Positions 1-64,000 of a DNA stretch of 64,000 nucleotides are shown here, one piece after another. Below the pieces are notes generated by a model that searched no databases, was not told where the DNA came from, and saw nothing but the letters and a program-made list of their open reading frames with translations. Source of the stretch: Octopus vulgaris (lineage: Eukaryota). The stretch spans positions 81,654,001 through 81,718,000 of the forward strand of contig OX597831.1 in the NCBI GenBank assembly GCA_951406725.2, written 5' to 3'. The translations under genes and the position numbers were made by a program. Every line of letters begins with the position of its first letter. The first letter of the stretch is position 1.

Positions 1-63
<63 letters not shown>

Positions 64-78
64 TGATAGATAGATAGA
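1..78. repeat. (GATA)n microsatellite
   Basis: Directly visible tandem GATA. Confidence 0.97.
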
Positions 79-796
79 CAGATACACAGACAGACAGTTA
101 GATAGATAGACAGAGATGTACATATATGCACATATAAAAAGGAAGCGACGTTAAAAGAAATATGTATTTGTATACGTGTGTGTGTGTGTGTATGTATATA
201 TATATGTATATGTATACACGCACACACATAGATATACGTATTTATGTAAGTACATATACATAATATATATATGCACACATACGCACTTGCACACATATTT
301 ACACACAGGCACAAACACAGACATACAACACACCCATTACATACAAGTGATATGGCTATTTGTTTTTGTTGTCCTTTTGTTTTTCTTTCCGTATTCAATT
401 GAACTTCCGGTCGGCCATTTTTTCCCTCTGTACGTTGGTGATACGGAAGTTTGTGGAGACGTGAACTTAAAGGTGGTCATGTCACGGTTCAGTCTGCACA
501 GAACTGAAACCCTGTAGAATTATTTCCATGTTTTTAAACTATTCATTGTTGGATATTCGTGATCTTCACCGAAACCGGAAGTCCTTAAAAACCGTATTTC
601 GAAATAGTTTTTCTTGGGTCACGTGGAGAAAGCTAGCTAAAAATGAATACTCCATTACCGAGTAAAGGATTGGCAAGCAACAACAACAACAACAACAACA
701 ACAACAAAACCGTTTACTCGTTGGAAAACGACAGTTCCTTATTGTTTGTTTTCTTTTGAATTCTATCTTCAGTGTCCTTGAGGCCAATAAAGAGAC

Positions 797-1110
797 TTCA
801 TCACCATCACCATCACCATCCTCTTCCTCCTCCTCCTCCTGCTCATCATCATCATCATCATCACCATCCTCCTCCTCCTCCTTCTGCTCATCATCATCAC
901 CATCATCATCACAGTTACCGTCAATATTCAACTTCATCACCATCATCATCATCATAATTGTTACCCTTCTCTTCCATCTTTGCTCCTTCTTTCTCGCAAT
1001 CACCATCATCATCATCATCGTCATCATCATCATCGTCATCATCATCATCATCATCATCATCATACTCCTCCTCCTCCTCCTCCTCCTCCTCAACATCATC
1101 ATCATCATCG
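797..1110. repeat. Compound (CAT)n/(CCT)n triplet low-complexity tract
   Basis: Directly visible; explains the poly-H/S/I/M/D ORFs. Confidence 0.93.
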
Positions 1111-1445
1111 CCAATGCCGTCACTGTTCGGCAGCATCATTGTTGCTACGTCATCGTCAACGTCAGCGATACCAATTCTGCCCCACCCCCTCCTCACACCG
1201 GCTGAAATTATGAATAGTTCGATCGGCAGACACATTTACAGCAAATCTTGTTGCCAATTTTTGGATGCATGATAATCGCGAGTTCGAATCTTGGCCACAT
1301 CTTTAGGATCTTCTTTTGTCTTTCCTCAACATTCATGAATATATGCTTACATTCTCTCTCTCTCTCTCTCTCTGTTTCCCGCACACACACACGCACACAT
1401 ATACGTGCATACACACATATTTGTGCATGTTGTGTGTGTGTGTGT

Positions 1446-1483
<38 letters not shown>

Positions 1484-1545
1484 AACACAAGCACACATGT
1501 GTAGATTGATAGACGTATGTATGAATGTTTGGATACATGTATGTG

Positions 1546-1585
<40 letters not shown>

Positions 1586-2158
1586 GTGTGAGTGTGTGTG
1601 TGTGTGTGTGGTGTGAGTGCGTGTGTGTGTGTGTGAGTGTGAGTGCGTGTGCGTGTGTGTGTGTATGTGTCTGTTGTGCGTACATATTTATGAATGTATA
1701 TGTACGCACACACATATATATTCATATATATGAATGTATATAAAGAGAGAGAGAGAGAGAGAGAGAGAGGGAGTGAGGGAGAGAGACGACAGAGAAACTG
1801 AGAGATAGTAAAAAACAATGAAAAGTGGACAGAATGAAGAAAGAAAAGAAAGAAAATTTCAGGTGGGGGGGGCGGCCGGTGTTAAAAATCAACAGAAAAG
1901 TGATACTAGCTTCATACAATAATGTTGTGAAATGCAGCTATTTAAGTTGTTAACAACATGTAAGATGGCACGGAAGATAACTGATATTTAAAAAGCAACA
2001 AAAAAGAAAGAGAAGAAAACAAAACAAAGAATAATGAAAACCATTAATACAGCAACTACAACAACAACAGCAAGAAAAATGATATAAAAGCAGTTTATAA
2101 AATATACATAAAGTATGCAAAAATAAGTACATTTGCATATGTGTGTGTGTGAATGTAA

Positions 2159-2190
<32 letters not shown>

Positions 2191-2773
2191 GTGTTGTGTG
2201 TGTGTGTACAGTAGAAAACCGCTTGAAAAATAAAAAAAAAATGGACAGCTTGTATGATTAGATTGTGTGTTTTTATTATCAAGTTATGAAAGGGCATAAA
2301 ACTGGCTTCTATGAGCTTTTCTTGGTCAACATCCGCCGTGCCTGAACGAGAAGACGATCAGAACAAACAGCAATCGAATTGAATAATTAATAAATAAACA
2401 ATAATAAAAAAAAACCTACAAATAATAAAAAAAACAAATCAATGCAAATGGATGAAGAATTTCTCAAGACATCGAAACAGCAAAATAACAAAAATTGCTT
2501 TTCCTGCTTTTCGATTTCTTTTTTTTTTTTTTTTGTTTTGTTTTGTGTTTTCATTTTTTAGATTTTTGTATTTTTTTTGTTTTTCTAAAAGCACGGCGTA
2601 GAATCTGGAATACCATAATATAAATTGCGACTTCAGTGACATTTACATGAAGACTAACACATTATCTCTTCGTCGGTTGTTGTTGTTGTTGCTGTTGTTG
2701 TTGTTGTTGTTGTGGTTAATGTAAAATATACGACTTAATGTCTTCATCAAACATTGCACGTTCACCGGGAATA

Positions 2774-3345
2774 CGACGACGACGACGACGACGAAGAAGA
2801 AGAAGAAGAAGAAGAAGAAGAAGAAGAAGGAGTAGAAGAAGAAGAGAAGGAGGAGAAGAAGAAGAAGTAGAAGAAGAAGAAGAAGAGGAAGAAGGAGGAG
2901 GAGGAGGAGGAGGAGGACGAGAAGGAAAAGAAGAAGAAGAAGAAGGAGTAGGAGGAGGAGAAGAAGAAGAAGAAGAAGAAGAAGAAGAAGAAGAGGAAGA
3001 GGAAGAATCAGAAGGAAAAAGAGGAGGAGGAGGAGGAGGAGGAAAAGGAGGAGGAGAAGAAGAAGAAGAAGAAGAAGAAGAAGATTATGAGGAGGAGGAG
3101 GAGGAGGAGGAGTAGAAGATGATGAAGAAGAAGAAGAAGAAGAAGAAGAAGAAGAAGAAGAAGAAGGCAGAAGAAGAAGAAGAAGAAGAAGAAGAAGAAG
3201 AAGAAGAAGAAGAAGAAGAAGAAGAAGAAGAAGAAGAAGAAGAAAAAGATATTTCTGCTGATCATCACGAGAAAGTTGACAATGAGGCGATAACGATGAC
3301 ATCATGCCGGTGGTGATGACGATGATGACGATGACGACGACGGTG
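2774..3345. repeat. Compound (GAA)n/(GGA)n/(GAT)n purine-rich tract
   Basis: Directly visible. Confidence 0.95.
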
Positions 3346-3688
3346 ATAATTATGACGGTGACAATAACTGTCATATGATGGCGAAATGATTTCTGATATC
3401 ATTGACTAGTCCGCCATTTTCTTGGATTGTATATACAATGCTAATGATGATGATGATGATGATGATGATTTCTTATGTAACCAGAAGATGGATTTGGTAT
3501 TAATCTTTATTTTGTACAAGTGTCGTTTCGACTCCTCCCGCTAATGTCCGACTGCGGATGGTAACAGTTAGCCCAGACTGTGCCACTGCCCTACCAAACG
3601 CTTCAACACGCTAATCGACATATACCCATTAGTTCAAAATATCAAATACATATATATACACATATTATCTTCAGGATCTGATAGAATC

Positions 3689-3891
3689 AGGTCGGGTTGC
3701 GGATCCGTGGAACAAGCTGCCAGACGAGATGGTGAAGATGCCGACGACCGCTTTGTTCAAAGCCTCCCTGGACCTCAAGTGGCCTGAACTCTTTACATGA
3801 ACACCACCCTGTACTTAACTCCATGTCCCCCTACATGGCCTTGCTATTTGCTTTTGAGCCAAATTAACTAACTAACTAACTAACTAACTAA
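3689..3891 (+). mobile_element. 3' fragment of a CR1/L2-group LINE with (ACTA)n tail
   Basis: Translates RVADPWNKLPDEMVKMPTTALFKASLDLKWPELFT*, matching the R-x-x-x-x-WN-x-LP...FK-x-x-LD C-terminus of CR1-group ORF2; short 3' UTR, then tandem ACTA. Confidence 0.8.
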
Positions 3892-4227
3892 CATTTAAAT
3901 AGTAAAAGCACCAAGGTAGAGTCAGGAATGTCGCAACAATACCTGCTGACAAATATGTACTTATTAAGGTAAATATGGATTTACCCTTCCAGGTGTGCAC
4001 ACACTCACAAACACTGACAGGATACACAACGTGTATTCAAAGTCACGCAGGTGTACACTCACAACAGGTATGACACACGCGACTCTAGGGGCCAGATTCA
4101 ACGTATGAACGGTCCCAAGCGAAGAATAAGCAGTAACAAAGATGGGTTGACGTTCAATATGGCTGTTTCAGACGTGTTCTTCATTGATGAACAAAAGTGT
4201 TACATCATATTTATAGATATGTGTATG

Positions 4228-4308
<81 letters not shown>

Positions 4309-4423
4309 TGTGTTTATATATATATATATAAAGCATATAATTACATAAATATAATTATAAAATTATATACATTGTATTAATTTTTACCTTAATGGGTAAA
4401 TTGATAGAACCCTTAACTTTAAT

Positions 4424-4834
<411 letters not shown>

Positions 4835-5231
4835 ACCTACAATATATAATTGTCAACCTACCTACCTATCAAAATTTCTGACTTTTCATCTACCTACCTG
4901 TGATCACTCCATTTGTCTATTTGTTTATCTGCTTCTTAATGTAGAAAATGTCCCCACCACTACACACCCAACACCTAACACCCACCATTCGCAGACACTC
5001 ACAAATACAGGTACACACACGCACACACACACACACATCACCAATACTCTGCAGACTCAAGACAACTCCAGTTCTTCGAAAATGGTTGGAAACAACATAA
5101 TGGCGATTAAAGGTAAATAGAAGCGAAAGCTTCATCGTGGCCGGGTTTGTTTTGGTTCTTCTGAATGCACAGCACATACAATATCTACTCACACATATTT
5201 ATAGGTGGACGTATGCATATCTGTGTTAGCG

Positions 5232-5553
5232 CATGTATGTATGTATGTGTGTATGTATGTATGTATGTATGTATGTATGTATGTATGTATGTAGGTATGT
5301 ATGTATGTATGTATGTATTGTATGTATGTATGTATGTGTGTATGTATGTATGTATGTATGTGTGTATGTATGTATGCATGTATGTATATACACATACGCA
5401 CATATACACATACATATACACATACACATACGTATGTATATACACATATGTATGTATGTATGTATATACACATGTATGTATGTATATACACATACGTATG
5501 TATGTATATACACATACATACACATATGTAAGTATGTATATACACACACACAT

Positions 5554-5618
<65 letters not shown>

Positions 5619-5668
5619 AAGAAAGAGAGATATACATATACGCACACACACACATATATATGTACATA

Positions 5669-5722
<54 letters not shown>

Positions 5723-5825
5723 TATATATATACATATATGTATGTATATATATGCATATATGTCTATAAGTATGTATATATGCATGTATGTATTCATGTA
5801 TACATGTGAATGCATGCATATATAT
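5232..5825. repeat. Compound (GTAT)n/(CA)n/(TA)n microsatellite block
   Basis: Directly visible. Confidence 0.95.
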
Positions 5826-6182
5826 TTCTGTGTGTAGTTGTACTCCTGTATTTCTGCGTGTGTCCGTGTGTGTCCGTGTGTCCGTGTGTGTGTGTGAATG
5901 TATAAATGTATGTGACTATGTGTCAAGCTGTAGATCACTAATGGTATGATTAAATGTCTAAGACACTGTTAGACCATCAAATACAAGAATTAAAAGCTAC
6001 TTGGATGCTTTTAAGGTAATCTGCATCCCCTGACACGAGTTCCACATCCGTGACTGACGTCATTAAACATACGACACGTATGTTACCATTCCACTATTTG
6101 CTATTATACACACATACATACATACAGGCATACACACTCACACACTCACACATGCACAGATAGTCAAGGCTGTAAAATGTAT

Positions 6183-6241
<59 letters not shown>

Positions 6242-6351
6242 GTACTTATGAAGCAGTAAACGTGAATATCGGTGAGGTTGTGTACATGCAGAAGACATAG
6301 TAGCAACGTGTGTAGAGCACGCACGCGCGCGTATATATAATGTACAAACAT

Positions 6352-6474
<123 letters not shown>

Positions 6475-6674
6475 CATATATATACATATATATATATACA
6501 CATACATACATAAATATACAAATGTATGTATATACATACATACATACATACGTACATACATACATACATATATATATAGATATATATGTATGTGTATATT
6601 TATATGTATGTATGTATGTATGTATGCATGTATGTATGTATGTATGTATCTATCTGTATATATAATATTCTATA

Positions 6675-7080
6675 GGCGCAGGAGTGGCTGTGTGGTAAGT
6701 AGCTTGTTTACGAACCACATGGTTCCGGGTTCAGTCCCACTGCGTGGCACCTTGGGCAAGTGTCTTCTACTATAGCCTCGGGCCGACCAAAGCCTTGTGA
6801 GTGGATTTGGTAGAAGGAAACTGAAAGAAGCCCGTTGTATATATATATATATATATATGCGTGTGTGTGCTTGTGTGTCTGTGTTTCTCCCCCTAGCATT
6901 GCTTGACAACCGATGCTGGTGTGTTTATGTCCCCGTTACTTAGCGGTTCGGCAAAAGAGACCGATAGAATAAGTACTGGGCTTACAAAAGAGTAAGTCCC
7001 GGGGTCGATTTGCTCGATTAAAGGCGGTGCTCCAACATGGCCGCAGTCAAATGACTGAAACAAATAAAAGAGTAAAAGAG

Positions 7081-7081
<1 letters not shown>
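6675..7081 (+). mobile_element. Full-length tRNA-derived SINE (family S2) with internal (TA)/(TG) microsatellite
   Basis: Head has A-box-like TGGCTGTGTGG and B-box-like GGTTCAGTCC; the same sequence recurs at ~18830, 19000, 20015, 25243 and 48795; tail matches the CR1-like LINE 3' end at 55684-55722. Confidence 0.88.
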
Positions 7082-7123
<42 letters not shown>

Positions 7124-7180
7124 ATATATATATGTATATACATATATATACATATATATATATATGTGTGTGTGTGTGTA

Positions 7181-7211
<31 letters not shown>

Positions 7212-7319
7212 CAATGGTTGTTGCGATACACAGAATATGATATGAAACTGCATATTCGCACGCACACACACACACACACATACACACACCTACATATGTC
7301 TATGTCTGTACGTGTGCGA

Positions 7320-7351
<32 letters not shown>

Positions 7352-7431
7352 CCAATGTCATCTCGTATGCATTCGAGTTTATACGCACCCAAGACCCTAG
7401 GAATAAGATGCGTTTAGATTCTTAGATGTAT

Positions 7432-7586
7432 TATCGTCCGGCCGAGGTTGACTTTGCCTTTCATCCTTTCGAGGTCGATAAATTAAGAACCATTTACGCA
7501 CTGGGGTCGATATAATCGACTTAATCCATTTGTCTGTCCTTGTTTGTCCCCTCTGTGTTTAGCCCCTTGTGGGTAGTAAAGAAATA
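7432..7586 (+). mobile_element. 5'-truncated SINE (family S1, Nin-domain-like core) with Tx1-type tail
   Basis: Core GACTTTGCCTTTCATCCTTTCGAGGTCGATAAA recurs many times in the window; tail TTTGTCCCCTCTGTGTTTAGCCCCTTGTGGGTAGTAAAGAAA. Confidence 0.85.
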
Positions 7587-7940
7587 GGGATTGGAAGATC
7601 CCGTACCTCACAGTCATTTGATCAACGCACACACACACACACACACATAAAAGCACACGTAAACCCACACGTGTATGTGTTTACGAGTGTTCATATTCTT
7701 ACAGCAGATAAGTTTGATGGAACTGAAGCTTGGCGAATAGATGCGATGCTGATCCTGTATGGTCATGATATAAAAAGTATGAGCACATCTAATTACACAA
7801 AATTCTCCTTTAATCTTCTTACCCGATGACTACTATAACCACCATATAAAAACCCTCACTCATATCCATCTGCTTCTCTCTCTCTCTCTCTGTCTTTTCT
7901 ACTATCTATCTATCTATCCATATGTATATATATATATATA

Positions 7941-8842
7941 GGTTATGAGAGGTAATGGTGTATGTAAGACCCAACGGTGTCAGGTTATGCTGAGTAAGTG
8001 CTATGGACTGACTATAGTTAAGCTCCAGGGTCGGTGATTATGCGAATGAGGAGTCCAACGTAGGTCATATTTCAGTATGTGTATATATAAAAAAAATTTT
8101 TTCAGAATGAGATAGAAATCCAAGGCTGTGAAAGATTTCAGAACATTTATAAAGAGAAGGTCTTACAGCTGTTTGCGGGATATTTTATATATCCCTTCAT
8201 CGTACACGGTGTGAGAAGATGGTTAAACAATAGTTATTCTAGATAAGATATGAAATAGAGAGTGAAATGAAGGAATGAAAATAGATGCGAGATATGCAGG
8301 GATATTGCCTTTGTAGATCCATTATTTAGGCAGAATGGTATACATATAAAATTCCAATGCTTTGTGAGTAAAAGCCAATAGTTTTTAAAATTGGTCATTC
8401 CAAGTATAGAGTTTGTACACAGTACTATTGAATCAAGGGTTTTATTTATAGTGACCTTACAAATACATTCCCTACTTTTAGGTCACTTTAAATAAAACCC
8501 TTGATTCAATAGCACTGTTACAAATTCTATACTTGGAATGACTAATTTTAAATACTATTGGCTTTTACTCACAAGGTACAGGAAACTTATATGCATACCA
8601 TTCTGCCTAAATAATGGATCTATAAATGCAATATCCCTGCATATCTCACATCTATTTTCATTCCTCCACTTCACTCTCTATTTCGTATCTTATCTAAATT
8701 AACTATTTCTTAACCATCTGCTCATACCGTCTCTGATGAAGGGATATAATGAATATCCTGGAAACAGGTGTAAGACCTTCTCTTTATAAATGTTCTAAAA
8801 TCCTCACAGCCTTGGCTTTTTATCTCATTCTGAAAAAAATTT
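7941..8842 (-). mobile_element. Fold-back Penelope-like element, family A (long arms)
   Basis: Inverted arms ~8094-8457 and ~8480-8842, loop 8458-8479, unduplicated tail 7941-8093, (TA)n on both sides; homologous to 9885-10132 and 45787-46272. Confidence 0.8.
8729..8776 (+). ncRNA. Type I hammerhead ribozyme motif
   Basis: GUCU-CUGAUGA-A-GGGAUAU(loop)AUAUCCU-G-GAAA-CAGGUG-UA-AGAC: canonical core, stem I GUCU/AGAC, 7-bp stem II; stem III is the palindrome CAGCUG in sibling copies. Confidence 0.72.
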
Positions 8843-8893
8843 ATATATATATATATATGCCTGTCTGTCTGTCTATCTTTCTGTTTGTCTGTC

Positions 8894-8928
<35 letters not shown>

Positions 8929-9374
8929 TTCTCCCTCTCTGTATATATGTATGTATGTGTGTGTGTGTGTTTGTGTGCGCGTCTGTACAAACAACATGAA
9001 AATGGGAAAATGTTGTCTATTCTTAATTGCTTGTTTCGCTCATTTCATTACAGGATCGGAGCCATAATCCTACACACACAGGAAAAAATGTACAGACTCG
9101 TCTCTCCTTCAACCTTCGGGTTTAAGGCTTAAGGGATTCTATACATTTCATTTTTCTTCACGTATCCCTTCTTGTAATGACACACATCTATCGTGGAATT
9201 AAACAGATACCAAGGTTTCCTAGTTTTCTCTTTTGACAGGAAATTATTCAGCAAATGGAATTCAATTGAACTTTCACTTGTTATGTCTGTCGCATCCAAC
9301 CAAAAACATCAATAGACAAACATGTGAAGAGGTATGCTTCTCGAGGACACAGCCTGGATTGTGGCCCATTATGT

Positions 9375-9409
<35 letters not shown>

Positions 9410-9884
9410 CACAAAAAACAAAGGAAATATATATCTTCAGTTATTTCTTTTAAATATCCAATTGTATGTCTCCTTATATATACCTATTAATGTGTATGAT
9501 GTAGATACGCTGAGGGAATGTATATTCTCACATTCAGCTTAGCACAGGAACCTCAAATGGAGATTCCCTGGAATAATCTGCAGATTTTCGCATCATCTTA
9601 AATCGATTGTGGTTGGAGAATGTGAATCAATTTGATTCGTTCCTTTTTGGAGAATTCCACCATTTTGGGAGGCTTTTATACAAATCTGATCTATGGCATT
9701 GAGTACAAATGAAAATCTACAGCCTTGATATATGTATGGACATACATATGTATATATTCATATATTTATGCATGCATATTTGTATAAATACATCAATATG
9801 CGTTTTTTTATGTATGTCCGTATATATGTATGCATGTGTGAATATCTATTTGTGTGAATGCATGTGTGAGTGTATATATATATA

Positions 9885-10132
9885 GCTGGGGTTATAAGAG
9901 ATAATGGTGTCATTGAGACCCAAAGGTGTCAGGTAATGTTGAATAAGTGCTATAGACAGACCATAGTTAAGTTCCAGATTCGGTAATATTGCGAATAAAG
10001 GGTTCAACGTTGGTTCTATGTCAGCATGTGTATATAAGAATTTTTTGCGTAATACGATAAAAAACCCAAGGCAGTATAGATATTAGAGCATTTACAGCCT
10101 TGGTTTTTTTTATCTTATTATGCAAAAAATTC
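9885..10132 (-). mobile_element. Fold-back Penelope-like element, family A (short arms, no ribozyme retained)
   Basis: Tail 9885-10037 is homologous to 7941-8093 and to the reverse complement of 46128-46272; arms ~10038-10076 and ~10093-10132; TA runs on both sides. Confidence 0.78.
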
Positions 10133-10324
10133 ATATATATATATATCTAATCCATATAATAACACAAAGAAACACTTTAACAAATCTTTAATGATTTGAT
10201 AAAATTGTTTCTGTAACAACTCTGCTTGCAACAACAGCTTACGCAATATTCAAAGTGAAAATTTTCAAACGTATGTGTGTGTGTATCGTATATGCATTAA
10301 TATATAAGTATGTGTATACATATG

Positions 10325-10520
<196 letters not shown>

Positions 10521-10625
10521 TCGTTACCTAGCAATGTAGGTGTTTCTAACACCTAGTCATATTTAGTGACAATTTTCCTTTTCGGTAAAACATTGCAAAC
10601 AGCCGTCCATAATAATTTTATATAA

Positions 10626-11052
10626 TTGTTGGTCTGGAAAAGGATTGTGACACTAATTTTTCAATACCAGCATTGCCCAAATGACCTTAACATTAGCTTC
10701 AAGGTTCATCCAAGGCTGGGACCACGGGCCATACGTCCCCTGCACAATTCAGGATCACAACATATAGGTACACTGCGACATAATTTCTTTTCCTCAACAG
10801 GCCCTGCCCTGTTTAACATTGTCCCAAAATTGATTAAAGAGGAAAAAGATCTCATCACCTTTAAACAGCGTCTGGACGGATGTCTTCAAGGAATACCAGA
10901 TAAGCCACCCATACCTGGATACAACTCACTCAACAAGAACTCACTACTTGAATGAACCATAAACAAAAGTTGACTTAAAAAGGATTTAGATAATTTAGAT
11001 AATCCTATCAGGTGGTGCAATCTTTGGTCGAAACATATCTAAGTTTTATCAA

Positions 11053-11055
<3 letters not shown>
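10626..11055 (+). mobile_element. 3' fragment of a CR1-like LINE
   Basis: ORF ends F-x-x-x-GPALFNIVPK...FKQRLD-x-x-LQGIPDKP, similar to the C-terminus of the 55749-56447 ORF (GPQLFN...FKIKLD...VPDEP). Confidence 0.75.
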
Positions 11056-11090
<35 letters not shown>

Positions 11091-11174
11091 ATTATTATTA
11101 TTAGCATTATCCTGCGTTTGAGAATTTAAAATCATATATATATATATGTGTATATATATACATACATATATATA

Positions 11175-11238
<64 letters not shown>

Positions 11239-11781
11239 CACACACATATATATGTATATATATATATATACATACATGTATGTATGTATAAATCATATTG
11301 GCTCAACATTTACGCAATAAGCTTTGAGTACTTACTTGCAAATCATGTGCTTAGCTTTACTTCTATGAGCGAAAGGTATGAATATGTGTGTATATATGTA
11401 TGCATGGATGTATATATATACATGTACGTATGTATGTATATGTCACCTTTTCTCTATGCTGATCTGTTTCAGTATTCACAGTGTGTATACATACGTGTAT
11501 GTATGTGTGTGTGCATGCGTGTGTGTGTGCGTGTGTGTGTGTGTGTATAGTTCATGTATCAGAGAACTTGATGTAAAGTTGGCTATTTTAATGTTGACCT
11601 CACCAATTCAGCGCTACTTAAATAGATTTGATGTGTTGGTGTTAGTCGTTCTCTCATTCTAAGTATCGCTGTTAACTTCCTACACTCGGTGTATTTTTTA
11701 TTATCTAACCTTCCTCACCTTCCTCACCTCTTCACCCACCCCTACTTCTCCTCCTCCTCTTCTTATCATTATTATCATTAC

Positions 11782-11814
<33 letters not shown>

Positions 11815-12852
11815 CATTATTATTATTATTATTATTATTATCATTATTATTATTGTGTTTTTTGACAGATATTTTTTCTTTATTTTTCTTTGTTTTCCTT
11901 CTACCGTGTTGTTTTGTTTTGTTTTTAATCTTTTGTCCTTCTCAACACTTTATCTCCAAAGCATAAGATCGGCGTCAAGACATCCATTAATTTCACCAAA
12001 CCTTAAAAAAAAGAAAAAAGAAAAAGAAAAAAAAACTAAGGATAGAGAACGAACATCATTGAATGTCATTCTTTGTAAATTATTATTATCATTATTATTA
12101 TTGTTGTTGTTGTTGTTGTTTGTTGATGTTGTTTTTCTTTTACGTAGAATAGTCCCCGTTTTGGCCTTAAATGTGATCTTAGTTAAAAATGCAAGAATGT
12201 ACTGTCACTAAGTAAACAGAATGGTTTCGGAAGAGCACTTTTCCTCCTCATTATTCCGCCATTGAACACAAATGTTTATGTAAGTGCGAAGATAGATTTC
12301 AATAGCATCTGTCAAAATGTGATAGGACTCTGAGAGGAAGCTAATTGCAAGGAATTGTACGTGTGCCAAACATTGTCTTCTCTGCTGTCTTCCTTCTTTC
12401 ATAGGCGAAATGTCTTGGCGAATCTTGTACAAGAATCTATGAGGAAATGTTTGCATGTCTTGGCATTGGCTTACAGAGTGGTGGCGGCGGGGAGAAAAAA
12501 TAAACAAAAAATATACGGACAGGGAGAAAAGAATAAAAATAAATAATCAAAAGCAAGAAAGGAAGGAAAGCAAACAAAATAAGAAAGTATTTGCAAATCT
12601 ATTTACTTATTTACGAATGTCAGTTGTTATTTAAATAAATGTACTTCCGGTTAACAAAACCGACAAGAGGTTGGAATGAATGACAACGAAACAGAAGGAA
12701 TTAAAGTGAATTCGAGAATAAATCACCCGTAAATTGAACATCTCATTTCTAAAAGACACAACATTATTGATACAGCACAGCTTTTTCTTCTGTTTTTTTT
12801 ATTATTTTATTTTCTGTTTTAGTTTTCGATTTATTAGAGTAGAAAGAGAGAG

Positions 12853-12985
12853 TGAAGGCACGTGGTTTAGTGGTTAGGGGTATTCGGCTCATAATCAGAA
12901 GGTCGTGGTTTCAATTCTTGAACCTGGCAACACGTTTTGTCCTTAAGCAAGGCACTTCATTTCTCGTTGCACCTATCTACTCCTT
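12853..12985 (+). mobile_element. 5' part of tRNA-derived SINE (family S3)
   Basis: GCACGTGGTTTAGTGGTTAG...GGTTTCAATTC head and GTCCTTAAGCAAGGCACTT core; homologous to 27567-27916 and 58288-58530. Confidence 0.7.
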
Positions 12986-13356
12986 ATACACTTCATTATT
13001 CTATGTCTAATTTTTCTCTAAATAGTCTGTCACAAACTATCTGCTATCCGTCTGTAAAGCATTCTAATCGATGCAAATCATGATCGATCGATCAATACAA
13101 GCTGCATAGTAACAGACACAATCGATCAAACACCTTTCCAAATTGATTTCAGTGTCCTTATCTCATGTTTGGCCAACACAATTCATAAACTTGTCAACGA
13201 AAACTGGTAGATTTTCTCTTTCACCATACATCTTTTGTTTTCGGTTATCGTCCGTAATTCGGTAGACGTATTGTCAAAAACGTCCCAGCCGTGACCATCC
13301 CGTCTTTTTATGTATGCAAAACTACATTAATACAATGTCAATAAGGTACTGCTAAA

Positions 13357-13780
13357 GGCGGCGAGCTGGCAGAAATATTAGCACGCCGGGCGAAATGTTT
13401 AGCAGTATTTCGTCTGTCTTTACGTTCTGAGTTCAAATTCCACCGAGGTCAACTTTGCCTTTCATCCTTTCGATAAATTAAGTACCAGTTGCCTACTGGG
13501 GTCGATCTAATTGACTGGACCCCTCCCCCACAATTTCGGGCCTTGTGCCTAGAATAAAATACTGCTAGTTCAAACACCACCATATTACCTATTCCCAAAA
13601 CTGGCAGAATCGTTGCCGCACCAGGATAAAATGCTTAGCGCCATTTCATTCGTCTCCATTTCTCAGTTCATATTTGCCTTACATCCTTACGGGGGTCGAC
13701 AAAATAAGTGCCCAGTTAATAAATCGACTTATCGCCTTCCCCCAAAATTGCTGGCCTTGTGCCAAACCTTTAAATCAATA
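13357..13780 (+). mobile_element. Two adjacent S1 SINE copies with the alternative (CCCC...GGCCTTGTGCC) tail
   Basis: GGCGGCGAGCTGGCAGAA head, GAGTTCAAATTCC B-box, Nin-like core; a second, more degenerate copy starts at ~13600. Confidence 0.8.
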
Positions 13781-14319
13781 TTACCACTTCCTAGTGTAGA
13801 AGGTATTACCATGTAGCAATGAATGACTATAACGAGTGGTGGTTCCTATGTACAGCCAGGTAGAGTCTGCCGTGGAGAGTCTTAGCTAACCCCTGACATA
13901 AGAGTGTCAGTGGTTGGATATCAATCGGTGTTTTCTGGATAGCTTTGGATCTTGTTGATCAGCCAACCTACACACACTCACTCATACACACATAAACAAA
14001 CACACACACACACCTATATGGGTGCGTGTGTTTGTGCGTGTGTGTGCGCGCGCGCGTATGTGTTTGTGTGTAACGATAGGCACCATCCTCTGGCCCACAG
14101 GCAAGCTGTTTCCTCTCCCTTGTTTCTCCCTACGGCTACTATAGTGCCATCTATCACATACCCCCCACCACTCAAGCGCCTCCCATTCACTCTTCTTTCC
14201 ACCTCCCGTCACTCATAGGTCAATCCAGTTACCACCACTCCTCTCTAATCATTATATCCAATCCTTCCTCTATAGAAAATTATCCCTCTGGTATCTTCTC
14301 CTCTCGGCTCATATCTTAC

Positions 14320-14411
14320 TTGCTGGTGTTGACCAGTGACAATAACATCAGGCTCATCGGCCTCAGGAGGGGGGGACAGGGGCCATAGAGGCAATGAACA
14401 GTGACCGTTAC
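14320..14411 (-). CDS. Candidate internal coding exon of an unidentified gene
   Basis: Unique, GC-richer sequence bounded on the minus strand by pyrimidine-rich ...TGTCTGTCTAG| and |GTAAGA; open as (G)NGHCSLPLWPLSPPPEADEPDVIVTGQHQQ. Confidence 0.4.
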
Positions 14412-14607
14412 CTAGACAGACAAACAGATAGACAGACTGGCGGATAGATGGGTAGTTATGTGAGTATGGTTCTATGTGAACACATTTTGCAGGAAAAGGA
14501 AGCACACATATTGAGTCCTCTCTAAACTACTTAAACACGTGCTGACGATCATCTGATATTTTAATATTGTCCGGCAAAGGGTTAAAACTGCTTTCCCCTC
14601 TTCTCAC

Positions 14608-14742
14608 CTTTCACAATATGGCGCTGGCCTTCTTCCTCATCGAGATCGTCACTCTTCTCCTGCTGTTGTTTTTGATTGCTTCTTTCTTGTTGTAATCATT
14701 TGACCTGGCAGCTTTACGATTTCCGGCCGTAACAGGGTAGCC
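14608..14742 (-). CDS. Candidate exon (frame ambiguous)
   Basis: TTTCCCTGGTAG| acceptor and AAG|GTGAGA donor; purine-rich; no single frame is open across the whole exon. Confidence 0.28.
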
Positions 14743-14841
14743 CTACCAGGGAAACTATACACACAGATTCCTGTTTCTCTACGGTGTAAACAGTTTTCTA
14801 TGCCTTAACGTACATACCTTCTCACCTTTACAGATGAACAC

Positions 14842-14929
<88 letters not shown>

Positions 14930-15196
14930 ACACACAGACGCACGCACAAACATATTGACCAACATTTATATACACCGTTTCTCCGCCAATCCCTCCACCC
15001 TTCAGTTTTCTCTTTCTCTTTCTGCCACCGACAGAAATATGCCAAGCGTTTCACTTTGAGTCCTATAAAACATAATTGAGATGTACTTTAACTGTTATAG
15101 CATTTGTCAATGAGCACACAGAGTGGGACAAAAGACAGAGGCTGTCAGAGAGAGAGTGAGAGAGAGAGAGACATAGAGAGCGAAAGATAGATAGAC

Positions 15197-15269
<73 letters not shown>

Positions 15270-15597
15270 TATAGATAGATGGATAGATAGATAGATGATA
15301 GATAGACATATAGACAGACAAACATACATGCATACATGCATGCATACATACATACATACATACATACATACATACATACATACATAGGTTATTAGTGCGT
15401 TAAAGGTGATATTCCAGTGCTACATTATACTATATGTCTCTAGACTTCTAACCAGCACTAAGTGCAATAGGTAGAGGTAAACACCTTGTCTTTGTATACG
15501 ATATCTTTGTGGATTGAAAAACAGCTAAACTAGTTTCAATCCTGTGTTGGGATTTCATCAACGACAGAGTAGTATCCTCTGAAACTGTTCACAGAGA

Positions 15598-16497
15598 TAC
15601 AGTGCTCTGATCAATAAGTATCCGGACTGTTGTCATAGTAACGAAGCTAAATCACGCAGAGTAAAGCTGTTTGGCACGGATTGACCTTAAGCTCTAGTGT
15701 GCATCCGCACAAAGTTTTAACATTCTAGCTTTCTTCTGCTGTTTACAGCAGGGCTTGAAAGGAATGTGTGTAGCGTGTGATCAACACATTGGCCATGACA
15801 GAGAAAATTGAGCAGAGATTTTGTATCAAATTTTGTCAAAAGCTTGGCGATAACTGCTCAGAGGCCTACACAAAGTTTTCAAAAAGTTTTCATCGTCCTC
15901 GACACAACCAAGGAGATCTTGTGCAACTGAAACCCGAGTGTCCTTTTGGTCAGCTGAAAGCAGTTTTTGCACAAACTTGGCAGTCACACGTCTCATACCC
16001 AAATCTTCAGTACTAATGGAATGAACTGAACCGTAACTAATCTGCACATCCTCTGATATCTCATGGATGGTGATTCGAGGATTTCCCCTCACAGCTACAC
16101 GCACATCTACGATGTTTTTCTCAGTTCTTCTGGTTGCGGGCCTCCCAGAACGTTCATCAATATCGACATTTTTTCGGCCATCTTGGAAATGTCTTAATTA
16201 CTCATACTCTTGTGTGCGGCTTATACACTCCCCTCCATACACTCTCTGCAACTTTGCATAGGCTTCTGAGCAGGTATCGCCATGACAACTTTCTCTGTTA
16301 TGGTCAATGCAACGTGCACACGCTACACACCTTCCTTCCAAGCACTAGTGTAAACAGCAGAAGTGAGCTAGAACGTTAAAACTTAGTGCGCATGCACAAC
16401 AGAGTTAAAGACCATTCTGTGCTAAGCGGCTTTACTCTGCGTACTTTAGCATCGTTACTATGGCAGCAGTCCGGATACGTATTGATCAGCCCTCGTA
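15598..16497. mobile_element. Non-autonomous mariner derivative built from two inverted 5' ends
   Basis: TA-flanked TIRs (CTGATCAATAAGTATCCGGACTG / CAGTCCGGATACGTATTGATCAG); + arm encodes MTEKIEQRFCIKFCQKLG; - arm encodes DERSGRP...NPRITIHEISE...LGMRRVTAKFVQKLL (mariner HTH region and WVPxxL-like motif). Confidence 0.88.
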
Positions 16498-16889
16498 TAG
16501 ACACGTTTGGACTAGTAGACTTAAATTAAGTAACTACATTGTCGAGGGGCATCTTAGCCGACACACTATTTAGTCATTGATGTATTGTTGTGGATTTCTG
16601 TGGACGTTCACATTATATTACTGGTATTTAATTAATGGACAAAAACAAATGAAACGTCATCTTCGTGACAAGTATTTTCACTGAGAGAGATGAGATTAAA
16701 TTCTGTGTTGCGTTTAGTGTGGCCTTCCAGTCTTTTTGATAAAGTACGTATTTTGTATGGGGATGTTTAAATGTCTAAAATTCATTTAATTATATAAATG
16801 TCGAATATTCTGCTCTGACAGCATCAATGCTGACCAGTCTCCCACACTCGGAATCAAAGAATCCCAAATATAATGAGCTGTATCTTTAC

Positions 16890-16930
<41 letters not shown>

Positions 16931-16990
16931 ACGCGTGAATGAATGGATAGATAGATGGATTGATACTTTTAAATTCATATATCATCTGGC

Positions 16991-17036
<46 letters not shown>

Positions 17037-17981
17037 AGATATTCATTGCTATTTTGTAAAAGCATTGTAAGACCAAAACGTTGCTTTTTCCGAAAACGAA
17101 AAGATAGTTTCACCATTCCATTTCGTTTTACATTAGCAACAGTTTCAGCTTAACAACGATACTTTGTTGGGTGCATAAAAGCGTAACTCCATGCATTTGT
17201 GATGTTTTCAGTCTGACATACATTTGCAAAATTGTCTTATGTAGAATTTGCTACACTTTTGAAAAATGCTAAACCATTGTACTACACTTCGACAATTTTC
17301 ATATCTCGGCATCTGAAGCATCTGGAGATACGATAGTTTGACCAAAAATATCGGCTATTGCATGCAAAATTAGATATTGAAAAAGAAAAAAAACGCATTT
17401 GGCCAAATTTGAACATACGACAGTTTAACATGTTTATCCACAAAGTCACTGGTACGCAGACTCTTGGGTGTAGATATGTGCGTAGGTTTGCAAATGTGTG
17501 TACACATGGTTACCTATGTTTATTTGCGTGTGAGTGTATATGTTGTGCATGCTGTATGCCATCTTGCACATGCATAGGGGGCAGTTGTTTTGCAAAATAC
17601 ATTACACACATCTATATAATATGTATGCATAGATGTGTGTATGTATGTATGCCACTCTGGCATCGGTCTCTACAGCCACAGGAGGCGTTGCAAAAACTGA
17701 ATAGACAACTCAACGGACGGATGACATCATCCATGGTCAGCCATGGCCGACGGAGGCCCTAAAAATGTATGTATGTATGCATGTATGTATATATGTGTGT
17801 GTGGGTGTGTGAGTGTGTGTGTGTGTGTGTGTGTGTATGTATGATATATATATATGCATACATATATATCTACATACATACCTACAAACATACATTTGTA
17901 TGAATGTCTGTATATCTGTATGTATGTATGTGAGTGTGTACGTGTGTGCACATTCACACATATGTGTACACACACACGCAG

Positions 17982-18018
<37 letters not shown>

Positions 18019-18583
18019 AAGAGAGAGAGAAACACATCAATATAGTGATGAGTCTTTACGTATTCGCCGCTTGCGTGAGTACACAGTCTTTATGCCTATT
18101 GAATCACCACTTTCCTACCCGCCACCGCCGCCACCACCTTAATTGTGGCTATTATTTCTTTAGTGACTTGCAGTTGAGGTCCCTAATTAAAGGGTGTGTC
18201 AGAGACAGAGAAAGCGCGAGCGAGAGAGGGGGGGAGAGATGTATTAAATTAAAGGTAACTGGGTGCACCCTGCTGGTAGTGTTTAACCGTCTGACAAATC
18301 TTGAATGGTGTCGTCGCAACGCGATTGTCCTACCGCCATTTTGGAGATATCGAGAAAAACAATTTTCTCCCTGACAAAGCGCACAGTTTTAGGACACCCT
18401 AGATAACCGTGTAAGCATATATACGCGTGCGCCTGTGTGTTTAGCTATATATATAAATTTATACTTACATACAGATAAATATATATGTATATGTATATGT
18501 ATATATATATATGTGTGTGTGTGTGTATATAACATATATATATATATACATACATACATACATACATACGTACATACATCAAA

Positions 18584-18629
<46 letters not shown>

Positions 18630-18765
18630 TTGTAAATAAAATATAAGGGCAGAATCTATACAAGATATTATCGTGTAGTCAGCGTGTACTTATTGAAGTA
18701 GCTTGACTTCAAAGTCTCGTTAAAGAGTGCGGCTTTTACTGATAGTAACAGCCCTTGATATTATA

Positions 18766-18829
<64 letters not shown>

Positions 18830-18833
<4 letters not shown>

Positions 18834-19161
18834 CTTAGCGGTTCGGCAAAAAGAACCGATAGAATAAGTACTAGGCTTACAAAGTATAAATCCCGGGGTC
18901 GATTTCTTCTACTAAAACCCTTTAAGGCGGTGTTCCAGCGTGGCCGCAGTCATATGACTGAAATACACACACACACACATATATACATATGTATATATAA
19001 GACGGGATTCTTTCAATTTCCGTCAACCAAATCCACTTAAAAGGCTTTGATCGGCCCGAGGCTATCGTAGAAAACACTTGCTCAAGATGCCACACAGTGG
19101 TACTGAACCTGGAACCATCTGATTGGGAAGCAAGCTTCTTGCCACACAGCCATACCTGCGC

Positions 19162-19162
<1 letters not shown>
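18830..19162. mobile_element. Two S2 SINE fragments (3' part on +, 18830-18964; head on -, 19000-19162)
   Basis: Direct similarity to 6675-7081. Confidence 0.8.
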
Positions 19163-19235
<73 letters not shown>

Positions 19236-19526
19236 GTGTGTGTGTGTGTATGTAAGTGTGAAGTTGCTTTGGACGGTATATACAGTTATTTGGACTTACA
19301 TTTCCCCCTATCCGTGTATTGTGTTGACGAAGGAAAAAGCTTTTTTTTGCTTTAATCCAGAAATTGGAACCAATTTACAATTAACGTGAGGTCTTCTTGT
19401 AATTTTCTCTCACAAGCCTGCTTTCAGCCACGTGTATATTTCAGCTGGAGTTTTTGGTAGTTCTTGAAGATATTGGCACTTCAAGCATACTGGAGAAAGG
19501 TCGTTTTCGCCAGATCACCCTTGATG

Positions 19527-19567
<41 letters not shown>

Positions 19568-19817
19568 GAAATGAGGTACTCTGAAATCCGGATGGTTTTA
19601 TATTTACAGATATTTATTAGTATGTTATATGTTTTTATACATCATATATCACATATCATATATTAGCGCTTTTGTCCATTCTAGTGGAGTCTTCAAATTG
19701 AACTACGTTTTTGAAGTAATTTTGACTCTTTTTGTAGTATTATTGAGTGTGTAGTGGTGGGGAGAGATAGAAGATAGTACAAGAGGGTGATGAATGGGGA
19801 GAAAGTGAGAGAGAGCA

Positions 19818-19893
<76 letters not shown>

Positions 19894-20014
19894 TATCTGA
19901 AAAGAGTGTTAAAGAAAAAGAAGGAAAGGAAGGAAAGAAAATTTGTTGTCAACAACAAATGTGTGTCTGGGGTGGCATGAGATGAACGATAGATATTGCC
20001 ATTGCCTTTTATGG

Positions 20015-20143
20015 AAGAAATCGATCCCTGGACTTATTCTTTGTAAACCTGGTACTTATTCTATCAGTCTTTTTTTGCTGATCCACTAAGTTACGGGGAC
20101 GTAAGCACACCAACATCGGTTGTCACGCAATAGCGGGGGACAA

Positions 20144-20176
<33 letters not shown>

Positions 20177-20297
20177 CGACGGGCTTCCTTCAGTTTCCGT
20201 CAGCCAAATCCACTCACTAGGCTTTGGTCGGCTCGAGGCTATAGTAGAAGACACTTGCCCAAGGTGTCTCACAGCAGGACTGAACCCGAAACCATGT
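20015..20297 (-). mobile_element. S2 SINE, partial
   Basis: Reverse-complement similarity to ~6715-7015. Confidence 0.8.
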
Positions 20298-20325
20298 ACA
20301 TGGGACAGACACGCCTGTCCCTATG

Positions 20326-20530
20326 TTTATATTGATCTACTTCTACATGAAAAAATTGGCAGTGACTTCGAAATTGTCTGATGAAGGCGAGCAAGGCGAA
20401 ACTTCGAAGTCACTGACCAGCTTTTCCTTGTAAGAGTAAATAGCAATGTACCAAAAGATATTGAATACTCCTTCAGTTTAACGCAAAATTGCTTTTATAT
20501 TCAAATAAAATCAAACATTGATTTAATACG
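20326..20530 (+). mobile_element. Diverged fold-back element, family E, with hammerhead-like motif at 20375-20415
   Basis: Arms ~20326-20372 and ~20403-20451; CTGATGA-N13-GAAA-CTTCGAAG-TC with palindromic stem III and GUC triplet, weak stems I/II; related copy at 32615-32735 (-). Confidence 0.55.
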
Positions 20531-21104
20531 CTCGTGTGTGCGTGTGTGTGTGTGTGAGTATGTAATAGCGCCAGTTCTTTGTGAAGTCTGATCACATTTT
20601 TCTTATGATGACGAAAACATACAACGCAATGATAAGGCAAAGACTCCCTCTTGTTGACAGGAATAGCACCCAAACAAAGAACGCACCGACCGGAGAATCA
20701 CGACTCCTCCCTGTTATATTCCATCTTCTGTGTTCTGATGCATGAAATAACTACGGAAGTGACTGTATCTCTTTGTTGCAAATACGCTTGGTAACTCGAC
20801 AACCATCTGTCTGTGGTAGACGAAGCCGAGTATAGAAAACATTACGAACACATCCAACAATGATAACAGTAGATTAAATTCAGAATGTAAAAAATAGCCC
20901 CAGTTTTATGTGAAGTCAAGGATTATCCACACTTACACTGAAACTCTCTTTCGGTTGACTGCACAGCCTTCAGGTATCGTGTGCTAAACAGCGACACTCT
21001 TGTGGTTAAGTAATCAAGGCTTGATCCTGATCGCTCTGGCTTTCTCTCTTGTCTTACAGAGTAAACATGGCCGCTCCGCTGCCAGTGTGCACCAAGTATG
21101 AACA

Positions 21105-21203
21105 GAGACTAGTGATCCTATTTCACTGGTTTGAAGGTAGATGAAGGGCTGAGATTCATCGTACGCCTTCAGTACAATACGTGGACTGTGCTCTACCATG
21201 TAG

Positions 21204-21250
<47 letters not shown>

Positions 21251-21718
21251 TGTGTGTGTGTGTGTGTGAGGGAACCGAGAAGTTTAGAAATGGCCGGGCA
21301 AGCATGAAGCACAAAGCGGGAACAAGTGGCTCCACCACTGACACGAAGATGTGACAGGCTTGAGAGATAGTTCTGGCGAACCGACCAGTGCCCATCAATA
21401 GGGAGGCATGTTTTATGTAAATTAGTCGGGATGCCACAAACGAATTCATCCTCGGCAAGCCTCCATAAAGTCTGTGGGAGAGGCGTGCCAAAAGAGCTTA
21501 CCGAAAGGCATAAGAGCAATCGTGTGGAGTTCTGTCAAAGCTTACTCAACCGCTACAACGATGAATACAAAATTGATTTGGACAGAACCGCTATAATTGA
21601 GACCTGGGTCCATCGCTCTGCGTTAGAATCCAAAAGGTAGATTATGGAATGGAAACACCTGGAATCGACAGCGAAAAAGAAATTCAAGTCGCAACTTTCA
21701 GTAGAAAATGTGATACTA

Positions 21719-21720
<2 letters not shown>
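21105..21720 (+). pseudogene. Degenerate mariner transposase fragment interrupted by (TG)n
   Basis: KVCGRGVPKELT (WVPxxL-like), ETWVH (TGDETW-like) and MEWKH...KKFKSQ motifs, with stops. Confidence 0.78.
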
Positions 21721-21755
<35 letters not shown>

Positions 21756-21907
21756 CTTTTAATGATTTCAGTCGTTGACTGCGGCCATGCTGGAACACCG
21801 CCTTAAATATGTACGTGTGTGTGGGGGGGACATATACAGAGTAACAAATAAGTGCTAAATATATTTAAGGGACAGATAAGACCAACGAGGGAAACAACAA
21901 CCACTAA

Positions 21908-21911
21908 TAGT

Positions 21912-22000
<89 letters not shown>

Positions 22001-22560
22001 CAGTAGTAGTAGTGTTGGTGGTGGTGGTGTCTAGTAGTAGTAGTAGTAGTATTACAAGGGTTGTTGGAAGATAGTGGTTGAGGAGTGGTGATTGTTTCGG
22101 GCGGGAGGCGGTAGTGTAGCGGTTCGAGCGCAATGGTGGCGCAGTTGTTGGAGTTGAAGTTGTGAAAATATGAGTATTGCTGTTGTTTAGCCACGGGTGT
22201 GTAGTGGCCGTGAGGGAGATTGAGGAGGAGAAGGAGGAGGAGGAGGATGGCAACGACGGTGTTGACGATGTTGATGATGAACAATGATGTCGATCATAAT
22301 GATGAGGATCGTCACACTTGTCAGCATCAGCATCATTAACCACTTCATCGCCATCATCATCATCAACATCATCATCGTCGTCGTCGCCATCGTCGTCATT
22401 ATCGTCATCGCTATCGTCATCATCGTCGTCGTCATCACCATCATCATCGTCATCATCATCATCGTCATCATCATCATCGTCGTCATCATCGACATCATCA
22501 TCATCATCGTCGTTACCATCATCGTCGTTATCATCATAATCCTCATCATCATCATCGTTG

Positions 22561-22603
<43 letters not shown>

Positions 22604-22662
22604 TATCATCATAATCATCGTCATCATCATCATCGTCGTCATCATCGTCGTCGTCATCATCG

Positions 22663-22722
<60 letters not shown>
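21908..22722. repeat. (AGC)n/(AGT)n and (CAT/CGT)n triplet tracts
   Basis: Directly visible. Confidence 0.93.
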
Positions 22723-22723
<1 letters not shown>

Positions 22724-23294
22724 AGTGGCGATGATGATGGTGAGGATGTAGAGGTTATAATGCAATGGCCGTGATACAGTAGTCCTGATGCGACATTGCC
22801 GCGCTACTGTCAGCGGTTGTGGCATCGCGGTGCGGTCGGTAATGGCGACGGGGTTGGTGTGGCTGGTGGTGATGACGATGACGATAGTAATACAGTAATT
22901 GCCAGAAAGTAATGGTGCCGTAGCAGTTCTCTATATTTTATGACTAAATGATAACCATAAATAATACAAGAGAATTATTCCACTCCTGTGCGCCCCGCTA
23001 GCTTTCTTTCCCTCTCTCTCTTCGTTTTCCTTCTCTCCAACACAAAACCTACCGGAAGTCAGATGTTATAATCATAAACACATGTTTAACCCTTCATGCT
23101 TTTGTCTTAACGGTTGACAAGAGAAAATGTAGAATGTCACGGAATTGGCTAGAAAAACCTATAATTTTCCCATAATTCCCGTTTATATCATATCCGTTAT
23201 AATCATAAAACGTTATCAGGCGTCGTCGTTTCGTAACGTTTTGTCAACGAAATAATTGCATGCGTATTACGATGCAAATAGTGACAGTGCTGCT

Positions 23295-23297
<3 letters not shown>

Positions 23298-23364
<67 letters not shown>

Positions 23365-23510
23365 TTTCCATTGGTTGCAGTTATTGCAGTTTTATAGGTG
23401 ATGAAGAGAGACAAAGACGATGCTCTACTTAATATTAACCGCTAAATCCATCTTCAATTTGAAATCGTCTTCAACAGCGTTTATTATTATTATTATTATT
23501 ATCAATATTA

Positions 23511-23541
<31 letters not shown>

Positions 23542-23582
23542 CATTATTATTATTATTATTATCATTATTATTATTACTATTA

Positions 23583-23623
<41 letters not shown>

Positions 23624-23625
23624 TA

Positions 23626-23656
<31 letters not shown>

Positions 23657-23700
23657 CATTATTATTATTATTATTATTATCATTATTATTATTATTATTA

Positions 23701-23750
<50 letters not shown>

Positions 23751-23890
23751 TTTATTTATTGATATTGTTATTTATTATTATATTGCTGTTATTATTGTTG
23801 CTGTTGTTCAGGATGATTTTGTCTATGCAGTTGGCATCATCATCATCATCATCATCGTCGTCGTCGACGTCGTCGTCGTCATCATTATAA
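23298..23890. repeat. (AAT)n/(ATT)n/(CAT)n tracts
   Basis: Directly visible. Confidence 0.93.
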
Positions 23891-24362
23891 TCCTCGTTTT
23901 AACTTGCAGTATTTTGTTCTGCCGCTTTACGTTCTGAGTTCAAATACCGCTAAGGTCAACTTTACTTTCCATCCCTCTGAGGTCGATAGAATTAAGAAAG
24001 AGTCAAGTACCAGGGTCCCTCTAAAACTGGTAATCCTTCTACCAAAATTTGAAACCATTATTATTAGTAGCAGCAGCAGCAGCGGTAGTAGTAGTAGTAG
24101 AATGCGCATCAGACTGGCAGCCTCAGTTCTCATCCAGCCTGTGAAGTTTAGCAATCTATGAACCCCATCGACTCCGCTCTGCCCCATGCCAAGCAAACCC
24201 TTTGCGTGAAACTTGAAACCTCTGTGCAAAATTTTGCAAACGGCCCCGAGATGGCGTTTATCTCTGGTCCTGTTCAAGGGTCATACAACGCCCTGATTAT
24301 CATGTTTTTTGTAGTTGTTACTGTTGTTATTTTTGCTGTTGTAGTAGTAGTAGTAGTTGTTG

Positions 24363-24406
<44 letters not shown>

Positions 24407-25145
24407 GGTGGTATTGCTGGGGTTTAAATTTTAGGCCAACTCTATAATTAAGACCGATCAAGCCGAAGCCATCTCTTTTTGGAAAAGGTTTCTCCGGTCA
24501 AGATGATTTACCTGTTGCCCTCGGCATACCGAAGGATGTGCAGACACATGCTGAGACTGATATGTCTTCAGAAATTCATGGACGGGTAACATTTATGTTT
24601 ATTTTTTGTCGGACACATTTTTTTCTTTCATAGCTTGTCTATTTTGCTAAAGATTTAGAGTCAAGTCTATTCAAAGACTGTGCACCTGGCATCTGGAATG
24701 TTCTTAGTTGCTCACTGGGCGTCGACGTGGAGATTCTCATCGGCCTTTTTCGAAGGATTTCATATTGAGAACTGAAACTAACGTCCATCAATCCCTGACC
24801 TGTCCAGCGCATTTGGAGGGCATTGGCGATACAAGATAAGCTCTTTTTCGGAAACGGAAATGCTGATACTCGGGTCTGATGTACGGACAGCGATGAAACG
24901 TTTCGTGAACCGGCATTGCTGGTGTCTCGAAATATGTGAAACGGCTTTTATCACATGTTGGACGGATGTGGATGTCAGCCGACACCTTTGTAAAAATTTT
25001 CTGCTAAAAATCATCTTATCTGCCCTTTAAGCATGGATGGAGGACATTAATTTTGTGGTCTCTGGTGATATTTTGATATTTCATGTGTTGTGTAAACTCG
25101 CGCAATGTGGTTTGTGTTGTAGTATTGGGTGGTGATTATGTAGAG

Positions 25146-25304
25146 CAAGGTTCCGCGATCATTTTTTGTATCTATGGACCCTTTGATTCCTATTTTGCTC
25201 AGGTGGACCCTCCAAGCCATTCCATGTCTAAAAAATCCCCTTTTCTTTTATTCTTTTACTTGTTTCAGTCATGAGACTGCGGCCATGCTGGGACACCATC
25301 TTGA

Positions 25305-25373
<69 letters not shown>

Positions 25374-25693
25374 GACGGGCTTCTTTCACTTTCCTTCTAC
25401 CAAATCCACTTACAAGACTTTGGTCGGCCCGAGGCTATAGTAGAAGACACTTCCCAAAGGTGCCACGCAGTGGACTGAACCCGGAACTATATGGCTCGTA
25501 AGCAAGCTGCTTACTACACAGCCACTCCTACGCCTGCTTTTTATAATTAAATATTATAAGGAAATGATTTTAAAAAATTGTTAAAATAGTTTGCGTATCG
25601 AAAAAGTAGAACCAGTTTATTGCCCATGAACCTGAACAGCGAAATCTTATGAGGACCCCTAAGGGCCAAATGGATCCCGGTTGCGAACCACTG
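25146..25693. mobile_element. hAT (Charlie-like) MITE with a nested S2 SINE (25243-25535, -)
   Basis: Ends CAAGGTTCCGCGATC / GGTTGCGAACCACTG; near-perfect 8-bp TSD ATGTAGAG (25138-25145) / ATGTAGAA (25694-25701). Confidence 0.72.
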
Positions 25694-25934
25694 ATGTAGA
25701 ATATGTTCCGTCTGATGACAGCTGTGTCATAGGTTTTAATGTTGGGTGATTGATGCGTCGAGTGATTGATTTGTGCAGTGAGGGTTGTATGATATTATCG
25801 GGTGGTCACTGTGTACAGTATGGATTGTGTGGGTTGCGTTCTCATTCCGGGCGCTGATTGCTTTCAATATGCACTGAGCGTGTGTTATGCCATGATTTCA
25901 CGATACGAGTTGCACTATTCCATTGAAATAATTA

Positions 25935-25945
25935 TTGCTATTGCA

Positions 25946-26016
<71 letters not shown>

Positions 26017-27465
26017 CATCATCATCATCATCATTGTTATTGACATCATCAACAGCCATTATAACTTGATGTTAGTGATGTCTATAATTACTGTAACCAT
26101 AAAACCGTTTAACATATGCACAGATTCTAGATTATATGGTAACTGGATGGTATTGGAAGTGGTGACGGCGGCGGCGGCGGCGGTGGCGGTTGCGGTGGTG
26201 ATGGTGATGGTGATGGGTGATGGTCAGGACAGACAGACTGGTGACGGTGGCAATGATGTGGAAATAGCAGTAGTGGGAGTGATGGTGGGAGTGACAGCGG
26301 TCTGCGTTGTTGTCGTTTTCAAGATGGTGGCGGTGGCGGCGGTGGTTGTGGTGGTGGTGGTGGTGGTGGTGGTGGCGGTGGTGGCGGTGGTGGTGGTGGC
26401 GGTGAGATATAATGGCAACATTAATAGTAGAATCGGTGTTGATGTTGCTGGTGGTGGTATTTTAACAATTGTTGTTACTGTTGGTCATGATGATGATGAT
26501 GATGATGACGATGTTATTGATGCTGTTAGTAATTCCGGTATGCTGTTGCATTGTTGTTGCTGTTGTTGTTGTTGTTGTTGCTGTTGTTGTTGTTTAGAGG
26601 ATGGTGGTGGTTGTGGCGGACGTTGACCATCTGCAAACAATACTTGGTGGACTTTATTATTCATTTTACCCACTCGAAATAGCAAATGCCATAAAATAGC
26701 GCAGTATTCGGTCATTTCAGAACATCCGCTTCTAATCTCGGCATGAACGTTGTTACCATTACCACCGTCGCCACCACTACAACCACTGCCAGCACCACCA
26801 CCAACACTACCATCATCACCATCGACCTGGACCCCACCCCAACCCCAACCCCTAAGCCACCATCACCACCACATGTCACCATCTTCGCGCTACCAGATCA
26901 ATGTACCGCTATCGACACGACTCGCATCATCACGATCATCACAGCCAGGATATATGACCGATCGCCGCCACTACACACCTCCACAAATTGCCATCACCAT
27001 CGCATCAACATCTGCGCATTGCTACCACCACCACCACCACCACAACTACACCGACGCCAACATCTATGAAACACCACAAACACCGCCTCTGCGCCGCCAC
27101 CACCAAACATAAAAATGAAATCGTGGTCGGTTTTACGACTTTTAGATTGAAGTCCAGTACTTATTGCAGACCCTATAACAACAACAACAACAACAACAAC
27201 AACAACCGTAACTGCAACAACTTCAGCAGGTGTAGCAACGGCAACAACTGCAACAGCAACAATAACAACCTCAGTAACAAGAGCAACAACAACAACAACA
27301 ACAGCAACAATCACTATACGCAACGTCAACTCCACTTCCTCCAGAACCATCACCATGCACAGCACCACCGCTACCACATCCTTTTAAACCATTAGTACCA
27401 TACAACACCATCATTACCACCGAGGGGAAGAAGACAAACAACAGCAACAACAACAACAACAACTA
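25935..27465. repeat. Cryptically simple triplet region: (ATT),(GGT),(GTT), then (ACC),(AAC)
   Basis: Directly visible degenerate triplet arrays. Confidence 0.85.
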
Positions 27466-27566
27466 TAAAGGAAGAGAATTTCCCTCCCTTTATTGTGATC
27501 GATATTTTAAGTAAGAGTTTCTTCACAAAGCTGTATCTTTTACATAAAGCCTCACTGAAATAAATT

Positions 27567-27916
27567 ACATCCATCGAAACCGTTTAACTGGACCTCCGTC
27601 AGTTACGACGATGAGTGTTCAAGTTGATCCTATCAATGAAACAGCGTGCTCGTGAAATTAACATGCAAGTGGCTGAGTACTTCACAAACATGCGTAACCT
27701 TAACGTAGCTCTCGTGGAGATTGAGCGTGACTCAGAATGGGCCAAGGATGGCTCCTTTCAATTACAGGTACAACTCATTTTTGCCAGCCTGGTGGACTGG
27801 AGCAATAAAGTGAAATAAAGTGTCTTGCTGAAGGACACATCGCGCCGCCATGAATCGAACTCACGACGTTACAATCGTGAGCCGAATGCTTGAACCTCTA
27901 AGCCACGTGCTTCCAC
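27567..27916 (-). mobile_element. Near full-length tRNA-derived SINE (family S3)
   Basis: Minus strand GCACGTGGCTTAGAGGTT...GAGTTCGATTC (A/B boxes) followed by GTGTCCTTCAGCAAGACACTT. Confidence 0.78.
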
Positions 27917-28574
27917 AAAACTGTTTATTATTCGTAATTTCTAGCCATGCTGATTGCCTAATTTACACTTTCCGAAATTGATTGATATTTATAAAGAATT
28001 TCAGGGCATCCAAGGCTAATATCGAAAGCCGATGAGACTTTTCTAGATTAAAATCGCGATCCACTGAATCTGAGGGGAATATGTTAAGTTGAGACAGCGG
28101 GTGTTCCGCTGATACACACAAAACTTCTCTGAAGAAGGATTTTTTACAGCAAAATTTAAAATGCGTTTTTTTTTTTTCATATATGAAATTAATTCATATG
28201 TAATTAACTGTCCTTATGCCCTTTTATGGAAATAATGCATGTTTTAAGAGTAACAACAACAACAACAATAATGATAATTTCTGCTGCCACATATCCTACA
28301 AAGGGGCGATTCACTGCTCTTATCTATTTGAGATGTAATTAGTTCTCCGAGTTCGTTCCTCAGTGCTGCATATCAACATCTCAGTGCTTCCTTTCAGATT
28401 TCTTTTCTATAGTCACCTCCAGGTGTTTGTCTCGTTCCCCCCCCCCTCTGCATCGTTTTCATTTTCCAGTCAGTTAATCTTTGTTCTCCATCTTGATTCT
28501 TAAATGTTTTTGGGCGAGTCACATTCTCACGGGATATCATATTGCTATATCTAAGAGCAACAAACGAATGGCTT

Positions 28575-28985
28575 GATCACATAGCTAAGTTTGTCCATTG
28601 GAGATTGTGTGAGAAGTATGGTCTTGAAAGAAGACGGAAGTGGTACGAGCATAAACCAGAAGGCGTTACCGAGGATAACGAGTATAACATATTTATGAGA
28701 TTTTATAATCCAGTGTGACTCACTGTTGGATGTTCGAAGACCAGACATTGGTGGAGTGGTTACAAGGAAGAAGGAAACCAAGATCATAGATATTGCCATA
28801 CCTGGGGATGTAGGAGCGGGGAATGAAAAAAGTAACTCTCATCTCAGTAGATGTAGAGACACTGGAAGCATTAACAGCCAGGTTTGAGAAATTTCTTACG
28901 ATTGACACGAGGGTAGAACATTTTCACAAAACTGTTTTATTGGGAACAGCGAGGACGTTGATGTTGGTACTTGAGTATTGGGGAA
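28575..28985 (+). pseudogene. C-terminal fragment of an RLE-type (R4/Dong-like) non-LTR retrotransposon
   Basis: HIAKFVHWRLCEKYGL...WYEHKPEGV...DFIIQCD...RRPDI...IIDIAIPGD, a PD-(D/E) restriction-like endonuclease region. Confidence 0.78.
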
Positions 28986-29102
28986 AGAAACCTGCTGAGA
29001 CCTTTCACAATAGGTTGCTGTCCGCTCTTATTTGAATTGATTAAAGCAAAAGGCCTGAAATTTAGGGGAGAATATAAGTGACCCTAGGGCTCAACTGGCA
29101 CT

Positions 29103-30234
29103 TACAAGTTTGAGCTGAAAAGTTCATAGGCTAACTATGAAGGAGTTATGGTAGCGCTGCGCGATCGTGCATGCATTAATTTCAGCCCTTCTTATTAATA
29201 ACTGCATTGTTGCTTTCCAGATAAACTGACACCTGACTGTTCAAAGAAGATTTCAAATGTAACTGGTAGCAACTTCTGCGGGAAAATGGTTTAGCGCCCA
29301 GCGGCATTCATGCTGACATGCTTGCTATATTAGGAGATGATTCACCAGCTTTATCAACAGTGCAAAAGTGAGCAGCTGAATTCAAGAAAAGGGAAATATT
29401 GATCCTATTCACCACATCGTGAGGGATAACAGGTGATTCACTATAAAGCAAATAGCCAATGTTATTAGCATATCTCGCTACAGAGTTGAGAATATTCTGC
29501 ACAATGATCTTAGCATGGTGAAGGTTTCTGCACAGTGAGTGCCACATCTTCTGACACCTGATCAAAAATTCACCATGCTGATCATATCACGGAAAAATCT
29601 GAGGCAGATCCAGCTGGTTTCCTTGAACATTTCCTAACCCAGGATGAGTGTTGGCATCATCGCTTTGTGCTAGAGGCAATCCATGCAATGGAAACACCGT
29701 TCTCCTAGTCCAAAGAAGGCCAAGTTTGTTTTTACAACAGGAAGGTGATGGGCTCAGTTTTCTGCGAAGCAAAAGCCATTGTGTTTATTGACTATCGTCA
29801 AAAGGGTCACACCGTCAATGGAGAGTACAATGCCAACTCGCTGAGGCTGTCAAGAAACAGACGCCCTGTAAAACTGACGAAATTGGTCATGTTCCATCAG
29901 AACAAGGATCCAGCATACAAGTCCTTAGTTTCAATAGCTGCTGTCCATAACCGTGGCTTTGGACAGGTTGGTCAGCCTCCTCATTCTCCTCATTTGACCA
30001 CATCTAACCATCATTTCCTCCCTAACATGAAGGAAGCAGTATGGCCGTAATGATGACCTCATATCTGCTGTTCACGACTGTTTTGGCCAACGGACGAATG
30101 GATCCAAGCACGGCAACACTGATGGAAGAAGTGTGTGGACCGCAACGGGAACGATGTTGAAAAATAAACCTCATTTGATCCCTTTTCGTGAGGGTTTCTT
30201 GGTCAGCCTATGAACTTTTCAGCCGAGACTCGTA
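29103..30234 (+). mobile_element. Near full-length degenerate mariner transposon inserted into an S1 SINE
   Basis: TIRs GCTGAAAAGTTCATAGGCT / AGCCTATGAACTTTTCAGC with TA flanks; *VPHLLT, DECW, VFIDY and PPHSPHL (YSPDL-like) motifs. Confidence 0.9.
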
Positions 30235-30360
30235 TTTTATCAACTCCGAAGAGATGAAAGGCAAAGTCGGTCACGGCGGAATTCGAACTCAGAACGCAGG
30301 GACGGATGAAATACCGCTAAGCATCATGTACGTCTTGCTAACAATTCTGCCAGCTCACCT
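30235..30360 (-). mobile_element. 5' half of an S1 SINE (3' half at ~29045-29102)
   Basis: GATGAAAGGCAAAGTCGG...GGAATTCGAACTCAGAACG is the reverse complement of the S1 core. Confidence 0.75.
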
Positions 30361-30394
30361 TCTTTGTAACAACAAAAACAACAACAACAACAAC

Positions 30395-30464
<70 letters not shown>

Positions 30465-30668
30465 TTGACAATTTAAAAGTAAGTTTAAAAAGCGGCAACA
30501 AAAACAAACGGCAACATCAGTAACAACAACAACAACAACAGCAACACAAACAATCACATTATCAATAACAACAAATTGAGCAGCAACATCGATAGATCGG
30601 CAAATCGACAAAACACGTGACAGAAACCAACGAGGAACAATTGGAAAGAACAAGAAAACGATAACAAA

Positions 30669-30742
30669 GCGGAAGTGAGAGAGACGCGTGCGCCTGCGCG
30701 TCTGGCTGCTGAATGAATGTCCACTCAACTGCTCCTTATTGG
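30669..30742. promoter_or_regulatory. Possible promoter-like motif cluster (ETS, NRF1-like, inverted CCAAT)
   Basis: GCGGAAGT 30669, TGCGCCTGCGC 30689 and ATTGG 30738 in a CpG-rich unique patch. Confidence 0.25.
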
Positions 30743-30945
30743 AGAGGTTTCAGTTAAACGTAGCTGACCCATGGCTATCGATTGTTAAACTCTGTTACCT
30801 TCTGACACAAAACCACTTTAGACTGTTCAGACATAATTGACGAGTAACAGGTTATGGAAGAGTTTGAGTGGTTGGGGGAGGAGGGAGGGAGGGAGGGAGT
30901 TGCGGACGTGTGTGTAGGTAGGTGTGCGTGCAGGGGTGTATGTGT

Positions 30946-30995
<50 letters not shown>

Positions 30996-31121
30996 GTGTG
31001 CATGTGTTTGTGTGTGTGCCCAAGCGTGTATGTGAACTTAAAGATCTAGCTATAAATTATGAAAACGAAAAAGATGTATGCTTCTGTGTATGCATATATA
31101 TTTATATATAGACGCATCTCA

Positions 31122-31194
<73 letters not shown>

Positions 31195-31313
31195 TACATA
31201 AATATACATATTACATGCATATTACACATATATACATATATTTATATATTTATATATATACATATGCATATATATATAAATATATATGTGTATATATATA
31301 TATATATACAAAC

Positions 31314-31347
<34 letters not shown>

Positions 31348-31576
31348 GCGTATACAAATGAATATGTGTGTGTGATCGTGTCTTTGTGTATTTTTTGTAA
31401 GTAGAGATGACAGATATAAGAGAAAAAGCTAGAGTAGTGGACACTGAAATACACAGACAGACAAACAGTGAGACTGACAGGCAGAGAGAGAGAGAGAGAG
31501 GGTGAGGGGGAACCGCCAGACAGATAGACAGATAGATATAGAAAGATAGGTAAATAGATAGATTGATAGGTAGGTG

Positions 31577-31683
<107 letters not shown>

Positions 31684-31740
31684 TCATTCATTCATTCATT
31701 CATTAAAATAAATGAAAAAGCCAAACAGGTATCATTCAAA

Positions 31741-32140
31741 AAACATTGAATCTAGAGAATATAAAGTGATCGAGTATTTTAGAGCTGCTCCTAGAATAAC
31801 CAAACATGTGAACCACGATACTGAGTAAAGGTTCCATAAACGAGGTTCTCCGTCATTGGAAAGAGAAAAATCAGAAGATATAGAAAGAATATTCTTTTCG
31901 CACATGCGCATATACTTTTCTTTCTGATCCGTCATTTTTCGACAAACTAAAAAGTTCTAATATCCTCGTTTGTAGACATTCTTCTTCCCGATAGTTTCTG
32001 AGTCCTCTCCCGCTCTCTCTGATGACGGAGTACCTAGATTATGGAATCCTTACTCAATTTCGTGATCCATAAGCTTAGCTATTCTAGAAACAGCTGTAAG
32101 AGATTCTATCTTTTATCAAAACTACTCTGCATTATGTTTT
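31741..32140. mobile_element. Diverged fold-back element, family D
   Basis: ~31741-31890 is a degenerate reverse complement of ~31978-32140 (e.g. GGTTCCATAAACGAGGTTCTCCGTCATT vs GATGACGGAGTACCTAGATTATGGAATC). Confidence 0.65.
32014..32103 (+). ncRNA. Type I hammerhead ribozyme motif with long stem II
   Basis: UCUCU-CUGAUGA-[GGAGUA..UUAUGGA..UCCAUAA..UAUUCU]-GAAA-CAGCUG-UA-AGAGA: 5-bp stem I, canonical core, palindromic stem III, GUA site. Confidence 0.75.
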
Positions 32141-32834
32141 TATCCTCTATTTAAATTAAACGCCTTTCGAGAGATGCCAAATGTGTCGTTTTTTTCTATT
32201 TTTTTTCCTATATCCACCCTCTTAAGGAAAAACCTACTTCTAAGCGATTTTGATAAGCATTTTCTTTTTGAGCACTATACTTTTAACTTGCAGTTCAAAA
32301 CGGAGTTTTAGTTGTAAACCAAACTGAAAACTCATAATACATACCTATTACATTATGTCAGTTGACGAAGACTGCTTAGATATATTCTCTCTCTCTCTCT
32401 CTCTCTCGCTCCCTCTGTATATGTGTGTGTGTGTGCACGTGTGTTTGTATGTGTATAGATATGATGTATATATAACATACGCACCCACACACACATACAA
32501 ACACACTCACACACACATACACACATATATATGATATATATATTTATGTATATAAATATACGTGTGTATAGATGTATGTATGTATTTATGTGTGTGTACT
32601 ATTTATTAGTGTGATTAAATAAATACAATTTCACATTAAACTGGAGGAATACTTTATACTTCCTAATAAAGTCCTTGTTTGTATAATTTTACAAGGAAAT
32701 GTTTGACAGTGACTGCGAAGTTTCGACATGCTCCCACAATATGTTCAATGTTTTTATTGTCTAATATCTTTTATTTTGTCAATTTCTCACCAACCTGAGT
32801 ATCAGTCAATCTGTCTATCTATCTATCTTTTTAT

Positions 32835-35755
32835 CTCGATCGATAGTATTCATTGACAGACCGGCTCGTAAGTCAAAAGCATTTTTATTGTGTTTTTGAA
32901 AAAGTTTCGTTTCAATTTTTGCACTCGGAGTGTGTAAGACACCCAGCTTTCGTCTGGGTGTGTTTTTCCTAGGGGCAATTTGAGCCTCGATTATATATCA
33001 AAATGTTTGCTTAATAGCTTGTTTTCACACAATGTCGCCGAAGCGTTCCTCATAACGCGTAAACGCTGTTCTTTCTCTCTCGATTGCAACCATTTGTTTA
33101 CGCTTTACATTTTCGGAGTTTTTCAACTTTTCGAACACCCAACTTTCGTTTGGGTGTTTTTTAAATGTAGAATTCGCCGCTAGAGGCATTTTCATCAATT
33201 GATTTTTATTTTTCTCGAAAAAAAAAATGTCGAGAAATTTTATCGTAGAACAATATTCTACGATTTTTTCTAAAGAGGATTTCCCTGTTTTGGAAAAGAC
33301 AGTCAACAAAGACGCTGATATAAAGAAAGCTAAAACTGAAATCAACACCACCAACATCAAAGCTACCATATCTGATAGAACTAACACTGACACAACAACT
33401 GTTAACAACAACAACAACAAAAATGAAGTAAATATAAATGTCCAGAATGTAACGATATATGCTGCCACGGCTGTCTCTTCTGCCACTGACACCACCGCCA
33501 ACACCAACAACAATAACGACAATAACAACAACAATTCCTTTCAGACCTTGTTTCCAAGAACTGAAGGAGAGAAACAAAAGACCGCGACCACCAAACGAAT
33601 TGCCGAAAGCTGCTCAAACGTCATAGATAATTTCTGGCCCATCAATCTGCTCAACGCAGATTTGAAAATTTTGGCCAAGGTGTTCGCCGAGAGGTTGGCG
33701 CTTGTCATCAAGAAACTAGTCGACAAGGCGCAAACATCATAGACAGGGTAGTCAAGAATCCTGGCATGGGTGGGGCGCTGATCAATTTGGATCAATCAAA
33801 AGCTTTCGATAGGGTAGACCATCACTACTTGGAGGCTGTCCTTAAAGCGGCTGGTTTCGGTCCAGTTTTCCGCGATTGGATCGCTGCCTTATACAGCGGC
33901 ATCTGCTCGGTAGTTCGCGTAAATGGTCATCTATTCAGACCTTTTAACATCATGCATTCGGTTCGTCAGGGATGCCCCCTCTCATCGCTTCTGTATGTAT
34001 TGACTCTTGAGCCACTACTGCGGAAACTGGCGACGCTGGGATGCGAGACAAGCGTGTCTGCGTACTCGGGTGACGTCACCGTCATAGTGTCGAGCTACCA
34101 GCACATCGAGCTGGTCGGCGAGGCACTAAAAGAATACGAAGCGGTAACGGGAGCAAAAATTAACCAGGAAAAGTCAGTGGGCTTGCGGCTCGGCACCTGG
34201 AGAAGCAGGCCCATGCCATCCAACAGCATCTCCATCGTGGGACGCTGGACCGACGGACCGGTTAAATTGCTCGGGGTCTGGTTCGGTCCGGATCTCCAAA
34301 TGGAGAAGAACTGGGGCGAAATAATGATTAGGGTGGCTACTCTCACCCAGAAATGGGCTGAGAGAAAGCTATCCCTAAAAGGTCGGGCGGAGGTGGCGAA
34401 CGCGTACATCGCATCCGTCATCGAGTATCGCCTGACCGTCGTGCCTTGTCCCGACCCTACCATCACAAAACTGGAACGTATCCCCTTCCGCTTCCTGTGA
34501 AAGGGAAACGTTCCGATGGTTAGGCGATCCATTTGCTGTCAACACCCGCTAAATGGAGGGCTGGACATGCCGTGGTTAATGATGCGCAGACATGCACTGA
34601 GACTGCGACATCTCCGGCGCTTCATAGACGATGGTGAACAGGTGTGGTCGCTTTTTGTGCGACGCGCTTTCCCGCAGCTCATCTCCTTGGCCGACCTACA
34701 ATCGTGGATTAAACAGAGACCGAGGCTAGGCGAATGGCACCGCGAGTGTCGCGTTGCTCTCAAGCAACTATGCCGTCCGGTATCAAACTTGTGCGACTCC
34801 ATCACAACAAAGGCATTCTATAGAGTATTAGTGGAGGGGAGGTGCGACGACGAACTCGGGTAGTCTGGGCGTCGACGAGGAACACCTGATTTGCCTGTTC
34901 AGGACAACTTTCGGGCCGGGACCTATGAACAATCACCAAAGATCCCTGGCCTGGCAGTGCTATCGAGAAGCATTAACTGTTCGGGATAAGCTCTACAGAC
35001 ACGGTTCCAGACACACTGGACCGACTTGCCCGAGATGCGGTCAGAGCGACGAAACCGTTCTGCACGCACTCGAGCAATGTCCAACCATTTCAGACCTGTG
35101 GGCTTATGCCGAACGGCTGCTGTCACGTGTGGACGAGTCCGCCTGTCGGTCGAGTCTATCGGGAAATTGCACCACCCCCTTCCCTCAACCGGGAAGGCAA
35201 GGCAGTCTTCATCGTACTGGTAGCTATGGTGAAAGAATGTGTGTGGTGGACTCGAGCGAAAGGATTAGAGACAAACACCTTACCTCTCTGGCCAATCGCT
35301 CATCAACTTTTCAAGAACCACTTGAAAACGAAGGTGAGAATGGAGAGGAAGTTTTGTCTCGCGAAAGATTCAAAAAAAGATGGGTGAATGTTGGAAAGAT
35401 GGTGCGTGCGAGTGACGAAACAATTTTGAGCATGACCCTGTAAATCGTAAAAAAGAGACAGAGAGAGCATTTTGCTCTCATGTGGTTATTCCCTCCCTGA
35501 CTGAGGTTCCCGTGGTCTTTTCTGTAGGCTTTTCTTCCCACGGATGAACCCAGTCTTGTTTTATCAATGTTTTTTTTTTTTTAAAGTGTTTCTGTGATAC
35601 ACGATTCCTTTTTTTTTACCTTTTTTTTTCTCTCGATCCCTTTTGATCAAAATCTTACCTTTATTTTCCTTTTTCTTTTCCACCCTCGAAAAGAAAAGCT
35701 CTACATTTGTATTTGTCCCCTCTGTATTCAGCCCTGTGTGGCTAATAAAAGAAAG
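32835..35755 (+). mobile_element. Tx1/L1-clade LINE, copy 1 (putative 5' UTR and ORF1 start joined directly to the RT/zinc-finger half)
   Basis: WPINLLNADLKILAK, LDQSKAFDRVDH, RQGCPLS, YSGD in place of YADD, KINQEKS, CPRCG...ETVLHAL-x-x-C; ends AATAAAAGAAAG into (TATC)n. Confidence 0.9.
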
Positions 35756-35787
35756 TTATCTATCTATCTATCCATCGATCTATCTAT

Positions 35788-35841
<54 letters not shown>

Positions 35842-35850
35842 GTCTGTTTG

Positions 35851-35913
<63 letters not shown>

Positions 35914-36472
35914 GTCTGTCTGTCTGTCTGTCTGTCTGTATGTCTGTCTGTCTGTCTGTCTGCTGTATCTATCTACACACGCACACACACACATATTGTT
36001 TTTCATCAACAGAAGTTACCAAGTGCCTTAACGATCCACAATCTCGTGCAATGTTATTATAGACGGTCTGACTTACAGTGATAATTATAATTCTCTCGGG
36101 ATCATTCGAGAAAAATTAGAATTTGAGGGTCACGTGAATAATGTATATTTTTTTCAAACAGTCTGATTCCCAAAACGTATTTTTGTCTATGTTTATATAT
36201 GTGCGTGTATTCATGCGTGTACATGTGTGTATATATGTATATGGGTATATATATGCGTGCGTATGTGTATAGGTGTGTGTGTGTGAGTAAGTGTTTGTGT
36301 TTGTCTGCGTGTGTGATTCTATGCATACTGTCTCTCGTATTTTAAAAATAAAATATATAGAATACATATATATTTAACAATGCATATAGACACATATAAT
36401 ACACACCACATATACATATACACACATGCACAAAAGCAATATATATAAATATATATACACACACATATATAT

Positions 36473-36552
<80 letters not shown>

Positions 36553-36565
36553 GTATGTATATGTA

Positions 36566-36935
36566 TATTCTGTTGTGTCTGGAGAGAGAGTCATTGCCTT
36601 TTGGTGCCTGATCACTTAACACACTCACCGGTAAAATTTCCACTCGTTAACTAATTTATTTTTCTAAAATTTTCTTTGCGTCTTGCAACCTTTTCAATAT
36701 TTGTTGACTCCGTTCGTTATTCAAGCTGCGTTCTCTCTTGAATAACGAACGGAATCAACAAATATTAAAAAAGGTTTTCAAGACGCGACGACCTTTTAAG
36801 AGAAAATAAATTAGTAAACGAGACCATTGTTAAGCAATCCAGGCACACGAAAATTTCCCCAGAACAACAGGGTATGCTCAACACACGAACTCATATAAAG
36901 AGTCTTGCAAAATGCAAACCAAAAAAAAGACGAAA
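36566..36935 (+). mobile_element. Fold-back element, family C (copy 1, right arm corrupted)
   Basis: Duplicate of 43144-43521. Confidence 0.65.
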
Positions 36936-37059
36936 TATACATATGTATAAAATAGTTAACATACACACATACACACAAATCCCAGAGAAGGCCATACTTA
37001 TATCTATAAATAGAGAAGTGCCTTGACACTTATGTATTTTTATATGTATACCTGGTGGA

Positions 37060-37092
<33 letters not shown>

Positions 37093-38513
37093 TGTGAAGA
37101 GTTGTAGACATTTCTCAACGCTAACTCTTCATTCAGATGAACTCCAACTATACATATCGAAGACATGAAAGTACTATTTATCACTATAAACAATGTCCAT
37201 GTGCCAATAGTGAGTGCGTTTGAATGCTTGTAAAGGCTTGTGTGAGTAAAAATGTGCGATTATACTATTTTGGAAACCACAGTCTGTAGCCATAAAAACT
37301 GGGTAAATAACAATAGAATTTCTTTATTTCTACACTTGGCATTACATCATGAAGATATAAAAAAAATAACCCGGTTCATCCTATGTATTGTGTGTGTGTG
37401 ACCACAAGTTATATGTGGTCGTCGGAGGCAGAGAGAGTGGGGGGGGTCCACGTTGCTACATATTGAAGGGAAGCAGTGAGCAAACATCTAAAAGACTGCA
37501 AATCTGAACCAGAAGCAAGAGAAACGATACGAGAACTGAACAACAGCAGCCGGAAATAAAAACAAATAAACGTGTTTACTGATCTTTTTTTCACCACTTT
37601 TTGAAGGGAACAAACCGCACCAAACAAACAACCACACCAACTGCAGCACCAAGAACCAGAAGCAGCATCACCAACAACATACAACCAAGGAATATACCAA
37701 CTCCCAAACCAAGGACATCACCAAAAAGACACCCAGCATATAAATGAAGAAACAATTACAACAAATACAAAATTGACGAGCTCCTAAACAACACAACAAT
37801 ACCCACAATCACTCAAAAACAAAATACCCAAACCCCACATCCAAAACCGCATACACCACAACCAAACAACTCACCAACCAACACCAACAACAAAACCATA
37901 CACAGTCGACAATATATTTTATGATACTTTCCCTCTTATACTCGATTCGTCTGATCTGTCATTAGACATATTTAGAAGACACAGAAGATTGGCAAATATA
38001 CAGGGGGAGAACATAAAAGGAAAAAAAAGAAAGAACAAAAATAACAAACAAAGTCAGTTTGGGGCGAAGATACATTCTGCCACTCCCGAAACAAAAACAT
38101 CCACAGAAAACACACACATCAACACAAACACACCATCATCAAACCCCCCAAAAATGTTGACAGCCATTAACATCAAACAACCACGACCTAATGGTCACAC
38201 ATTATTAAACTCTGTGTATTTACAGTATGACTGCAACATAAAAACAAGTAACCACCAATTCCTTGTAACACCACCACAACACATTAGTTGTCAATGATGC
38301 CTTTGACGTGACTTCTGCCGATCACATACAGCACCACAAATCTCTTTACCTGATGCAATAGGGAGATTTCAAAAGTACTCTAAATCTCATCGAAAAAACT
38401 GTATAAAAGCCTCATAGAAGATTAGACCGTGAGGTGAAAGACAATTAGAACTTTCGGATTTCTCATATAAACAAGTAACCTTTTCTCTCTCCTTTTCCTT
38501 TTTTGTTTTAAAT

Positions 38514-41500
38514 ATGTTGTCCAGAATAGGTAGTATAAATGTACGTGGCTTGGTTTGAGTAATCTCCTTAAAACAATTTTACCTGTTAAATGACATCAAG
38601 TCACTAAATCTGAATATCTTAGCCATCAGTGAGACCAGACTCCACAGCTTTTGGGCATTCCAGTTATTCGCTATATCCTGATACAAACACATTTGTTACT
38701 GAATTTTTCAATATTTCTCCGTGTCTACCGAGAATGGGCGGAGGTATTTATCTGGAATGCAAAACAGGACACCAGTCCTGGATCTCAAAGTAAAGAGATA
38801 GCAAATTTCCTAGACCCGGAGAGAGAAAGCTGGTCGTTTTAGATGTCGATGGCAGCAATGAGTACATTCGCTTTACATATACTGATAGCAGTTTATGCTC
38901 CGTCCTTAACAGGCCGACCAGTACATTTTACACGACGTCTAGAGTCTTTCATGGGAACGTCTCGTCCTTTACTTTTAGTGGGGGATTGGAATAAAGCCAC
39001 CCTGGACACGCATCTAGACTACGTGAGCAGAGACAGCAATAGAAGGGGATGCAAATGCCTCAAAGACATGCTCAGACGTTTCCAACTGTCTGACAGGTAC
39101 ACACTGGATACCCACATGTTGTAATGTGGACATGGAGTAACCGCATCGGGTCGTCCAGATCATACTTAGATAGAGTATTCTGACAGGACAATAGATAAAA
39201 ATGGTTTGTAGGTTGTCCAAACAATTTCCACTTTAGTCAGTTACGTATCACCAGGATTGAATGGTACTTGTACACTTGATTTTTGTTAAGACACATAGGC
39301 AGGGTCCTTGGTTACTGGAAACTGAACGCGTCTTTTACAGCACGACAGGTTTACAGGGATCCCGGATCAACACATTTAGTTAAGAGAGCTTTGACGCGTA
39401 CCATCATCAACAACAGATCAAGGCTGGTACTGCACTAAAGCGATTAAAGCAAGAATATTTAGTCAGATACAGTAGAGCCCTAGCATTAGACCGAAATGAG
39501 AGGATAGTTATGTTGGAGTTAGTTAAGTTTAGATATGGAAAACTTAGCATCTGGCATCGCGTCCAACGTACTGGCGGCGAGATTGGCCCTCGACCAACAC
39601 CTCAACGCCAAACACAGAAATAAATGCGTTGTCAGAGCTAGGATGCGTGCTCTGAGGAACGAAGGAGTTGGAGCCGCCCAAGAGGCCCGAGGTGTTTTGG
39701 AGACGCATTATGCAACAGAGCCACCATCAAGTCTCTTATAGATGAACAGGGGCGCGAATTACTCAGGCCAAGGATGTGTGGGGTATTTTCAGCAACACTT
39801 CACCCAACTGTTTGGGACAAGTGGTGAGTCAGAAAGCAGTTAGTTTAGTGGACTATTAGTGCCTACCTGACATGCCTTTGCCACGACTCTCAGCAAGGGA
39901 GGTGAGTCTTGTGAAAAGCCTATCACAGCTGCGGACGTACAGGATGCGATGGTAGGCTGCGCGTGTTGGAACAAGTCACCAGGCTTGGATGGTCTGCCCT
40001 ACGAATTTTATTTTCATATGCCAGACTTGTTTGGAGGCGTCTTGGCAGCTGTCTACTGCAACTGGCAGCCAGAACGACGAGTATTCCTGCTTTTGTAAAG
40101 CGACGTCATAGATAATTTCTGGCCCATCAATCTGCTCAACGCAGATTTGAAAATTTTGGCCAAGGTGTTCGCCGAGAGGTTGGCGCTTGTCATCAAGAAA
40201 CTAGTCGACAAGGCGCAAACATGCGCCGTGCCGGGTATAGACAGACAACCTCCATCTGATGCGCTAGTCAAGGGTAATCCTGGCATGGGTGGGGCGCTGA
40301 TCAATTTGGATCAATCAAAAGCTTTCGATAGGGTAGACCATCACTACTTGGAGGCTGTCCTTAAAGCGGCTGGTTTCGGTCCAGTTTTCCGCGGTTGGAT
40401 CGCTGCCTTATACAGCGGCATCCGCTCAGTAGTTCGCGTAAATGGTCATCTATCCAGACCTTTTAACATCATGCGTTCGGTTCGTCAGGGATGCCCCCTC
40501 TCATCGCTGCTGTATGTATTGACTCTTGAGCCACTACTGCGGAAACTGGCGACGCTGGGGCATCCCACGAGAGCTGGGATGCGGGAGGAGCGTGTCTGCG
40601 TACGCGGATGACGTCACCGTCATAGTGTCGAGCTACGAGCACATCGAGCTGGTCGGCGAGACACTAAAAGAATACGAAGCGGTAACGGGAGCAAAAATTA
40701 ACCGGGAAAAGTCAGTGGGCTTGCGGCTCGGCACCTGGAGAAGCAGGCCCATGCCGTCCAACAGCATCTCCATCGTGGGACGCTGGACCGACGGACCGGT
40801 TAAATTGCTCGGGGTCTGGTTCGGTCCGGATCTCCAAATGGAGAAGAACTGGGGCGAAATAACGATTAGGGTGGCTACTCTCACCCAGAAATGGGCTGAG
40901 AGGAAGCTATCCTAAAAGGTCGGGCGGAGGTGGCGAACGCGTACATCGCATCCGTCATCGAGTATCGCCTGACCGTCGTGCCTTGTCCCGACCCTACCAT
41001 CACAAACTGGAACGTATCCCCTTCCGCTTCCTGTGGAAGGGAAACGTTCCGATGGTTAGGCGATCCATTTGCTGTCAACACCCGCTAAATGGAGGGCTGG
41101 ACATGCCGTGGTTGATGATGCGCAGACATGCGCTGAGACTGCGACATCTCCGGCGGCTTCATAGACGACGGTGAACAGGTGTGGTCGCCTTTTGTGCGGC
41201 GCGCTTTCACGCAGCTCGTCTCCTTGGTCGAACTACAATCTTGGATCAAACAGAGACCGAGGCTAGGCGAATGGCACCGCGAGTGTCGCGTTGCTCTCAA
41301 GCAACTATGCCGTCCGGGATCAAACTTGTGCGACTCCATCACAACAAAGGCATTCTATAGAGGATTAGTGGAGGGGAGGTGCGACGACGAACTCGGGTAG
41401 AGTCTGGGCGTCGACGAGGAACACCTGACCTGCCTGTTCAGGACAACTTTCGGGCCGGGACCTATGAACAATCACCAAAGATCCCTGGCCTGGCTATCGA

Positions 41501-42290
41501 GAAGCATTAACTGTTCGGGATAAGCTCTACAGACACGGTTCCAGACACACTGGACCGACTTGCCCGAGATGCGGTCAGAGCGACGAAACCGTTCTGCACG
41601 CACTCGTGCAGTGTCCAACCATTTCAGACCTGTGGGCTTATGCCGAACGGCTGCTGTCACGTGTGGACGAGTCCGCCTGTCGGTCGAGTCTATCGGGGAA
41701 ATTGCACCACCCCCTTCCCTCAACCGGGAAGGCAAGGCAGTCTTCATCGTACTGGTAGCTATGGTGAAAGAATGTGTGTGGTGGACTCGAGCGAAAGGAT
41801 TAGAGACAAACACCTTACCTCTCTGGCCAATCGCTCATCAACTTTTCAAGAACCACTTGAAAACGAAGGTGAGAATGGAGAGGGAAGTTTTGTCTCGCGA
41901 AAGATTCAAAAAAAGATGGGTGAATGTTGGAAAGATGGTGCGTGCGAGTGACGAAACAATTTTGAGCATGACCCTGTAAATCGTAAAAAAGAGACAGAGA
42001 GAGCATTTTGCTCTCATGTGGTTATTCCTCCCTGACTGAGGTTCCCGTGGTCTTTTCTGTAGGCTTTTCTTCCCACGGATGAACCCAGTCTTGTTTTATC
42101 AATGTTTTTTTTTTTTTTTAAAGTGTTTCTGTGATACACGATTCCTTTTTTTTCCCTTTTTTTTCTCTCGATCCCTTTTGATCAAAATCTTACATTTATT
42201 TTCCTTTTTCTTTTCCACCCTCGAAAAGAAAAGCTCTACATTTGTATTTGTCCCCTCTGTATTCAGCCCTGTGTGGCTAATAAAAGAAAG
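38514..42290 (+). mobile_element. Tx1/L1-clade LINE, copy 2: frameshifted ORF2 (APE endonuclease, RT, zinc finger) and 3' UTR
   Basis: IGSINVRGL, LAISET, AVYAP, LVGDWN, YLDRV, GYWKLN, KSPGLDGLPYEFY, YADD at 40601-40612; ends into (TATC)n. Confidence 0.92.
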
Positions 42291-42312
42291 TTATCTATCT
42301 ATCTATCCATCC

Positions 42313-42470
<158 letters not shown>

Positions 42471-43055
42471 GTCTGTCTGTCTGTCTGTATGTCTGTCTGT
42501 ATGTCTGTATGTCTGTCTGTCTGTCTGTCTGCTTATCTATCTACACACGCACACACACACATATTGTTTTCCATCAACAGAAGTTACCAAGTGCCTTAAC
42601 GATCCACAATCTCGTGCAATGTTATTATAGACGGTCTGACTTACAGTGATAATTATAATTCTCTCGGGATCATTCGAGAAAAATTAGAATTTGAGGGTCA
42701 CGTGAATAATGTATATTTTTTTCAAACAGTCTGATTCCCAAAACGTATTTTTGTCTATGTTTATATATGTGCGTGTATTCATGCGTGTACATGTATGTAT
42801 ATATGTACATGGGTATATAAATACGCGCGCGTATGTGTATAGGTGTGTGTGTGAGTAAGTGTTTGTGTTTGTCTGCGTGTGTGATTCTATGCATACTGTC
42901 TCTCGTATTTTAAATGAAAAATATGAAATAAAATATATAGAATACAAGAGACAGCATGCATATAGTCACACATATACATACACACCCATAGACACATACA
43001 CACACATGCACAAAATCATATATATATAAATATATATACACACACATACATATAT

Positions 43056-43114
<59 letters not shown>

Positions 43115-43143
43115 TGTATGTATGTATGTATGTATGTATATGT

Positions 43144-43521
43144 ATATTCTGTTGTGTCTGGAGAGAGAGTCATTGCCATTTGGTGCCTGATTACTTAACA
43201 CACGCACCGGTAAAATTTCCACTCGTTAACTAATTTATTTTTCTAAAATTTTCTTTGCGTCTTGAAACCTTTTCAATATTTGTTGACTCCGTTCGTTATT
43301 CAAGCTGCGTTCTCTCTTGAATAACGAACGTAGTCAACAAATATTAAAAAGGTTTCAAGACGCGACGAAAATTTTAGAAAAATAAATTAGTTAACGAGTG
43401 GAAATCTTACCGGTTAAGTAATCAGGCACCAAAAGAGAATGACTCTCCCCAGACACAACAGAATATGCTTCAACACACGAACTCATATAAAGAATCTTGC
43501 AAACCAAATCCCAAAACGAAA
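43144..43521 (+). mobile_element. Fold-back element, family C (copy 2)
   Basis: Arms 43144-43304 and 43316-43465, 11-nt loop, unduplicated tail ~43466-43521, TA/GTAT flanks. Confidence 0.72.
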
Positions 43522-43618
43522 TATACATATATGTATATACATACATACACACATACACACACATAATAATCATACTTATATCTATAAACAAATATATACA
43601 CTTATGTATGTTTATATG

Positions 43619-43659
<41 letters not shown>

Positions 43660-43926
43660 GTTGTGTGTGTTTGTATTTATTGATATATATACATAGAAGC
43701 ATGAATATATTTATATATAAAAAACTATGTGCGTGAGTGCGTTTGAATTATGGTGTGTGAGTGTGTGCGTGTGTTTGGGTGCGTGTGTGCGCGTGCGTCT
43801 GTGTGTAAAGACATGATTAAATAACAATGATGTACTTGTAGCCAATAAATACTAATATTTCGGTTCATCCTTTATTTCTAAACACTTCATTATTTCATCG
43901 TGTTGTTGACGGATATACATACATAC

Positions 43927-43964
<38 letters not shown>

Positions 43965-44202
43965 TAGAGAGGTGGGGGTCGATTCGTGTTTTTTTCTTTT
44001 TTTTTCTTATTGAAGGGAAGCGGAAACGGTATGGCGGATCTAAGTTGTAACGGCTGAATTGAACCAGAAGCGAAAAAACATTAAAGGAACTGAACAAAAA
44101 CTATTGAAAAATTACTGGAACAAATAAATAGGAAAATACGAGGACGTTTATACTGATCTCTCTTTTCCCTCTTTCTCTCTCACTCTTTCTCTTTCTCCAC
44201 GC

Positions 44203-44260
<58 letters not shown>

Positions 44261-44900
44261 GTATACCATATATACTTGAATTGGCAACAACAATGTACAA
44301 TACGAAGAAAGACACGGAACGTCGTTGTAAAAACATTCGCCCCAAACAGATAAACAGCCGGGCTTTGCTCGTTAAACGTTTCAAAACAAAACATTTCTTT
44401 CTCTTGTGTCAATATATTTTGTGATGATTCGCCTTAAATCGTTATTAATTTCACGCTGTGCTGGTCACAATCCAATTTATAAACTCTTGTGTGTATTTAC
44501 AGTATGACGGCAACAAACATCTTTGTTACTAGTTTTATATGTAAAAAACACAAATTATCAATTGATCAAAGTCAGTTTTGGGGCGATGATCACTCTCTGC
44601 CGATCAGCTCCAATAACATCGAAACATCCACAACTGTTACCTTACAGAAAATAAATCTCAAATATTTCTCTAAATCTCTGAAGAAGTTTTCAAAACTAAA
44701 TTTCTTTCTTTAGAAATTATCATCCCTTTACTTTCCAATGACAATTAGCAAATGGGTTTTACTCAGATTTCTCATATAAACAAGTAAATTTCAATTCCTT
44801 GCCATTCCCTGCACCACCTTTTAAATATAGTTGTCCAATTTTATGCCTTTGACGTCATTGGTTTACTTGAGTAATCTCCCTTACTACATTTTACTTTATG

Positions 44901-45122
44901 CAGTAATCCCTAGACTATCGCGACTATTACATTCCAAAACCACGCGCGATAGTTAAATATCCGCGAAGTACAAACAGTACGGTACTGTATATTTTTCATA
45001 TTATTTTTATAATTTGTATATATCTATTTTATTATGAATGCAAAACAACACCACGGAGGAATCGACAGAAGCTTAAATAATAAACCGCGATAGATGAACC
45101 GCGATATGGTGAGGGATTCCAG
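44901..45122. mobile_element. pogo/Tigger-type MITE
   Basis: TIRs CAGTAATCCCTAGACTATCGCG / CGCGATATGGTGAGGGATTCCAG; TA on the right flank, TG on the left. Confidence 0.68.
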
Positions 45123-45324
45123 TATTCGCTTTATATACTGAAAGTTTGTACTGAATTTCAATATGAAGCCATGTGACTGTACATTATATATAGAGTACAT
45201 ATATGTGCATATACATGCGCATATATATATACAGAGAGGGCGAGAGATAGCGAGATAAAGAGAGAGAGAGAAAGTGAGAGAGTGAGAGAGAAAGAGGTAT
45301 ATATACATATATACATATACATAC

Positions 45325-45361
<37 letters not shown>

Positions 45362-45786
45362 TACACACACACACATACACACATATAATTTGATTGATTG
45401 AATGAATGTGGTTAATAAGCTTTCGCTTTTATGTTGTTCTGTGGAAGACGGTAGGAAATATAATGTTTGTATGACTTAATGGATTGGTCACTGTTTAGTT
45501 ACGTATTTAGGAGTTGGTTGTAATTTACTTATTGAATTTATTTACCGATACAGTTGTACATTGGGTAAATGTGTTTGAAAGTTGTGGTGTCTTTGTTTTG
45601 TTTTGTTTTTTGTTCCCAAACAACATTTATTTTAGTGTTGTTGACGCGCCGGATTGAATGGTACTGCACAGGTGTCGAAACCATAATGCTATCCGTGGGG
45701 CAGCTGAAGAATGAATGTATGTTGGATTGTTGTTATAGCTGTTTTTGTGTATATGGAATAGTATCATAACAGATCCTTTTGATATA

Positions 45787-46272
45787 TATATAAGAATTTT
45801 TTGCGTAATGAGATTAAAAAAATCAAGGCTGTGTAGATATTAGAACATTTATAGATAGAAGGTCTTACAGCTGTTTCTAGGATATTTATTAATAATATCC
45901 CTTCATCGGAGACGGTGTGAGAGGATAGTTAAGTCAGTTAGTTTAGATGTGATACAAAATATTACATCTAAACTAACTGACTTAACTATCCTCTCACACC
46001 GTCTCCGATGAAGGGATATTATTAATAAATATCCTAGAAACAGCTGTAAGACCTTCTATCTATAAATGTTCTAATATCTACACAGCCTTGATTTTTTTTA
46101 TCTCATTATGCAAAAAATTCTTATATACACACGCTGACATAGAACCAAAGATGAACCCCTTATTCGCAAAATTACCGAACCTGGAACTTAACTATGGTCT
46201 GTCTATATCACTTATTCAGCATTACCTGACACCTTTGGGTCTCAATGACAAAATTACCTCTTATAACCTCAA
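45787..46272 (+). mobile_element. Fold-back Penelope-like element, family A (near-perfect arms)
   Basis: Arms 45787-45950 and 45964-46127 almost identical, 13-nt loop, tail 46128-46272, TA-rich flanks. Confidence 0.85.
46001..46052 (+). ncRNA. Type I hammerhead ribozyme motif (CCGAUGA variant); mirror copy at 45862-45913 (-)
   Basis: GUCU-CCGAUGA-A-GGGAUAUU(AUUAAUA)AAUAUCCU-A-GAAA-CAGCUG-UA-AGAC. Confidence 0.72.
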
Positions 46273-46429
46273 TATAAATATTTATATATATGTATGTATT
46301 TATATATATATGTATATATATATCCATCCATCCATACATACATACATCTTGGATCATATGTGTAATGAGTAAAGGCCGACCTGGGGTTAAACGGCAAAAC
46401 GACGACGTTACGGTGTTGGTTTGGTAACA

Positions 46430-46656
46430 AGGGCGAGCTGGCAGAATGGTTAACACACCGGGCGAAATGCGTCGCCGTATTTCGTCAGCCGCTACGTTCT
46501 GAGTTCAAATTCCGCCGAGGTCGACTTTACCTTTCATCCTTTCGGGGTCGATTAAATAAGTACCAGTTACGCACTGGGGTCGATGTAATTGACTTAATCC
46601 GTTTGTCTGTCCTTGTTCGTCCTCTCTGTGTTTAGCCCCTTGTGGGTAGTAAACAA
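46430..46656 (+). mobile_element. Full-length S1 SINE with Tx1-type tail
   Basis: GGCGAGCTGGCAGAATGG A-box region, GAGTTCAAATTCC B-box, Nin-like core, tail as at 7543. Confidence 0.87.
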
Positions 46657-46880
46657 ACAGGTTTGGTAACACTGTATATGAGTATAGGTGAGTGTGTGTG
46701 TATATGTGTGTGTATGCATGTGTGTGTGTGTGAGTGCAAATACGAATACACAAGTATGTAATTTAGCGAGTAACAACAATACTATAGAAACACACCTACA
46801 AGTGCCTATGCGTATATGTGTACACAAACACACGCATGTATGTACACGTGTGTGCAAGCGTGCATGCATTTCTACCTGTG

Positions 46881-46911
<31 letters not shown>

Positions 46912-46932
46912 TTGTAAGTCTTTATATGTATA

Positions 46933-47013
<81 letters not shown>

Positions 47014-47276
47014 ATATATATATAATGCTTTTGACCTACCTGTTATATCAATTATGCATTGATATAAGTTGTTCAATAAAGCCCGAAACATATGTACCGC
47101 AGAATCCTTTGCGTCCTGTTTTTCTTTTGATACATATATCCTATCACCTATACCATTAGCTGGCATATACAGGTGCTTACAGTTATCAAGTATTCACCCT
47201 GAATTTTATATATATATATATATATATATGTTTGTATACACATATACGTAACTCTTTACATGAATATATATATATG

Positions 47277-47323
<47 letters not shown>

Positions 47324-47641
47324 GTGTGGGTGTGTGGGTGTGCTTCTGAATAGTTCTGGGCACGCAGGTGTGCATGCAGGTGTATATACACACAGAGACA
47401 CAAGTTTATATATACGCGTGCACACACACACACGCACGTACACACACGCACACGCACACACACACATACACACACACACGCACACAAATATATATACCTG
47501 TGTCAAAATATTCATTTCTACTCTTACGTGCGTAATTGGAGCTGTTTGAGAAGAACGCTGCAGCGTAGCGGTGATGTGCGTACACCTGTGTATATGTGGG
47601 GTCGTGTATGTATATATATGCGTATGTGCGTCCATACATGT

Positions 47642-47683
<42 letters not shown>

Positions 47684-47848
47684 AAGTGCGTGCGCGCGCT
47701 TTTAATTGGTACCTTATAAAGAATAACACCACAGAATCTTCCCTGGCTATATATACGCTTGGCATTTTTGTATATATGTCCCTGAATGGCTCTTTTTAAT
47801 AAACTACACTCTCCTCTATTTGTATAAACCTATATACCCCCCCCACAC

Positions 47849-47921
<73 letters not shown>

Positions 47922-48077
47922 CACACACACACACGCACACAGATATTTGTGTCTATCTATTTCTCTCTCTCTCTCACTGTACTTCTCTCTGCCTTTGCCA
48001 CGTAAGCGTCTTTGGTCTTTCTGTGTGCGTGGGGGGTGTTTGTGTCTTATTATGCATACGTGCATGTGTGTGTGTAC

Positions 48078-48171
<94 letters not shown>

Positions 48172-48195
48172 CTCCATCCATCCATCCATCCATCC

Positions 48196-48253
<58 letters not shown>

Positions 48254-48254
48254 A

Positions 48255-48310
<56 letters not shown>

Positions 48311-48312
48311 CA

Positions 48313-48347
<35 letters not shown>

Positions 48348-48385
48348 CCATCCATCCATCCATCCATCCATCCATCCATCCATCC

Positions 48386-48460
<75 letters not shown>

Positions 48461-48461
<1 letters not shown>

Positions 48462-48682
48462 GCTGGCAGAAACGTTAGCGCACAGGGCGAAATGCTTAGC
48501 GGTATTTCATCTGTCGTTACGTTCTGAGTTCAAATTCCGCTGATGTCGACTTTGCCTTTCATCATTTCGGGGTCGATAAATAAAGTACCAGTTTCGCACT
48601 GGGGTCGATGTAATCGACCTAATCCCTTTGTCTGTCCTTTTTGCCCCCTCTATTTTTAGCCCCTTGTGGTTAGTAAAGAAAT
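48461..48682 (+). mobile_element. S1 SINE with Tx1-type tail inserted in (TATC)n
   Basis: Same family as 46430; TATC repeats on both flanks. Confidence 0.87.
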
Positions 48683-48741
48683 ATATCTATCTATCTGTCT
48701 ATCTAACTATCCATCTCTCTCTCTCTCTCTGTCTCTCTCTG

Positions 48742-48780
<39 letters not shown>

Positions 48781-48909
48781 ATATATACATACAGACGACG
48801 GGCTATAGTAGAAGATATACATGTCCATGGGGCTTCGCAAATCGACTGAACCTGGCCCACGTGGCTGGGAAGCAAACCTCTTAACACACAGCCAAACCTG
48901 TGCCTATTC

Positions 48910-50138
48910 TCTTTTATTTCAAGATTTCTTGCCAATAGAGAAAGAGTCGGTTTCTAACCTCGGTCCAAGACTCCTTCGTAGGAATTTCACAATTTCAATA
49001 ATATCAGCAGGGTATGTATGTATGTATGTATGTATGTATGTATGTATGTATGTATGTATGTATGTATGTATGTATGTATGTATGTATGTATGTATGTATG
49101 TATGTATGTATGTATGTATGTATGTATGTATGTATGCATGTATGTATGTATGTATGTATGTATGTATGCATGTACGTATGTATGTATGTATGTATGTATG
49201 TATGTATGTATGTATGTATGTATGTGTGTGTGCATGTACGTATGTATGTATGTATGTATGTATGTATGTATGTATGTATGCATGTATGTATGTATGTATG
49301 TATGTATGTGTGTGTGTGTGCATGTACGTATGTATGTATGTATGTATGTATGTATGTATGTATGTATGCATGCATGTATGTATGTATGTATGTATGTATG
49401 TATGTATGTATGTATGTATGTATGTATGTATGTATGTATGTATGTATGCATGTATGTATGTATGTATGTATGTATGCATGTATGTATGTAAGTATGTATG
49501 TATGTATGTATGTATGTATGTATGTATGTATGTATGTATGTATGTATGTATGTATGTATGTATGTATGTATGTATGTATGTATGTATGTATGTATGCATG
49601 TATGTATGTATGTATGTATGTATGTATGTATGTATGTATGCATGTATGTATGTATGCATGTATGTATGTAAGTATGTATGTATGTATGTATGTATGTATG
49701 TATGTATGTATGTATGTATGTATGTATGTATGCATGTATGTATGTAAGTATGCATTCTCATGCCTATAAGTTGCATGTCTAAACATGCTCTTATAAACTT
49801 AAGTGATAAATTTTTGGAAAGTTTTCCAGATTTTTACAGTTCCAGTGATAGATTGGTTCGGTAGTCTTCGAACCAGCTTTCTCTTTTCTGATTTTGAGAA
49901 GCCTAATTTCTCAAGATTGGTATTTAGGCAGTGTATTACATATCCCACTGTCCCAAATAAGTACAGATATTAACCTGAAAAGGATAGTTTCTGTAGATCT
50001 TTTGTGTTAACATCTTTGGACAGCTGTTTTCCGCAACTGTACACAGTTTCTCTTCTTTTATCCCAAATCACTATGTCAGGTCTATTATTATGTTTACATT
50101 TTATTGAGGTTTTCACTGGGGCATTCTACCAGTACTCC
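48910..50138 (-). mobile_element. 3' end of an RLE-type non-LTR retrotransposon split by a (GTAT)n array
   Basis: Minus strand [32 protein letters not shown]...SCP...LEKLGFS...ITGTVKIWKTF. Confidence 0.68.
49012..49751. repeat. ~740 bp (GTAT)n array
   Basis: Directly visible. Confidence 0.98.
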
Positions 50139-50220
50139 TTTATATATATATATGTATGTATGTATATCATGCATATGCATGTATATCTATATCTATGTCT
50201 ACATCTATATCTATATCTAC

Positions 50221-50253
<33 letters not shown>

Positions 50254-50317
50254 TACATATGTATATATACATATATACATATATATACATGTATATATAT
50301 ACATATATGCATATATG

Positions 50318-50363
<46 letters not shown>

Positions 50364-50364
<1 letters not shown>

Positions 50365-50879
50365 GAGGGTGAGTCAAAAAGTAATGCCATTTTGTTAAGG
50401 ACAGGTATATTTACTAACACAGGAACATGTAGCATACATTAAAATGAAGTTGGTCTTCTGTGGATCACATCCCTACTTCTCAACATAGTCACCGTTTCTC
50501 TCAATAGCAATGTTCCACCTTCGAATGAGAGCATGTATCCCTGCCCTGTAAAATTCTGTTGACTGTTCTTTGAGCCACTTCTTCACTACAGTTTTCACTT
50601 CCTCGTCACTGGAATAATGTTTGCCTCTCAAACCCTCTTTCGTGGCGCCAAAGAGATGATAGTCTGAAGGCGCTAAGTCTGGTGAGTGTGGAGATAGTGA
50701 AGAAGTGGCTCAAAGAACTGTCAACAGAATTTTACGGGGCAGGGATACATACTCTCATTCGAGAGAAACGGTGACTATGTTGGGAAGTAGAGATGTGATC
50801 CACATGTATGATACATGTTCCTGTGTTAGTAAGTATACCTGTCCTAAACAAAATGGCATTACTTTTTGACACACTCTCT
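50364..50879. mobile_element. Mariner-derived MITE built from two inverted 3' ends
   Basis: Long inverted arms (GTCAAAAAGTAATGCCATTTTG / CAAAATGGCATTACTTTTTGAC); minus strand reads PHSPDLAPSDYHLFG...LRGKHYSSDEEVK...W-x-x-x-IERNGDYVEK*. Confidence 0.88.
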
Positions 50880-50910
<31 letters not shown>

Positions 50911-51026
50911 ATGTGTGTGTGTTCTTTTACTTCTTCTAACCATTGGACTGTATATATGTACATATGTACACACAAACACACACACACACACATACACACA
51001 CACATACAAGCGGATACACAGACACA

Positions 51027-51069
<43 letters not shown>

Positions 51070-51215
51070 ACACACACATGCATGCCCTTATACACATACA
51101 TATTTAATTTAAACGCTAGCACACATTGCGCATTTTAATTCTCACTCGTAACCAAACCACTAAACAGAAACTAAATGGTGATCCACAAGACAAGTTAATT
51201 CTGAGTCTTGATTGA

Positions 51216-51272
<57 letters not shown>

Positions 51273-51369
51273 ACGGCGGATCTAGTATCCCAGAATTACT
51301 CTGGACTTTCTCTTAAGTTACACGATTCTTCAGACATGAAAAACCAGTTTTACGAAATTCTATCGCTGG

Positions 51370-51525
<156 letters not shown>

Positions 51526-51905
51526 CTATCTGTTTGTTAGTCTGTCTGTCTATCTATTGTATTATATACAGAGAAAGAACGAGAAAGTAAAAGAGAGAGA
51601 GAGAGATAGACAGTAGACAGACAGCAGACAGACAGACGGACAGATAAACAGACAGACAGACAGATAGATAGATATGCATACATATATATGTGTGTGTGTG
51701 TGTGTGTGTCTGTGTGTGTATCTGTATACTTATGCAGATATAAATATATTGATATATACACACATATATACTATCAAACACACATAGGTATTTTTAAAAC
51801 CCGTGCATGTACACCTATAGAAAGCCAGATGGAATCAGCTCACCAGAAGGGAAATAGGTAAGAATAAAAAGTAAGGAGAATAACAGGTACAAAACGGAGT
51901 CATAT

Positions 51906-52238
51906 TTCATTTTGGCGCGCCAAAATATCTGAAATAATTCTGCAGAAAATAATTCTCTGCAGTGTTAAGACCATAGGTGGTCGTCCTCTAGCATAATGGA
52001 TGTCCACTTAGTGGTCATCCTTCTTATAAGTATGTAATACAATTTTTCTGAATCTTCAGATTTTTCAATATGCTAGGCCACTGGTTTTAAATTGATATTA
52101 ATCAAATTAATTTTCAATTTTTCACCCTTATTACTTTAGATTTAAATTTAAATAACTATGTTCTCTAACTGGCAAAATTCACTGCAGAGAATTATTTTCT
52201 GCAGAATTATTTCCGGTATTTTGGCGCGCCAAAACGAA
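51906..52238. repeat. ~59-bp inverted repeat pair (MITE-like)
   Basis: 51906-51964 is the near reverse complement of 52180-52238. Confidence 0.7.
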
Positions 52239-52428
52239 GACTTTTGAAATATAACCCCAAATGTAATTGGTAAAGCTATATGCATGTTCAATCTCATGCG
52301 GACGTTTCGTGTATATTTTGCTATGACGATCACACTGACGAGTTGCGGACATTCTACGTAAGTGGCAACAACGAAACTGGTTTGGGATTAATCTCTGTAT
52401 TTTGCATTTTTTCATTTGTCTTGCTCGC

Positions 52429-53285
52429 TTACGTTCTGGCGTTTGCTAAATTTTCTTGAGAACATTCCCTTCTTAGTGGTAAGACTAAGAATTCAAAAGA
52501 ATTCAACTTGATTATGGCTTGAAGATAACAACTTACTGAAAGTGATTGCCTTTAGCTTCTACTGCGTCCTCAAGACGGTTCCAAAATCTGATGCATGCGT
52601 TTCTTTGTGTATTCCTGGGGAAGGTCTTGGAAGGTTTCTTTGATCTTGGCCACCAGTTCGGTTTTGGTGCTGGAGACAGAGAGGTTGGTGTCTTTCTCGA
52701 CCGCGTATCACGCATAGTAATCACGGAATTGCAATCTGGGGAACTAGGAGGCCAGAAATTGGGGCTTTTGTGAAGTGGTAGAAATTCTCCGACAACACAT
52801 TTGACTCTTTCCGAAGCTATGGCAAGAAGCCAAATCCTGCTGCTGCTGCTGCACATATGGCCTCCCAGAAGCAATCCTGTCCAGCCTGGGATTGACCCAC
52901 TCTCGATTAACTTCGCAGTTGTCTGAAGTGAGCTTACAGCCCTGTTCGAAAATGTGCGCCTGTTGCGTCCCTTCTTACTGGGCATGGCTTCGTCGTTTCC
53001 TTTGCAGCTGTCCATGTCATGTCTTACAGCCTTTACTTTGTTCGTAGATCATTGAGCAGCATTCAAGATGTCGGCATTTTGATACTCGGCGTGAATTATC
53101 ATAATACAAGTAATTCTTTTCCTATATTCAGATGGCTTCCAGTCTTCCATGTCAGCTAACTTTTTCTCAACTACAACTTTTATCTTTATGCTCTCCAACG
53201 CCGTTGACTGTTCACTCATACATTAAGCTGTTCCTGAGAAAAGGAAGCATAAAACTTCATCAAATTTAGCCCGAACACTCAGTAT
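52429..53285 (-). mobile_element. Internally deleted Tc1/maT-like transposon relic
   Basis: QQDLASCH, FWPPSSPDCN and ACIRFWNRLEDAVEAKGNHFQ* motifs; degenerate TIRs sharing GCTAAATTT. Confidence 0.72.
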
Positions 53286-53449
53286 GCATGTGCGTATGTC
53301 AATATGCACACGAATATATACATATGCATATTTATATGTACAAGGATCATCTATATATATATATATATATGTATATATACACACACACACATACACACAC
53401 GCACGTACACACACACACACATACATACGTACAGACACACACATATATA

Positions 53450-53507
<58 letters not shown>

Positions 53508-54118
53508 AGTATCTGAACAGAAAATGAGGAAAACAGACGACTTCCATCCGACACTTCAGGAAATGAAAATCGGTTGTAAAGGGAGATAAGTCATAACAGT
53601 TGAAGATTGTTGTGGCCGATAACTAAATTTAGTGAGTTTGACCAGGAATGACATCAAACTACTTCAAGGTGAACAAAATATCTTAATCAACCCTTACTTG
53701 GTGACTCAGTCCAATATTTAATCAAAGACTAAATCTTTTGATTTGTTAACCAGCTAACACACATCTTGTTCCACCATTTTACTTTTTATTCAAACGTCCC
53801 TTATTTTTTCCTTTCCTCTATTTTATCTTCCATTTTTTATTTGGGTTGTTTTTCTTCGAATTGTTTTCTTTGAATTGTTTTTGTTTTGTTTCCTATTTTC
53901 TCCATAATTAATTCATCTTTTTTTCCTTATTTCTTCATTCTTCATTTCTTTAGTTTTTTTTCTGTTTCTTCCTTTCTCTTTCTTTCCTCGTTCTTTCACT
54001 TTTCTTCCTCTCTTTTCCTCTCATTCCGCTTTCCTCTCATTTTGTCATCTTTTTCTCTCATTTGTTAATTCATTTATTCATTCTTTTTTCTTTCCTTATT
54101 TCTTCTTTCTTTCTCTTT

Positions 54119-54170
<52 letters not shown>

Positions 54171-54624
54171 TCCCTCTCTCCACTGTCTCTCTCTCATTGT
54201 CTCTCTTTTTCTCATTCTCTTTCTTTCTCTCACTCTTTTTCTCATTCTCTTTCTTTCTCTCACTCTTTTTCTCATTCTCTTTTACTCTTCTATCCCTCAA
54301 CGTTCTCTCTTTCCTTATTTCATTTTCTTCCCAGACGTTCTCTCTGCTTTCTGATTCCCAATTATCATTTTTAGGGGCCATCTTTTACCAAACACGTCAC
54401 AGCAAAGGACAATATACCGTGTGATGCTGAGTTACATCTCTCTGCATTCTCAGTTCAAATCCTGCCTCGCCCAACTCTGCCTTTCACCCTTCTGGCTTCC
54501 ATGAAATACCGTTCCACATAAATGCATTCTTCTCCTCTCTACTACTGTCCTTGTGTCACGTAAGTTATTGTCATCATCATCATCATCATCGTCGTCGTCG
54601 TCATCGTCATCATCATCATCATCA

Positions 54625-54704
<80 letters not shown>

Positions 54705-54744
54705 ATCATTTGGTGCCTTCCTGAGCTAGTGTTCCACCACATTT

Positions 54745-55015
54745 CTTAAAAATCGTGGCAGAGGCCTTGGTCTCAGGACCACTCATTTCTAGAAACTGAG
54801 GATGAGGGTAAGCAAGGGCATGCTCCCTGTAGACAATCCGGCTCCAAAAAAGCGTCATGGCAGCAAGATAGAATGGACACCAGCCAGCCCTAAGGTTGGG
54901 GTCGGCTGCACCTGCCTACCTCGGTTGCTATGGCATTGAGGTAGATCCGGCCACTCCCATTAACGGGAGACAAAACCCGGATTTAAATCACTGGATGATG
55001 ATGATGATGATGATG
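54745..55015 (+). mobile_element. Possible RTE-associated short retroposon ending in (GAT)n
   Basis: GC-richer island with GGGTAAGCAAGGGCATGCTCCCTGTA running into a TGGATGATGATG tail; family assignment is inference. Confidence 0.35.
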
Positions 55016-55233
55016 ATTATCATTATTATTATTATTACTAGCTGACCCCGTGCCGTCAAAGGTGACGGCTAATTGTAGCATTTATATATATATAAAGGGT
55101 ACAAAAACATGAAAACAAGATCAAACAGTGCTTCAACTACGTATGTGTTTGTAATTTTATTTTCTATGTATCTTTCTAAATGAACATACATAAACACATA
55201 TACGCTCACTCAAATACATAAACATATTTTACA

Positions 55234-55287
<54 letters not shown>

Positions 55288-55628
55288 TTCACATTCCTCC
55301 CTTTTACAAACACACACATATACTCACACAAAGTTGAAGCACTGTTTGATTTTTGTTTCTCCGTTGACTTTTCACCATCCCACTTCCATCAGTGGATCAT
55401 CCCTTCCTTTCTCAATCATATGTTGTGACAGAGAAATACACAAGAGTGTTATTATAGTAGATTATTACAGTAGAATATACACGACGTTCTCTTTGCCCCT
55501 TCATCTCTCTCACTGCTATTACTTTCTCTCACTCCCTCTCAGTCATGGCTATTACTGTCACTACTTCTCCTTCACGGAATTACTATTTTCCTTCCTCTCC
55601 CTTACCATTTACTCTTGCGTGATTTTGG

Positions 55629-55670
<42 letters not shown>

Positions 55671-55672
<2 letters not shown>

Positions 55673-56389
55673 CATTTCATCTGGTTTCAGCTCACGAGCT
55701 GAGGCCATGCTGGGGCACCGCCATTCGGTGTTGCTACATGATTTTACTTCACGAATGCTTTTTAGCAATTGACATTTGGTGCATGAGAGAGTTTGATGCA
55801 GCTGCCCTCATCTGCACCTCCTGCCGTGAAGTTGGTTCATCTGGGACACCTGACAGGAAGAGGTCCAGCTTTATTTTAAAGACATCTGCATCCACCCCAT
55901 GCAAGTCTCTCAGGTCCTTCAGGAGGATATTGAAGAGCTGTGGACCTCTGAAGCCCAGGCTATCACAGTATCTCGTCCTACATCTTGATGGCAAATTTGG
56001 AGTCCTTGGCACTATGCAGTGGCGCCCAGTTCTAGTATTTGTGTAACTCTCGATGCCAAAGTTTGGGACAAGTCCTTCCAGGATCTTCCAGATGTATATT
56101 ATGGCATATCTTTCTCGCCTACGCTCTAAGGAATAGAATCTTAATCTCTTGAGTCTTTCCCAATAGCTTATATGCTGCACAGAGGCTATCTTCTTCGTGT
56201 AGCTTCGTTGGATCGCCTCAAGTTCTGTGATTAATTTGACACTGGATGGTGACCATAGCTGAGAGCAATAGTCAAAGTGGCTTAGGACAAGTGTCCTCCA
56301 GAGGAGCATCATGGTTTCCTGGTCTCTTGTTCTAAAAGCTCTAAAAATCCGTCCGGTCAGCCGCCTACATTTAATTGCCAATTTAGCAA
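55671..56389 (-). mobile_element. 5'-truncated CR1-like LINE with intact C-terminal ORF, inserted in (TA)n
   Basis: LVLSHFDYCSQLWSP...LEAIQR...YWERLKRL...SLERRRER...WKIL; 3' stem-loop tail; TA runs on both sides. Confidence 0.88.
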
Positions 56390-56509
56390 CATATATATAT
56401 ATACATACATACATATAAATACGAATATATAAGAACACTATGCTCATTATTATATTAGGAGATTATTAAAACCATGACATACTCTATTATTTAATGATGA
56501 TACTGTTTT

Positions 56510-56750
56510 GTGGTTTTGATGACAACAAATCTCTTGAGTCTTTCTTAAGGTTTCTTGCAGAATATGGGATGGTTCTTTCCTACTGGTCAACAATACCAGT
56601 TTCTCCAAAAGACCAAACTCTTTTGGCCTTTTAGGAAGCATTTTGGGTCTTGTGCCAAGTGCACCAATTACCCCCAGAATAATTTTCAAGTTAGTCTTTC
56701 ACAAGCTCTCCATCTCTCTGGCTAAGTCCAGATATTTTTCAATTTTATCA
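56510..56750 (-). pseudogene. RLE-type LINE C-terminal fragment
   Basis: KIEKYLDLAREMESL*...IILGVIGALGT motif. Confidence 0.6.
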
Positions 56751-57538
56751 TTGTTGTTGTTGTTGCTGTTGTTGTGATCGACTGGTCCCCCTCCCCGAAA
56801 TTTCAGGCTTTGTGCCTTTAGTAGAAAGGATTATTATTATTGTTGTTGTTGTTGCTGTGATGGAAGTTCGAATCAAACCATCCCCACTTGAGTGTTATTG
56901 CTTGTTCCTTTGACTCTTGTATGTGTTTGTTTTTTGTTATTTTTTTTTTTTGGGGGGGGGGGGGTTAAATATGTTTATTTTTGAGACAAATTCTTGTTGC
57001 CGTTCATTTTCCCCTTCTTTTTATTCGTTAGTCTTGTTCGAATGGCTACATGAAGAGTTCGCTCTCTGCTTGCGCTCGGACCTCCCTATTAATAATCCTC
57101 TGCCGTCATGTAAGTACGATATTAATGGCGATTGCAATGGCGGAAAAGTAACGCAGCCCGGATGGTTTATAACCATCACCCGCCACCCCCACCCCACCCC
57201 CACACACACACACAAATGCACGCAGGCGCGTGGACACTAAGACACATATACCTCACATGTACAAACCGTATATTCGCGCATCTCATATACTGTACAAAGA
57301 CATACACAACTCACATACATATACACATACTACAACATGAAATGTATGTATGCGCATGCGCGCGTGTATATATATATATATGTGCGTGTGTGTGTGTGTA
57401 TCTATATGTGTACGTATATATGTATGTATACATATATATATGTGTGTGTGATATTATATGTATATATATGCACACACACATATATGCATACATCCGTACA
57501 CCATACATACATGTATACGTGTGCGCATGAGTGTGTGT

Positions 57539-57573
<35 letters not shown>

Positions 57574-57897
57574 TATGTGTATGTGTTTGTATGTGTGTGC
57601 GTACACATGTGAATGATCTGCTGTAGAAGCAGTAAGAATAAACGTTGTCTCAAAGTAGTAAAATCCCGGAATCAACCGGAACTGGTTGGGGGTAGGGGTG
57701 AGGTGGGAGTGAGGGGCGGTGCGGAGTGGAAGCGGGTTCAATATTGCGAGTGGCAACTTCTTGAACACTACAAGCTATAAATCTCTTAGAGTTAAGGTGT
57801 TGGTGGGGGGGGGACATAAGGTTAAGTGGAGGAGGAGGGGTGGGACATCGTAAATAATTGTTTGTTTTTGGTAATGTTTAAAGTACGATAGATAGAC

Positions 57898-58123
57898 AGA
57901 GAGAGGGAGAGAGAGGGAGGGAGAGAGAGAGAGAGGGAGGGAGAGAGAGAGAGAGGGAGAGAGAGTGGGGAGAGAGAGAGAGGGAGAGAGAGAGGGAGAG
58001 AGAGAGGGAAAGAGAGAGAGGAGAGAGAGGGAGAGAGAGAGGGAGAGAGAGAAAGAGAGAGAGAGGGAGAGAGAGAGGGAGAGAGAGAGGGAGAGAGAGT
58101 GGAGAGAGAGAGAGAGAGAGAGA
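57898..58123. repeat. (GA)n/(GAGG) polypurine tract
   Basis: Directly visible. Confidence 0.95.
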
Positions 58124-58287
58124 GCTCCGATGGTTTGGTAGCAGCGGAATCTTAAATTGATATACATACATGGGTGTGTGTGTTTGTGTCAGTGTGTATG
58201 TGTGTATGTTTGTGTGTGTGTGTATGTGTGTGCATGTTTGTGTGTGTGTGTGTATGTGTGTGTTTGTGTTTGTGTTTGTGTGTGTGT

Positions 58288-58530
58288 ATGGAGGGGCGTG
58301 ACTCGGTGGTTAGGGTTTATGCATTCATGATCGTAAGATTGTGATTTCGATTCCTGGACCGAGCAATGCATTGAACTCTTGAGCAAGACCCTTGATTTCT
58401 CATTGTCCCAGTCCTCTCGGCTCTTAAAAATGAGTTACTCTGCAATGGATCGATGCCCTGTCCCGGTGGGGGAGGGCAAATATCAACACCACAGAACTTG
58501 GGAAACCGGACTTTTGAGTCTTTAGTTCTA
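58288..58530 (+). mobile_element. S3-like tRNA-derived SINE
   Basis: GCGTGACTCGGTGGTTAG...GATTTCGATTCC...CTTGAGCAAGAC. Confidence 0.65.
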
Positions 58531-60041
58531 GAAGCTCTTGCTTATTTTTGGTGCATATTCGCAGTGTGAATGAGTTTTCGCTGCTGTTTCTAGCTGGTCG
58601 AGTGACTAAGTGAGGACTCGTTGTCAGCTCGTGAGTTGTTGTTGTTGTTGCTGGTGATGGAGCGGCTTTACTCCGGTCAGCTCTAACCATGCTGACCCAC
58701 GACCAAAGGTATCCAGCCGTGACCATCCTACATTTTTCTTATATTTTATACATACAAATGTGTTCTTCCATTTGTTTTTTTTTTAACAGTGCGGTGTGCT
58801 TTGTGGGTTATTTTATCTGCTCTTTTTAGATGGTCAAGCCACTACGTGAAGGAGCCCTCCTTGACAGCCACAACATGTTGTATAGGCTGACATCCAGCGT
58901 TAAGCACGGTCTATTGGTTCCGTGTAAATCAACCTAAACGGAAAATTATTTTAAGTCCACGACGGCAGGATTTGAACTCAGAATCTGAAACGACGATGAT
59001 GAACACTGCACCACCACATTTTAGTGAACCTTTACTGAATTTTACTTTTTCTGAGATTGGTTTTTGTTCTTAATTACTTCCTGATACTTTAGTGTTCAGT
59101 CGATGATAACCTAAGGAGAAGCATTAACATCACAACATCTCATTTCATTGTTCCCAATTAATAAACAACGAATCTGCAACATAGTTGTTGAAGAATCATT
59201 AGAACGTCGGCTTTTTACATTCTGGGTTGAAATCCCGCCGATGCCTTTCAAAAATATCAAAAGAGGTACCAGTCAAATACTGGGGCCGATGTAATCGACT
59301 TGGCTCTTCCTCTCGAAATTGCTGTGGTCTTGAACCCAGCAACGGACAGTCGTTCAGTTCAAGGGAATATTGCCACATGCTGGTAACTGAGAAGCCATTG
59401 AGTCCTACTTTAAATGCCGATAGTCATGGCTAGTCCTTCATCTTCCTACTTCCAGTTATACACAAGACTTGATTCAATCGATTGTCCCAATCACTGAATG
59501 GTTCCAGGTCAATATTATACTAGTAATGGCAATCTCTTGTCGATGTCTTTGTAGTGTCTCCTACATTTGATGTAACTCTCATTCCTCACTTAATAAACCG
59601 GCCACTTTTTCGACTTCGCAATCTTTTCTCTTCTGGGCATCATACAATAATATGAACACAATAAATTCTTTGAGCACAGTGCCAATGATACAGTTTCGGT
59701 CTCTCTTTAGAACTATTTCACTTCGCTTATAAGTGGAACTACCAATGTCTCATGTTGCCAGTTGTCCATTTTGATTTAGCTTGTTCACTCCTAGGACTTG
59801 CAATGCCCTTTTCATATTTCAGGAAAAGCACGGGAAGCAACAAGCCGGAATAAACAGCGCCAAAACGTTTCGTCTGATGCTCTAACGACCGATTCTACAT
59901 GACTTGCCAATTCGAAGGGAAGCGGTATCGTTCATGCTGTTCTTAGGGGCCATCACTAAAGGAGCGCTACTGATTAATAATGGCATGTACATAAGTGAAT
60001 AAATATAAATAACACAAACACAGCTTGACAATGTAAGAGGT

Positions 60042-60195
60042 ACACACACGCATACACACACACTCACACACACGCATACACACACACTCACACACACGCA
60101 TACACACACACTCACACACACGCATACACACACACTCACACACACGCATACACACACACTCACACACACGCATACACACACACTCACACACACGC
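60042..60195. repeat. 24-bp minisatellite, about 6 copies
   Basis: Unit CACACACGCATACACACACACTCA repeated. Confidence 0.88.
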
Positions 60196-61139
60196 GTGTG
60201 TGTTTGTATATGTGTGTGTGTATATAATCTCTATATATATGTATGTATATACACACAACACACACAAACACACACACACAAACACACACACACAAACACA
60301 CACACACAAATAGGTATCAAGAGCAGGAAATCTACAAAGGCCGCAGCAACAACAACAAAATGCCATAATACTGGTGACAAACAACAACAACAACAACAAC
60401 AACGACGACGACAACAACAACAGCGCGAAGAACAAACGGACGCAAAGAATAGAAAGCTTGCCAATTGGACAAAAGTGGTGTCTATTGAAATGAAGTAACA
60501 CAGGTGTGGAGGCGAAAGCGACAGATGTAGCTACGAGTTTAAATGAGAAAATTACTAGATAGATAACATCGCTGTTCACTGGCCATTCTCTTTGCCACAA
60601 GAAGCAGATAAATTGAAGGAGCTGAGAACTAAGCCGAGTCGTCCATTCATTATGAGGCGTTAGAAAGCTGCAGTCGTCAGCCGCGGCCAACAACGAGCAC
60701 AGCCTTCTCTTTGTAGCTCCTCCGTTCTGTGCCCTTCCTACTTTCAAACAAACCGCCTACCTACCTACTTACTTCCCTAACTACACCCACATATGTATAA
60801 AGTGAATGGGTTTCCGTCGGTTTCGACGAGGAGAATTCATCAGCTTGATCAATACAACAGACAGCGTGTTAAATTTAAGGGGCAGCTGGTTGAGTATTCC
60901 ATAAGCGTAAAAGTCTGGCAGTATCAGCGCGAGACAAAATGTTTCAAAGCTGGACCTTAGAATTGCGGGTGCAATCTATCTATCCACCAACTTACCTTCA
61001 TTGTAGACCTATCTGTTTACCTGCCCCCGTTTAAAATAAAACACACACACACACACACACATATGGATATGCAAATACATACCAATAAACCGATATATAT
61101 ATATGCTTACATATAAGACAACAAAGTGTACGTACGCCG

Positions 61140-61213
<74 letters not shown>

Positions 61214-61232
61214 ATATATATAATATAAAATG

Positions 61233-61530
61233 CAAAATGGGACAAGAACGCAAAACATCCGGATAACTAGGTGATACAAAAAGGGACAACAAAACATCCA
61301 GATTGACGATACAAAAAAACAAGGACGGGTCATTCGAAGCCTTTAATCTTCAGCCAAGAACCTCGCAATTTCGGTTGATTAATCTTGAGATTGCTCCAGT
61401 CTGGCCAGCCTTAAGGAAAAACTAAGCTAAGAGCATTAGATTCCTTGGAAAAGGATCGAATGTATACGAAGCAAGGACGAAAAACGGACGATGTTACACG
61501 AATATAAATACAAAAATAATACAAAAAACA
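61233..61530 (-). mobile_element. Interspersed-repeat-like island between TA repeats, possible Penelope-like remnant
   Basis: Non-simple sequence embedded in (TA)n; degenerate CTCAAGA..GAAA and CTGAAGA..GAAT motifs on the minus strand. Confidence 0.3.
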
Positions 61531-61547
61531 ATAATAAATATATATAT

Positions 61548-61672
<125 letters not shown>

Positions 61673-62401
61673 CTCGTACATAAATCTATACATACAAGCA
61701 TATACAGGTACATACAATCAAAACATCCATATATAAGCACATGCTTTTGTACACTCATATTCCCATACACATCTATACATCTTATTTACCATCTTATTCC
61801 TACACATATCTCTTCAACTATCGACTTCCTCTAAATCTATTTGTCTGCATTCGTATTACGAAGATTGACAATGTTATCGATATTATTACGCACACTAATA
61901 CTCACATATCTATCTACCTACCAACCTACCAACATGTCTATCCAACTATTTATCTATCTGTCTGTCTGTGTATCTGCCTGTCTGTCCATCTATAGATCTA
62001 TCTATTTCCGTATCTATATCTATGTATGTGTATATGTGTGTGTGAACAATTTAAATACTCTTTTAAAGTCAAAACTCTGCAAGCTGTTGGAATTCACAAA
62101 ACGGATCGTTAGTACATTTAATTGGTATTTCCATATTTCAGAGTTATGACGCCTATATCAGCAATGGCTGCTAGCCAGCCAACAACACCCGAAGATTTCC
62201 TCAAGAAGGAGCGTAACCCTAAAATATTGAAATACCAGGCAATAGTCCAAACCATCGATCTAATTTATTGATTTTTATAACTTGCATTGTTTGGGTTTTA
62301 AAAAAATAAGCACACACACACGTACACACACACACACACATACATACATATATACATACATAATACATACATATATATGCATGCATGTATACATACATAC
62401 A

Positions 62402-62467
<66 letters not shown>

Positions 62468-62741
62468 TGGTATATTTCGTTAAGAACGTAGCAGAGTACA
62501 GTGTAAATCTCGTCCACCTTCAGATTTGACCCTGTGCTGTTCTTGAAGCAGAGGTTGTGAACTTACGGAGACAATATTTACATACTGCTTGAGGAAATAC
62601 AACTAGATCTTATAATGCAGAGAAACAGTCGTATAATAAAGTACCTGCAGGCCTGGAAAACTAAATTGCCTGGAAACAATTGTAGTGATTAAAAAATAAA
62701 TGTCCAACCGTACTCCTTCTTGTTGACTCCAAATATTTTTC

Positions 62742-62795
<54 letters not shown>

Positions 62796-63503
62796 GTATA
62801 TATGTATATATATAAATATATAATCTATATATAATGTATATGTATATATGTCTCTGCTAGTTGTTCTTTGTCGTAGTGGAAGGTCTCAGTGTTCTGAAGG
62901 CTCTGCGATCAATGCCATCGGGAATCTAGTACTACATTACAGAAAGCAAGTAAATGTAAATCCATTTTGTTTATCTCTCTACACACATAAAATAAAGGAG
63001 ATTACCGCGACATTTCTCATGACTGGTTAGCCTATATTGCGAGGATAAATACCGCTCTGCCTTCGAAAAGAAAATGATAGCAATCGCTATTTAAAACAAA
63101 TACAAACTACGACTTAACTGGAATGACTAGACTACATCACATTCTATACATTTGCAGATGCTGTGATAAATAATTAACCATTCTGCCAACGTTTTTTGAG
63201 AGCGGTTCGATAGGTTTCACCTCAAAACATTCAGATTTGAAATAGATGCGGCATCTGAACATCCAATCAACCCTCCACTCCTTTCCAATTGTAGTTTTCT
63301 TTTTTATCGACCCTGAAATGATGAAAGACAAAACTGACGTAACAAGGATTTGATCTAGGAACGCAAGCTGTTGAAATATTCATGTACGTATGTCTGTTTG
63401 TCTGTGTGTGCATGTGAATGTATGTGTCTATGTATGAAGATACACAGACGTACAGAGAGAGAGAGAGAGAGAGAAAGAAAGAAATATGTACATTACTATC
63501 TAT

Positions 63504-63539
<36 letters not shown>

Positions 63540-63610
63540 ATATATATATATATTCATATATGTGCATGTGTGTTTTTTACTTGTGTGCGCACACAAAACA
63601 CATGCTCATC

Positions 63611-63644
<34 letters not shown>

Positions 63645-64000
63645 CACACATTGACGACATCAATCCCTCCGTATGTCACACTACCTTTCCGTCCATTGAA
63701 GAGGAGAAAGCTACGTTTTTAATTTGGTCGTATAATTACTTAAATGTTTCCCTCACAGAAACTAGTCTTTATGAAGCCAACCACTTCAGTGTCGGTTCGT
63801 CACTTCCTCTTGTTGCAGCCTAAGGATGGGGGGAGGGCTTACTCGAGGAGCAGGGTGACGGGGTCATATTCAACACACCTTTCACTGTTAATGGCCGGGA
63901 CAAAAGACAGTTTAATGATGTTAAAGGAAGAAGAAGAAGAAGAAGAAGAAGAAGAAGAAAAAGAAGAAGGAGGAGGAGGAGAAGGAGGAGAAAGAAAGAG

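What the first reader, a model, noticed from the sequence alone, without database searches (positions are those of the whole stretch)
7543..7584. A SINE borrowing the 3' end of a Tx1/L1-clade LINE
The S1 tail TTTGTCCCCTCTGTGTTTAGCCCCTTGTGGGTAGTAAAGAAA matches the LINE end TTTGTCCCCTCTGTATTCAGCCCTGTGTGGCTAATAAAAGAAA (35712-35754, 42247-42289) at 36/43 by hand count. The copy at 48461 also sits in (TATC)n like the LINE. Tail-sharing SINE partners are mostly known for CR1/L2/RTE LINEs; a Tx1 partner is unusual (inference of mobilisation).
Basis: partly seen in the sequence, partly recalled or inferred. Interest (0 to 1): 0.72.

Follow-up and report, generated by a model that had tools for sequence, protein, structure and literature searches.

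The report
SINE carrying a Tx1-type LINE tail

Summary
The S1 tail at 7543-7584 matches the LINE end at 35712-35754 at 36 of 43 (BLAST E 2e-6), and both stretches are the very 3' ends of their elements. The tail is a fixed part of S1: 29 of 30 copies picked by their head alone end in it, and the genome holds 56,745 exact 25-base tails.

The LINE is a young L1/Tx1-like family (APE endonuclease, RT, zf-RVT) that inserts into (TATC)n. All 44 copies examined carry the tail followed by TTATCT.

The pairing is only partly right. At least ten related LINE families share a three-tier hairpin plus AATAAAGAAAT end. S1 matches the families with ORF2 of 1131-1133 aa better (41 of 45; 25 of 27 terminal) than the window LINE (35 of 45; 20 of 27). 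S1 inserts at dispersed AT-rich sites with direct repeats of 12-20 bp. Only about 0.14% of S1 tails adjoin (TATC)n, which is chance level, so the copy at 48461 is a coincidence.

S1 therefore took a Tx1-type tail, likely from a relative of this LINE. Earlier notes of this scan reached the same reading on other windows of this genome. I found no paper describing such a pair.

The parts
7441..7586 (+). S1 SINE copy, 5'-truncated.
   Evidence: blastn to the 48461 copy: 88% over 146 nt. Sequence read.
48461..48685 (+). S1 SINE copy inside a (TATC)n array. It lacks the first ~8 nt of the family's head.
   Evidence: other copies start GGCGGCGAGCTGGCAG.
46430..46659 (+). S1 SINE copy at an ordinary site, flanked by the 12-bp direct repeat GGTTTGGTAACA (46418-46429 and 46660-46671).
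33618..35757 (+). (TATC)n-specific L1/Tx1-like LINE, copy A. It covers the RT C-terminal part, zf-RVT and the 3' UTR. The conserved tail is 35712-35755, followed by the (TATC)n array.
   Evidence: Aligns to positions 3931-6136 of the 6136-nt full-length copy in L073 at 90%. Pfam RVT_1 and zf-RVT.
36923..42292 (+). Same LINE family, copy B. It lacks about 930 nt at the 5' end and its frames are broken. The tail is 42247-42290, followed by (TATC)n.
   Evidence: Aligns to positions 928-6136 of the L073 element at 85.7%. 94% identical to copy A over 2.4 kb.
35714..35752 (+). Predicted three-tier 3' stem-loop of the LINE RNA: outer UCU/AGA, middle UAUU/AAUA, inner AGCC/GGCU, loop CUGUGU.
   Evidence: RNAfold -7.4 kcal/mol. 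Pairing across 25 tails: 86% of cells paired, against 41-51% when the 3' partners are slid.
7559..7572 (+). Inner hairpin of the S1 tail (GCCC / CUUGU / GGGU). It is the same stem and loop as in the LINE families with ORF2 of 1131-1133 aa.
13355..13559 (+). S2: a second SINE family with the same head and body as S1 but a different Tx1-type tail (hairpin GGGC / CUUGU / GCCU, then AGAATAAAA...). The 8-bp direct repeat TACTGCTA flanks it.
   Evidence: 18 exact genomic copies of the tail, all 18 with the SINE body upstream.

Best explanation
S1 ends in a 45-60-base copy of the structured 3' end shared by a clade of L1/Tx1-like LINEs of this genome. It is likely reverse-transcribed by members of that clade whose tails match it best (41 of 45), not by the (TATC)n-specific LINE in the window (35-36 of 43-45).

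Shown:
- The tail homology.
- The tail is constant within S1 and within the LINE family.
- The hairpin architecture is shared, with compensatory changes between families.
- The ranking of families by tail identity.
- The integration patterns of S1 and the window LINE differ.

Inferred:
- S1 RNA (probably a Pol III transcript) presents the hairpin plus AAUAAAGAAAU end to a LINE ORF2 protein. That protein nicks a target and primes cDNA on the tail (target-primed reverse transcription), leaving direct repeats of 12-20 bp.
- The direction of borrowing was LINE to SINE. The module is spread over LINE families that differ by over 40% in ORF2, while two SINE families with one head and body (S1, S2) carry two different versions of it.
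- The present helper is a family that inserts at dispersed sites, such as F1132a.
For: Tail homology:
- 36/43, E 2e-6.

S1 tail constancy:
- 29 of 30 loci chosen with a head-only query end in the same motif.
- 56,745 exact 25-nt tails; the reversed-pattern control gave 0.

LINE tail constancy:
- 30 of 30 tail-selected loci, 11 of 11 RT-selected loci and 3 of 3 full-length copies.
- The last ~70 nt stay the same in full-length copies whose 308-nt 3' region is only 81-85% identical to the window copy.

Identity of the S1 majority tail to LINE tails:
- Window LINE: 35/45, 20/27.
- F1132b (L175) and L176: 41/45, 25/27.
- L255: 40/44.
- Family C (L142): 51/62, with 29 nt upstream identical.

Phylogeny:
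- In the ORF2 tree the TATC and ATT families are sisters (71% identity). The families with ORF2 of 1125-1148 aa are 56-57% identical to the TATC family, and tail types follow the tree.

Structure:
- 86.2% of 260 cells paired, against 41-51% for slid partners.
- 0 of 500 shuffles reach the covariation score.
- Inner stems differ between families yet still pair: GCCC/GGGU, AGCC/GGCU, UAAGAUU/AAUCUUA, CCCUU/AAGGG, UCCU/AGGA.

Insertion behaviour:
- S1 lies at dispersed AT-rich sites, with direct repeats of 12-20 nt in 21 of 27 loci.
- F1132a copies lie at unrelated sites, with 15- and 16-bp direct repeats at 2 of 3 visible 5' junctions.
Against: - No sampled LINE has the exact S1 tail. All have GGGTAATAAAG where S1 has GGGTAGTAAAG, and none joins S1's upstream TTGTCTGTCC duplication to the GCCCC hairpin.
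- The better-matching LINE families are rare. One tail pattern gave 32 exact hits and an upstream motif gave 117. S1 has at least 57,000 copies, and the TATC family gave 2,439 first-look candidates.
- Most sampled relatives are themselves site-specific, which fits a dispersed SINE poorly.
- LINE tails were sampled from a few dozen loci, not from the whole genome.
- Cross-mobilisation by the abundant TATC family cannot be excluded, since the hairpin architecture is shared.
- No expression or transposition data were obtained.
Confidence: 0.65

Rival explanations
1. One reading: the (TATC)n-specific LINE of the window is itself the donor of the S1 tail and its mobiliser.
For: - 36/43 identity at both 3' ends.
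- Same three-tier hairpin layout.
- The family is abundant and young, with dozens of copies holding an open 1159-aa ORF2.
- Roughly 80 S1 copies do sit in (TATC)n with clean junctions, several with the array on both sides.
Against: - Ten of the 15 other tails compared match S1 better.
- The inner stem and the end motif differ: AGCC/GGCU and AATAAAAGAAAG against GCCC/GGGU and AGTAAAGAAAT.
- All 44 LINE copies are followed by TTATCT. Only about 0.14% of S1 tails adjoin the array, no more than the 0.21% array content of sampled DNA.
- Of 30 head-selected S1 loci, only the query itself lies in (TATC)n.
Confidence: 0.12
2. The donor and helper of S1 is an extinct or unsampled LINE family carrying the exact S1 tail. 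The living families seen here are all only cousins, and S1 may no longer move.
For: - No sampled LINE has the S1-specific G in GGGTAGTAAAG, or the full 62-nt S1 tail.
- S1 looks like a mosaic of family C (upstream half) and the GCCCC-hairpin families (terminal half).
- The best head-selected copies are 94-96% identical to the window copy, not identical.
Against: - Only a few dozen LINE 3' ends were sampled out of 25,804 zf-RVT candidates, so absence is weak.
- 184-bp head-to-tail S1 arrays with exact junctions suggest fairly recent activity: 1,892 exact junction matches.
Confidence: 0.25
3. The similarity arose by chance, by convergence, or by LINEs picking up a SINE tail (the reverse direction).
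For: Short AT-rich ends can look alike. The end motif AATAAAGAAA resembles a polyadenylation signal.
Against: - E 2e-6 in the window alone.
- Identity rises to 41/45 with other families.
- The module sits at the end of LINE families with 56-71% ORF2 identity and tracks their tree. That is the pattern expected of inheritance within LINEs.
- Two SINE families with the same head and body carry two different LINE-type versions.
Confidence: 0.04

Closest known systems
L1-clade SINE/LINE pairs with a shared structured 3' end: maize/sorghum ZmSINE2 and ZmSINE3 with LINE1-1_ZM, and Chlamydomonas SINEX-3_CR with L1-1_CR (Ohshima 2012, PMC3472496; passages read)
   Same: - The SINE shares about 45-80 nt with the 3' end of an L1-clade LINE.
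- The end is far better conserved than the rest of the LINE.
- A hairpin has variable stem letters but conserved loop and flank.
- This is read as 'stringent' template recognition.
   Different: - Those pairs are in plants and a green alga and end in poly(A).
- Here the host is an animal and the ends are not poly(A).
- The LINE relatives are mostly site-specific.
- One SINE tail sits among at least ten related LINE tails.
SINEU and Tx1-Mar LINEs of crocodilians (Kojima 2015, PMC4494074; abstract and passages read)
   Same: A SINE is assigned to Tx1-type LINEs. The Tx1 relatives are target-specific, including microsatellite-specific families.
   Different: - There the link rests on a shared insertion target (Mariner-N4_AMi) and shared snRNA-derived heads.
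- Here it rests on a shared 3' tail, and S1 does not share the window LINE's target.
Classical stringent pairs outside L1 (CR1, L2, RTE partners; for example the eel UnaSINE1/UnaL2 work cited as Kajikawa and Okada 2002 in PMC4494074; recalled, not read)
   Same: The SINE tail is copied from the LINE 3' UTR. A terminal stem-loop is needed for recognition.
   Different: A different LINE clade. No experiment exists for the present pair.
Microsatellite-specific Tx1 families Kibi (TC)n and Koshi (TTC)n, and the crocodilian (TTCC)n/(TTTC)n families (as described in PMC4494074; passages read)
   Same: The window LINE inserts into a microsatellite and has the array on both sides of full-length copies.
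   Different: - The target here is (TATC)n, and a sister family takes (ATT)n.
- I did not see these targets named in the passages read.
- Membership of the Tx1 subclade was not tested.
Octopus SINEs OR1, OR2 and OK (Ohshima and Okada 1994; known to me only through citations in PMC4824008 and PMC4758252, not read)
   Same: Abundant SINEs of octopus described as tRNA-derived, one of them a CORE-SINE. S1's body resembles the CORE domain as I recall it.
   Different: No sequence of OR1, OR2 or OK was on hand, so identity with S1 is untested. The citing passages name no LINE partner.

Membership tests
SINE/LINE pair with a common 3' tail (stringent recognition) | The SINE's 3' end is homologous to the 3' end of a LINE of the same genome | tested here: met
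   36/43 with the window LINE. Up to 41/45 and 40/44 with other families.
SINE/LINE pair with a common 3' tail (stringent recognition) | The tail is a constant part of both families, not of single copies | tested here: met
   S1: 29 of 30 head-selected loci. LINE: 44 of 44 copies.
SINE/LINE pair with a common 3' tail (stringent recognition) | Conserved terminal stem-loop supported by compensatory changes | tested here: met
   86% of cells paired against 41-51% for slid controls; 0 of 500 shuffles reach the score. At least five different inner stems all pair.
SINE/LINE pair with a common 3' tail (stringent recognition) | SINE and partner share the very 3' terminus or repeat and the insertion behaviour (tested for the window LINE as partner) | tested here: not met
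   The LINE is followed by TTATCT(ATCT)n in 44 of 44 copies. S1 is followed by AT or AG and then unrelated sites. About 0.14% of S1 tails adjoin (TATC)n, against 0.21% background.
SINE/LINE pair with a common 3' tail (stringent recognition) | The LINE protein mobilises the SINE through the tail | not testable with these tools
   Needs a retrotransposition assay.
L1/Tx1 group of non-LTR retrotransposons | N-terminal APE-type endonuclease, RT and C-terminal zinc-binding region in ORF2, with a separate ORF1 | tested here: met
   Exo_endo_phos 20-236, RVT_1 522-770 and zf-RVT 992-1045 in the 1159-aa ORF2. The upstream ORF has a weak CCHC knuckle, E 0.002 and below Pfam's cut-off.
L1/Tx1 group of non-LTR retrotransposons | RT groups with L1 rather than with other clades | tested here: inconclusive
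   Human L1 ORF2p is the best solved relative (E 2.7e-61 over residues 16-871), against R2 at 2e-19. This is a similarity ranking, not a phylogeny with all clades.
Tx1 subclade | RT phylogeny with named Tx1 references (RTclass1 / Repbase) | not testable with these tools
   No named Tx1 sequence came back. A 2026 annotation of Octopus vulgaris lists 13 recently active L1-Tx1 families (PMC13282606, passages read), but I cannot link them to this family.
Tx1 subclade | Target-specific insertion | tested here: met
   (TATC)n on both sides of 3 of 3 full-length copies. At L011 the insertion lies at a lone TATC-containing site, read by eye, with an apparent direct repeat ATCTGTA. The sister family lies in (ATT)n.
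tRNA-derived CORE-SINE (octopus OR1/OR2 type) | Head recognisable as a tRNA | tested here: not met
   Rfam found no match at E<=1 and ARAGORN found no gene in a full copy. A B-box-like GAGTTCAAATTCC is visible by eye only.
tRNA-derived CORE-SINE (octopus OR1/OR2 type) | CORE central domain, or identity with the published OR sequences | not tested
   No reference sequence was on hand. The resemblance to CORE is recalled. SINEBase supplements could not be read.

The most novel reading that the evidence does not exclude
A radiation of at least ten Tx1-like LINE families in this genome uses one modular 3' RNA 'handle': a three-tier hairpin plus AAUAAAGAAAU that ORF2p recognises. A few family-specific bases matching each family's landing site follow it ((TATC)n, (ATT)n, fixed spots in other repeats, even the S1 head). 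S1 captured the handle without an address. That let a family of at least 57,000 copies spread genome-wide on the enzymes of otherwise site-restricted LINEs. It would mean that target choice in this clade depends largely on pairing between the RNA 3' end and the nicked target, rather than on the endonuclease alone.
Probability: 0.2. Interest if true: 0.75.

Novelty: new member of a known kind. Interest (0 to 1): 0.5.

Why it matters
SINEs that copy a LINE's 3' end are textbook for CR1, L2 and RTE. For the L1 group they are very rare. Ohshima 2012 found three SINEs with L1 tails among more than 800 L1-clade LINE entries, all in plants or algae.

An animal case with a covarying hairpin would show that stringent template recognition survives in the Tx1 side of the L1 group. 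It would also name the likely engine behind the SINE expansion that dominates octopus genomes, where SINEs are 11.6% of the O. vulgaris assembly (PMC13282606). Those SINEs are currently annotated without a LINE partner.

The many site-specific relatives with one common handle would make a natural system for asking how such LINEs choose RNA and target.

Tried and rejected
- **LINE at the S1 self-insertion site:** I searched the junction AAAGAAATAGGTAT|TTCGTCTG. There were 1,892 exact hits, but all 30 loci read were SINE-in-SINE.
- **A database homologue as a probe for other families:** P0006 is from another organism. It only found the TATC family again, at 43% identity.
- **Clade names:** The search for homologous proteins and the protein atlas gave no Tx1 or L1 names. 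Placement as L1 versus Tx1 stays open.
- **tRNA origin of the head:** Rfam and ARAGORN found nothing.
- **SINEBase supplements for OR1/OR2:** not readable here.
- **Other papers opened for a partner of an octopus SINE:** the MetaSINE, Jigsaw-SINE, bivalve HCD-SINE and Petrosino 2022 papers hold no octopus Tx1-SINE pair in the passages found.
- **5' junctions of truncated TATC-LINE copies:** 3 of 6 clear junctions have (TATC)n upstream and 3 do not. This alone does not settle target versus self-made tail. The full-length copies and the L011 site do.
- **An exact S1-type tail on a LINE:** not found among 30 tails of the clade with ORF2 of 1131-1133 aa.

Full report
**Observation.** A blastn of the last 258 nt of the LINE against the whole window finds, apart from the two LINE copies, only 35712-35754 against 7543-7584. 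The match is 83.7% over 43 columns, which is 36/43, at E 2e-6. Both stretches are the extreme 3' ends of their elements. The S1 copy at 48461-48685 does lie inside a (TATC)n array.

**The SINE.** The window holds three S1 copies with this tail:
- 7441-7586, which is 5'-truncated.
- 46430-46659, flanked by a 12-bp direct repeat.
- 48461-48685.

To test the tail without bias I searched the genome (G000, 2.8 Gb; the window is C18:81654001-81718000) with the first 140 nt of S1 only. There were 2,472 first-look candidates, and the 40 scored were 94-100% identical. In the 30 loci returned, 29 end in the same motif. One is cut short inside the tail. The exact 25-nt end occurs 56,745 times, and the reversed control occurs 0 times.

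S1 copies start GGCGGCGAGCTGGCAG. They end ...AGTAAAGAAAT followed by AT (19 of 27) or AG (7 of 27). In 21 of 27 loci they are flanked by direct repeats of 12-20 nt at unrelated, AT-rich sites. Some of those repeats lie in low-complexity DNA, which inflates their length. Rfam and ARAGORN do not recognise a tRNA in the head. A B-box-like motif is visible only by eye.

**The LINE.** Copy A (33618-35757) and copy B (36923-42292) align to positions 3931-6136 and 928-6136 of a 6,136-nt full-length copy. Full-length copies carry:
- an upstream ORF with a weak CCHC knuckle;
- a 1159-aa ORF2 with Exo_endo_phos, RVT_1 and zf-RVT.

The best solved relative is human L1 ORF2p, at E 2.7e-61 over endonuclease and RT. 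R2 proteins follow at 2e-19. Dozens of copies keep the 1159-aa frame open, so the family is young.

All 30 loci found with the 3' 308 nt, all 11 loci found with an RT fragment and all 3 full-length copies end in the same tail, followed at once by TTATCT. What follows ranges from one unit to long arrays. The three full-length copies have (TATC)n on both sides. At L011 the insertion sits at a lone TATC-containing site next to (TA)n, with an apparent short direct repeat read by eye.

The family therefore targets (TATC)n. Tx1 in the strict sense could not be tested, because no search returned a named Tx1 reference.

**The tail is a family trait of many LINEs.** A scan for zf-RVT found 25,804 candidates, and the open frames among the 150 scored matches were of many lengths. 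I read the 3' ends of 30 loci and of 19 longer stretches. At least ten families end in a hairpin followed by AATAAAGAAAT or a near variant:
- The families with ORF2 of 1131-1133 aa have GCCCCTTGTGGGTAATAAAGAAAT, or ...GGGTAATAATAAAAC.
- The 1131/1148/1125/1130 group has GCCCCTAGTGGGTAAT(A/T)AAGAA.
- The 1138 family has a quite different stem (AAGATT...AATCTT).
- Family C has CCT/AGG-type stems.
- A 1135-aa family ends ...CAGCCCTTGTGGCCAATAAAAAAGAAT and sits in (ATT)n.

RNAfold gives the same three-tier layout in most of them: an outer UCU/AGA helix, a middle UGU(U)/(A)AUA helix and an inner variable stem.

On a MAFFT alignment of 25 tails, 86.2% of 260 cells form standard pairs. The figure is 41-51% when the 3' partners are slid by 1-3 columns. 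None of 500 shuffles reaches the observed covariation score or the paired fraction. MAFFT misregisters the most divergent inner stems, so these counts understate the pairing.

**Which LINE does S1 resemble?** Against the S1 majority tail, the window LINE scores 20/27, 35/45 and 42/62. F1132b (L175) and L176 score 25/27, 41/45 and 49/62. Family C scores 51/62, because 29 nt upstream of the hairpin are identical to S1. In a further sample of 30 tails of the clade with ORF2 of 1131-1133 aa, the best is 40/44. None has S1's G in GGGTAGTAAAG.

In an ORF2 tree the TATC and ATT families are sisters (71% identity). All the GCCCC-hairpin families are 56-57% identical to the TATC family. Tail type follows this tree. 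S1 therefore carries the tail type of a different branch from the window's LINE.

**Targets.** Only the query itself among the 30 head-selected S1 loci lies in (TATC)n. The S1 end followed within 8 nt by three TATC units gave 122 hits. Reverse-strand hits were reported twice, so these are roughly 80 sites, or about 0.14% of exact tails. Perfect arrays of at least 3 units make up 0.21% of 367 kb of flanks sampled around unrelated repeats, and 2.0% of this window. The sample is not random DNA, so this null is rough. Even so, there is no sign of enrichment, and the 48461 copy is best read as a coincidence in an array-rich window.

S1 does have one preferred site, a fixed position in the head of other S1 copies. 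The junction there gave 1,892 exact hits against 0 for the control. All 30 loci read are SINE-in-SINE, often in 184-bp head-to-tail runs.

Among the relatives, several are site-specific:
- The same flank follows L166, L167, L169 and L177.
- The same flank follows L159-L161.
- The same flank follows L164, L168 and L175.
- The S1 head at CAGAAACG follows L179, L182 and L183.

F1132a copies, by contrast, lie at unrelated sites. Two of three visible 5' junctions show direct repeats of 15 and 16 bp, which is the behaviour S1 shows.

**Reading.** The tail was most likely taken from a LINE of the GCCCC-hairpin branch, and S1 likely uses ORF2 proteins of that branch. The window's LINE shares the architecture through common descent. 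The direction LINE to SINE is inferred for two reasons. The module is spread over deeply diverged LINE families. A second SINE family with the same head and body (S2, window 13355-13559) carries another version of it, whose end resembles the ATT-family tail: 18 exact tails, all 18 with the SINE body upstream.

Weak points:
- The donor with the exact tail was not found.
- The better-matching families are rare (32 and 117 exact pattern hits).
- LINE sampling was small.
- Nothing was tested at the RNA or protein level.

**Literature.** Ohshima 2012 (PMC3472496, passages read) reports 58 SINEs with LINE tails. [quoted passage not shown] Kojima 2015 (PMC4494074, abstract and passages read) assigns crocodilian SINEU to Tx1-Mar through a shared target, and lists microsatellite-specific Tx1 families.

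Two cephalopod repeat papers list L1-Tx1 and tRNA-Core SINEs in octopus. PMC13282606 contains neither the word 'tail' nor 'partner'; in PMC8967140 I searched only for 'L1-Tx1' and 'SINE', and the passages name no LINE partner. Searches found no paper describing an octopus SINE with a Tx1 tail. Repbase, Dfam and the 1994 paper on the octopus SINEs could not be consulted, so prior description there remains possible.

Earlier notes of this scan on other windows of the same genome reached the same reading. One of them also says that the neighbouring LINE is only a relative of the helper. I tested these points independently here.

**Verdict.** This is a new animal member of the rare class of L1-group SINE/LINE tail pairs, and of moderate interest.

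Noticed in passing
window 32826-42600; loci L073-L075: The LINE is a (TATC)n-specific family. Full-length copies of about 6.1 kb have the array on both sides. Many places lie 5-6.5 kb apart on one contig, which suggests head-to-tail stacks, like copies A and B here. Window 32826-33617, upstream of copy A, does not match the L073 element. By eye it matches the sequence that follows the tail array in L009, so it may be the 5' end of another subfamily.
   Followed up: partly
L170 (G000:C12:98718-105973): A sister family (ORF2 1135 aa, 71% identical) ends ...CAGCCCTTGTGGCCAATAAAAAAGAATTG and runs straight into a long (ATT)n array. It is likely a second microsatellite-specific family.
   Followed up: partly
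window 13355-13559: SINE family S2 has the same head and body as S1 with a different hairpin tail (GGGC/CUUGU/GCCU, then AGAATAAAAAAGAAT in most copies). There are 18 exact tails in the genome. The tail resembles the (ATT)n LINE's end, so SINE tails appear to have been swapped between Tx1-type donors.
   Followed up: partly
G000, e.g. C1:201058384-201059150; loci L082-L111: S1 inserts into the head of other S1 copies at one fixed position (...GGTAT|TTCGTCTG). The junction gave 1,892 exact hits and builds 184-bp head-to-tail arrays.
   Followed up: partly
L179, L182, L183: LINE tails of the GCCCC-hairpin type abut the S1 head at ...|(A/C)AGAAACGTTAGC. Some LINE families therefore seem to land at a fixed spot in the SINE head, as earlier notes of this scan say.
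   Followed up: partly
L166, L167, L169, L177; L159-L161; L164, L168, L175; L142, L189, L203: Four further groups of LINE copies are each followed by one shared flank (GAAATTCGGCAAAGAA...; GGAAGCGACACCTACTGG...; ...GTTCGTCTTCGCTACGTAAGGTTGG...; ...CTTTCGACTCCAGACC...). These point to more site-specific families whose targets I did not identify.
   Followed up: no
window 36677-36788: A nearly perfect inverted repeat of about 50 nt per arm (tgcgtcttgcaaccttttcaata...). A similar palindrome ends locus L064, so it may be a small foldback or MITE-like repeat.
   Followed up: no
window 13601-13674, 23927-23996, 30236-30354 (-), 59266-59299, 63300-63366 (-): Weaker matches (76-82%) to the S1 head or body only. 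These are probably older or different SINE families that share the module.
   Followed up: no
window as a whole: Perfect (TATC)>=3 arrays cover 2.0% of the window, about ten times the 0.21% seen in 367 kb of other sampled DNA. The window is also rich in (TA)n, (CA)n and (CCAT)n runs.
   Followed up: partly
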